A stretch of 60,754 nt of DNA, the filler included, from Sphacelaria rigidula (lineage: Eukaryota), in assembly GCA_964200075.2 (NCBI GenBank). It is 9 parts of 9 records of this genome, joined end to end, with 100 filler letters (N's around TTAATTAATTAA, not from the genome) between each part and the next. Parts side by side here need not be neighbours in the genome. Positions count along the whole stretch, not along the records: positions 27,049 to 33,710 come from CAXNAA020018763.1; 8 more parts are not named here. The stretch is one strand, 5' to 3'. This document shows positions 1 through 60,754 of the stretch, piece after piece (the stretch's first letter is position 1; each line of letters begins with the position of its first letter). Under the pieces are notes generated by a model. That model ran no database searches. It was not told the origin of the DNA and saw only the letters and a list, made by a program, of their open reading frames with translations. The position numbers were made by a program, and so were the translations under genes.

Positions 1-2482
1 CAGGGATGCGACGTCAATGGTCGTATGACTATGGCATGCATGATCATGAGTACACACTAACGAACCCGCACTCAGTCGACCCAACTCAGCAGGCACGGTT
101 ATGGACCGAAACGCCCGATGCTTTATAGCCGCCTGCTCCGTCGCATACCTTCAGCAGAAAAGACTTACGATGAAGTGCGGACGGTAAGGATTGACGGTAG
201 CGTTCGGTATGCATGCCGGATCACTCACGTGCCAAAACTACATCAAACGAAGCGCAACCGAAGCAGCATGAGAATCCGTACGTGTGCAATGCCAGTCGCG
301 TACACAATGGATGATTGCGATGAAAGATGAGCTCATGGTAACCATGGTATCCAACGACCGTAAAATATTCGTGGCGCAAATGAAGGGGATGAATGAGTTG
401 AAAAAAATACAAGTAGAAATTTAGAGTAACGCGCGGGACTGGTTATTCAAAACGGCCGGAGGCAGTTGGTCACTGTTACGAAGCCACAGTAGACAAACCG
501 TTGACGTCAGGTGCAGCCAAGATCTCGCTCCCGCGATTACCAATCAATCACGGGCGTCACTCGATTTGCAAAGGGGTAGCTGTTTTACGGCTGGGGTGCA
601 TCACATTTCCAAGTTCACATGCCCCATATTACCATTTGAAAGCGAAATCGTGCTCCTGCTCCCGCAGCCTACCGAGTTAAGTTGACCACGGGCACTCCGC
701 CAGTTTGCATAGAGCAACACTCTATTATAGTTTTCCGTTCGAGAAGGAGCGCACACGGCTGAGTCATGCAGTCCTAATCCACAGTTCACAAGCGAGACTT
801 TGTTTTTTCTTGTCCGAAGATTGACTACCCCCAGGTGCTATCCCTGCCCTACATCCACGGCCATGCGTTGAAATAAATAAGAATACTATGCTCCCACGGA
901 ACACCGGCGACCGCGGGCGTGGTACCTGTGCTCTAGTGGTGGAGGCTGGTTTCGTGGATGTATAGTTAGTGTGGAGTGCGCATTGCTCACTAGTCCTAGG
1001 CGGAGAGCTTTTTGTTTGGGACCAGACAGCTAGCAACCCGCTGGTCGTGGAGTATGACATCTCGTGAATATTGTCGAGGGGACCGGAATTGCGGAACCCC
1101 TGGAAGGTCAGGGTGTGGTCTCCATGAAAAGCCAGTTCCAATTAACATCTGGGACCAATGGAGAACGGAAAATAGAACGCGGGTCCCAAGACACGCCTGC
1201 ATTCGTACAATCGTGTTGCCCTTGCCTTGGTTCAAGCTCTAGGTCCCTTGGTGCAACCTCTAGGGTCGTGCAATACATGAGGCAAATCACGACTTATCCA
1301 GAACATGTATCGAACTTTACGCTCACGATTTGATTCACATGTTTTGCACCAGCCGATCAATCTTGACGTGTTTCGCACCAGCCCTGCCCGGATTATTCAA
1401 AAGCATAAATCAGCCAGCCCATGTACTCAAACCGAGGCAACTTGGATCAGCGAAATTTCCTGACCATGACAGCATGACCACGACCCCGAGAACAGGACAA
1501 TTCTCCTCGCCGCGGGGCTTATTCGCAACTTCACGTGCGTACTCTTTTTACGCCCGACACTACATGCTTGAGTGTTTCTTTTCCTTGCCACGTTCCTTTC
1601 GTCCCTCTGGGTCTGGTACCGTCTCGATCGCTCGTACAATGCTCCATAACCTGGATCCTGGCACCAGACTTTACTTCAGCGTACACAACAGCCTATCGTA
1701 CAGCAGGCGGCAGCACACTCCTCTCAAAAGAAGCGAGTATAATGCACGGCGCGCGAACACGAGCGACGCCTAATGGGGTGTGCGTTGCCGTTTGCATGTA
1801 TGCATTTATTCTCATCTCTCGAGACGAACATCGCAATATGGAATCAATGCCATCACGAAGAACTCGTCCGCCACTTATTCCGAGAAAACACCCAACAGCG
1901 AGCAACGTAGTGCCCTGTGCTACACGTGCATCATCCAGCAGCAACTACGCCACCCTTGACATGCTTGAGGTGGCTAGAGAGCGCAACACACAAGCACCCC
2001 GATGGGTGTACGAAACGGATCGGTCGCCATTTCACAGCACACCATGTCGCGGACAGAAACCCCAACCCGAGGTCCCGGTCAATGTCACCCGATTTCGAAG
2101 AGTTTTCTACACTCGCATGATTGAGCTTTCGAGAAAGAACCATTCTCACTGCTCTCCTTCCAGGAAATATGCTTTGCCGTTTTCTCCGACGAAACTTGGC
2201 GAGAAGTGCCTGAGTGGGTTTGAAGCGAGCACTTCGAAATGATACTTCAAAATCCGATGTGTGGGTGAGTTATCGACCGGATGTGCCGAGTGTCGTTCGG
2301 CTGGTGTGTCTACCTGCTTTACTCATGTAACGGCGTGGTGTTAGTTCAAATGTCCACTGAGACTGCAAGTAACCGAGGCGACGGCGACAACGTCGGTACA
2401 ACAATTTATGACGTTCTCGGTTTGTGGCACCATGTCGACGACCACTCCAGTGGGATCATTATCTGAAAATCCTAGAATGTTG

Positions 2483-2724
2483 CACACGTCGGACAGGTGA
2501 TGAGCTAGCTACCTGGATATCACTTCTTATTAGAGTACTGATTCGGATCATGAGCGAGCTAATTTGGCCACTATTTCCGTATTATCTCCTGACAGCGATG
2601 GACGCCGAGCACGTGGTGTAGCCTCTCGGACACCGCTGTCACGTGTTTGGTGTTTTTGTACAACAGATCTGAGAGTTATCTTCGGTTAGTTATTTCACGC
2701 AGCTCATGAGCTGTCCGACGTGTG
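2483..2724. mobile_element. MITE with 8-bp TSD (hAT- or P-like non-autonomous element)
   Basis: TIRs CACACGTCGGACAG / CTGTCCGACGTGTG, extending imperfectly to about 24 bp. Perfect direct repeat GAATGTTG at 2475-2482 and 2725-2732. Confidence 0.85.
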
Positions 2725-2883
2725 GAATGTTGAAAACACGGCGAGGATCGGTGCAGCCAGTGCCTTCACCGGGTCCCAAGATAACTTGGCGTGACCTCGT
2801 CTCCCCCCCCATTACCCCGTGAACTTATCAGCCATTCCTCTGCGCGTCGCTTTTTTCACCCTTGATATTTCCGAGCAATAAAG

Positions 2884-3094
2884 GCGGTTCGACGACAAGG
2901 GCAAAATGCTGCTCGATCTCGGGGACACAGTGGCCAAAATGAAAAACGACTTCGGTGTGGAAAACGTGCTGACGTGGCATGCCATGGCGGGCTATTGGGC
3001 GGGAGTGGCGCCAGAAGCGGAGGAGATGCAAAGCTTTGAGCCGTTCCTTGCGCATTTGGTGGCGCCGGAGGGGATCCAACAGGTCGATCCTGAG
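2884..3094 (+). CDS. GH36 raffinose synthase / seed-imbibition (alkaline alpha-galactosidase)-like gene, internal exon A
   Basis: Bounded by AG|...|GTGAG. Encodes RFDDKGKMLLDLGDTVAKMKNDFGVENVLTWHAMAGYWAGVAPE...VDPE, with the family motif WHAxxGYWxGV. Confidence 0.85.
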
Positions 3095-3675
3095 GTGAGG
3101 CAGGTGGTATTTCTCGATCCGGAGGTGGGGCAAGTAGCATTTTTGCTGTACATGCAACTTCACTTCGCGGCATTCTGTATTATTACCCTCGATGTTTTCT
3201 GGGACATGTTTCGGGGCATGTGTGTTCGGTATTAGCGTTTCTTTGTAGGATACAGCGATCGTTTCCCTTCCTCTTGACTTTTGTGTGCGTACGTTTGGTA
3301 ACGCGTGTGATGATGAGCCGAAGGATCACAGGTCTTGACGTAAAATGGCGCTTGTTGGGATTGCGTAGATATCTGGTGGGGCTTCAGCAGTTCTCGCCCC
3401 GTGGACAACTTGCGATCAAGCCGCTGCCGACTGACGACACTGAACAATATCACCCAGAGCGCTATATTTCGGCAGTTGTCCTCGCTTTTGGTTATTTACA
3501 AGTACTTGAGCCCGGCCTCTCGAGGGTTATCTCTAGAGCAAGGTCAGGCATGGAGTCGCCGACCTAGTGCTGCGCGGGGTGATCTAGTTTGCATTTTTAC
3601 CTCGTCTATAGCGAAACTCTTGAGCGACTCGATCGGACGATTTCCGAAGCTGTAGAACTGACATATACAGGTGCC

Positions 3676-3941
3676 CAGGGTTGTGTTCTGTAGGGTAAGG
3701 GTATGTTCTGTAGGGTACGGGTATGTTCTGTAGGGTATGGGATTCCTTACAGAACGTACAGAAAAATAGGGTACCGGTATGAAAGTCCTACAGAACTTAC
3801 ACAACTATCGGGTACCGGTTTGAAGGTCCTAAAAAAGTTCCAGAACTTGTTCGGTACCGGTATGAAAGTGTCGGGTACGGTAAATACCCGGGAAAATACC
3901 CCGGGTATACAGAAAACCGTACCCTACAGAATGCATCCTTG
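3676..3941. mobile_element. MITE with CAGGG-type TIR and subterminal repeats
   Basis: CAGGGTTGTGTTCTGTAGGGTA is inverted against TACCCTACAGAATGCATCCTTG; TGTTCTGTAGGGTA occurs three times in tandem. No clear TSD. Confidence 0.65.
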
Positions 3942-4104
3942 TATACATCCTTCGCGGTTTGTTGCGCCCTTCGCCGTTAGCGGTGGAACTCTTACTGTTT
4001 TGTCTTGTCTGCTTAGATCGTGAAGTGCATCGCGAAGTGCTCAACAGAAGATGTGACATTCCTTGTTTCGCGTGTTGCCATTTACTTCAACTTTGCTGTG
4101 ACAG

Positions 4105-4218
4105 ATGCAGCCGGCGTTGGAAGGGCATCGTTTCGGAATGGTGCCTTCCGAGAAGGCGGAATCTTTTTACCGAGCTTACCACGCCTATCTAAAGGACAAC
4201 GGTGTCGATGGAGTCAAG
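4105..4218 (+). CDS. GH36 raffinose synthase/SIP-like gene, exon B
   Basis: cag|ATG...AAG|gtaac, phase 0. Encodes MQPALEGHRFGMVPSEKAESFYRAYHAYLKDNGVDGVK; joined to the next exon it gives the catalytic GVDGVKVDVQ motif. Confidence 0.9.
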
Positions 4219-4321
4219 GTAACCGTTTCGCTTCATCACGAGGTGGTGGTCATTTTCTAGGACGCGCTGGGCCTCTTTCGGGGACAGCTCAGGCACCCTT
4301 TCTCTGTCTTGCGTATCTTTC

Positions 4322-4421
4322 GTATAGGAGTAGGAACGGTGCTCCGTCTCGAAAGGGATGCGTGGTCAATGGTCAAACGACTGAGGCAAGCAACAAATGA
4401 ATGCGGCCCCTGCCCCTCCCC
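4322..4421 (+). mobile_element. 3' end of poly(C)-tailed LINE (5'-truncated)
   Basis: Encodes RSRNGAPSRKGCVVNGQTTEASNK* followed by a C-rich tail; matches the copies at 25.2, 30.1, 33.6 and 41.5 kb. Confidence 0.75.
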
Positions 4422-5589
4422 TCTTGCATTGAATGCGTTACTGTATGGCGTCCGCACTTGTCCTGTTGCCGTACAGTATTGCAGTGGTTTGCGTGTGCGA
4501 TGCCACCTAGTAAAGTAAGGTCACGTTGTCACCGACGAGGATCTAATGTCGCCGGTTAGCCTATCGAACCACGGCTTTTCAAAGCTCACCACAGGCAAGA
4601 ACTCCGAGGCTTGACCTACGACACAGCTGTTTCGTCGATCGCAAACGTTTTTCCTAATCCCACAAAGCATAGCCGTTGCAAACAAGCGCCAACACGCTGT
4701 AAATATTTCTCGAACGCCACCGTCGGCCGCGTTTAAGTGATATTCGCTCAACTCTGCGACGGTGAAATTTTTGGGGTCTTCATTGCAGGGCGATATTGTT
4801 TGAAAATTAAGGCATCGAAACGGATTGTCATTTCTGGAATAAATTCGACACCTCGCCGCCAAAGCGTTGAATGGTCCTTGCTAGAAGCATGGCCCTGTCT
4901 TTCACTTGAGCCGTCTCCGTGTCGGAGAGGACCCTCATTTCGTGGCCCGTCTGGTATCCAGTTCGCAATTGCTTGTTGCAAGTTGCAATGCTGAGGTGGC
5001 GGTGCTTGTGTGCGTGCGGGCTTGGCAGTGTCACTGCTAAAATGAGTATGGAGAGCTTTATCCTGTGGAACGGAATAAGACGACTGAACAGAACAAACAG
5101 CACGAAGCACTACCCGGCCCCCGTGACGATCACGACGAATTCTCTGTCGATCAGATTCCCCGAAATTTCTTCTGGAAATATCCCGGAAGCTTGATGACAA
5201 GGCCATTGTCAATGTATTCGGAGGGGATAAAAGTCTAGCACATTCTTCGGAGACTGTGCATTGCCGAAGTTGACCGGATACATGCGTCATGGGCGGGCGT
5301 ATGGATTTTTGTTGGTTGGTTGTCTCACAACATCTAGTCTGCTACGAATGCAGCCGTGACCAACAGAAATTCTTGCTACACGAGACGTTCAAGGAGAAGG
5401 ACTACCCCTGGGACGCAAAGCCCGTTGTGTAGGAGGATGATCACGGTTTTCATGTGTGCAGCAGTTGGGGCGTACTGTACGTTATCGGTCTCTGCTGCGC
5501 TCGAGAAGACATTATGCTGTTCAGTACATCCTGAAGAGTCAGCTGATATCATCTCCCGCTTGATTGTATACTCTTTCGTTTTTCTACAG

Positions 5590-5700
5590 GTGGATGTCCA
5601 GTCGATCCTTGATTGCATGGGGGGAGGAAACGGAGGCGTTCCGACGGTGACTAGGGCCTATCACGAGGGGCTGTGTCGCTCCGTGCAAGCTTCGTTTCAG
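5590..5700 (+). CDS. GH36 raffinose synthase/SIP-like gene, exon C
   Basis: Polypyrimidine tract and cag acceptor, gtagt donor, phase 0. Encodes VDVQSILDCMGGGNGGVPTVTRAYHEGLCRSVQASFQ. Confidence 0.9.
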
Positions 5701-6106
5701 GTAGTGCCCAATACTTTGGTATCCAAATAGGTGTAATGACCGTATGCGCACTTGAAAGCGTGAAAGGGAGGCTGCGGTACACCTTCATCGGGACTCGTGG
5801 TGTTCATAGACAAGTCCGTCTTTTTCAAGCCTTTCATCGCTAAGAAGTGGAGGTGTACGGGTCCTGACAAGTGGTTGAATCAACCTCGAATCTGGATCGG
5901 ACTTTGACGGCACCGCCTAGGCGATTGTTGCCGTGAAGACCCACACCAACTACGTATTTCCCCCCTGAAAACGACGAGACGACTCTAGCAGTGCAACCAA
6001 GACGACGTGATGAACACTGAGCTCCATGCGTGTTTCGTTTGCTCCACGATGCTTGCCTCATCGACTGGTGTGGGCGGTTCATGCAATGTCGGTGCCCGAC
6101 GGACAG

Positions 6107-6187
6107 GAGGGAGCCAGACCCCCGCCTCTCATTCATTGCATGTGCCATGCGCCGTCTGTGCTCTTCCACATCGCCGCGTTGTACCAG
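6107..6187 (+). CDS. GH36 raffinose synthase/SIP-like gene, exon D
   Basis: cag acceptor and gtgag donor. Encodes EGARPPPLIHCMCHAPSVLFHIAALYQ; IxCMxH is the motif expected after the previous exon. Confidence 0.8.
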
Positions 6188-6192
6188 GTGAG

Positions 6193-6249
6193 TTGTTGTT
6201 GTTGTTGTTGTTGTCGTTGTCGTTGTCGTTGTTGTTGTTGTTGTCGTTG
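6193..6249. repeat. (GTT/GTC)n microsatellite just after a splice donor
   Basis: Visible directly in the sequence. Confidence 0.9.
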
Positions 6250-6662
6250 CAAACATCCGATGGAGGCGCCGTCCGTGGTCACAGGTTGACTGCCCAAAAC
6301 AAAAATAAGGAAATCAAATGAAAAAGTTAAAGAGAACCCAGGGAGTCAACACGGACCTGACCCAATGAGAGGAGGAGCCGTGATAGCCCCAGAAGATCCG
6401 ATGCCGCCGGCGAATGTTCTGACGGAATGAGAAAGAGCCCGTCGCCCCCACTCGACACGCGAAGCCAAGCAAATATTTAAGCGAAGCACAGATCACCAGC
6501 AACAATGAAAATGACACGATTCTATATCCCTCGGTGAACTTATCAATTTGTTCACCAAAGACACCCTGTGAGCAGGAAGCATGTCTGGGAGAGGCGAGGA
6601 GAGGGGGGGGGGGGGGGGGGGGCCTTTTTTTTTTTTTGCCTTTGTCTTTTTCCCTTTTCCCC

Positions 6663-6762
6663 NNNNNNNNNNNNNNNNNNNNNNNNNNNNNNNNNNNNNN
6701 NNNNNNTTAATTAATTAANNNNNNNNNNNNNNNNNNNNNNNNNNNNNNNNNNNNNNNNNNNN
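6663..6762. other. Artificial contig spacer N44-TTAATTAATTAA-N44; identical spacers at 13425-13524, 20187-20286, 26949-27048, 33711-33810, 40472-40571, 47233-47332 and 53994-54093
   Basis: Identical 100-bp linker with stops in all six frames, separating contigs of 6662 or 6661 bp. Confidence 0.98.
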
Positions 6763-7068
6763 TAGTCTAGTTGGTTGTCTCTTAAACCGTCACAAGGCAC
6801 ACGACACGAAGGAACACGATCATCCCACAAATAATTTTTTAATGTAATCATGGTAGGTGATGAGCTTGAGGGGCGGTGTGTCCGTCATCTTAGCGCTCTC
6901 CATGCCAAGGATCTCCGTACACGGCAGCTGACCGCATCCGCCAACGCCTCAGCATTAAAATAGGGGACAGCACACTGGATGTCCCCCCCCCCCTCCCCCC
7001 TTCAAAAACTCGAACTATTTTCGATCTTGGGACTGTGACGGTTTGAGAGACAACCTACTAGACTACTG
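6763..7068. mobile_element. MITE (left end cut by the contig edge); a second left TIR starts at 7082
   Basis: TAGTCTAGTTGGTTGTCTCTTAAACCGTCACA is inverted against TGTGACGGTTTGAGAGACAACCTACTAGACTACTG; CAGTAGTCTAGTTGG recurs at 7082. Confidence 0.75.
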
Positions 7069-7947
7069 ACTGCTGACTGGTCAGTAGTCTAGTTGGTCAT
7101 CTTTTGAACCGTCACAGGGCCTACTACGCGTGTCTCGAAATATTTTTTTCACGACAGACCCTCGATGTGAATGAAAAAAGCCGACTACACCCAGCAACTG
7201 GAAATCTCACGCTTGCGGCCGTCTACACTAACGTCGCCCATCCATACGAGGCGCTTGTTTATGCAGTTTGAAACCAGCCGACATCCATGCGCTGTATATG
7301 TATGGCTATATGTATACCGGTATCTTGGTGACCGCTGTGGCGCTGATTCGGGGGGGGGGTGGGGGGAGGCTATCGCGGCATCGCTCCCATATCGACGGCC
7401 ATGTCACAATTGAACTAGAAGACTTGCAAGCTCTCAAGCCTCTTATTGTGTACTACGCGTTATTTTTTAAACACACTGTACATTATTTTCAGCCAGACTC
7501 TCTGTTGTTGTCTAAACGACAACTTACAGTAAAAGTACTTACGCCCACTCATGTTACCGCATAAGACCGCCCATGAATAAATTATGACATGTGTTTAGAC
7601 ATATTCACACTGAACAATGATAAACACATGGCGCGGTACAAGTAGCTGCCACACCCTCTCTCCGGCGGCGCAGATTTTTTCACATCTCCTGCCCTATTGT
7701 CACCACCAGGAGAGGGGGTAATCTTCTGTAGAGCTCGAGGCATAAACACACACCTTCCTATACCTCCCCCTGTACTGTTGCACATCAGCGCACGACAGCC
7801 CGGGCTCTTGGTGCGTCAGATAGAGTGTGCTTACTCGCACCGGAAATTCCGGGCATACTCGAATCCCTCTCGCAGTTTGGTCCGTAACTAAAATCAAGTA
7901 GTTAGTGGAGCAACAGCCCCGAGGCACAGACAGGCGAGTCAAAAACA

Positions 7948-8058
7948 ATGTCAACACCGGCCAGACGGCGCTTGATGCGGGACTTCAGGAGGTTGCAGAA
8001 TGACCCTCCATCTGGGGTTACGGGCGCGCCCATGGACAATAATATACTGGCATGGCAG
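7948..8058 (+). CDS. RAD6: Ubiquitin-conjugating enzyme E2 Rad6/UBC2, exon 1
   Basis: Encodes [37 protein letters not shown] followed by a gtgag donor. This is the diagnostic Rad6/UBE2A N-terminus. Later exons were not found in this contig. Confidence 0.93.
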
Positions 8059-9701
8059 GTGAGTTTCGTTGTGTTTGTTTTCTTCCCACGTGTGTGTAAT
8101 TTTTGGGAGAGATATTCTGGAAATACTGTCTGTGCGGTGTTTTCTTCTCACCTTTTGGTTTCACCTCGGTGCTTCTTTAACCCGGCTCTGTGCTGTTTAC
8201 AGACGGTACAGTACTCAGTCCGCTCCGAGATCAACACTTTGCTGGTGGGGCAACGCAAGCACCGTGTACACTGTGCACTGTAACTGGGTATGATTTCGTG
8301 TGTCGTTTGTTGTCCACACCATCGTGGTGTTGTTTCAGGGCCAGGCCGCAACTCGTTCTCACCCTACCCCTTCGGCGAGTCAACTTTTATGCAGTTCTCC
8401 CCTGGTACCGGATGGTGGCACCACCGTGTACTGACTGTCAATTTACTGGGTGGGGGTATGCGTACCTCTTCATCTTCGAGAGGACGGAGTGGGACACCGC
8501 ACCACCGACGGTAGAGCGGTAGAGCACCGTAGAGCCTTTACCGGTAGTGCTAAAACACGCCGAGCTTGCGTGAGGTGAACGACTCGTGCCTGGAGGGCGG
8601 GCACGGAGTGTTGGTTGTCTGTGGTCTCCTTGGTTGTTTTCATAAAGGCTGTTCATGATGAATGACCGGCCTTCTACATCAGTTGTTTCTTGAGATTGGC
8701 CTCCATTGTTATGCAGTCAACGTGTAGTAAGAGACCAGACAATGCAGCCCGCCCTGCCCTCCGTTGAACCGTGTTGTCAGTGTACAACGGGGGGAGGATT
8801 GTACCCCTAGGTGACATGGTTGATGGGGTACAAAATATGGTATGCATACCGTACCTGGATTGTATTGGCACTCATGACTCCGGTAAAACAGCACCGCACT
8901 GTAAAGTCAGAACTGTCGTTGACACACTGTTTCTCAGCTGAGAAAACTCAGCTTCATTGGTCAAGGTCATCGTTGATCGCACGCGCTCCTTGGTGGGGAC
9001 CTACCCGATGATGTACGAGTATCGTGAGCCACCTGATGAGTGTAACCGCTTCCGAAGATATCGTCATGTAGCTACGGATGAGCGTAGTTCAGTGACGGGT
9101 GTTCCGTTCCTATTTCCGCGGGTGGGTTGGTATAGTCCCATTCATATAATAATATTTGTATTATTCCGCCAAAATGCGGGATTCTCAGAACGGCGCGCGC
9201 ACGCTAGTAAATCAATCCTTGGGCTGTGAGCATCGCCTCGGAATAGTTCCGCCGGCGGACAGCACAGAGGCACCCAGGGGTTTCCAGCTGGCGGGGGGAT
9301 GGTTTCCAAGGGTAGATGGATGCTCGTTGACGGATTAATCGATGAGCTTACAATGTCAACCATGTGTGTTTGCAATTTCGCGTAAGAAAATTCTAACTCG
9401 GGTGATTTTGTCGACGGGTCAATTTGGCCGTGATGTTCCCGGACAGGATAATTACTTCGCAGCCCACCGCAGTCGATTGTTTTGGGTTCTCATTACTAAA
9501 CTAGTGAAGCACACAAATAAGGGAGGCATTTTTACCGTTCATTGGACAGTCCCTGCTCTTACCTCTGCCTTGCGTTGTCAAGCACCTGCATCTACTGCTG
9601 TACCGTGGGACATGGAGCACGAAGAGACAGCCATCGCGTACACTGCTGTCTGCGGTGGATAGGGTTGACGCACAGAATGTCTGTGCTCTTCTTGTCTTTT
9701 A

Positions 9702-9861
9702 GGCCTTGTCGTACCGAGACAGGGAAAAGGAGCGAGGAGACGAAACAAGCGTCCGAGAGCAGCATGTGATTGGTCGTCGCAACCATGGATAGATCAACGT
9801 CTTGCTCTCGGACGCTTGTTTCGTTTCTCGCTTCTTTGTTTTGTCTCGATAAGACACAGCC
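9702..9861. mobile_element. Fold-back element (Tourist/PIF-like MITE or hairpin RNA precursor) in the RAD6 intron
   Basis: Near-perfect inner arms ACGAAACAAGCGTCCGAGAGCA / TGCTCTCGGACGCTTGTTTCGT; GGC...GCC ends flanked by TTA and TAA. Confidence 0.6.
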
Positions 9862-12800
9862 TAAGGCCGTGTCTAATCAAATTGTTTTCAAGTCTAACGA
9901 GTTCGTGCGGTGGAACTGATTCAGTTTGTTCTATTCTGTTCGGGTCCGAGCGAATCTGCACGCTTTAAATCGAAAAGCCTAAGCGAAATCGTGAAGCGGT
10001 ACTTCTTTACTTATATATAAATAGACAGTAAAGTACAGACAGTACAGGCTCTACAACATTGGCTGACTGTACTGTCTTAGTGTGTGTGTTTCGCACAGCA
10101 TGTAGGTGCGATGTGGAAAAGAAGCGGGCAACGCGACATACAGACAGCACAGCTTTCTGACTCTGCATACAGGAAAATGCGAAGCAGATTTGAACCACGT
10201 GTAGGTTTGCACCGCCTCTACTGTCCATGAGCCCGTTGGCAATTTGATCGCCCACCCCAACACACAACTAACTCCGTCGGTGGATCTTGCCACAGAGTAA
10301 GATGCCCAAGTTTTCGCCAACAAAGAAGAAACACATCACGCCAAAAGAGTGGTGCTGTCGGTTTCCCATCACATCGGTGTATTTTTCCCTTTGCTCAGTT
10401 CTTGAGCTATGCCGCAGAATAGAGTAGGTATCTGGGAATGAACCATCCGGCTTTTGCGTAGTTCTCTGACAGGGTAGTATCTGGCACGGTTGTCTGCAAC
10501 ATGGGAGTTACCTGCCTCTTCATTCCTTCGGCCGCTCGTTTCGCTCGAAAAAGTTAAGCTCCTCTGTTTTGACCCTGTCGGTCGCGCGCAAATATTTTTA
10601 AACTGGACTCGAAGCCATCTGAGAATATTAATGCCGTGGACGTATCTCATACGGCCTTGTATCGACCAATTCAATTCGACCGCATGTTTTCGAGTCGAGA
10701 AAAAAATGATGAGACACGGCCTCAGCCATCCGTTGTTGAAAACATGAGCTGAATGTATGTACTGTCCTGTATGCAGTGTGTCTCTGCGTATCGAGTGCAC
10801 AGCCATGATACCGGTGCTTGTACAGCACCGTAGAGATGAAAGAACTTGCCATGCAGTGCAGCATCAAAGCATGCTCGACCTGTGCCTGCACCACCACAGA
10901 AATCCCCAAGACTGCAAAAGCATAAGCGCAAGGAAAGAGTTCGTTGTCGGGATATATAGCAGCAATAGCGGAAGCGAGCGCCCACCACTTGCAGTACATG
11001 GGCCGAACAAAATGGAACGACCCCAGAAACTCATTGATGCTGAAAATGTGTCGGGGTTCTCCTGGTCTGACTTCCCGATTTATGCTCAGCATTCACCTAC
11101 TCATTGAAATAGGCGTTTATCTGTTGAATGAACGCTCGTTCTAGACCTGGAGTGTGCCATTGGCGGTGTCAGGCGATCTGAAGGACGGGGGGAGAGCGGG
11201 AGGGTCGCAGTTTGAGGGCTTTTCCCTACCACACCCTGGACAAGGGATTATATTGTAAAAAAGTATACTGCGTACAGTACGGAATTTATTGTCTGTTGCA
11301 AAAGGCGCAATAGTCTATACTGTACGCGGTACACTTTTTGACTGTGTATTCTGTTGTCCAGGTTATGTTCCGTACACGAACAGGGTGGGTCATTTGGGTA
11401 ATCTCTTCTAGTTTTCAGGTGAAGATATGCTGCTTGAAGTGATGGCCCGTCCTGACCGTCAAGGGATTCATGAATCCAGCGCCTCGCGTTTTTGCACACC
11501 GGACACCGTCAATACAGGCAGTGTGTGGCCGTCAAGCGTACAGCAATAGCATTTTACACGCTGCAGAGGAGTACAGATGTAATATGACCGTTTCCTGGAA
11601 GCGATACTGTGGAGCTCTACTGTTTTGGTGGTGGTATAATGAACAAGACCCATGCGGCGCGGCTGTGGACTGGGCCAAATACTCAATTCTAGACATCGTG
11701 AAGTAAATATTCTTATTTTCTAAGTTATATTCCAGTACATGCAAACCGCCTGCTTGGATTATTGGTGGCTTCTCCGCATCTTTGAACATGCGATGCAATA
11801 GACTACATACCGGCAGTGATCGCGTGCGCCGTGGGACTTATGTGCCGGATATATCGCCGTTCAAACGGGAGATGACTTTTACCAAGCGAAAGTTTGATGC
11901 ACAGATAACCGCATTTATTCTCAGCTTGAGTGTTCATTTCAACGAACGAAACATGCTCGGCCTACCTCCCACGATTTTGTGGCCCATTTGAATCCGTTGA
12001 AGTTACCAGGTTTGTAGACGGCACAGCATTTTTCTCGCAGATCACCTATGTGGACAAAAGACTCCATGGTGCATAACAGAGCATACTTGAAGCGCGTTCA
12101 AGTCCGGAGAGCAGGGCGTTTGCTTGTATGGTCATTGCTCCCATATTCCGTGCACACGATAGTACATACAGTACATTACAGTATGTTGTAGCAAGGGGTT
12201 TTACGATATTGTGCCGAATGGAGTATGACGTGGTCGTTTCGAGAGCCATAGCACGACAAACGTGACGTATGCACTGTTGATAATGAGCTGTCATATCGAG
12301 AAAATGGCGACTTTTGTCCCCACCAGGCACCCCCATTCTACCGCATTTTTGCCACTCTCAGCGGCACGCACGATATGTTACATGCTGAATATGACCTGTC
12401 TCTGATGTGTCGGTGCTGGCTGAGGTGGAGCCGTCCGTTTGGGTTGTGCGTGGGCTCGTTGCCTCTTACAGATACTAGGTTTCGGAGTGACGGTTGGCAT
12501 TTATCGATGCAGCTGCCCACACGTTCGTTCACCCTGAGGGTGCTGCTGCTGGACGAAACTGCCCCGACCACACCGGGGTGCCTGTTTTTCTTTGTGTGCA
12601 TATAGTATATAGTATGATTATAGATACTTGATCCTTGCCCAACCACGGGCGTCTTCCGGTAGTCGGGATCCGTGATGACTGAAGAAAATAGTTTCGAGAG
12701 GAGTAAACCTGGCGCATTTCTCCTTTGCTCAGTTTCCTCCGGAGGGAAGAGAGACCCCCATAGGCCCCAAAACCCATATTGCGCCTGAAATGCTGCCAAA

Positions 12801-14074
12801 AAAATACACCTCTACACTAAAAAAATCGGAACGAAGTCATGTAGTTGAATTGAAACATACGTGAACAAAACAGGATTTTACAAGTTGAGGACGGTTTTTT
12901 TACTGAGCGCGAACCTCGGGAACTTGAAAGAGGGCCTATTGTGTTCACACATTTGTTTTTGATCGAAAATGTACAGTAGCTTTGACTGGGTAGCCGTCGT
13001 ATGGCTTCAGCCAAATTGTCTCATCTGCCTGGCTGAAAGGGATTGATACGTGCAGACAACGGTCAAGCTTGCACCTGAAATTGTCATACTTCGCCTTCGA
13101 GTCGGCGGGAACCTCGGCGGGTACCTGGTAAGGTGCGTGAGCAGTACCTAGAAATGGCAAGCGACAACCGAAAGACTGATCTCTTGAGACCATGGATTCG
13201 TCCCGAGGAATGGAAGGAGTTGAAAGTGAGCTGGGATACATGAGAGAAAATGAAAAATGTCCCGGAGACGACCACCGTCAAACAGACTTGACGGCCTCAA
13301 GACTCATGATGCACACTGCCCCTTCTCTCCCCTCCCCGAACTGTCTACTGGTTAGACACCCATGAGGCAGTGTAAAAGCCATGGCTGTTTCTGGAAGTGG
13401 CGATACCACAGAATAAAGCAATTCNNNNNNNNNNNNNNNNNNNNNNNNNNNNNNNNNNNNNNNNNNNNTTAATTAATTAANNNNNNNNNNNNNNNNNNNN
13501 NNNNNNNNNNNNNNNNNNNNNNNNTGGAGGGATGGGACTTCAACCTCATATTATGTTTCAACCCCAAAAATTAGGATCGGCTGTTAGTAGGTGACGGTAC
13601 CGGCGAAGGAGTAGGGGCAGGTGGGGTATATGAATACCTTGATCCACACTGACGTGTGAAACATCCGAACGGCGGATGATTGGAATTCAACAGGAGGGAA
13701 ATGCGGAACTTAGCATTCTGCAGTAATTGATATCCGGTACATGCCGATAACGGCGGGTTACAAGCTCCAGGTAAGAGCCATACAAGGGGAACGATTGTGC
13801 GAGGCGGGATAGTTTAGTATAGAGAATTTCAGGTCCTCGCTAGCTGTCACGTGTGGTGTGGACTCTATGTGAGTAAAGTGTAATGATGAACATCTGGTCG
13901 CTCACCGGTTCAGCCATACTTAGAAATTTAAGCACAAGCATCAGACGCGTGTGCTCTTGATTGACTTCGTCACAGGTGAAAGGAGCCCCATGCGGAATGC
14001 AACAGAGGCCTAGGGTACAACAGGTTCTCAATCTGGAAGATGCAGTCGGAGATGAGAAAGTTACCGGATCCCAT

Positions 14075-14282
14075 GGGTGCAGCCGAAACGGGCCGCTATC
14101 CCGTATTTTCCTTGTGCGAACTAAAGAGAAGTGTGTATGAGACTGGGTGCAGCCGAAACGGGCCTCTATCCCCTATTTTCCTCGTGGGGAACTATAGGGA
14201 GGTGTGTACGAAAATGTGTGCAGCCGAAACGGGCCTCCATCCCGTGTTTTCTTTGTGGGAAACAATGGAGAAGTGTGTATGA
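14075..14282. repeat. About 70-bp minisatellite, 3 copies
   Basis: GTGCAGCCGAAACGGGCC...GTGTGTA starts near 14078, 14147 and 14218. Confidence 0.85.
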
Positions 14283-15141
14283 AGCTCCGCCTTCATACCA
14301 CACGGTCCTGGGTCGATTGCGCCAGTCTCAAACCGATTAGGTATGCCTGGTAAAACACTTGGTAAAGCTATTGGGGGGGCACAGGGGGAATAATGACCCT
14401 GTGAAGAAGACTATGACGTGATTCAACTGCGGCTGACACCTGAACCCGCTCGAGGATGAGACACTAGGCACGATGGGAAAGGCGACTGTTTGTGACCCCT
14501 ATCCGCTCCGAAGAAGAAAACTAAACCCCAGACGATCTCTGAGAGCAATATTCGCCAATCAACAATGAACTGCGCTCGACCACTGCTGAACACTGAATAC
14601 GACGCCATCTATCTATGCTTTACCAAGTAACCTAAACGTTAAACGCTGTGCGTGCGTGCCCACTGCTATCGGACTGCGACAGGCAGGCAATGTTGTATCA
14701 CGCATCTTTAGAGTTAAGTCGCGGGTTCAATACTCTGCGTAATGTAGGTATGACAGGTAGCCATGGCATGTTACGATACTGAGCATGTGTATATCGCCTG
14801 ACCATCCACGTAGCTTATGTGCACATTGCGTGGGACACCCCATCCATGCCTAACAAATGTAAAGCATTAATTGCCAGTGTAACAGTCCAACTAGGTGGGT
14901 TACTTCTCGGATGAACCATCTCACCAAACCCCGTCCACCAACATCTCGAAAAGCACCGTGACCTGTGTGCTATAGCTCGGAATCACACATTCGAATTTTC
15001 AATCAAGCCTGTGGCAAGTGAGGTACAGCCCCTGGCTGACCTTTTCGTTAACGACATCCCACTTCGGTTCACGACACCCTACATATATATATATATATAT
15101 TTACGACGCCCTACTTGGGTTAATGACATCCCCCACACACG

Positions 15142-15789
15142 TTTACAACACCCCACTTGGGTTTATGATTACCCACCTAGGTTTACGACACCCAACTTAG
15201 GTTCACGGCACCCCATTTCGGTAAACATGGGAGTGAAACTAATCCGCCACGAAGCCTGTACTATCCCCTGAACAGCATCAATCCAGCAGATACGGACTCG
15301 ATTGGCCCGCAATCCTCCCAACATGATAGTCAAAGATATCACAAAAAACCCACACAAGGATATTTACAACACCCCACTTGGGTTTATGATTACCCACCTA
15401 GGTTTACGACACCCAACTTAGGTTCACGACACCCCATTTCGGTAAACATGGGAGTGTACCTAATCCGCCACGAAGCCTGTACTATCCCCTGGGCAGCATC
15501 AATCCAGCGGATACGGACTCGATTGGCCCGCAATCCTCACATTATAGTCAAAGACCTCACGATAAACCTATACACAAGGATATTTACAACACCCCACTTG
15601 GGTTTATGATTACCCACCTAGGTTTACGACACCCAACATAGATTCACGGCACCCCATTTCGGTAAACATGGGAGTGTACCTAATCCGCCACGAAGCCTGT
15701 ACCATACCCTGAACAGCATCAATCCAGCAAATAGGGACTTGATTGGCCCGCAATCCTCACATGATAGTCACAGATCTCACAAAAAACCA
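15142..15789. repeat. About 220-bp tandem repeat, 3 copies, with internal ~21-bp subrepeats
   Basis: TTTACAACACCCCACTTGGGTTTATGATTACCCACCTAGG starts near 15142, 15363 and 15583. Confidence 0.92.
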
Positions 15790-16458
15790 CAGGCCCAGTA
15801 GGTAAGGTGGGTACCCGGTACCGGTATTCGGGACATGTCATACCCTACCCATATCGACCCAATCCGGTATTTTCAAATGTCATACCTACGATACCTACGA
15901 TACCAGGGTATTTCGAGATCTCAACACCTACCGTACCCGCCCAATATGGCATTTTCAAGACTCATACCTACGATACTTATGACATCAGGGAATTTCGAGA
16001 GTTCAATTCCTACCGTACCCGCCCAATCCGGTATTTTGAAATGTCGTACCTACGATGCCTACGCATACCACGGTATGGATACCCCGGTAAATAGCGGGAT
16101 ACGCTCGGTACGGTACCTCACCTACGGTGCCTGCGAAAACTTCGACTATCCAACTTGCAACCGGATCTGAAACGCTTCGCACTGCCAGATGACAGTTTTG
16201 AATTCGGTGCAGAGGGTAAGGTGGGTACCCGGTACCGATATTCCGGACATCTTATACCCTACCGATACCGACCCAATCCGGTATTTCCAAATATCATACC
16301 TACGATACCAGGGTATTTCGATATTTCAATACCTACCGTACCTGCCCAATCCAGTCTTTTCAAAACTCATACCCACGATACCTACGCATACCACGGTATG
16401 GGATACCTCGGTAAATACCGGGGGTACGCCCGGTACGGTACCTTACCTACGGTGCCTG
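15790..16458. mobile_element. Two adjacent copies of a CAGGC-TIR MITE family (15790-16133 and about 16210-16458)
   Basis: Ends CAGGCCCAGTAGGTAAGGT and ACCTYACCTACGGTGCCTG, with many ATACC/TACGATACC subrepeats. An inverted related copy lies at about 27175-27765. Confidence 0.7.
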
Positions 16459-16883
16459 TGCAATAAACCTAGACAAGGATACGCCGGCACCAGCTATTGT
16501 TTGTATGCTCTACTATTTGAATGTTCCAAGGAAAGTCTCCGAAACCCACGATGATAGCCTACTTCTGTGCCATGAGAAGAGAGCAGGAGGGGACGGGATA
16601 CACCGATGCACCTCCGTCTCGAGAAATCAATATCCAACTATATGTCCTCTCCATGATTGACGCGAAGAACACATCCACCAAGCAAAACCTCCAATACGCG
16701 ATGGATAGAAATTCGATATTGCTTTATCTGGAGTGGCAGTGAATACACAAAGATACGTGATCGACACAAACCTCACACGGATGTTCAAAGTGACAACAAT
16801 CTCTTCGATCACGGCGCAAGCTACAAGAACCAAGCCATCAATCAATTGGGTGCCCCAGGGACCGTATACAACCTTCATACCAC

Positions 16884-17235
16884 GGTCGCCCCGGTGGCTC
16901 AGTTGGTAGCCTCGAACCTTCTGACGGTTGGGTCGTGAGTTCGATTCTCGGAGAGATCTGGGATTTTTCCCCACACAATACCCAACAATGGAGAGCAACA
17001 ATGTCGTGGGTATACACAAAATTCGACTCAGTAGTCGACGAGGGAGCGGGACTGCTGAACCCCTCTCGCGATCAAAAATAAAAAGGCGAGCACCGCAGAA
17101 GGAAGGTGGAGGACCAAAAACGAAAAAAAAACTCTTGCATTGACCTTCGTCCTGTCTGACCCCGGTTGGTGCACCCACATACCCCGAACGGTGTAGACCG
17201 ACGTTCAGAATAAATGGGACAAGAACACACACACA
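16884..17235 (+). mobile_element. tRNA-derived SINE family 1, full-length
   Basis: Pol III A box TGGCTCAGTTGG, B box GAGTTCGATTC, unrelated body and (CA)n tail. Other copies at about 45440-45690, 40572-40682 and, head only, 54133-54172 (-). Confidence 0.8.
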
Positions 17236-17411
17236 TGGCAATCACCAGACGACGCGACACACATCAGGCATAATACCTACGCACATCCCTCCCCAAAACT
17301 TGTGTTTTTCTTTCAACCAGAATCACAACAGCTTGGCTGGTTCCCGGCATGTGGGTTCATTTGCGAATTACTCAGATGAGGCACTCTTATCCTTATGAGA
17401 CCAAAGATCAT

Positions 17412-17542
17412 TTAATATAACACATTAAACACCTCGAAGGTCTCAGAGCAGTTGTATACCGAGTCGTCGTAGAACAGGCCAACACGGATGCTGTAGTTCG
17501 CAGTTGGCACGTACCCTGGAATAACCACGTCGTAGTCCCCGG
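17412..17542 (-). CDS. Probable terminal exon of an unknown, beta-rich and possibly extracellular protein
   Basis: Polypyrimidine tract and cag acceptor, then GDYDVVIPGYVPTANYSIRVGLFYDDSVYNCSETFEVFNVLY*, with coding-like GC3 bias. Partner exons were not identified. Confidence 0.55.
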
Positions 17543-20320
17543 CTGCTCCATAGTTAAGGACATTGAGTGGCGGAGTAACAAAAAAAAGTTAAAATGCGAT
17601 ATGCTTTGTGATACTTACTACAGGAACATCGGTACACGCGTATCATCGCAGGTCCGCCGCGGCATGCACGGACTAAGATGATACATTCTCAGTCACTTAG
17701 TTGTCAACACAAGGGCGTTTCAAGGGATACCAATCGAGAATCATTCTTGTTTCCTCGACGGCGATAAGACCGGGCGGCAATTCTAAACGTGGACATGTGA
17801 CTAGACGGGAATTATCGTCTCGCTGTAAACTGTTTGGAATCCTCCCAAAACAAGCATGCTCGAGACCGGAACCTTGTGCCGACGATGCTGTGACTCATTG
17901 ACGATAAAACGTCGCCAGTTCTCCCGTGAGAGAGTCAGCAACAACAGCACTTATTATGGTAACTCGAAACATGACAAGAACGAAACAACGACGCTACAGC
18001 ACCCAACGAGGCACCGAACAACATGACGCGGCTACCATAGCCACGAGGTAAAAGGCAAGAAGAAAAATAATGCAATCAGCATGAACCCAATCCTCGGGAC
18101 CATGGACAAGCTGCATCCACCTTCCATCCACCAGAACACTGACTTCGTCTCGTCAAGGCTAAACTGTTTATCACTCGCGGACTCCACCGTACAATCGAAT
18201 AGCGGTGGATAGCACTTTTGATCGCACCACATATTCCCGGCCCTAACGTGCGTATATTGATGTCGGTCACGCGGATACTGAGGGGCTTCGATGCAGTCTA
18301 GATCTCCCGCCAGTCCCACTTTTAGACACGTCCATCAGTTTCTGTGCGGTGCTGTGGAGGTCGCTAGCGGAAACTAGTCGGACAGCAACGAAACCAAGTT
18401 TAATCGCCAGTGGTCGCGGATAAGCACATCATATCGGTTGAACATAATTTTTCTTCTTTGGTGTGTTCGGATCTTGTGCCGTACCATAGTTTTGATTGTT
18501 CCGTAATTCTTTGGGTGATGGCGCCTCATCATTCTTGCCTTTGTTTTGGTTCGAATTAACCACTGTTACCCCCTCTTGTGTGGGATCGCTGCTGGTATTA
18601 GCGATAATGTATCGTAGCGTCGCTGGCATGAATTCCTGTCTTGACGTTGTTTGAGGAGGTTCAGATTTGATCACATTTCCAGGTAAAACGTCACCAAAGC
18701 TGGACGCGACCATACTGCTCGCCTCGACATATATTTCCACTTCGGTCGCCCTCTTTTCCGTTTCCCGTGCAAGACCTCCGGTTCAACGCTGATGGCGCTC
18801 AACATGGTGAACATCTTTTACCGGACGTGCAACCGTACTTCATAAAGCCATTCCCTGTTTCCTGAAACTGAAGTGACAGAGTTGCCAGGTGATTGCTTAA
18901 CTCATTTCCTCACTTCATCTTGTCCCTTCTGAGCCCGGCCGCGGTTAGAGGATAGACGTACCCAAGGTAGAGCTGAATCTATTGGGGATGAAGATATTTC
19001 TTCAGGGGTCAATTGTTTGAACACATACAGTTGTCCCACACGACGATCCTCGCTCTGTTTAGAAGTTGTTGTGCCAAACCTCACTTTCAATGAAAAACGA
19101 CCCCAGGTCCCCACACATACACCTATTTTCGATGGTTTGAGTCGATTCTTGTGGATATGAAAATGCTCAAATACACACTGAGGCAACCTATCAAGACGCA
19201 GCAAGTCTGGGGCATGGCGTCAGCCGTTACGACACTCCTCTTCCCGAGTTGACAAGTGCATATTTTTCACGCCAACCATGGTACGTCGATGCTCTGCGAA
19301 GTTTCGTGAACTGTGCATCCGTGCGAAGTTTCGCATGAAGTGTTCTCACCGCTATCACGACAGCCGTCATCAGATTCGTCGCAGATGCTCCCCAGCCAGA
19401 CGCCGCAGTCACCCTGGTGGTCCGATTGACTTGACAGGTTTTCGTTGACGTAGTAAAGATCGATCTTGAAGCGTCCGTCCGTATTTCCGTCGCTGTCGGA
19501 GTAGTCAAACTGGCAAGAGCAACGGCCACAAAAGCGAAACGTTTACTAGTCGGGTGCGTGCGAGTAGTGTTCCGAACGCAACCAACCCAACCTACTACCG
19601 AAGCATGTACCGGAGAAAAAGGCAAGTGGGCGCAAGGATGCAGTGAGCAAGGTTGACACTAGCATCTATAAACGAACTACGCGAGCCAGATTTTCGATGA
19701 AATCGGATGGGCAAGACTCCCAGGTTACCTTCAGAAAGTTCGCTTCCGTCGTCTCAAAACCGGTAGCCGAATGGCATGTCTCATTGTGGGCATATCTCAC
19801 TCCTAACTTGGGACTTTTTCTAGTCACCTTCGCCAAAGTGATGCCATAGGCTGGGGTTTTAACGTGATGTATCATCTTGGTATACAACAGCCGATCAAAA
19901 TTGAGGGTGGAGCTTTTCATTGAGGATGGGTACCCGGAGAATCGAAATCCACATCGAATATTCGAAATATGGTTCCGTTCCTTCACCTACTGGTAGCTAT
20001 TGACAAGTAATACACGTCATACTAATAGTGATTTCGATTACTGGAATGATGGGGTCCTAGGTGAAGAATACGTTTTGGAGAATTTCGGCGATCCGATCGG
20101 ATCACCCATATTCCCCAATTAACAACAAATTGTGCGAGTTGAGGTTTAACTCCGAGATGAGGTTCAAGCCTAAAACAGTGCTTTCCNNNNNNNNNNNNNN
20201 NNNNNNNNNNNNNNNNNNNNNNNNNNNNNNTTAATTAATTAANNNNNNNNNNNNNNNNNNNNNNNNNNNNNNNNNNNNNNNNNNNNCATTACGTTTCTTC
20301 CATATATCATTACGTTTCTG

Positions 20321-20445
20321 AGGGGGGGGGGGGGGGCATGTACTCGTGATTTTCCATGCGGTAGTCACATGACCATTGACCTCGCATCCCTACAAAGCCG
20401 GGTCGGAGCGCACCGGGTTTCGCCGGATCAAGCTCGCAATCACCA
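20321..20445 (-). mobile_element. Sister family sharing the poly(C)-LINE 3' tail; also at 1-56 (+) and about 24950-25230 (-)
   Basis: GCTCCGxCCCGGCTTTGTAGGGATGCGAGGTCAATGGTCATxTGACTAC...TGAG plus a C-run, with G-runs on both flanks. Confidence 0.65.
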
Positions 20446-20945
20446 GAGTCGGGGGGGGGATCGAGCGAACTTTGGGCCCGAACAAGCAATTTCTGGGAAC
20501 AGACGACCCGCCGGGGGTGATGGGTGACCTACTTGCTGCTACCATCCCCGGCGTATACTGTTTCATATGCCCATGCATGCAGCTCTTCTTCCTGCCAACA
20601 CGGCGCTATGAAAGCATTCGTTAGGACAAGACGCACAGGAGTGAGGATAAAGGTGCAGTGATTCATCCTGGAGGACGGGGGGGGGAGCGTGAGGAGGGGT
20701 ACAACAGTGCTCATCTCGTATGATCACGGTTCCGATTTTGACTTCTGCAGAAGTAGGGTGGATGAGACAAAGCGAGCAAGGGCACGTCGAAGAACGGCCG
20801 GAAAGGGATACGATATGCAAAGCACAATACGAGTGAAACCGTTATTCCACAATAACGAGCTGATTTTGCGGCCTCTGAGCCCTCCTTGAAATATGCCCAA
20901 GACCGACAGGCTATGGTATGCTGATTCGTGAGTCTTCACGAAGGG

Positions 20946-22891
20946 TCAACGGCGGTACCCGTCGAAGATAACCGTTTCTCGATACAGGTCTGTTCTTGTG
21001 TTGTATTTTGTATGGAGTATGCTTGCTACGGCTTGTTGGTCCGTCGCTCTGTCGCATCTACTCTCCTGATGTTGTTACACACTTCCACCGTTTCCGTCGT
21101 TGGTTGTTTATGAAAAGGAGATGCGGTGCATGTACATTGAGAGCACTGACGACTGCCGTAGAGACAGGCTTGCTGCAGATCCGAAGGGCATTTCGTTTAC
21201 GGCATGCGATGGACACCAGTCAAAAACGGGAAGGTACTTAATCTTTTGTAACGCGCCCAAAACGTGAAGGAAGAACCCACAACGAACTGTTGCAGACGAA
21301 ATTCTGGGAAACCATATACAGCAACGGTTGGTATTTCGAAGGTTCACCTGTGTTGGGATTCTTTGTACCCACGTAGTCTGTTGAATAAGGCGTAGTCACC
21401 GAAATGCTGGAAGTACTGTCGAGGCTGTCGCGTTTTTTCTCTCCCGAACAGTTGAACATCAGACGTTCGTCCTCCAGCGGTATTCCCTCATCAAATATTT
21501 TTTCGAGTATGCGTCTACAAACTTCGTTTCGCACTACCATCACTCTTTCCCTTGTTGCCCGACAGCATCTGGCAATCAAAAACTGATTCCGACGCCGAAA
21601 CGTGGGAGCGGTAAACACGAATTTTTTTTGCGTCCTCATACACACTATTTAATGTACATGCATGACTATAGAGCTACCATTCTTCAAACGGGGTGAAGGC
21701 ACGGTGTGTAAGTCGATTGTTTCTTGAAAAAAAAAAACATCAGTGATGCTTCAAGCCTCTCCATTCTTAGCTTTGTGTTGACGGTGTCTTTTTTATCTCA
21801 TGTTTCGTGTATGTGCTGCACGCAATCTTGCCCTCATATCCTCGTTTCCCCGACTTGGCACATGTCTGCGCCCCTCACCGGAGCCAACGTAGTGTTCTTG
21901 TACCACACCGACCGGCGGAAGCAGCAGCAAAGTATACTCTGTAAACAGCGCGCGACTCCTCCTCCACTCCCTCCTCCTTTACCCCCGTCATCTCCTGGAT
22001 CCGACGCTGGTGCAACCCCTCCAAAGCTGGGGGACACTTTGTCTTTCGCGGCGCGCCTCCGTCGGCAGCCACGCACGGCGGCACCCAGCAGATAGATGAT
22101 GATCTGATGACATGTTTGGCGGAAGAAACAACGCGATGCATGAATATTTGATTTGTGTCAGAGCGGATTGATTTACGATCCAACGGTTTTCGAGAACATT
22201 CGACTGCTAAAAAAGGACTTCTGTTGTTCGTTCTGTTCGTTCTGTTCGTCCCGTTCGCTCTTTTGTGTGTTGTTTGTTATTTCACATTTCACTATATATT
22301 TTTTTTTCCTTTCCGAATTTCTCTTCGCTTGTTTCTGCCACCGGCTTTCAACAAAGTTGTTGTTCAATTTGCCAACGACGTCTGACTTGAAAAGAAGCAA
22401 TAGGAGGAGGAGAAGAAGAAAACAATCACTAGTTGTGAAAAACCTGCAAGATCATCATGTATTCTGCAAAGAATCGACGGCATAAGAGAAAGGAAAACAA
22501 AACGTACTATCCTACTTGCACTGCGAACAGCGTCATCCGCCGTAAAATTACCCTCTCCATCTGTAATAGCCGCACCTTGCAGATAGACAGACGGGAACCT
22601 TTGGCAGCCAGCAGCAGGTGTTGATTGGGCAGTTGGGGGGTTCCGAACATATCCGACTACAGTAGTAACTGGATTGACAAATGGCTGCGAAAATATCCTA
22701 CCGAAGGACTTGAGCTTCACCTCCCCGTGGAATCAATCTGCGAACAAGTGTCGGAAGTGCGGATCGACTCTCACTGACGCCACAGCATGCTGTCACGCAC
22801 AACAGCACGGAGTTCAGCACTATTCCAAGGAATCGGTCACGATTGGGGAGCGAAACATAACCCTCGCTCAGCCACGGGGACGAACGACCGT
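20946..22891 (-). CDS. Unknown probable membrane protein, last five exons (22891-22721, 22575-22508, 22103-21913, 21568-21348, 20989-20946)
   Basis: All junctions are GT-AG and phase-compatible. The product reads ...RFLGIVLNSVLLCVTACCG...SASRIIIIYLLGAAVRGCRRRR...CLQSILCCCFRRCCRATRERV...DLYRETVIFDGYRR*. No homolog recognised, and the second exon has an alternative reading. Confidence 0.5.
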
Positions 22892-24157
22892 CTGGCGGAA
22901 TGATAAACCACTTCAACGGACAACCGCGAAAGAGATGAGGCGGATGTGGTCATCACCATCAGAGGTGAACGGGAGTATCAATGTGATGGTACACAAACGC
23001 ATGGAGCCCACACCCCCGAAGGACAAGAAAGCAGAGGGTGACACGACGAGAATTAGCGAAAGGGACGACAGACAGTATCACGCGTGCGAGACATCGGACT
23101 GCATGCCTAGCTGGCACGCGCTGGACGACGACAGCAACGTAAATCTACGACGAGGTCGATGGTCGAAGCAATTTTCGAGTGTGATCTACTTGAGAATTCA
23201 GTTATTTACCTGCCCCCCCCCCCCCCTCCTCCCCCCGGACGGTGCTCCGTCTCGAAAGGGATGCGTGGACTTGAAGTAGTTATTTCTTTCGGAATAAACA
23301 TCGAATTTTGCAGTCACGACAGCTCATACTAGTGCACGAAATCTCAGCGTTGGGGAGATAATATTCTTCGCATCCAGGCGTATACATACATGTATATAGT
23401 GCTTGCATGACGGCACGCCCAGCTTGATAGCGTGGGTCAAATTCCGAAAATATATACTATAGGTGTCTACACGAATCACTCTCAACGTCCCATTCGATAA
23501 CACGATCAAGACTCGTATATATTGCCCGTGGTACTAAGTCACAGTTAAAGATAAATCTTGGCTATGATCTAGCCTACCGTGGGTATAATCACGAGATGTG
23601 CTGGGTTTACACAAAAGCCCCAATGTTGACCCTCACAACATGTGGGCGGAAATTGCTCGAGGAACCATCGACCTACTATGAGGCTAATAGATATAGATAT
23701 ATATATATGTGTGTGCACAACAAGAATCGAAGCGGTGAATCATTCCGAAATTGATCGGAATCACCTTGCAATATCGCTCCGGTCGATCTCACCCATATCT
23801 GGTGTATCCAGATAGATCGCACGCTTTACTTTTGTAGCAGAGGAAGCGTGTATAGCTCAATCGCTCATGCTTTACCTCCTCTAATATGTGCGCAGTTTTT
23901 CCCTTCACGTGAACTTTGCGTCGCCACGTCCCGCGAACCGAATTCCTGTACAGAAATAGCTGTCTGTTTGCCGGATGCCGCAAAGCTAACGTCTGGCGAG
24001 CAAAGGTAGGTCATGTTTTAACTCTCTCATCTGCTACTCCTGCACATGGGAGACGATCGTCTGTGTATAGCGAAAAGCTCGTTGCTGTGTATGTGCATCG
24101 CTGCAGCACACAAAAGCCCGTTGAAATTCGTCTACGAAGCAGTGGTATATATATATA

Positions 24158-24778
24158 CTTTCTCCGTCTCATAAGTGAGGGTACCTGAATTTGTACGGGC
24201 CCTCAACCGTGTCCGATCTGTTTCTCGATTTTTTTGTCGAAATCTCCGGTGTTTTTTGAGTAAAAAACATGTTGTTTTTTCAGCCGGTGCTTGAACCATG
24301 CGGCCAAACAGCCGAAAAACAATCAGCCGGTCCAAAAAATAGCCGTATTTCACGCCTTTCTCACATGACAACTCTGGCTGCATGACCATCACAATCTCTA
24401 CCGCCATTGCGTAGAGGCCACCAACGGATATCTCGGAGCCCCGTTTGCGAGGTGGGGGTGTGCTGGGGAGCGAGTCCATCGCTAGAATGGTGATGTGGGT
24501 AGGTAGGGTACTCAATTTGGACGTTTTTGGTCATTTTTCGAGAATTCTCAAGAACATTCTCGAAACCAATCTCAAAAATATTTCCAAAATAGGCCAAAAT
24601 AGGGGATAATTCAACCGATTTTAGGTGAAGAAATAGAACCCCGTTTTTTTACTCATTTTTCTCTAGCTTCGTCTTCGTTTTATCTTTCCAACGAACCCGA
24701 CTATACTATCCTCACTAACACGGTCGTACCCAGACAACGTATTGCCCACAGGTACCCTAACTTATGAGACAGAGGAAG
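24158..24778. mobile_element. Stowaway-like (Tc1/mariner) MITE
   Basis: About 30-bp TIRs CTTTCTCCGTCTCATAAGTGAGGGTACCTG / CAGGTACCCTAACTTATGAGACAGAGGAAG, with TA on both sides. The same terminus appears at about 47372-47392. Confidence 0.85.
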
Positions 24779-25237
24779 TACATGTATGGATATCGATTGA
24801 GAAACAATCCGATAGTCTGCGAGGGTGTGCTGACCCGATCACTGCTCGATAGGACTACCCGCAATCAAGCACAAGGCGAGTACCGAGAGAAGTCTAGATA
24901 TGCATGGGTTAACCCCTTGAGATAGCCTGAAGACTAGATCCAAGGAACGAGGGGAGGGGGGCAGGGAGGAGGGGGGAGGGGGGGGTGCTCATGATCTTGC
25001 ATGCCGTAGTCATATGACCATTATTGACCTCGCATCCCTACAAAGCCGGGACGGAGCACGCTGGGTTTTTGCCCGACCAAGCTCGCACTCAATCACCAAG
25101 CTCGAAGCGCCGTGGTGTGTTCGGGTAGTTGCATGAGGGGTGAGCTGTACCCTGCTAAGATTGTTCGGCCCGAAGCCTGCTGAATATCTTGCGTTTGGAT
25201 GACAGCCTACAATGAGTTGATTCATTTTCCGGGATCG

Positions 25238-26127
25238 CGGGGGGGGAGGTACTTATTTTTGGCTTGCCTTAGTCATCTGACCATCCACCACGCATTCCTT
25301 TCGAGACGGAGCACCGTTCCTACTCCCAATAGAGACACCTTCAACAATTCGGCTCCCACTACGTTTTTACACATACTGCATAAGAGCCATATACATATCT
25401 TATCCCCTTCCTGTGCCGCCGTATGTGGCCACCATCTCTCTCGTGGTACGTAGAGCGATCGTTTTCTCGCTAATATCTAAGGAACAAACGTTTTCGTGCC
25501 ACACTCGTTTAGTTTATCATTTCTTACTCTACCTTCCTGCTGCTCCTTCTACAGCTCATGTTCTCTCACTGCATAAGTCCTATTCTCTGTTGCCTTGCAA
25601 CGAGGTCAGTTTTGTGCATGCTCTCCCCGTCCATACTACTACTGGTATACCTCTTTCTCCTTTTCGGCAGGTTCTGACCCCAACCCGAAATCGCACTTAC
25701 AGTATTTTCGCGTAGTCCATTAGACTATGCAAATATCATGTCTAACTACTCTGTATCCCCATCTCTTCTCTCAACCCCCCGTATATTCTTCCTCGTCCAC
25801 TTTCTGTCCTACAGCGCTAGCTTCTCCCTTAGTTTCATCCTTTCTTTTACTCTTGTCTTGTATTACCCCCACTTACCTGTGGACATTATATGCCCCTGGC
25901 TTCCTCTTATGTCTTTCCACACTTTCTCATCCACGTCATCCGACTTTATTCCAGCTTCCCCTCTTGTCACTTTCTTCCATACAGACCTATCAACTATGGC
26001 CTGTGACCCTTTTCTTAGCATGTTCCATACACGATCTTTGCCATTTTAACCTTCTCATGTCAAGTGGATACATTCGCATTTATGCTTTCAAGACCGTACT
26101 ACTCGTAGTTTTTGAGCATCCAAGCTT
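25238..26127 (-). mobile_element. Degenerate 5'-truncated poly(C)-tailed LINE (ORF2 C-terminal region)
   Basis: Frameshifted peptides LGCSKTTSSTVL, DMRRLKWQ, AIVDRSVWKKVTRG, RFRVG, RRKRYTSS, SEKTIA, WWPHTAAQEGDK and SRNGAPSRK. Its distal part is collinear with the 30.1-32.06 kb copy. G-runs at both ends. Confidence 0.8.
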
Positions 26128-26632
26128 AGGAGGGAGGGGGCATTGAAGTTGCGACAAACAGTAAGAATTAAAAACGCCTCCCAAATCTCAGTCAATAATT
26201 TCGTGTCTTTGGGTCGGGATCTTAGAACTGCCTCGTTGGCGGAGAGGTACATTATAGTCATTCTCCAGCGAGTCATTGTATACTCATCGATACGAATGAC
26301 CTTGACCTGGTTGTAATGTAAAATACTCCCAAAGTCAGGTTCCGAAAAATGTCAAAGGGTGACGTGCGCGTGAATTCACTCACCAATACCGCGAGGGCGC
26401 CAGCAGACCACATGAACCAGGCAGTTTCCCAAAACTCGTCCTTGTCAGGAGCAAGAACCAGGTCTACGATCGGGTCGAAGTATAGGGCGCCGGAAGATGC
26501 GGGAAATCTGACGGTGAAAGATGACGTCCCGACTAGAGGTAGAGACTCCACCTGTCCCCCGTATATACAATGTCAGGGTAGATAGTGGTGAAGGCAATGA
26601 TCGTCTCTTTGAAAAGCGTTAGCATTAAGACA

Positions 26633-26890
26633 GACATTTTCTACGATAGCCCCCCCCCAAAACGCTCCTAGTTTGGGGAGGCAAAATGTTCACGTAAATC
26701 GAAGCGGAAAAAGCCGAGCCCAACGAGCAGCTGGGGAATTTCCACGCTTGGGTTCGTTCTCACCAATATCGCCCATATGAGGCACTTCATGCAGCCTGGA
26801 CCCAAACATCAGGCGCTGTATGAGCACTTTTTTTCTTCAAACTTTTGGGATGGTTGTGGGGGGGGGGGGGGGGCTATGGTAGAAAGTGTC
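26633..26890. mobile_element. MITE; partial copies at about 40352-40471 and 54224-54335 (inverted)
   Basis: TIRs GACATTTTCTACGATAGCCCCCC / GGGGGGCTATGGTAGAAAGTGTC. Confidence 0.75.
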
Positions 26891-27174
26891 GATAATATAG
26901 GGTACGAAAAAAACGAAAAGAGACACCGTCACTATTTCTTTCACGAATNNNNNNNNNNNNNNNNNNNNNNNNNNNNNNNNNNNNNNNNNNNNTTAATTAA
27001 TTAANNNNNNNNNNNNNNNNNNNNNNNNNNNNNNNNNNNNNNNNNNNNCACAAAAATCAAGGGGAATCAGGGTATGTATTACTTGTGAAAACAAGACGTA
27101 CCTGCTCTGACAACTTTTAGCCTTTGCGTAATTTGGGATCAGCTGCAGCACCGTGGGGATCGCATCGCGTCTGG

Positions 27175-27765
27175 TGTTTACCGGGTATATCCCCGGTATT
27201 TCCCGGGGTATCGCATACCGTGGTTTGCGTGGGTATCGTAGGTATGAGTTTTGAAAATATCCGATTGAGCGGGTACGGTAGGTATTGGAATATCGAAATA
27301 CCGTGGTATCGTAGGTATCGTAAATATGAGTTTTGAAAATACCTGATTGAGCGGGTAGGATAGGTGTTGAATTATCGTTGAATTATAGCAATACCGTCGT
27401 ATCACAGGCATCGTATGTATGGGATTTGAAACTACCCGATTGAGCGGGTACAGTGGGTGATGAAATCTCGAAATATGGTGGTATCGTAGGTGTCGTTGGC
27501 ACGATTTTCGAAAATACCCGATTGGGCGGGCACGATAGGTATTGAAACCTCGAATGACCGTGGTATCGTGGGTATCGTACGTATGCCATTCGAAAAACCC
27601 GATCGAGCGGGTACGGCAAGTCTTGAAACCTCGAAATATCGTGGTATCTTGGATGTCGTAGACATGATATTTGTAAATACACGATGGATCCCGTATCGGT
27701 AGGGTGAGAGATGTTCCAAATACCGGTACCGGGTACTGGTACCTACCAATAACCTAGGGTGCCTG
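27175..27765. mobile_element. CAGGC-TIR MITE family copy, inverted relative to 15.8-16.5 kb
   Basis: GGTATCGTAGGTAT subrepeats; ends ...GGTACCGGGTAC...GGTGCCTG. Confidence 0.65.
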
Positions 27766-29395
27766 TGCAGTCTGTAGTGTCACCACATTCATTCAAACTG
27801 GAGACCCGTGAGCTGCCCGTAACTAGAGCGTGACTGTAGGCACCGCACTTATATGTAGTGTGTTGCGTGCTAATTTTTAATAGCAGCAGATCGTCGACGT
27901 CGCACATCGCACACTCGCGAGTACCTGCGAAATGGGCCGCATGGCACACCTCCCTATCAGGGAGGCTTCAAGCGGTAGCGGCCTCTGTACTGTACAGTAC
28001 AGTATATTTACACTGTACAGACAGTACAGTATATTTACAGATAGTATGAAAAAAACCAAACCCTACTTCTTACTGTATATATTTGTTATCATATACTATA
28101 ATACAGTATATCCAGAGTGTGAGTATTGTGTACTGTACACGCGGTCGGTTTGACGCGATAGCGCCCCCTTGTACAGAGCAAGTGCGATACCTCCCAATAA
28201 GACCGCCGTCACGCAACCGTAGAGTGCTACATATTACTCACTGCACCATGTGCCAAAACGGGTCTAACCTCCAAGCGTGAGTTAGTTTGATGGCGACGAC
28301 ACCTCGATAGGCAGGTCACACACGACCTCACCATGCACAGATACACCAGAAGCTTGTCCTCACATGATCGCTGTATTTCTTCGCAGACGTCGAACCCTAT
28401 TCGGCCACCACGTCTCCCAGCACAGATCAACATGAGCCGCGGCCGCCTCTATGAGCGCGTCACCATTCACACTAGCGTCCAGCCCCGGGGTTGACCCATT
28501 GCGTATGCGTCGCCTCGCCCCGACAGTCGCTGCAGCCTCGTAAGCGAACTCGCGAGGACGGTGTGGTAGGTTCTCGCAAACCTCCAATAATTGGTCCGCA
28601 ACAGCGGTCGCATCTCCGTCGATGTGGGCGTCAACTGCAACGCGCACTGGATACTCGTGGTGGGGGCTCGCGTGTTGCGCCATTACGTTGTATACCGGAT
28701 AGAGGTGTGCAGGTAGTACGAAGCTCAGGCGTCACTGAAGATACAGACACAGTGTGCCGAGCGTGTTCCAGCACATACTTTTATAATTTGTTATCTATGG
28801 TTGATATAGCTTGACCAAAATGGGTTTTGGGAGTTTACAGCGAGATAGTCTTATAGGTCTTACGCTACCGGAACAAAAGTGCTCATTTTGACGACCGTGA
28901 TCGATCAGAATGGTCATCCCGCGCCTCACGGGCCTCGTCCACGGCTAATAATTTTCCACGGGAAACTTCCAAACACACATGGTTGAGGGCGTGAGCTGCT
29001 CTGATGCTCTGCGAATACCCGCCCCCCCCCAAAAAAAAACCCACCCCCCCCGAGCTCTGGAAACCCCCGGATGTCTCGAGACTGGCGGCCTGTACGACTG
29101 TTCCGAGGCGATGCTCGCTGTCTAAGGGTTGAAGTCGATTGTGTTATCTGCCGGTCATCATTCAGAGGTTTTTAAACTTCAGCCCCTGAGCGTACAAAGC
29201 AACACTTTCATGTGCTTGGAATTTTTGTCCGGAATTCACTTTCTCTAACATGCCTGGGCTACTCGCTTCTGCATCAATCAGTATCATGTAGTAGTTTTCC
29301 GAAATTAAACAAAACCAACATGACCCCCCCCCCTCCCCCTCCCCGTACCCACCACGATCTTGGATCGGAAATGACCATACTGCACACATACGCAG

Positions 29396-29584
29396 CTGGG
29401 GCTGAACGACGATGCCAGCATGGCAAGCATGTCTCCGGGAGGGATGTTCGTGTCCTCCTTCGGTAGTAGCGTGCTGGGAGCCAAAGAGCAGCGCGCAAGG
29501 GAAAAACGGCGCCGCGAGGAGCTGAGAAGGAAGCTGGAGGATCTACCTTCGGCCCAATACGAGTACGAGCGCGTTGCTGCAGAG
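29396..29584 (+). CDS. CDC5L: Pre-mRNA splicing factor CDC5L/Cef1, internal exon
   Basis: cag acceptor and gtggg donor. Encodes LGLNDDASMASMSPGG...RRREELRRKLEDLPSAQYEYERVAAE, matching the CDC5 region L(G/N)xN...L..LP.P...YE(I/V)V. Confidence 0.75.
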
Positions 29585-30120
29585 GTGGGTGCGATTCATT
29601 GTCCGGTGGACGGGGGGGAAGAGGAGGAAGCAGTGAAAAGTTGAGTGGGTGCACTTTTCAAAATTTGCTTAGGGTAGGGTGGGGTACTGAGTATGATATC
29701 TTCTGAGATGCCGGTATCTTGGGTACACTGGAGCACTGAGTATTTCCGACAGTCAACGTAAGTACCCTGCGAAGCCTGGAATACCCCATCTCGGTGTGCC
29801 GGGGAGACGGGTTTACCCCAGCTCGTATCCCCGAATACATGGTTAGAAATTTTTTGAAACGTCGCTAAAACCCTAACTCACACCCGAATCCGTACCCAAG
29901 GCATACCCAGAACCCTCGGGCAAGGAGGCGTGCAAGGGGTGCCTTGGGCAAACAAAGTGTGCGTTGGCAGACCTTACAAGCGGTGCCGATTTTGATTAAA
30001 ATGCGTTCTGTGCGCGTTAGGGAACACTCGGGACTGTCAACATCACCAAAGATCCGAATATCGGTGTTTACTCTAAAATCAAGCATGTTTCAACCATGGA
30101 TTTGGGGATACGAACCGGGG

Positions 30121-32063
30121 CGGGGGGGCGTACTCATTTGTTGCTTGCCTTAGTCGTTTGACCCGTGACCACGCATCCCTTTCGAGATGGAGCACCGTTC
30201 CTTCTCCTAATAGGAACACCTTCAACATTCCGACGCTCATTACGTTTTTCTAATACGTTACGTGAAAACTAGGGCTGTGAACTGGCTGCTCTGGCCAGTT
30301 ACGTTTAAACGAGCCGCGCCAGCGGCCAGTACATCGATTGTTTTCCAGTTAATCGGCTCAGCCGATTAACTGGAAAACAGTCGGCGGCAAGCGGCGGCTG
30401 GTGAGGGGACCCCGCGGGAGCGCCGTCGGAGGCGAGAAAAATTGCGATATTTGGCTTGTTTTTCCTTAAAAAATGTGGAAAGTTGTAGAAAATCTACAAG
30501 TCTTGGATGACACAGGAGTGCTCGACAAAAAAAACTCCGAGACCCTATGTACCGCTCCGCCCCCCCGGCCTTCTCCCCCTCTCCCCCTCCCCGCCTCCGG
30601 CGGTCGTAGGATTTGTTTTCTTCACATCAAGAAACACTCAATAAATAGCCAGTTTGGGGCGACTTGGGTGAGGTAGCGCCCATGATTGTTGGCCCTATCT
30701 ATCTGCCACCACAAGATGCGATGCACATTGGGCGCAAATTGACGGTGCAGATAGTTGCGTCTAGCTTGATTGAGCAAGCATTGCACAGCATTGTGGTATT
30801 TGTCTGGCCTTGTTCTTGTCGTGTAAGTGTGATGTGCAATGTATTGCAGAAAACCATAAATGTAACTTCGCCTTACTTGGCTCCGAAGGTAAGCGAAGGA
30901 TTAGAGCTTCATGAACACGAATTGAAGTTTTAATACAAACCATTTTTTTTTTTATTTATTTTATTTTATTTTATTTTGTTTTGTTTAGTTTAGTTTTATT
31001 TTATTTTATTTTGTTTTTTTTTATTTTTGTTGTGAATGAGATTTGGTACCCCCCTCCCCCCCCCCCTCGAAATACGCCAGGATTCAAAAAAGGGGCATAG
31101 GGTCTCGGGTTGTTTTTTTGGTGCACTCTCGGATGAGATTCAAATCCCATTCAAATCGTGAGCGATTCGAAAACCATTCATCTGTAATATGCAGCTGCAG
31201 ACTCTCCGTCAGAAGAGGATAATGCGAACAAGCCAAGGCTGGTAGCACGCGGAGCGCAAAATGATTCACGTCCGGACCCACAAGCACGCATGCAGTTGAA
31301 TTGCAAGCCATGGTGTACTTTGTATTTCGTGGTCGCGGATTACCGTTTGTGTGCTATTTTTGATTCCAGATGTATGTCCTGCTATGAAGCGACAAACCTG
31401 GCATATATCCGCAATATCACTTCGAGGTGTAGTGACCACGAGTACTGTCCTGTACTGTCTGTACCTGTACTGTTGTCAGGTGCAGACCCTTATCCTGTTG
31501 CCGTTTTGTTCGTGATCATGTAAGCATCTTTGTCATAAACGCACCATACTAATAATGGTACAAACATAGCCGGTAAAGGCAAAGTTCAAATAAACTGAAG
31601 TTCTCATCACCATTTCCAGTGAAACTCCAGTTCCAGTTTAACTGCCAGTACAAACTGGTCCAGTTCACAGCCCTAGTAAAAACCGGTTCCATATCGTATC
31701 CCCGTCCCGTTTCGCCGTCTGTGGGCACGTTCTATCTCCTCATATGGCCATCGTTTTCCCCTACTGTCTCCTGCATCATACGATTTCATGCCACCTTCGT
31801 TCGCGCCCCACGTTTCCCCCTCTAGCACGTCCCGTTCCTCCTTGCATAGTTGACATTTTGCCACTATGTGAGTTCCGCTTTCTATTGCTTGACCGCAGGG
31901 GCAAATTCTGTGCATCCACGTCCTCGTCCTCTCGACTACTGGTATATCTCTTTTTTTTTTCTGGCAGGTCCAGGTCACCCACCCAAAATCGCATTTTCCA
32001 AAGTTTCGCCGCGTCAATTGGGCCATGTAGATGTGTTTTCATCCGTATCCCCTGCTATGAACT
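30121..32063 (-). mobile_element. 5'-truncated poly(C)-tailed LINE with TSD, interrupted by a hAT-like element
   Basis: Peptides MKTHLHGP, RFWVGDLDLPEKKKRYTSS, the CCHC knuckle CPCGQAIESGTHIVAKC and KRNERRNVEGVPIRRRNGAPSRKGCVVTGQTTKASNK*. TSD GGGATACGAAC(C/T)GGGG at 30105-30120 and 32064-32079. Confidence 0.85.
30270..31675. mobile_element. Non-autonomous hAT-like DNA transposon (1.4 kb)
   Basis: Perfect 16-bp TIR TAGGGCTGTGAACTGG, 8-bp TSD GTGAAAAC/GTAAAAAC (7 of 8 match) and subterminal CCAGTT repeats. Confidence 0.9.
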
Positions 32064-32175
32064 GGGATACGAACTGGGGGGGGGGAACTCTACTGATACG
32101 AGGGAGGGCGCGTCAGCTCGACAACAGAAGAAAAGTTGAGAGACAAAGATGTTCTTGTTTGCACCTTTCGCACAG

Positions 32176-32321
32176 GTGGAGGACGAGGCCGACGGTGCAC
32201 CTCTCCACGAGGAAGATGCGGCCGATCACGGTGCTCGCTTGGCAAGAGAGCAAGCTGCCCGAGAGGAGGCGGAGTTCCGGAAGCGCTCTCAGGCTGTCCA
32301 GAGGGATCTACCCCGGCCAGG
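32176..32321 (+). CDS. CDC5L: CDC5L/Cef1, next exon
   Basis: cag acceptor and gtagg donor. Encodes VEDEADGAPLHEEDAADHGARLAREQAAREEAEFRKRSQAVQRDLPRP; EDAAD...AVQ(R/K)DLPRP is characteristic of CDC5. Confidence 0.85.
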
Positions 32322-33606
32322 GTAGGTTGCTGGATATTGACCCGAAGGCGGGACGCTGTGGAGGATGATGCACAAAGTTTTACACCCTGGATAATGACAA
32401 CATATAGTACATTGTCAAAACATGTACTGCGACAGTACGGGATCTGTTGTGTATCGCAAGAGACGCAACAGTGGGCACTGAACACATTCAGCTTTTTTAC
32501 AACGTAATCTATTTGTCATTATCCAGGGTGTGCAGAGTTTTTATCCCTTGTTTTTCCTTGCTCTCATTTCCTTCTGGAGGATGACTGTAAATGTGTGTGC
32601 TGTTGATTGATACGTTTTGTTTTGTTCATTGTTCGTGGATGATGATTGACTGCAAATTGTGTGTTGTGTGTTTTGTTTTTGCCTTTTTTTACTCATGTGA
32701 AAGTGGATGGCTGTACTCTGTGTATGCTATTTTGTATCTCGTTGTTGTCGTGCAGTACTTGTTTCTCGTGTTGGCATCATCCAGTTTTGGTATGTTGGCC
32801 TTGTAGAGTGTTTGGATTTTTTTCTGTCTTCAGGCATTATTGAGGTATTCATGCGGCCACTTTGTTCATGTTTTATATTGGCTTCTATACGAATGCATAC
32901 CTTTGGCGACCGATAATTGTATGGTCCAAATTCGGTGTTGAGAAACATGAGCGTCCAGGAAAAGATTGAGGGGAGTCTATATTCGATTGATAAATTATCG
33001 CACTTTAACTAATCCAGGAAGCCTCCTGTGACAGAACAAGTCTGAAACACTCGGATAAGAAAAGAGAAGAAAAGAGAAGAAGAACAAACAAACAGAGTAA
33101 ACGAAGAAAATAAGAGAACAGAAAAAAAGTAGAAGATAAATCAGAAAAAAAGAAAAGAGGAAAGGAAAGGAAAGGAAAGGAAAGGAAAGGAAAGGAAAGG
33201 AAAGGAGGAAAAAGAGAAACAGCATCAAGGGAAGGTATAAGAGGAAAACTGTTGTGGCGGGGGTAGACACAAACTGATACTCAAGGCGATATTCAACAAT
33301 AAAAAAAGTCGTGAAAATAGACGATTGAACATGATCCACTCACTTGTAAACTTGTAAATAACGTGCTATAGATGAGTCATACCACAAAACGTTAACCCCT
33401 GACTTCAGCACTACCGTAAGCTGAATATCTTTGCGGATGTCGTGATACTGATTTTCGCACAGTAACTGATCCCAGGGGCACCCCGGGGGTCGCAAGATAA
33501 AACGTCATTTTCCAGTGAAACGAAATATTCTAAGTTTGGTGGGAAGCATTGGATTTTTGGACGTGTCGATTGGTCTTGATTATTCCCCCCCCCCCCCTCC
33601 CCCCTG

Positions 33607-33710
33607 ATGCTCCGTCTCGAAAGGGATGCGTGGTCAATGCTCCGTCTCGAAAGGGATGCGTGGTCAATGGTCAAATGACTAAGGCAAGCAACAAATGAGT
33701 ACGCCCCCCC
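33607..33710 (+). mobile_element. Short 3' fragment of the poly(C)-tailed LINE with an internal 30-bp tandem duplication
   Basis: C-run upstream, then (ATGCTCCGTCTCGAAAGGGATGCGTGGTCA)x2, then ...AACAAATGAGTACGCCCCCCC. Confidence 0.8.
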
Positions 33711-33810
33711 NNNNNNNNNNNNNNNNNNNNNNNNNNNNNNNNNNNNNNNNNNNNTTAATTAATTAANNNNNNNNNNNNNNNNNNNNNNNNNNNNNNNNNN
33801 NNNNNNNNNN

Positions 33811-36800
33811 GACGGGAAAGTCAATTGTTTCGGGTCTGACTCTGAATCTGAAACTACGTTCTGAATCTCACGAATATAGTGTTAGTGGAGAGTTTCGGAA
33901 GATTTTGTTTCTGATCGTAGAGTCAGAGCGCAGAGTGGAAGCGTTGAAACTTCAGAGTGAACGCTAAAACGTTCATAGCGGAAGCTGATGTGACGTGGCT
34001 TGATGTGGACTTACTTTTCCCGCAGTGATTGGCCGCAGGTTGTGCCGCCAAATGAATGTGCGATCGCCCAGCGGGTAGTCAGATGCAGTTTGAAAATGCT
34101 AGTGTTGCGCCGATAGAAAAAAAAACAAAGTAATTCGAACCGTCCGCATACAAGAATCATTGTACACGAAATGAGCTACCACCAGCTGTAAAGCACCCGC
34201 AGCTCGCACGGGTGGGTAGCCCTACACGAAGGAGCACACGTCCAACAGGCGGCACTGGTGGGAAGCTTTGTTCAAGACGGAGTGTCGCTGCCAGTTTTCG
34301 GGTGAGAAGGTGATTAGTTTGGGAGTTGGCTGGTCTGCACGGTGTTGCTTTGTATGGGTTCCTCGTGGCCGGAATGTCGTGTGGTGGTCCGCAGAGTGGT
34401 GACGGCCACGCCGGGGGTTCGAAGGCCAAACGGTGTGCATGGGATAGTGTATGACGCATAGAATCTATCGTCAAAAACTGTATCGATTCGTGGAGGATGC
34501 AGTCCACAAGAGGCGATTGACTGCAAACATGTCTAGTGGTGGGCGACGACAGCAAACTGCATATAAATTTCAGTATAAAAGCTGATGATCCATGTCACCG
34601 CCCCCCGTTGTCATGATGTGTACTGTTCTCAAATGTTACAGTATTGTACCGCAAACCCCATACGCGTTTTGTCGGTCAGATGGGGTATGTGACAGGATGG
34701 CGACACATCGGTCACTGTTGCGTTCTGGGCTGTGCTGTTGTGTCTATACTCGAGTGTCATGTACTGTACCGTCATGTACTGTAAAACGAACAGCACGTCC
34801 CGGTGCGGTGCACTGTCTGGCGAAAGCACAGTACACAACACGCAGTCTTGTGGAGCCGCGTACTGTCGTCTCCTGCACTCCATTGCATCGTAATGTGCTG
34901 CCCCGTACTGATTAGGGTAGTCCGCGATCACATGCGGGGTAGTGTGCGGTGATACCGGAGAACACGCCGTCGCGTGTTGCCCGACAGTGTTGGGTGCAGT
35001 ACTCGACTGTACTCCACTCCGGTGTTACTTACTGAAAGCGATCGCGAACCGCCCGCTACGGTGCCGCCCTCTGTTATGCTGTAAGGCACTTGACTGCTTT
35101 CTACTTCGCTGCAGTGTACGGTGAAGTGCTGTGCAGGGGCCACTTTCATGATGTGTTCGGTATCACCATGTGCACTTCTATCCTGTACTGCAATGTATTT
35201 TGCTGTCCATCACATAACTTTCCTGTACTGTACTATATGGCTGGGTTCCGTAATAGGGTACTCCTGTCTGTTGGCCACTGCCGTGGTGAACGCATGGGTA
35301 GACGGCCCCGGCTGTTGGAAGCTTCATGGCACCAGTCCTCACCCGCTGGTATTCGCAATTTAACTCCAGGTCTGTCAACATGAACACGCCCTGCGAGGAA
35401 CGTCGCCGGAGAGGGCAGTGATCACCCGAAGATGAAGTAAGTGGCGCTGCCAGTCCGGTGAGAGGCGCCCCCCGTGTCATCATGCACAACATACCTTTCA
35501 TGGTCTACCGCTGCATTCGAGATTGTGTTGGAACGGGGGTGTACGGTAGTAGCTCCTGTATTCCGTCGAACATCAGTGTGTCTCACGTAATATGTAGATA
35601 ACTACGCAGTAGTGGGTGCGTGAAGTGTTGAGGGCTGTTTTGGGGGGTTTCTAGCCTGTTGCTCTTCGATACAACTCCAAAGTGCTAGCGTCGGTAGATG
35701 TTGATACATGAAACAGACCGTTGTTGAAACTAAGCGCACGAAATAAAGAGCGTTTTCGTGACATGAACAGTGGAGGATTCGATTGAGAATAAAAAGGCGT
35801 AAATTACTGAATGGACAGTCTCAGTTACGAAATGTCCCTCTACACGCCTGATATGCTACGTGCAGTTTCCGCCCACTGAGGCCGTTGATATCCTTGATCA
35901 CGATATCGACGTGTAACTGTAAGCACACGCCAGCGTCACGGGCGAAGAAACTCACGCACAGATTGAGAATATGGTAAAGTTGAAGCGAATGATCGAACCC
36001 ACTCTCAATGGATGCTCTGCGCCCAATCTTACGAAAAAAATGATGTTGGTGTTGTATGGTGTAATCGGGCGACACAAGTAGAAACCCCGTTGATTCGGAC
36101 GGGGTTACTCACCGTGAAACGCAGCTGTTCGGCTGTGGTGCGAAAGTTACGTGCAAATTGAAAATACACACCCCTTCATTGCCTCACACGTAGCTTCACA
36201 AATACGATCAGGACAGGCGCAGGCTCGATCGACCGAAAATATCGCACGGTCAAAATCTCGGCTGAAGGGCGGCAAGCCCCCCCGTCCTTGGCCACCCCAC
36301 AAGTCACCGAGTATTCAGTACACATGGAAGTTTTTCATCGGAATGGACAGCGGATACGACTTTCTTCAGATCCTCAACGTCATGAGCCGTGGCAAATGAT
36401 GCATTCTCAGAAGGCCGCCAACCACGTAGAAATCACAGGAGGAACAGTTCCGAGGGCCACTACCATATACTCCCTCCGTCCGGAAAAATAAGATCGGTTA
36501 GGATATTCCAAATACAAGATCGCTTGTGTCGTTGAAGGGGTTACAAAATGTATTTTTGTGCCATTTGCATTTTGCCGTGCTCCCACTGGTATACAGATTG
36601 AAGATGTGGCCAACAACGGGGTTCGACAAATTTGCATCCCGCCGAATAATTGTTATTACTCATCATCGAGTAATGGAGTAATCGAGTAGGTGTCATCAGA
36701 ATGAACGACTCACTGGCGACGGTTTGACAAGACAGTTTTACCTTGAATCAACACTCATCATGGGTGGGCAACTCTAGGAATCCCTCGGTATTTCCTCAAC

Positions 36801-39800
36801 CCGGCTTTGGGTATCTTGCGTACGAACTTGAATATTGAAGTTGAAGTTGTAGGTTTTCGGTACATTGAATGCGGCCTCGGATACTCTACTAAAATTTTGA
36901 GTAAATCGATTACGGCCTGCGATACTCTACTCAAATTTCGAGTAGGCCGAGTACGGCCTCCAGTACTCTACTCAGATTCCGAGTACGTTAAGTACGGCCT
37001 CAAATACCCTACTCAAATTTCTGAGTAGGTCGAGTACGGCCTCCAATACTCTACTCAGATTTTGAGCAGGTCGAGGACGACCTCAAATACTCTACTCAAA
37101 TATCGGGTCAGCACTCTCAGTGACACTTGAGTATAGAGTATCACTTGAGTACGACCTCAATACTCTACTCATAACTCTGCCTGTCTTTTTACGTTGCGGG
37201 GGAACTCCATCCTCGATTCGCCATTGCATCGATGGAGACACCGACCATCTCCGTACCCTCCTCTTCTCCAACACCCCGGATGTAAGATTTAAACACGAGA
37301 CAACACTCGTTCTATCCTTCGACTGCACTGTCCCGTGCTTGCCGTTTGTGGTGCCTTTCATGTCAGGTACCCGCAAGGATGGGCGCTGAGGGGTGTCGCG
37401 GATGACCTACATAAGGTCGGCATGGCGCCAGGCTGGGTACGGTGTTCGTTCCTCACTATGCTGAGCGAATTCGCCACCCCTTTTGAAGCGATGGTTAGGG
37501 TAGTGGATGTAGGTTTTTGCGGCTATTATGACAGTCGGCGACAAGAGGTCTTCTGGGTGTCCATTGCCGTGCGATTATGCGGGTGCAGGCGCACGTCATA
37601 GCCCGCTATCGATCGACGCCCAAGCGGAATCCGTTCTGGCGCAGTCTCTTAGAATGCACCTCGCAGTTGTTTTTGTCATGGCTACGGTTTGAGCGCTTTG
37701 TCAGGATATGTTTGAGATTCAGTCCTTACTGGCGACGGAGAAGGCAGCACATAGGGTAGACTTTTTAAGTACCTTTTTGGGCATATCGTATTCATTCATG
37801 GTGCGTACGAGGGGTGAAATAATACATGTATTTCAACGGCAAATCCCCTTTCCAACCACCACGGGCGTGATCGGACCGCGCCTCCGTGGTCCGGCACAGG
37901 ACCGGACTGGAATATTTGCCACACATGAGGGTGTGCGGCGTCGCATGCAAAACAAATTCCCCCGATTCGGCGTATATGCCAGTGAAGAACATGTTCGCAA
38001 GTATCTGTGCGCCTTACTATTGTAGGGGGGGGATGACCTTGCTCACATATGTCTCCCAGACATGAGCTGCAGCATTCGTGTACGTCTTCTTCGGAAATAA
38101 GTTGTATTGTTTGGGAGACCGCAGCACCTGGCGGCGGGCGTTGGCGACACCGGGGCCAGCAATGATGCCTCGTAACATATCCTGACATACAATTTCCTTC
38201 TCTGATCCTTCGAGGCGCTTTCATATTACAATCAAAGGCCCGGATCAAATGGGGGAACCGTAAGCACCGGCGACCGCGCAAAACATGTCCGACCTGGGCC
38301 AGGTGACGGTTATTTGCGAATGTATGCGGGCCGGGTGGTGGGTAATCCGAACCGTGGGGAGCTGAAATTTCAACATCCACTTTTGTCATCACCACACACA
38401 ACCTTCCCGGGAATGGCAAGGAAAAAAAAAAAGCAGGGAGTTAGCGGGAGAGCGATTCAAAGTTTCTGCGAAGACTGGAAAAATGTCACCACTCAGTGAA
38501 AATAAAGAAATACGGGGGAATCCCCCGTGTACTTGTGCGCCCTTGTGCCAAGATGTCCTCGTTCAATTATGCCCACAATTTCCAGAAATTGGCGTAGTAT
38601 CCAAATTTTTGTCTGGCACGGCTGCGCTTCTTTCATCCAAGGAAGGCACTTGAGTGCACTTATGGAGATCACCAGTTCGAGTCCCGACGGATTCCTTTTT
38701 CTAGTTGTTCCGCCGGCTAGGTAATACATTTACATTATGCTGTTCTTCACCACGTTGGTCATCAGGTCACGCTGATATACTCAAGTCGAGCTAATCTAGT
38801 ACATTTGATCACTTATGGTGTAACACGCAAATGCGGGATTTACTGCTGGTCCAGCTCGTGAAGCAAAGACGTGCAGTCGTGGACCTCGTGTCTGGCGAGA
38901 AAATGTCCCGCGACACACCCATGCTCAATGTTGCTCCAGATTTTCACCTGCACGACACCTCTGGTTGCACCAAATGATTCTGCGGATACCGCTACAACCG
39001 TACCACATCAAGGAGCGAGGGGCAGAGCCTTTACAGCTACGCTGTCATGTTCTCTTGCGCAACTCTCTTGAGCTGTGCCGTGTTGCCGAGGAAAGCACTC
39101 ATGCCGCAAAGACGTTCCTGTACGTGAGATGTGCAACGCAACCCCACCTCATGTATCGTACCACGATAGACCAGTGTCTTTTCCCGCATTTTGCCCGCAT
39201 GTTTGAAAGTGGATTTCTTGACATGGACTGTGTGTGAGAAAGTGAAACTTGGAGCACCAGTCGGGCACATCACAAGCAGCATGTTCCCTCGCCTCCGACG
39301 CTTGCCGTGGGGGATACATGAAGGAAGACCCTAATTCCAAAATTCGGGAAATCCGGTAAAACGCACTCTCGTCGACCGACCGCTGCCCAGAAATGCGTGC
39401 ACCGTCAGCAAACACATATGCGAAGTTACTCGTACACTTATTTTGACGTCATCTGCACGTGGGGCGCCGCTGCGCTGAGAAACGAATGTTGATCTGAAGT
39501 GGAACACCCGCTGGATGATGATCAATGCGAAAAGCCGTTGCGTATTGTGTGTAGAGGTCCTGAATTCGGGAAACACGGTAGCACGCGGGCTGTGGGTGCC
39601 ACGAGTCGCTGAAACTTCGCCCACACGTCATCATAACCACAGCAAACTACCTTATGACGCCGAACCTGTCGTGGGGCCATGCAGTAGCGTGTACCAGCGA
39701 CACGAAAGGTCAGATTCTGTTCCGAGAAAATTGTTTTTTGTTTTCTATCCGCCCAACACTGTATATTCGTGAGATTCAGAACGTGGTTTCAGATTCAGAG

Positions 39801-39829
39801 TCAGACCCGAAACAACTGACTTTCCCGTC
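33811..39829. mobile_element. About 6-kb TIR DNA transposon with decayed interior (possible CMC/EnSpm Tnp2-like remnants on the - strand)
   Basis: About 70-bp inverted repeats at 33811-33883 and 39755-39829. Weak remnant motifs FTGIYA...CG...KGDLPLKYMYYF (about 37990-37810) and FNDTSDLVFGIS...WP (about 36550-36450). Confidence 0.6.
36865..37170. repeat. Array of about 33-37-bp subrepeats, likely a nested MITE
   Basis: Repeated GAGTACGGCCTC.AATACTCTACTCARATTT units. Confidence 0.75.
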
Positions 39830-40634
39830 GATTTTGACATCGCCACAATTCGAGGAGTAATGCGCCCAGCTGGTGAAGCGGTGGCTTCAATGGAAGCTGT
39901 CACCTACACGATCAATTTGGCACATCACTTGATCGCAACGACGTAGTAGTCAGTCCATTGCAACAAAAGATCTCCTCTTTCAGGAAAAACCGATTAGTGC
40001 CTGAAACAGTTTCAGTTCCGAAATGCCCCCCGGGCGTAAAAATGCTATGTGCGGTATCTCACCAACCAGACCGCCGAATTCCTCGAATGGGGTACTGGAC
40101 GGTAGCTGCATGCACAGAACGTGTGCTCAAAAAAAAAATAGTTGCCTGTTGGGCCGTTTCTTCCGGTTCGTATTTTGTTTGGCTCGTATTTCCTCCTTTT
40201 AGGACATTTGACGAGGTTTTTGACCCCCCAAACAGGAAAAAGATAGCCACCACACGTCTTGGACACTTTGTATCACCCCACCGAGAGGAGCCTAGACCAC
40301 TTTTCCGATTCGCCTGGGTCAGAGATTTCGAGAGCCTTCTCTAAACAAAAATGACACTTTCTACGATAGCCCCCCCCCAAAAGTGCATGGTTCTGGGACG
40401 CAAAATCTTCACGTACATCGAAATGGGAAGAGCCGAGCACAACGAGAAGCTGGGAATTCCAACGCTTGGGTNNNNNNNNNNNNNNNNNNNNNNNNNNNNN
40501 NNNNNNNNNNNNNNNTTAATTAATTAANNNNNNNNNNNNNNNNNNNNNNNNNNNNNNNNNNNNNNNNNNNNCCGGGCGGGCGCGCCCACATGTACCGAAA
40601 TGTGTAGACCGGCGTACAGAATAGAAGGGATGAC

Positions 40635-40677
<43 letters not shown>

Positions 40678-40682
40678 ACACA

Positions 40683-40927
40683 GAGTACACGCCTTGCCTT
40701 TGGTCTCGCGGATTGGATCATGACTATCACCACTTCCCCACCGCGTGAACTCTCGTCCAACACACTCAGCCAACTGCGGTACTCGTTGTTTTTTTCTAAC
40801 GTACTCACGCTTTAGTGGTGAAAAATTAGATACTTGGAAGAAAAAACCCGACGCGTCGGGAGTCGAACCCACGTTCTCTGCACCCTAATGGTGACAGTCG
40901 GACCATTTTAATTTACACCACCGGGGC
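40683..40927 (-). mobile_element. tRNA-derived SINE family 2 copy, 3'-truncated and abutting a SINE1 (CA)n tail
   Basis: Head GCCCCGGTGGTGTAAA...GGTTCGACTCC on the - strand; the body matches the 42.3-42.6 kb copy. Confidence 0.7.
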
Positions 40928-41540
40928 CCGGCGGCAAGTACGGATCTTGAACCTGCATGCGTGTGTGTGTGCCATTCTCCATACCGTTGCAACACTGTGC
41001 GCCAGGGTGGGAGTTGTACCGGCCATGGGGATCGCAATTGGATACGTCACACCTATCCGTGTTATTCCCGAACTTATCACGTAGTAAAAGTCAACTACGC
41101 AGTAGATCCAAAGATGTCCGAGAGTGAAATCGACAACGACGGAGAACATAATCAAATGATGAATAGCGAGTCAGCCCACCAACGATTATCAAATACTTTG
41201 ATCGCTCTAGGGGGGCACAAACTATTTGTTTCCCAATCGTCAAGACCTATAAGATATACACGAGTCATGCCACTGCAGGGTTGCACAATATATTTATCAG
41301 GCGCCCTTTACATCGCCCAAAAAACGACCTATGAAATGTGGAAGGGCACGTTATGATTAGATTTCCAACGGGTCAGGGATATCTCCAATGAATCGTAGGA
41401 CGGAAATATTTTGAACTATATTCTTGTGAAGTTCTCAATTTTCGGAGCCCCTCAATGGGAAAGATCTGAGTCCATATCTGCGACCCCTACCGTGAGATGA
41501 CTCATGTCGAAATATCATCGCACAGACGAGTGGAATCAAG

Positions 41541-41597
41541 GGGGGGGGGGGGGCGTACTCATTTGTTGCTTGCCTTAGTCGTTTGACCATTGACCAC
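41541..41597 (-). mobile_element. Minimal 3' fragment of the poly(C)-tailed LINE with TSD
   Basis: Encodes VVNGQTTKASNK*; GGAATCAA plus a G-run flanks it on both sides. Confidence 0.85.
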
Positions 41598-42275
41598 GGA
41601 ATCAAGGGGGGGGGGGGGGCGGGGGGGCCAAGNNNNNNNNNNGGGGGTGGTGGATCCGGAGGGGGGGGGTGGAGGGGGGGGGGGGGGGGGGGGGGGGGCC
41701 AAGCAAACCAAATAGACCATTTGATAGAATATGAGCATTTTTCGGCTGATAAGATTGCAGAATTCGCCGTTTTTCTTGCCCAACGTTGACACCCACACAT
41801 CAGAAAAGGGCTCGAAATGAATGCATGAAAATGGAGAACAAGCGCAAACATCTCATTGAAAAACAGGCATTGAAAAAAAAAAAATGAATGAAAGAACCAT
41901 AGCTCGAACGAAATCATGTGTTCCGCAAAGAAGTAGTTTTTCGGAGTGGNNNNNNNNNNAAATACATGAAAAAGAAGAACAAGCGCAAACATCTAATTAA
42001 AAAAAAGAAAATAAAAAAAAAAAATGAATGAAAGAACCATAGCTCGAACGAAATCATGTGTTCCTCATTGAATTTTTTTTTCGTGAGAGTGAGAGTAGAG
42101 GATACGACTGAGAGTGCAAAACAGCCAATTAGTGAATTCATCGTTTTTGTTCCGAAATGACCCTCCGCGAGGCCCAATATCCTTTTTGTAGTAGGTTGCC
42201 ACTGAGGCCCTTGATATCCCTGAGTAGTATATATCAACGTGTAGCTGTAAGCACACGCCAGTGATGTATATAGTC

Positions 42276-42590
42276 ATTCTTTTTATTTTTGCATTCGTCG
42301 CACTTTGAACCCCTCCCCTTTCTCGGGACGAGTCCGCGGTCTCAAGGGATCAACCCATCCCTCCCCGGTACGGTACACGCCTTGTATTTTGGTCTCGCAG
42401 ATAGGGACAGCACTCCCGCAACGCGTCAACTCACGTCAAACAAACTCAGTCGACTACTTCGTTTACTCACGTTATCACGCTTTCCACGGTGAAACTCATA
42501 CATTACGAAGAAAAAACCCAACGCATGGGGAATCGAACCGTTGTTCTCTCCACCCTGATGGCGACAGTCGAACCATTACACCACCGGGGC
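42276..42590 (-). mobile_element. tRNA-derived SINE family 2, full-length, inserted in a MITE
   Basis: A box TGGTGTAATGG, B box GGTTCGATTCC and an A-rich tail. Partial copies at about 56625-56842 and 43600-43685. Confidence 0.8.
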
Positions 42591-44477
42591 GCAGGGATAC
42601 ATGGGCAACGAAAAGCACACACGGAATGAAAAGTTCGCTAAGTTACAGCGAATAATCGAAGCCACTATCAATCAGCGCTCTACCCTCAATCTCATGAGAA
42701 CGTTGGTTTTAGCGACCACCGTATTTTATAGGTAGAGGTCTCGTTTACAGTTTTTTTGTTTTGTCAGTTTATCTGTTTTTTCGTTTTTCTCCCGATTCCT
42801 CCCAATCAAGTGTTGGAAAAAAATCCTACGGTAGGTTTTCAAAGAAATTTGCGGTCAGCCATAAAAAACGATCGATTGTCTGACCTCGTAAAGAACTCTG
42901 CTCTCACATATTTCGGAGATTTTTCTCCCTAAAAAATCCGGATACTTTCGTGGGGAAAAAATAGGCCCGTCAACACTACCCCTTAAGCATATTGCGAGGA
43001 TGGAATTTTCTACTGCGAATACATCGTAGTTTCTATTCTTCGATACACGTTCACACCATAATGCTACGTCCCGCGGTTGACCGTGACATACGGGGTATAC
43101 CGCCCTCTTTGAGTGATGACTTTCTGGAACCCAGAACTTGTTACTCGGGGGTTACGCATAGGGGAAGAAGGGTCATATACTATGTATCCCAGTATGGTGC
43201 TGTAGGTACTGGTATGTTCACATAAATACAGATACACACACACACACGATCAATTTTTCTCGTCATATATATATATATAATGTCTATACTCTGTTTTATT
43301 GTTGTGATGAAGCTCAGTGGCGTTGCAAGATATCACGATGTGCGGGTCTGCTCGTAGACCCTGGGTTCCGTGATGCGTTGTTCCCGCGTTTGTTTTTGTC
43401 ATTCTTTTTGTGGGTTGAGCACGGCTAGACGCCGCTGGCCCCACGTTGTCACTAGCTGGCTTCGCCGTGGTCGTTTTATTTCCTTCACTTTTCTTCAGCA
43501 AGTGTGTTCCCATTTGTTTTTTTAACCTCGGCGACGTACGCCTATCATGTGGATGATGGGATCAGTTCATGTACGAAAATCAACGAATCAATGGATCAAA
43601 TCAATTAATTTCTACCCTTCGTCTTCTTTGAGACGAATCCGCAGCGTCAAGGGATCGATCCATATTCTCCCCCGGTAGGTACAGTTAGGGGCGTGTCTTC
43701 GCACGTTATATTTCCATCGAAAATGTGCGGAGGAAAATGAAAGCTATGATCTGATAGGTCGTAATTTCAACTATAGTAATTTATGCTCACGACGATGGTT
43801 GAAAACACGGTCTATCAGGTCGGAAAATCTCGTGTTCCACCGCATTTTTTCGATCGAAAGATGATGGGCGAAGACATGCACTACAACAGTACATACGCCT
43901 GACAATTTGGTACAGTCGATACCGCGGATTGGGTCAGCACTCCTGCATCGCACTGACTTTCGTCGAGATGCTGTTTTTTACTCATATCCTACATCCTAAT
44001 GCTTTCAGCGACGGGAAGAGCAATGCTACGGTAGCGCTGCACTTCTTGCGCAAAATGTTGTCTGGTTCAGGGGCTCCTCACGATTTCTACATGCACAAGA
44101 ACATGGGTCGGGACATCTCCGTTTGAAAATCCATTCGGAATATTCCTAGCACATTGGAATAGTTATCCTGCCGTACGTTCACATGCATCATAAGTCGTGT
44201 TTTGGATTAGATGAAAAGAGTCCTAACAATTCTAACCTCATTGAATCTTTGTTCACCCCTACCGTAGCATCACTCAGAACCAGGTATTCCCTGAAAAGAT
44301 GGCAAAAATGTCCATTCACGGTGCCAGAAAATACCGAAAAACGAACGCCCATGAACGTTGCCAGGGGGTGGTATATAACGTATGTCAGGACATGGCGAGA
44401 AACGATCACACCGGAATGTTTTCAGGAGGTGGTATACAACATACGCCAGAAAAGCCGAAAAAACCCGGGGGCTACAC

Positions 44478-44882
44478 GTTACACGTGACACTTCAACGTG
44501 ACACATCCGAAAAAACGTGAGTTCGGGTCATTTAACGCTACGTAAGGTTTGATTTTTTTGGATGGGACAAATGTAACGTAACGTGATGTAACGTGTGGTC
44601 CTTCGAATGAACCCTAACGTAGTGTTTTACTTTCCAAATGTGACGAAAACTACGCTTGTTTTCGTGAATTTGTAACGTGTCACGTGTCACGTTAAAAATT
44701 CACAGAAATAGACTTTTTTTTACATCTGGAAAATCCCAAGAGACGCTACTTCAAGGTCCACACGTTCCATCACGTTACGGTACATTTATCCCGTCCAAAA
44801 AATCGGGCCTTTCGTAACGTTAAATGGTCCAAAGTTACGCTTTATCCGTTTTTTCGCAAATGTGTCACGTGTGTCACGTGTA
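44478..44882. mobile_element. Fold-back element with long (about 130-bp) imperfect arms rich in ACGT
   Basis: ACACGTGACAC...TTTTTTGGATGGGACAAATGTAACGTAACGTGATG is inverted against CATCACGTTACGGTACATTTATCCCGTCCAAAAAA...GTGTCACGTGT. Confidence 0.75.
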
Positions 44883-45057
44883 CATCCTTGGATTAAACGA
44901 CCACCAGGGAATGTTGCCTGGAGGTGGTGTACAACGTATTGGTGGTTTAAACACCGTATTCTACGATATCATGCGATCAGGAGGAAAATAGAGCTTCTGC
45001 ATTTATTTTATTTCCGGCTTTAATGAATCTCGCCGGCAATTAAATTCGCACACTACT

Positions 45058-45117
45058 TCAACAGCAACAGCAGCAACAGTGGCAACAGTGGCAACAGCAG
45101 CAACAGCAGCAACAGCC

Positions 45118-45210
<93 letters not shown>
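45058..45210. repeat. (CAA)n/(CAG) microsatellite
   Basis: Visible directly in the sequence. Confidence 0.95.
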
Positions 45211-45720
45211 GGACTAGCAAGCAACGTGCTGAATGCCACAGGGCAACCCTGCTCTCACACACGGGCTGGAAAGTCTTCGATTCTCCCAAAAACTCGCATA
45301 ACCACGCACAGCCGACTCGCTGTTGCTGTAGCTCTGCGTTGGCTGCTAGTACACTACACACATGACTCCACTACTTCCAAGGCACCACTGCCGACGTGGG
45401 TGACCCGTGATTCATAATCTAGTACAAATGCACCCGATTAGAGTCACCCATCGCAAAAAAACAAATCGACTCAACGGTCGGTGAGGGAAAGATACTGCTG
45501 AACCCCTCTCGCGATAAAAAATAGAGGCAAGCACCGCAGAAGGAAGGTGGAGGACTAAAAACAAAAACAAAAAAACTCTTGTGTTGACTTTCCTCCTGTG
45601 TGACCCGGGCTGGTGGGCCCACACATACCGAAAGGTGTAGACCGGCGTCCAGAATAGATGGGACGACAACACACACACACACAACACACCCATCGCACCG
45701 AAAGAAAAGAAAGAAAACCT

Positions 45721-46129
45721 CACACGCGGCCATTCGGCCACCCCTATAAACATCCTCTATCTCGATTTTCATCCTCTCGAGGGTAAAGTGATCATCCGGT
45801 CCGGAGGAAAAAAATAGCCTCTAGAGGGTATGTCATACTCAGTTCCGGTCATAAAACGAATCCTCTGGAGGGCATCTGATGCTCCAGTGACTTCTGAGGT
45901 CTGAATCCCTCGAGAGTAACAAAAATGATGGTTCTCTAGAGGGCTGCACATCCTCCGAGTTCCTCCAGAGGCTGCGTGGCCCCTTCAGAGGCAAAACAAG
46001 CCTCTGGGGACGTTCAATCCCACCCCCTCTGGAGGGCCGCGCACCCTTTAGCGGAGTTTAGTTCCCCTGGAGGCTCGAAAAGTTGACCAGAACAGAAAAT
46101 ATCCGGGGGTAGACGAATGGCCGCGTGTG
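45721..46129. mobile_element. Non-autonomous CMC/EnSpm-like element, copy 1
   Basis: TIR CACACGCGGCCATTCG, 2-bp TSD CT/CT and subterminal CCTCTGGAGG repeats. Confidence 0.8.
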
Positions 46130-46730
46130 CTTGCACATATATATATATATATATTTGCATAACAAGGGGGCAAAGCTGGAAAGTTATAGGCCATACGCTG
46201 AATCACGGGTTTGACCGCAATACATACTGACCGCCATGGACCAGCGGAAAGGGTGGCACAGCCAGATGTTTCTCTGAGACCATGGCGATGACGCTGAGGG
46301 CGAAAATGCACTTCAACCAATTAGCGGCCTCCACATTCTTCTGAAACTAAACATACGAACTCCCAACCAAATTTCTACCAACCTTCACATGCCTTGACCT
46401 CCACTAACTCGAGAACCTTACCGAAAAAAACCCAACAGATTTGAAAACGCTTACTGTGGGATTGAATCATGACCAAAAACATCGTATTTCGATGATGTGG
46501 AGTTGTGGCGTCGTCGGATTTTCTTTCGACAATATACGCCAAAGACCCAGAAAGCCACCTGATGGTTTCGCTTATATCTGCCGTAGAGAAGTCCCCGTCG
46601 CCCTCTGATTCGGCAGGTCAGTAGGCATTGGTGCTTCAAACGGAAAGAAACATTTTGTTACAAAACATGCCGAGTTTCTACGCTCTTGTACGGTTTCCGG
46701 GGGTCCCGGCGTGAAGATCTCCGGAAGCCG

Positions 46731-47062
46731 CACACGCGGCCATTTGGCTACCCCCCAAAATGCCTCCAGAGGGATGTGCGGCCCTCCAGGGGGAATACAA
46801 GCCTCCGGAGGCCTTCAATCCCTCTGGAGGAAACCAAACTCTACCGACCCGGAGGGTCGGTCCCCCCCGGAGGAAGTTGGGGGTATGCGCGGCCCTCCAG
46901 AGGCAAAAATGAGCCTCCAGAGGCGTTTAATCCCTCTGGAGGAAACCATAAAATCCTCCTCTGGAAGGCCGCGCACCCCTCCGGAGGCGTTTAGTCCCTC
47001 TGGAGGCTCGAAAGATTTACTGCCCTGGAGGAATTTTGGAGGTAGCCAAATGGCCGCGTGTG
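46731..47062. mobile_element. Non-autonomous CMC/EnSpm-like element, copy 2
   Basis: TIR CACACGCGGCCATTTGGCTACC, 2-bp TSD CG/CG and CCTCTGGAGG/CCTCCAGAGG repeats. Confidence 0.85.
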
Positions 47063-47885
47063 CGGTATACAATGTCTCCATAACAAAGAGTAAAGTTATC
47101 CGTTCTGGGGTAGCCCAAGGAAGATTTGTACGAACATTCACTGCATAAGTCGAAACCCTGATGCATTTTTTCTCCTTTTAACGTCATCAAGAGAAAGAAA
47201 AAAAAAAAAAAAAAAAAAAAAACAAAAAAAAANNNNNNNNNNNNNNNNNNNNNNNNNNNNNNNNNNNNNNNNNNNNTTAATTAATTAANNNNNNNNNNNN
47301 NNNNNNNNNNNNNNNNNNNNNNNNNNNNNNNNCGGACTTCGTTAAGGGCTCGTACAAACATAACGATACAGACTTATGGGACAGAGGAAGTATATATTAT
47401 GATTTGATTCGATTGATTGATTGATTGTTGGACTTTAACTGATCCCCCTATGATCCAGCCATGGTCACATGATAGACGTCCCCAAGACAAGACAGAACTG
47501 AAACACTCGCTCGAGAAAAAGAACAAACAGAAAAAGAACAAACAGAAAGAGTACAACAAAATATAGTAGACTAAGACGTGAAAATAGAAAAGAAATAAAT
47601 ATGAAGAAAGGAAAAGCAAAGAAAGAAATGGTCGGTCTCGGCCACATTGCTTCGGCATTCAAGGTCTTGCGCAGAACAATACGAACCAAAACGCGGCAAA
47701 AAAACGCGCATCAACTCATGACCAAGCTCTGAGCTGATTCACATTTGCAGCAGGTCTCGACGAAAACAGCGTTCAGTGCTACATGCGGGGTACTGCGAAC
47801 CACTGCCCTCGATGCCCCACGCCTCGTGTACGACATAATGAGTGGCTGTAGTGGTTGCCATTTCCATGCGACTTTGCCCACTCAC

Positions 47886-48042
47886 CGTCCTGGTGTACAG
47901 GCATACGAGACAGATACTCCAACGGATTGGGGCTGCCGAGCGCTGCCGTCAAATCTTTACACACGCTGAGACACTGCCACGGCTTGTCCGCCTCCATCCA
48001 CCATCGGTTCCCATCCAGCGGCTTCTCGGCGCTGTCTCGGAT
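47886..48042 (-). CDS. RPOT: RpoT exon ending in catalytic motif A
   Basis: cag acceptor and gtgag donor. Encodes IRDSAEKPLDGNRWWMEADKPWQCL...SRMPVHQDG. The gene continues beyond the contig. Confidence 0.95.
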
Positions 48043-48253
48043 CTGCGCATAGTGATACAGCCCGGTCGACCCCGTGAACCAACAGACAAGGTCGCAAAGT
48101 CGCCCTTCCAGCTAAACAGGAATAGTATTTACACGAGTGGTCCATCAAGGTGAGATATGGGAGTTGAGCAAGCTGTGCCTACAGAAAAACGAAAATTGAA
48201 TGATGAAAAAGCAGTCGATTGTCACGAATGAAAGAGAACTTGAGTGAGCGCAC

Positions 48254-48334
48254 CTCTTCCAAGTGATCCTCGACGAAAGCGACACGGTCGTCGAAGCTGA
48301 TTTTGTCTTGTCCGTACAGGTTCGCAAGGTGCAC
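48254..48334 (-). CDS. RPOT: RpoT exon
   Basis: cag acceptor and gtgcg donor. Encodes VHLANLYGQDKISFDDRVAFVEDHLEE. Confidence 0.93.
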
Positions 48335-50368
48335 CTGCACCCAGAAACAACCCACCAACAGCAAACACAAACGCGGCAGAGAATGCACATGAAATCCCAG
48401 AGCTACAAAAGTTCAAGTCTCCCGAAATTCCGACCGTTTTTGTCGCAAACATTGGGCTTGCTTGCACGTGCACCTATTTCAGATAACTACAGTGTAGTAC
48501 AGCAGGCTCAGGTAAAAGGGAGGGTCGATGCACCGACGCCGTATGGGACGCAGCACCGAGTTGTCGATACGGACAACTGCCGACTAGCCGACTCGAGGGC
48601 AGGCACGGTAACAGTGCACCACTGCCACGTCGCGTCATCATACGCACGTGGGCCCATGATTCGCCGGTGCACTCATCTGTTCGCAGTGCGTATTGCACAG
48701 CGACAGTCCCCAACATATGAGAATTATGTTTACATTCCCGTCTAGCAGTCAATGATATTCCCATCGACGGGGAAGAAGTATTTATGTCCCCTCAAAAGAC
48801 ACGCTCACGGTTCACCGTACTTCCCACGTATGGTCGGTACGAACCTCGGAACACACTAGAAGTACCACTGAAGAGTCTGAACCCTATCCCATGCTTACTC
48901 CATGGACCTCTCACATAGTCCGGGACACCGTCATTCGTCTACAATAAGCCGAAGCAGTATACTCTTATAGCATCCTCGGGAACAACAATTTTCCGTCCCT
49001 GTGTGACCTATGCGCCTATTTTTCACATGCAACCCACACCACGTTTTCTCTGCGCGCGTATGTACTATGCATCAACGCTTTGACTCACAATAATGTGTTG
49101 AATGTATGGACTTTCACTGTGGGAGCGTGGTCTGTACTTCAGTTACAGTACTTGCAGTAATCACTAAAAAAGCGGCTGTGTCAACCCGAAATAACTTCGA
49201 CATGTAAATGATTTTGTCTGAACCCGCCGCCAGTCGAAGCAGTGAAACCATCACTGTATTGGCCTTGATAGCCTTGATAGACATGACAGCCACGGACTCG
49301 ACCCGATTTTGACCAAGTCGTGTCTACCCTCTCTACCCGCCACTGCTGTACTTTCATTACCACAACGTGCATTCCATTTCCGGGATGGGAAATTTATCAT
49401 GGGCACCTGCAACACGTTGGATTCGTCGAATCGGGTGTGCACGCTGTCACGATCTGGTCAACGGGACTACATTTATCAAAATTCGCATCTCGAATTCGGC
49501 TTCTCCCTTCAAGTTCCAGTAGGACATCATATCGTTTTTTCAGATCAAGCATGAATACCAATATGAATTGCCGGTGCACCGCTACTCGTATGGCCTACGC
49601 GCTCGTGGACGTGCGTCACGTGCCGCATGATTGTGCTGCGCTGCAGTAGTGTTGGGTCATTGACAGTATAATTGAGTAGGGACCTGTCTGACGGATCTGA
49701 ACGGTCCAATGGATGTGTCTGGAGGATAAACACGAAACTATCCGGGGTGAGTCGTTACATACAAACAGGAAACGCACACACAACTTTTGCAGCATAGCAC
49801 AGATCCCCAGAAGCACGGAAGAGCACACAGTCCAACAGCAGCACTGCAGCTATGCGCTCTCAGTCTACAGCTTGGTTCGATTGGTCGTGTCCACAAGCTG
49901 TACCTCTGGGGTTGATACATTGATTTATTACATGAATTCGTGTATTCTAGTATTATCGATCATTTTCCATTCTACTGTATGTTTAAATAGTAGGTGGCAA
50001 CAAGCCTAGTGCTGCAAAAGCAGAAGGAGTAGCAGTACTTGTAGCAGCACCGCATGTTCACGGGATTACTTGACCGTACAGAAGACATACGCGGCACATG
50101 CGGTGCCACACCGTACAAGCACAGCGTGCCGCGTACTGTGGCAAGTGTTACCGATCACGGCTCGCCTGCTTATATCCATACTCATCGAGGTTGTCGAAGC
50201 TGGTATTGCTCCACGGAAATGGGGATGTGTGACTTTTTTCAAAACTCTTCACTTGCTTCATGTGCACAACTGGCCCGCACCGCGTATTTCGTGCGTCCAT
50301 CCATACCTCTGCTCCAAAACAATCGCCTGAGATTCAGGACTACTAATGTACTGTATGGGTATGCTCAC

Positions 50369-50548
50369 CTTGAGCCAGTACATGCCACGCTCGCCCAGTG
50401 GCCTTGCCTCGTCGAACATCAGGACACCTCTGCAAAAGTCTGAGCCAAGGATGTTGAGGTTTGGGGGCACAGGATACGTCCTTCCGCGAAAGTCCATATT
50501 ATACGGGAAGTAAAATACGTGGTCGCGAAACTCTTGGGCGATCGACAT
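50369..50548 (-). CDS. RPOT: RpoT exon
   Basis: cag acceptor and gtgag donor. Encodes MSIAQEFRDHVFYFPYNMDFRGRTYPVPPNLNILGSDFCRGVLMFDEARPLGERGMYWLK, with the DxRGRxY motif. Confidence 0.96.
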
Positions 50549-51247
50549 CTGTTGCGTGTCGAGGGACGTGAGAATTCAACGAAATGCGAGTTGACCCTTC
50601 GACCGCGAGGCCTCGTCTCGGAAAAAAGTTTTCCTCAATATTTCACCTCTGCTACCTCTTGTGTCTTGTGTCTTGTGTTGTAGTCGCACAAGGGTAGGAT
50701 GGGATCGCATTCTACACCACGATTATTCAGTGCAGTATTATCGACGATCAAGAGGAGGTTAGTGGCGACGACTGCGCACAAGGGAAGCCCTCTCTCTGTG
50801 TGCTTGAGTAGCCTGCTTGTCGCTAGGGAGATGGCGCAACACACAATACGGCGCGGTCCAGGCTTGGCTGCGAAGCAGGGATTTCGGCAGATGCAAGACA
50901 ACGATTCCGATCCCAAAAAGACAAAAGTTATCGCTAGTCCAGTCATCAGGAGGGGGTCTCGCTGGCAACGGATCCCCGCCGTGTAAATCGAGTCGCTAAT
51001 TGGTGTTCTCAGAACCGATGCCTCAGCTGTATAATTTGCACGGCTGCACCTTCCAAACACAGTTCAAAAGCAATCATAACCGGCCACAGGTCATGTACCC
51101 ACCCTCATTCTGCAGTCTCAATCGCTGAAACTATTGCGAAAACCATGACGGTCTCACCCACCTCATGCTCCAACGCTTTCAAACCAATTTGACCAATTTC
51201 ACACTACAGCGGGTCTGTTTGCGTCATCACAGCATCACCGTTCGCAC

Positions 51248-51301
51248 CTTGAGCTTCAAGTCGCATCGCATGGAGTGAAGGTTGGCATTCTTGGTCTTGA
51301 C
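51248..51301 (-). CDS. RPOT: RpoT exon
   Basis: cag acceptor and gtgcg donor. Encodes VKTKNANLHSMRCDLKLK, with the HSxRCD motif. Confidence 0.9.
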
Positions 51302-51914
51302 CTGCCAAACAGCAGTAAAACCGTCAAACGTGAGACACGCAAATGGTGGAGTACCAGGTAAGATAAGAGACTGACCGACTGACTCGCCCATTACTTGGTG
51401 AATCTTTCCTCTTGCCTCGAGGTTGGCATGGTTCATGTACTCCTGAAGGAATATATATACAAAAATATATTTTTATGACTTGACCGTTTGTTATTCAGAA
51501 TGCAAGTTTGGCCAAGAACGAAACTGTGACCTCCGGTTGACGCAAACGTGCTCTGGAACCGTCTCGGCGAGTAGAGCAAGTCATTCCAAGGTGTCAACAG
51601 CCGCCTAGCCATCTTTTCAGGGGGGAAATGACGGAGAAGGGCCAAAAATGCACTTTTCAACAAGTTTTTTTTTTATACATAAGAAGTAGCTTAAGTACCC
51701 AAAAGAGGGTAAGAGAAAACCGAAGAAATAGAATCGGACCAACAAATATTCACACAGACGCGATAATAGAAAAAAACGAATAAAACTAGAATAAAACAAA
51801 ATAAAATATTGGGCGTGGCGACCTAGGGTCCGACATCACGAGGTCCCTATCAAAAGCGAAGAGTGAATTGACTGCACATCATTCCAACAGCACCGGCACA
51901 ACTCGAGCTCTCAC

Positions 51915-52139
51915 CTTCTTCACACTCCGGCGGAAAGCATGTAATTTTTCCACCATTTCCGGGTCTTCCATGTCCTCCTTGCGAGCAATCTTCACGACAC
52001 CGTTGGGGTTGAGCACGAGGCCTGGAGGTGCCTCAGGGTAGGGAATCTCTGGGCGTTTCGGTAAGTCCCCAACTTCCAAATTCTTGGCCCACGCCTCGGT
52101 TGCCATGTCCAGTATCGATGCGTTCACCCGCCATTTGAC
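51915..52139 (-). CDS. RPOT: RpoT exon
   Basis: cag acceptor and gtgag donor. Encodes VKWRVNASILDMATEAW...LHAFRRSVKK. Confidence 0.92.
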
Positions 52140-52539
52140 CTGTCGCAGAGATTCACACGTCCGCCTCGACATATGTCGACTGCCCAGCTACATCCGGCCT
52201 GTGGGACACTGGCTGTCCGGCGGGGTATATTCCACCATAGTACGTGTCTGGACGCGACCAACTGGAGGGCTAAGAATCACTTTTTGAGGGTTGGTGATGG
52301 TCGATGGTTGATAGTCCAAGAGTCAACTTCGATTTCAAAACTAATGGTTAAGTGAGTCGATAACACCAGGTGTCTGCCTGGCGCCGCTGAACACTGCCGG
52401 CGACTATCCAAATACTGTACTGTTCTCCTCACCCAGACGAGACCACTCGTCGAAGTCGACACCTTCATATCTTCGAAGATACGCATTATACACGCTCCAC
52501 ATCGATCGCAAGTTTGGGGGGCACCGACGGTGTTCTTAC

Positions 52540-52746
52540 CTTACCGAGACAGTTGAGTCCATCGAAAACCCTACCAAGCTCAGCTTGCCGCAGAGCGTCT
52601 CTCTGCCCCTTGTCGCCCCACGTTCGCATGACATTGGTGCGCAGATTGAGGTAGCCTCCCTTGTCGCTACGAGTCCACTCCCTGGGAGGCACCAACATTG
52701 GCACAAAACGTGGCTCCACAAACTTTCTCACATCCTCGTCGATCAT
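52540..52746 (-). CDS. RPOT: RpoT exon
   Basis: cag acceptor and gtaag donor. Encodes MIDEDVRKFVEPRFVPMLVPPREWTRSDKGGYL...VFDGLNCLGK, with the PM(L/V)VPPxxW...GGY motif. Confidence 0.93.
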
Positions 52747-53062
52747 CTGTACAACAGAGAGTTCAACAGAAAGACAGCCCATGCATACAGGCAGTGCTGT
52801 TGCTGTTATGTGGGGCGAACGAGACATATGAATCAATGAAGCGACGCTTGGTTATTGAAACTGCAACTGCAACTACAAGGTCGCCATGTGGAAGTTGACA
52901 GGAAGGAGCAGCCCAACACATCGGGATATCGGAGAAACAAACGAAGGCGGTCCTCTTAGGGCGAAGGTGTCACCCAGGCGACGTGACATCTCCACGATAT
53001 CCCGATGGCATCAACCAACATATTGTTTCCATCAAAGTTCGGTCAGCGATCATTTCGTCCAC

Positions 53063-53278
53063 CTTGCTGTACACCGCCGGGTCCATGGCCACGACTCCGT
53101 GACGCCGCTTGACGTTCATGCTTCGAACTTCGTGGTAAAACGCGGGACGTCCATCTTCCGACCATGACGCAGTTTCCAGCAAGTATTTAATCAGGGCGGC
53201 CCCGAGCTTGATACGAGCGGCCAATGGCCAGTCTGCGTACTCCAGACTCTCCAGAGCCGTTTCCGCCAATTTGTTCAC
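53063..53278 (-). CDS. RPOT: T7/T3-type single-subunit organellar RNA polymerase (RpoT/POLRMT), first exon visible in the contig
   Basis: cag acceptor and gtgga donor. Encodes VNKLAETALESLEYADWPLAARIKLGAALIKYLLETA...PAFYH...GVVAMDPAVYSK. Confidence 0.85.
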
Positions 53279-54436
53279 CTGACAATGTCAACATTTCGTG
53301 TAATTTTAGCACAAACCCAATTGATTGTCCATGCCCACACGCTATCTGAAGTCGCAACAATTGGTCTTCGACGATCTTCAACCGTAGTCAACCTACTGCA
53401 TTGATATAACATATAAGGTCATCCAACGCCTCACTAGCGTTCTTCATGTCCCTATCACAAGTGCGGGCTTCGGGAGTACCGGATGACAACAAGTAATGTA
53501 TAGCCGGCGCTTCCCGCCAGCAAACGAACGCACTCCGCTTCGGCTTCTCATTGCACGTTTTATCTGTTGGAGTATAGGGCCCTCGTCTTCGCCGACGACC
53601 CTCGCTATATGCCATAGACGGTATATGTAGCGTTCAGTATGAAAGCGGTGTTTGCATAGGCGTTTACGAATTCTGACAGTGTGGGACGTACGTACAGAAA
53701 AACGGGACGGTGTCTGTCCTTGTTTCCCAGCTGCAGTGCCGCTGCCAGTAGAAAAGTTGGCCATCGCAGCTAGGTTGCCGCACACACGAGTACAGATACC
53801 ATCACCAGCAACAAGTAGCATTCATCTAGCAGCGGCCGACTGGTATATGCAGCACAAGTAGGGAGAGGTAGGCACGAACTAGCGCGCTTCGCAGAGGATC
53901 GATCGACTTTTACAGCATGTCCGGCATTGGCGGGGGCGCGGCTCAAGCAGGCGGAGATGAAAATCTGGCACCACACGGAGACGGCATAGCTGGNNNNNNN
54001 NNNNNNNNNNNNNNNNNNNNNNNNNNNNNNNNNNNNNTTAATTAATTAANNNNNNNNNNNNNNNNNNNNNNNNNNNNNNNNNNNNNNNNNNNNGTGTTAT
54101 TCCTTTTCAATATTATGGAGGCGGTATTTTTGAAGGTTACGAGGTTACCAACTGAGCCACCGGGGCGACCGGCACGCTAATCTCCAAAAATACCGCCTCC
54201 ATAATATTGAAAAGGAATAACACTGCATATGGGCGACAGTGACGAGAACGATTCCAAGCGTGGGAGTGTTCCCAGCTGCTCAGTGTGCTCTACTTTTGCC
54301 ATTTTGATTCACATGCAGATTTCGCCTCTTTCCCGACATGGCGCATCAATCAAAATCGTCGTGATCCACCATCAGAGTATACTTGCGAAGTAATCCAGAT
54401 CATTCACGAAGCCTCGTTTCGGAACAATTCCCTCAC

Positions 54437-54589
54437 CTTTTCATTGATGGACTCCAGAAGCGGAAACGCCGGACGAACGACGGGGAACTCCCGTGCGAAT
54501 TCCTCCGCAAACGCGGAGTATGACTGCAAGCCCGCGGCCATCTTGAGCGTCAGCTGCTCGGTCTCCGATGCGGGGGTAGGCCGAGGCAT
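54437..54589 (-). CDS. Probable first coding exon of an unknown gene
   Basis: caccATG context, upstream in-frame stop, high GC3 and a gtgag donor. Encodes MPRPTPASETEQLTLKMAAGLQSYSAFAEEFAREFPVVRPAFPLLESINEK. Confidence 0.6.
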
Positions 54590-57495
54590 GGTGATAATCT
54601 CGGTCGTTGCTCTGAGAGGATTCCTTCCTTTTTATTTCTCTTCCTAGATGATATTCTTCTCTCCTGTAGTGAAGATTATTTCCCTTTTTTCTTCTCCCCT
54701 CCCCTCTCCAACTTCCGTGTTATCGTCGATCGAAAAAAAAACGCCGCGCCTTTTATTTTACTCCTTCTTTATATTATTCCGTCACAGAGCAACCCTGCTA
54801 CTGCTGCTCCGTTGCGTTTGTGTTTCCAAGCGGCGCCTGCCTCCCTCCTGGCAAATCCAAGACCTGAACAGAGACACGCGATGGAGACAAAGATGGAGCA
54901 CGACGAATATAAAGGATGCGAGAGGAGAAAAACCGTTCAGATAGATGTCTCGTGATATACACGTGTCTTTGATAACTTGGAGCTATGTTACACTTTGAAA
55001 TCACCACACCGGACAAGAGATGATCGCGTTGTCGAAAAGTGTACTGCGTACAGTACCAACTAGTATTTATTGCCTCTCTTGCAACAAACAATCGATTCCG
55101 TACTGTGCGGAGTGCACTTCTATACATTGTAATATATTGTCATTATCCAGAATGCGTCAATCATATTTCCTCTGTTCGGAAATATTGGGAATATAAGCTC
55201 GCTTCAGGAAGTATGCGAATAACACGGTTCTTGACCAGGCCACCACCTGTATGTGTTCCGCACATCATTCGTACCACGTGCAAAAAAACAAAGCAGGGGA
55301 TGACGTGATATTGCCCCCGGAAAAAAAACACCCCCCCGCAATATAACACCCCCAAGAATGGGCTGGTTGCCGGCGTTGCTCGTGTGCTGTTGTTTGGTCC
55401 GACCACAAAAAAAGTGTTTCTACGAGCTCCGCCAAATCGGCACGAATTCCGCCGAATAAGGCGATTGAAAAAAAAATAGGGGGAAGGCCTCCGACCGGTG
55501 GTTTTTCCCCTCTTCGGCCAGGGACTCTGTGGTCACCGAGGGTATAGGTGGTGTTGTACTGTGGACTGACCAAAGACCTTGATTTTGGGGTGTTTTTCAG
55601 GTCGTCACGAAAACAAGAAAAAGCACCAAAAAAATCGCATTTGGGCCAAAGTTATGCCTCTTTTTCTCTGAGAGAGCCTATATATTCCCGAACAGAGGAA
55701 GTAGATAGGCTTGTGGGAAACGGGGTTGATTGATGGAAGCCCATCGCACTACTAGACAGTACAGTGTGGCTCAAGTGATAATGGACGAATAATGAAAACT
55801 AAGCTTTTACGCATATGGCGCATGGAATTAACCTCTAAGTGTTCACATGTATGACTGCATGGAATTGAAGCCCAAACTTCCAAACGTATGGCGCATGAAA
55901 TTGTGCAGTATTTCGTTTGGGTGTCTTGGCACGTGTTTCGACACACAAATTTCTGCTGTTATCCATGCAGTCTAAACAAGTGGTTCCCGTATAGTAACAG
56001 CATAAAAGCAGAGGTGGTCCGGGTAAGGCACCACGCCCCATAGTACCTAATCACTCCGTAGTGTCCGTATTTGCAGTACTGAGTGTCACCGGCAATGCAT
56101 CTGAGATACTCGTATCGACCACCCCAAATAATGAGTGAGTACTTCAGGGTAATATCTCGAGAATTTTTTTTTGTCGAAGGTTTATTGTGTAGGATATACT
56201 GTACCCGGTATGTACGGAAAGTATGAAAGATGAAAGACGTATTTTATCTGCAATTACTCTTCCGAACCATATCGGATTGTTCGGAACAAGGTTCGATACT
56301 CTGTCGGACCGTACCAAAAATGCTTGTACACATTCCGGTATGGTGTAAAATCCGTACGCACCCACTTCTACAGTGAGCACAAAAGCACACCCTCACGGGC
56401 GTGTCGGGTTGGATATACCCGATATTGTGATATTCTAATGAAGTGTAGATCCGAGCCATGCCCACAGCAGCAGCCAACCCAATGCTTTTGTGCCCCCCCG
56501 CAAAGCTCATACAAGTCATCGTGAGTGAATTTCGGCAGGTCATGTGCGAATTTTCAAAATACCACGATATCGGGTATACCCCACCCGACACGCCCTCGCA
56601 CATTTCTCCTCAAATTTTCATTGTGATAATGATTATAATTCGTTTGTTTAATTTGTCACGATTCGAACCCCTCCCCGTCCTCGGCATGAGTCCGTGGTCT
56701 CAAGGGACCAACCCATATCTCCCCCGGTACAGTACACGCCTTGCATTTTGGTCTCGCGGACTGGGTCATGACTATCAGCACTCCCGCGCCGCGTCAACTC
56801 CCGTCAAACAAACTCAGTCGACTACTTAGTTGACTCACGTTCTTTTGTACGAGTAGGGCACTGTTTTCGACTTCCTCGCCCGCCTTCTCCGACGATTCTC
56901 GGTTCGTCTTGGGTTGGGGTTTGGGTCAGAGCTACAGCGGCAAAAGTGTGCACTCCTCACTGTGTCGGTTGAGAGCCGTGCCATCGGGCTTTTCGACTCG
57001 CCACGACGCGTCACGGTTTTTCTATGATCCTAAACTTTTGATGTTTGTTGTGAGAAAAGAGATAAATGAGTACACGACACAAGTTTCGAGAAAAACAAAC
57101 AAACTTTTCACCCTCAATTTTGGACGAGAGTAGTACGGGCTCACCGGTCCTTTGGGGTCCGAATCGTGCACAGCCCCCAGTTCTCGCGCTTTGATATATT
57201 TCGATCGACCGAACTCATCCGAAGTGTCAGGGTATACAATTTAATCACTTCCTTTTATCGATTTTCTTAATTTGTATTGCGCTATCGCCGAAGAACGTGT
57301 TATGGGGCCACACCACCTGCGGTGAATAACACCCCCGCGACAAACAGGGTTCTACTTCGTATCGTTCCGACAAACAAACACAGGAGTGGAAAAAATGTGC
57401 CCTGAAAACGACGTGCTTTTTTTTTTCCCAACGCCTACCGACTCTCGGACTGTCGAGTGGAGGTGACGGATGGTCTACGGGTATGAAAAAATTAC

Positions 57496-57813
57496 CAGTA
57501 GCGAAGACAACACCACAATGTTTTCGTGAGATTGAGAGTAGAGGATACGATTGAAAGTGAAAAGCGGTCGATTAGTGAATGAATCGTTTCAGTTCCGAAA
57601 TGCCCCTCCAAGAGACCCGATATGCTTTGTTTAGCAGCTTGCCACTGAGGTTCATGATATCCCCGAGTAGGATATCGACGTGTAGCTATAAGCATCCGCT
57701 AGTGACACACACACGGAATGAAAAATTGGCCAAGTGAAGGTGAATGACCAAAGCCACTCTCAATCAGCTCTCTACTCTCAATCTCACGAAAACGTCGTTC
57801 ACTTTGACTACTG
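57496..57813. mobile_element. MITE, uninterrupted copy; relatives at about 35752-36040 and 42074-42720 (SINE-interrupted)
   Basis: Inverted arms GTTTTCGTGAGATTGAGAGTAGAG / CTCTACTCTCAATCTCACGAAAAC, with CAGTAG...CTACTG outer ends. Confidence 0.8.
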
Positions 57814-59594
57814 CAGCGTTACGTAGTGCACCACGTAGAGGAAGTCACGAGCTGACAGTATAGCACTAACAATGGCCATTCTTCAGTGTACGTCACCACC
57901 CACGAGCAATAACGAGCTGACAGTACAGCCCTTTCTCTAACCCAATAATTATGGGCACCTTTTGGACAAGATGCGTTGGTAGGGTGCACATCTGGACAAA
58001 GTGCGTCGTTAGGGGTGTACGTCTGAGATAGTGTGAGTGACTGCCCCATGCTTTGGAGGACGACGAGAGGTTGTGTACTGTACGCTGGAGAAGTACGAGA
58101 AGAGGTGCTGTGCTGAACAAAAATGGTATACTCAGACCCACTTTTATGGCAGGCACGAATCTCGATTTTTTCAAGATCGGGAAACGCATGTTACGGACAT
58201 GGATTTGGACCAAATCGGGGGAAATCTTTCCGAGATCGTGACTCCCCCCGATTTTTTCGAGGTCACGTACGTACATTGATGAACAATGCTAGAGTACGAG
58301 GCGTTTGATATTTTTGCAACGGCAGCAGCAAAAGAAAGACAGTCTCGTGACAGCAAAGGGCGTGCCTACTGCCGGCCCCGCTGCTGAAGCAACTCCGCAC
58401 AGCGATAGTAATATTTTATGCTGCGCTGCGCTTCGCTGTCAAATGTATCGCTATAACGAACGCTACGGTACTCTCCTGGCTGTTGTCGCTGTACTTGAGG
58501 GGGGATGTGCGGCACTGCACTACCGAACTCTGCTCGCGGACGGTTTGTTCTCTATTCTCGCAATACCGGCTGTGCCATCATGCTCGCATCATGTACAACC
58601 ATTCGGCATTATGAAGAACTGTACTGATGTAGTGTCCTGCACTGTATTACCCTAGGGTACCAAGGTACGACGAGGATTGTTTACCGCCTGCCTGCTCTTC
58701 GGCTTCATGCACGAGTACGCAGTACCGTACTGATGCAGAAAATGACCGTCCGTGTACGGATCCGTTTCACAAATCTGTGATACTGTACCGTCTATGCCAT
58801 AGGTCCCAAAAAAATCAAGATTCGTTGCCATGAAATTGGGTTCAAGCAGTGTATAGTAGTTGCGATAAACTGGTAGGTACCCTAGACTTCCGGCAATGAC
58901 ACGACCTAGAACTTCTTCCTTTCAACCATTGCATCAACTCCTTCCATCAGACCCGCGATCGAAGGGCAGATGATTCATTTCCTGTAACGTTCAAGTGCAG
59001 GCCTTTCCTTGAGGCGAGGGGGAAATGACGGTGGATAATAGTTCGGCGACATGCGTAGCACCCCCCCCCCGCCCCCGGTTCGCTTCGGTTGATTCGGGCA
59101 ATGATACGTGAGGAAGCCTTACGCGCCGTCCTTTCGGTAGGTTGAACGGACAAAACAAAAGGCTACACAACAGAGTCCTCCTGGTGGAGGAATCGGACCA
59201 AAATTACGTCATTTTGCACCGTAGAACAAGGTCACTGATCGCAGCACTGGTCAGACCTCACAGCTTTCGGGATGACCGCCACCCATCCAGGGTGGGTTAT
59301 GTGGGTCGACGAGGGTTGTCCATCACCTCAAGCGTGAATTAACTGATCCGAATCTCCATCTTCATGAGGGTGACTCAACCACACCATAACGCCAACTCCA
59401 TCCTTAACCCCAACGAAGGCAGGCAGCGAATCCTAGAGCAGAGCGGGTCTGCCATACGTACCCTACGTAGGTCAAGCGTGCTTTGACGCAAGTCCTCGCT
59501 GAGGCTCCAATTATTGGTGAAGGAAAAACAGCGTTGTGGTGCGCAAATGGTGCAAAAGTACACTTTTTAATCCCAAGAAACCGGATGGGCGTGA

Positions 59595-60416
59595 CAAATT
59601 TGCACGTGGGGTATGAAAATAAGAGAGAGCAGGTCGCGAACGCCTCCAGAGCCAAATCCGCAAACTCCCTCAATTTTACATGCTGAACAGACCAAACAAC
59701 AGTCGTACTCCAAAGCAGCTCACAGAAAGGGCAGCAACACCGAAAATATGTTTCTTGTAGTAGGATACCGCGAACGTGGGCGTTCATGAGTTCTCCGCTC
59801 GACATTATCGGGAACAAGTAAGTGAATCGTTTCCATCTCTTGGAGGCAATTTCTCAAAGAACAACAGGAATGTTGCTGCTGCGTCATTCAAAACAGGTCA
59901 TCAGCTGAGTGTTCAAACGTAATCCTGTCATGTGTGTGTGCGATTACGTAGCCACAACTGACAGCAGTAGTATTATGTCATACAGAGCTTCTCGTGCTCT
60001 GTACAGTTGACAAGTAGCACGATACAGGAACACCCCTACTCCTCGTGTCGCCGCTCCGATAGCCGCACAGTAAACACAGTGCAACAGGCGGTATTCTCGA
60101 TAGCAAGCAGCTGATGCATATACAGTAGTCGGTGTGTTCAGAACATCCTCTCAATCGAGCATGCGCAATGCTTGATTGACCAAGAACCCAGTACGACTGT
60201 TGGCTTGTCAACATCGAGTAGAGACTAGCTCATCGCCGCCGCCGATGTGGTCTCCTGCCCTACGACAAGATCCTTTCTTGCTCGCCCTGCTGTCGACTGC
60301 GACTGACGGTTGTTTCGTGTGTGCAGCATTTCGTTTTGAAATTGGGTACATTGTGGATTTGGTTCTGGAGGCGTTCGCGATCTGCGCGCTCTCAGTTGCA
60401 TACCCCACCTGCAAAT
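59595..60416. repeat. Diverged long inverted repeat (about 105-bp arms), probably part of a fold-back transposon
   Basis: TTTGCACGTGGGGTATG...TCGCGAACGCCTCCAGAGCCAAATCC is inverted against GGATTTGGTTCTGGAGGCGTTCGCGA...CATACCCCACCTGCAAA. Confidence 0.7.
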
Positions 60417-60754
60417 AGGTCGCGCCAACCGGATGCACTCACTGAAAAACCGAGAGCAAATCTTTATGAAGATTCGGATATTTGATTCTTCGCCCCGAAA
60501 TAGTCAACACTATCGTCCAGGTCTTGCCCCAATTCACCGAGAGGAAATGATGCCGATTCAACGTCAAGTTCGTGACGGCGAGGGTACGTAAATCATCCCG
60601 GCCATGCCGTAATTTTGTTGAGAGTGAAATTGATGTCGAGTAAACCCTTGGACCACGGGGGTGGGTTATCTGGACGTTACCTTCATTCTTCAAGTGAAAA
60701 TAATGCACGGTTAGGACACATAGTGATTCGTCAGGAAATTACTTGGTTTTAGTA

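Follow-up and report, generated by a model that had tools for sequence, protein, structure and literature searches.

Poly(C)-tailed copies of a LINE family and their C-run insertion sites in the Sphacelaria rigidula genome

A 60,754-nt stretch of DNA joined from nine records of the Sphacelaria rigidula assembly GCA_964200075.2 (hereafter the window) contains a LINE whose copies end in a run of C, which raises the question of whether this tail is a general habit of the family and whether the family inserts at matching G/C tracts. A first-pass annotation had placed five copies and a tail-less fragment with a common 3' end in the window, and self-BLAST recovers all six stretches at those positions. 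Each full copy closes with the end of the ORF, 5 nt and a C-run, as had been claimed, the tail at 4.3 kb being degenerate. This short plus-strand copy (4325-4410) has a C-rich tail, lacks a clear C-rich tract at its 5' junction and lies downstream of a raffinose-synthase-like exon (4102-4221). The exon belongs to a raffinose synthase/Sip1 gene (PF05691, E 1.6e-5) and has a GT donor, with the LINE copy sitting ~100 nt into the following intron. The plus-strand fragment at 23239-23268 bears no tail and follows a C-tract (23213-23236) that includes C14, in agreement with the annotation; it begins at the base of a 67-nt terminal module discussed below. The 0.88-kb minus-strand copy (25249-26124; 25239-26140 with flanks) has a C8 tail at 25239-25246 and a C-rich tract at its 5' junction. 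A 66-nt-type copy on the plus strand (33608-33703; 33585-33710 with flanks) carries a 30-bp tandem duplication and lies behind a C13-T-C6 tract, and its C7 tail runs into a gap. That join (33711-33810) and the seven other gaps in the window consist of N and contain a 12-bp linker with stops in all frames. The 45-nt minus-strand copy (41554-41598; 41532-41619 with flanks) is bounded by a perfect 22-bp target site duplication (TSD) consisting of C14 and 8 unique bases. With the main copy (30129-32053, minus strand) included, the 5' junction adjoins a C-rich tract in four full copies out of five, all but the one at 4.3 kb, so that the description of such runs in most copies holds. A Pfam search of 12 window ORFs gave no significant match.

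The stretch 30105-32079 had been described as a 2-kb LINE copy. A LINE is present there, but it amounts to only ~510 nt because 30270-31675 is a nested element. On the minus strand, the 3' copy of the 16-bp TSD (30105-30120) starts with four C in element orientation and is separated by one base from the poly(C) tail, seen as G7 on the plus strand (30122-30128). The 3' LINE part, comprising the ORF end and a 5-nt 3' UTR (30129-30261), is 85% identical to the intact relative L201 and includes the conserved 67-nt terminal module (30129-30195), which is common to a non-autonomous partner and whose base coincides with a cliff in 5' truncation. The 5' part of the truncated copy (31690-32053) is 82% identical to L201, matches the protein P0001 by BLASTP (E 8e-12) and contains the previously noted Cx1Cx8Hx4C knuckle at 31853-31903. 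It is followed by ~10 nt of filler (32054-32063) that begins with a repeat of TSD letters, and then by the 5' TSD copy (32064-32079) with a G10 run (32076-32085) where the TSD begins (whole feature 32064-32085). The two TSD copies are identical at 15/16 positions, which bears out the duplication proposed for this copy.

The nested element is a 1.4-kb non-autonomous DNA transposon (MITE) with 16-bp terminal inverted repeats (TIRs) starting TAGGG and an 8-bp TSD (30262-30269 and 31676-31683, 7/8 identical), and by the TIR/TSD rule we take it to be hAT-like. Inside it lie another element with inverted repeats (30527-31118) and a palindrome (30335-30383), and the transposon occurs also in the duplicate locus L002/L039. 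The LINE is itself inserted in a host MITE that starts at 29816: the left terminal repeat lies at 29816-29857, and the TSD of the main copy falls within the right terminal repeat of the same MITE. The host MITE family is about 300 bp long and has 258 candidates in the genome, and the whole nest (29816-32095) is duplicated on contig C8617 with 95% identity. Nearby, a 150-bp element with perfect 19-bp inverted repeats occupies 32382-32531, and two tandem-repeat arrays (15132-16458 and 27179-27736) are related and lie on opposite strands.

The poly(C) tail extends far beyond the window. The last 20 nt of the element have 3662 exact matches in the 244-Mb genome of the same alga (0 for the reversed control), and at least five C follow the 3' end directly in 2603 of them. 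An A-run of five within 4 nt of the 3' end was found in six matches at three places, one of them an A8 directly behind the end, which rules out poly(A) tails for the family at large. For closer study, the first 100 listed matches were taken, minus seven without a 5' flank. The resulting 93 copies are 27-949 nt long with a common 3' end and variable 5' truncation, and 87 have at least six C among the first 10 nt past that end. Among five related loci in other public assemblies, four include the 3' end and all four of these have the C tail; in the contigs of two studies (four public runs), the loose ends are poly(C) behind the 3' end. Since C tails recur in other assemblies and independent runs, the tail is neither an assembly artefact nor a local feature. 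In thousands of copies the terminal run is of C and not of A, and this unusual habit is confirmed as real. Numerous element 3' ends also lie at contig ends, adjoining C-runs.

The flanks show where these copies came to rest. For 80 of the 93 copies the 5' flank was usable, 13 being excluded because of a contig end or N. Within 30 nt of the 5' junction, 55/80 have a C-run of at least five, compared with 2.8% of background windows (p about 1e-65), and 31/80 have a run of at least eight, compared with 0.7%; G-runs occur there in three copies, and 18 have no C-run of at least four. These figures uphold the suggested enrichment of C-runs over background sites. A TSD made of C-run plus unique flank was found in 22/80 (mismatched-pair control: mean 0.46, maximum 3). 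The strict TSD is absent from the other 58, which may be as expected for old copies. Under a looser exact-match rule 27/80 have a TSD (control 1.7), and the distance from run end to junction has a median of 6 nt and ranges from -1 to 16 nt. No fixed single target sequence or position emerged, the target being any C-run from three upward. Nine of the 80 copies are inserted in the tail of an older copy, either of the family or of its partner. In a repeat family represented at 26633-26753 and 40353-40471, a 9-bp motif is followed by a C9 run of that family's own, which the LINE appears to have entered independently in L121, L130, L132 and L139. Filler made of telomere repeats at the 5' junction, as seen in L044, was dismissed as a general feature (one match, compared with two for the reversed control).

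Pre-insertion sites could be rebuilt from empty paralogues among the fetched DNA. These already carry the run at three sites, with C6 at L050 (five empty rows, two of them one place), C4 at L118 and C9 at L121, and at L047 they have C-rich tracts. At the window's own site the run was just four long: empty host-MITE copies mostly read G4 then TA, among 28 loci that do not all reach the insertion site, and the left arm does likewise. The filled site and its duplicate have G9-10, so the long run arose with the insertion, after it or only in the window copy. In two host-MITE copies (L179 and L182) the G-run has expanded without any insertion. The lengths of the 5' and 3' runs are also related, as the 3' tract is longer than the target in 9/9 copies with a target of 3-5 C and in 0/7 with a target of at least nine C. 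Slippage and regression to the mean may inflate this difference, and interrupted C was counted on the 3' side only; the pattern is compatible with a short tail of the RNA, some 7-14 C, annealing to a G-ended primer.

The protein places the family among APE-type elements. In the own-genome copies L100-L104, the AP-endonuclease motifs WN, QE, GDFN, DY and TDH stand upstream of the reverse transcriptase (RT); an own-genome fragment matches PF03372 with E 3.4e-4, below the curated cut-off, and PF00078 is found in L031 (E 3.7e-10), where it is collinear with the 3' end, and in other copies with values up to 1.9e-24. These copies are about 80% identical and align along an intact single EN-RT ORF, but their frames are broken. 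L103 aligns to L201 from position 203, giving a LINE length of at least 4.8 kb. Intact relatives with a single EN-RT ORF are P0001 (1360 aa), P0003 (1328 aa) and P0059 (1340 aa). P0001 matches PF03372 (E 3.4e-12) and PF00078 (E 9.8e-31), and both it and P0003 combine EN, RT and knuckle and end in the C-terminal peptide of the window LINE. RT similarity to the solved L1 ORF2p reaches E 6.6e-21. RLE-type LINEs such as R2, CRE and NeSL have a PD-(D/E)xK nuclease behind the knuckle and no APE domain; this type was rejected, as an APE domain is present and no PD-(D/E)xK motif was seen in the ~100 residues after the knuckle. The family therefore classifies, on predicted domains, as an APE-type non-LTR retrotransposon of EN-RT-CCHC structure. 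Its non-LTR identity, assumed in the first-pass annotation, agrees with the EN and RT domains, the 5'-truncated copies and the TSDs. In an RT tree (FastTree, 24 sequences), three own-genome frames group with P0001/P0002; the next sister is Ectocarpus P0044/P0003 (0.975), followed by a second Ectocarpus lineage (0.992), so that two Ectocarpus protein lineages flank the window LINE family (support 0.99). The cluster of P0003 includes Ectocarpus proteins, and the RT of P0044 is 80% identical to that of P0001, with nearly the same C-terminal peptide. The Ectocarpus proteins in the tree are those of Ectocarpus sp. CCAP 1310/34, not Ec32 itself. By this tree the family nests among Ectocarpus LINEs, for which the trait is already annotated, without explanation. 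These named relatives make a brown-algal host probable.

The Ectocarpus source for this comparison, PMC12477816, is presumably Dinatale et al. 2025. Its supplementary file 1 describes RTEX-1_Ec32 as "single EN-RT ORF; (C)n 3'" and RTEX-2_Ec32 as "(C)n termini/TSD", and all six RTE-X rows of Ectocarpus sp. 7 are given a "C-rich" TSD (PMC12477816). The full length of RTEX-1/2_Ec32 is given as 5.5-5.9 kb, RTEX-N1/N2_Ec32 are their non-autonomous companions, and RTEX-N1_Ec32 is a 607-bp partner with a 60-bp 3' end in common (PMC12477816). The habit, thought in the first-pass annotation to be undescribed, had thus already been recorded for Ectocarpus relatives, though as a table entry; in the searched text and supplements of PMC12477816 there are no counts, empty sites, geometry, mechanism or cliff, and its main-text passages on these elements leave the tail unmentioned. 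The Ectocarpus elements are like the window LINE in their single EN-RT ORF, C tail, C-run TSD and partner with a common 3' end. The window LINE differs in its genome and in its older, decayed copies, and the comparison is one of table descriptions. The RTE-X label is that of the Ectocarpus curators (best blastp RTEX-4_NV and RTEX-1_BF). A Saccharina paper names an RTEX-1, the tail being unmentioned in the passages on it (PMC4421812). No further description of poly(C) LINE tails was found in the open-licence literature. As the trait was on record for Ectocarpus, the gain lies in quantification and mechanism and not in discovery; the present analysis contributes evidence from empty sites and junctions, together with the truncation cliff at 66-67 nt.

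It is established for LINEs that target-primed reverse transcription involves pairing between tail and primer. Human L1 nicks T-tracts and pairs its poly(A), and Zorro3 is an L1-clade element with two ORFs. The window LINE is like human L1 in its APE-RT-CCHC protein and in a TSD that begins in a tail-matching run; it is unlike L1 in using C/G instead of A/T, and L1 recognises the tail only. For Zorro3 of Candida albicans, all 30 new insertions were reported in poly-A runs of 4-21 (PMC1965478). Zorro3 resembles the window LINE as a target-primed element whose tail matches its homopolymer target, but the base is A and not C, and its targeting was shown experimentally, whereas here it is deduced from old copies. 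The LINEs Waldo, Mino (AC), Kibi (TC), Koshi (TTC) and Dong (TAA) likewise insert into simple repeats; these elements come from other clades and hosts, and none of those listed targets a C/G homopolymer (PMC3812793).

We consider it likely that the family is an RTE-X-type, single-ORF AP-endonuclease LINE and the G/C mirror image of L1 or Zorro3. The junctions show insertion in or beside existing C-runs, with duplications that begin in the run and extend beyond it by a median of 6 nt, and this geometry is consistent with the tail-target pairing that had been proposed. The protein would bind the conserved 67-nt 3' module of its RNA and nick the bottom strand in or at the G-run, although the position of a nick within a homopolymer is unreadable from sequence. 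The freed G-ended primer could then pair with the short C tail (about 7-14 C), which would be templated from the C-tract of the parent copy itself. Reverse transcription would begin at the paired primer, and the TSD would result from another nick, made a few bases (about 6 nt) beyond the run. Because an insertion duplicates the C-run and adds a tail, it would make new targets, and new insertions would stack in older tails.

Targeting might instead rest on pairing alone, with loose nicking or breaks at fragile G-runs and extension of only those 3' ends that can pair with the C tail. This is possible, if doubtful, and we hold it equally doubtful that specificity would consequently reside in the RNA and not in the protein. 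Targets of just 3-4 C are used, L044 is joined to its flank by a mere 3-nt GCC overlap, and the 18 copies without a run of at least four C agree with such loose targeting; the steep enrichment for runs of at least eight C argues against it, and other simple-repeat-targeting APE LINEs are believed to rely on endonuclease cleavage, as stated in PMC3812793. An unlikely alternative reverses the order of events, in that the machinery itself makes long C-runs, abortive tail-only insertions lengthening C4 sites until the element is a main source of G/C homopolymers. The window site, with G4-TA in empty paralogues and the left MITE arm and G10 when filled, would suit this scheme, as would the excess of C/G over A/T runs of at least 10 nt in the fetched DNA (194 compared with 67, in a sample enriched for the family). 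It is countered by the three other sites whose empty paralogues have the same run, by the G-run expansion without insertion in some empty MITE copies, and by the 23 of the window's 35 C/G runs of at least 7 nt that have no family member within 40 nt. The earlier suggestion that the LINE explains the many G/C runs stands in part, since a copy of the family or its partner is found within this distance of the remaining 12.

Addition of the tail after transcription by a C-adding nucleotidyltransferase, like the poly(A) of L1, seems still less probable to us. The 3' UTR of just 5 nt and a few long tails (C30 or more in L016, L030 and L055) would be in keeping with it. On the other side, the 3' tracts are mostly 5-14 C and never exceed long target runs, and the green-algal RTEX families in Table 3 of PMC3747384 have short templated repeats at their ends, and (C)n would be such a repeat with a unit of one base. 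An artefact of assembly or homopolymers, or the passive persistence of copies close to C-runs, is hardly credible: many copies do lie at contig ends adjoining C-runs, but the enrichment is strand specific (C in 55/80, G in 3/80), the TSDs begin in the run, and the same tails recur in independent runs and other assemblies. The C/G tail and target constitute a natural test of the shares of endonuclease and RNA-primer pairing in LINE target choice, and the intact relatives P0001 and P0003 make tail-swap and nicking assays possible.

The 3' end of the element is conserved. L200 and L201 are 97% identical over the last 98 nt and 79% overall, and a non-autonomous C-tailed partner (22 copies, the longest at least 526-549 nt) is 78-87% identical to the LINE over the terminal 40-50 nt. 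One partner copy (24978-25238, minus strand) lies directly downstream of the 25.2-kb LINE copy. The two are joined via the C tail of the LINE (24978-26140), and the joint could have arisen by a template switch or by an insertion at a junction that was already there. A second partner copy (20322-20459, minus strand) has a C15 tail and a C9 run at its 5' junction. A conserved 3' end common to LINE and partner is the pattern of stringent 3' recognition according to PMC3747384, and the conserved module and the partner element point to such recognition here.

Copies end sharply 66-67 nt from the 3' end, with 30/93 at 65-69 nt and 48/93 at 60-74 nt, and about a third to a half of copies end at the base of the 67-nt module. 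The 23-mer starting 66 nt from the end occurs at 2633 places in the genome, and 613 of these extend five bases more, compared with roughly 1500 estimated at ~10% decay per site. On the reverse strand, with one match listed per place, 665/1315 have four C within 14 nt upstream, and loose ends in four independent runs from two studies turn C-rich before the module at the same position. The cliff may reflect an RT stop, a nuclease-protected RNA remnant or a separate minimal element.

A tentative and rather doubtful reading takes the module as a minimal self-propagating retroposon, copied in trans by a LINE with an endonuclease that has changed over from T-tracts to G-tracts. It would include, with the same low confidence, a protein-protected RNA domain closed by a helix and left by 5' decay or cut from host transcripts. 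The module opens with six bases complementary to the six that immediately precede the tail, and short copies have fewer mismatches in 42 nt (median 1 in 42 copies) than long ones (3 in 20 copies; p 0.002). Against this reading, the helix is predicted for the isolated 67-mer only, with a closing probability near 1 that falls to 0.0-0.53 in a 140-nt context, and the 22 partner copies have no length peak at 66-67 nt. Window copies folded with flanks are no better than shuffles (z -0.3 to +0.8), and four 67-mers folded in isolation give z of -1.8 to -3.0, values biased by the choice of the module boundary after the fact. Short and long copies have the same majority sequence, so that a truncation hotspot fits equally well. 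If the minimal-retroposon reading were true, the 67-nt module would be among the shortest non-autonomous retroelements and younger than the long copies, and together with its C tail it would act to breed G/C homopolymers.

In the annotation of algal genomes, the thousands of 66-nt copies with their flanking C-runs are easily overlooked as repeats; these short copies are found at many contig breaks and duplicate homopolymers. The distant ENA relatives P0075, P0080, P0097 and P0102, which lie outside the algal clade, have a similar GCVV(D/N/Y)G end, and these peptide ends hint that the RNA 3' module may be older than the algal lineage.
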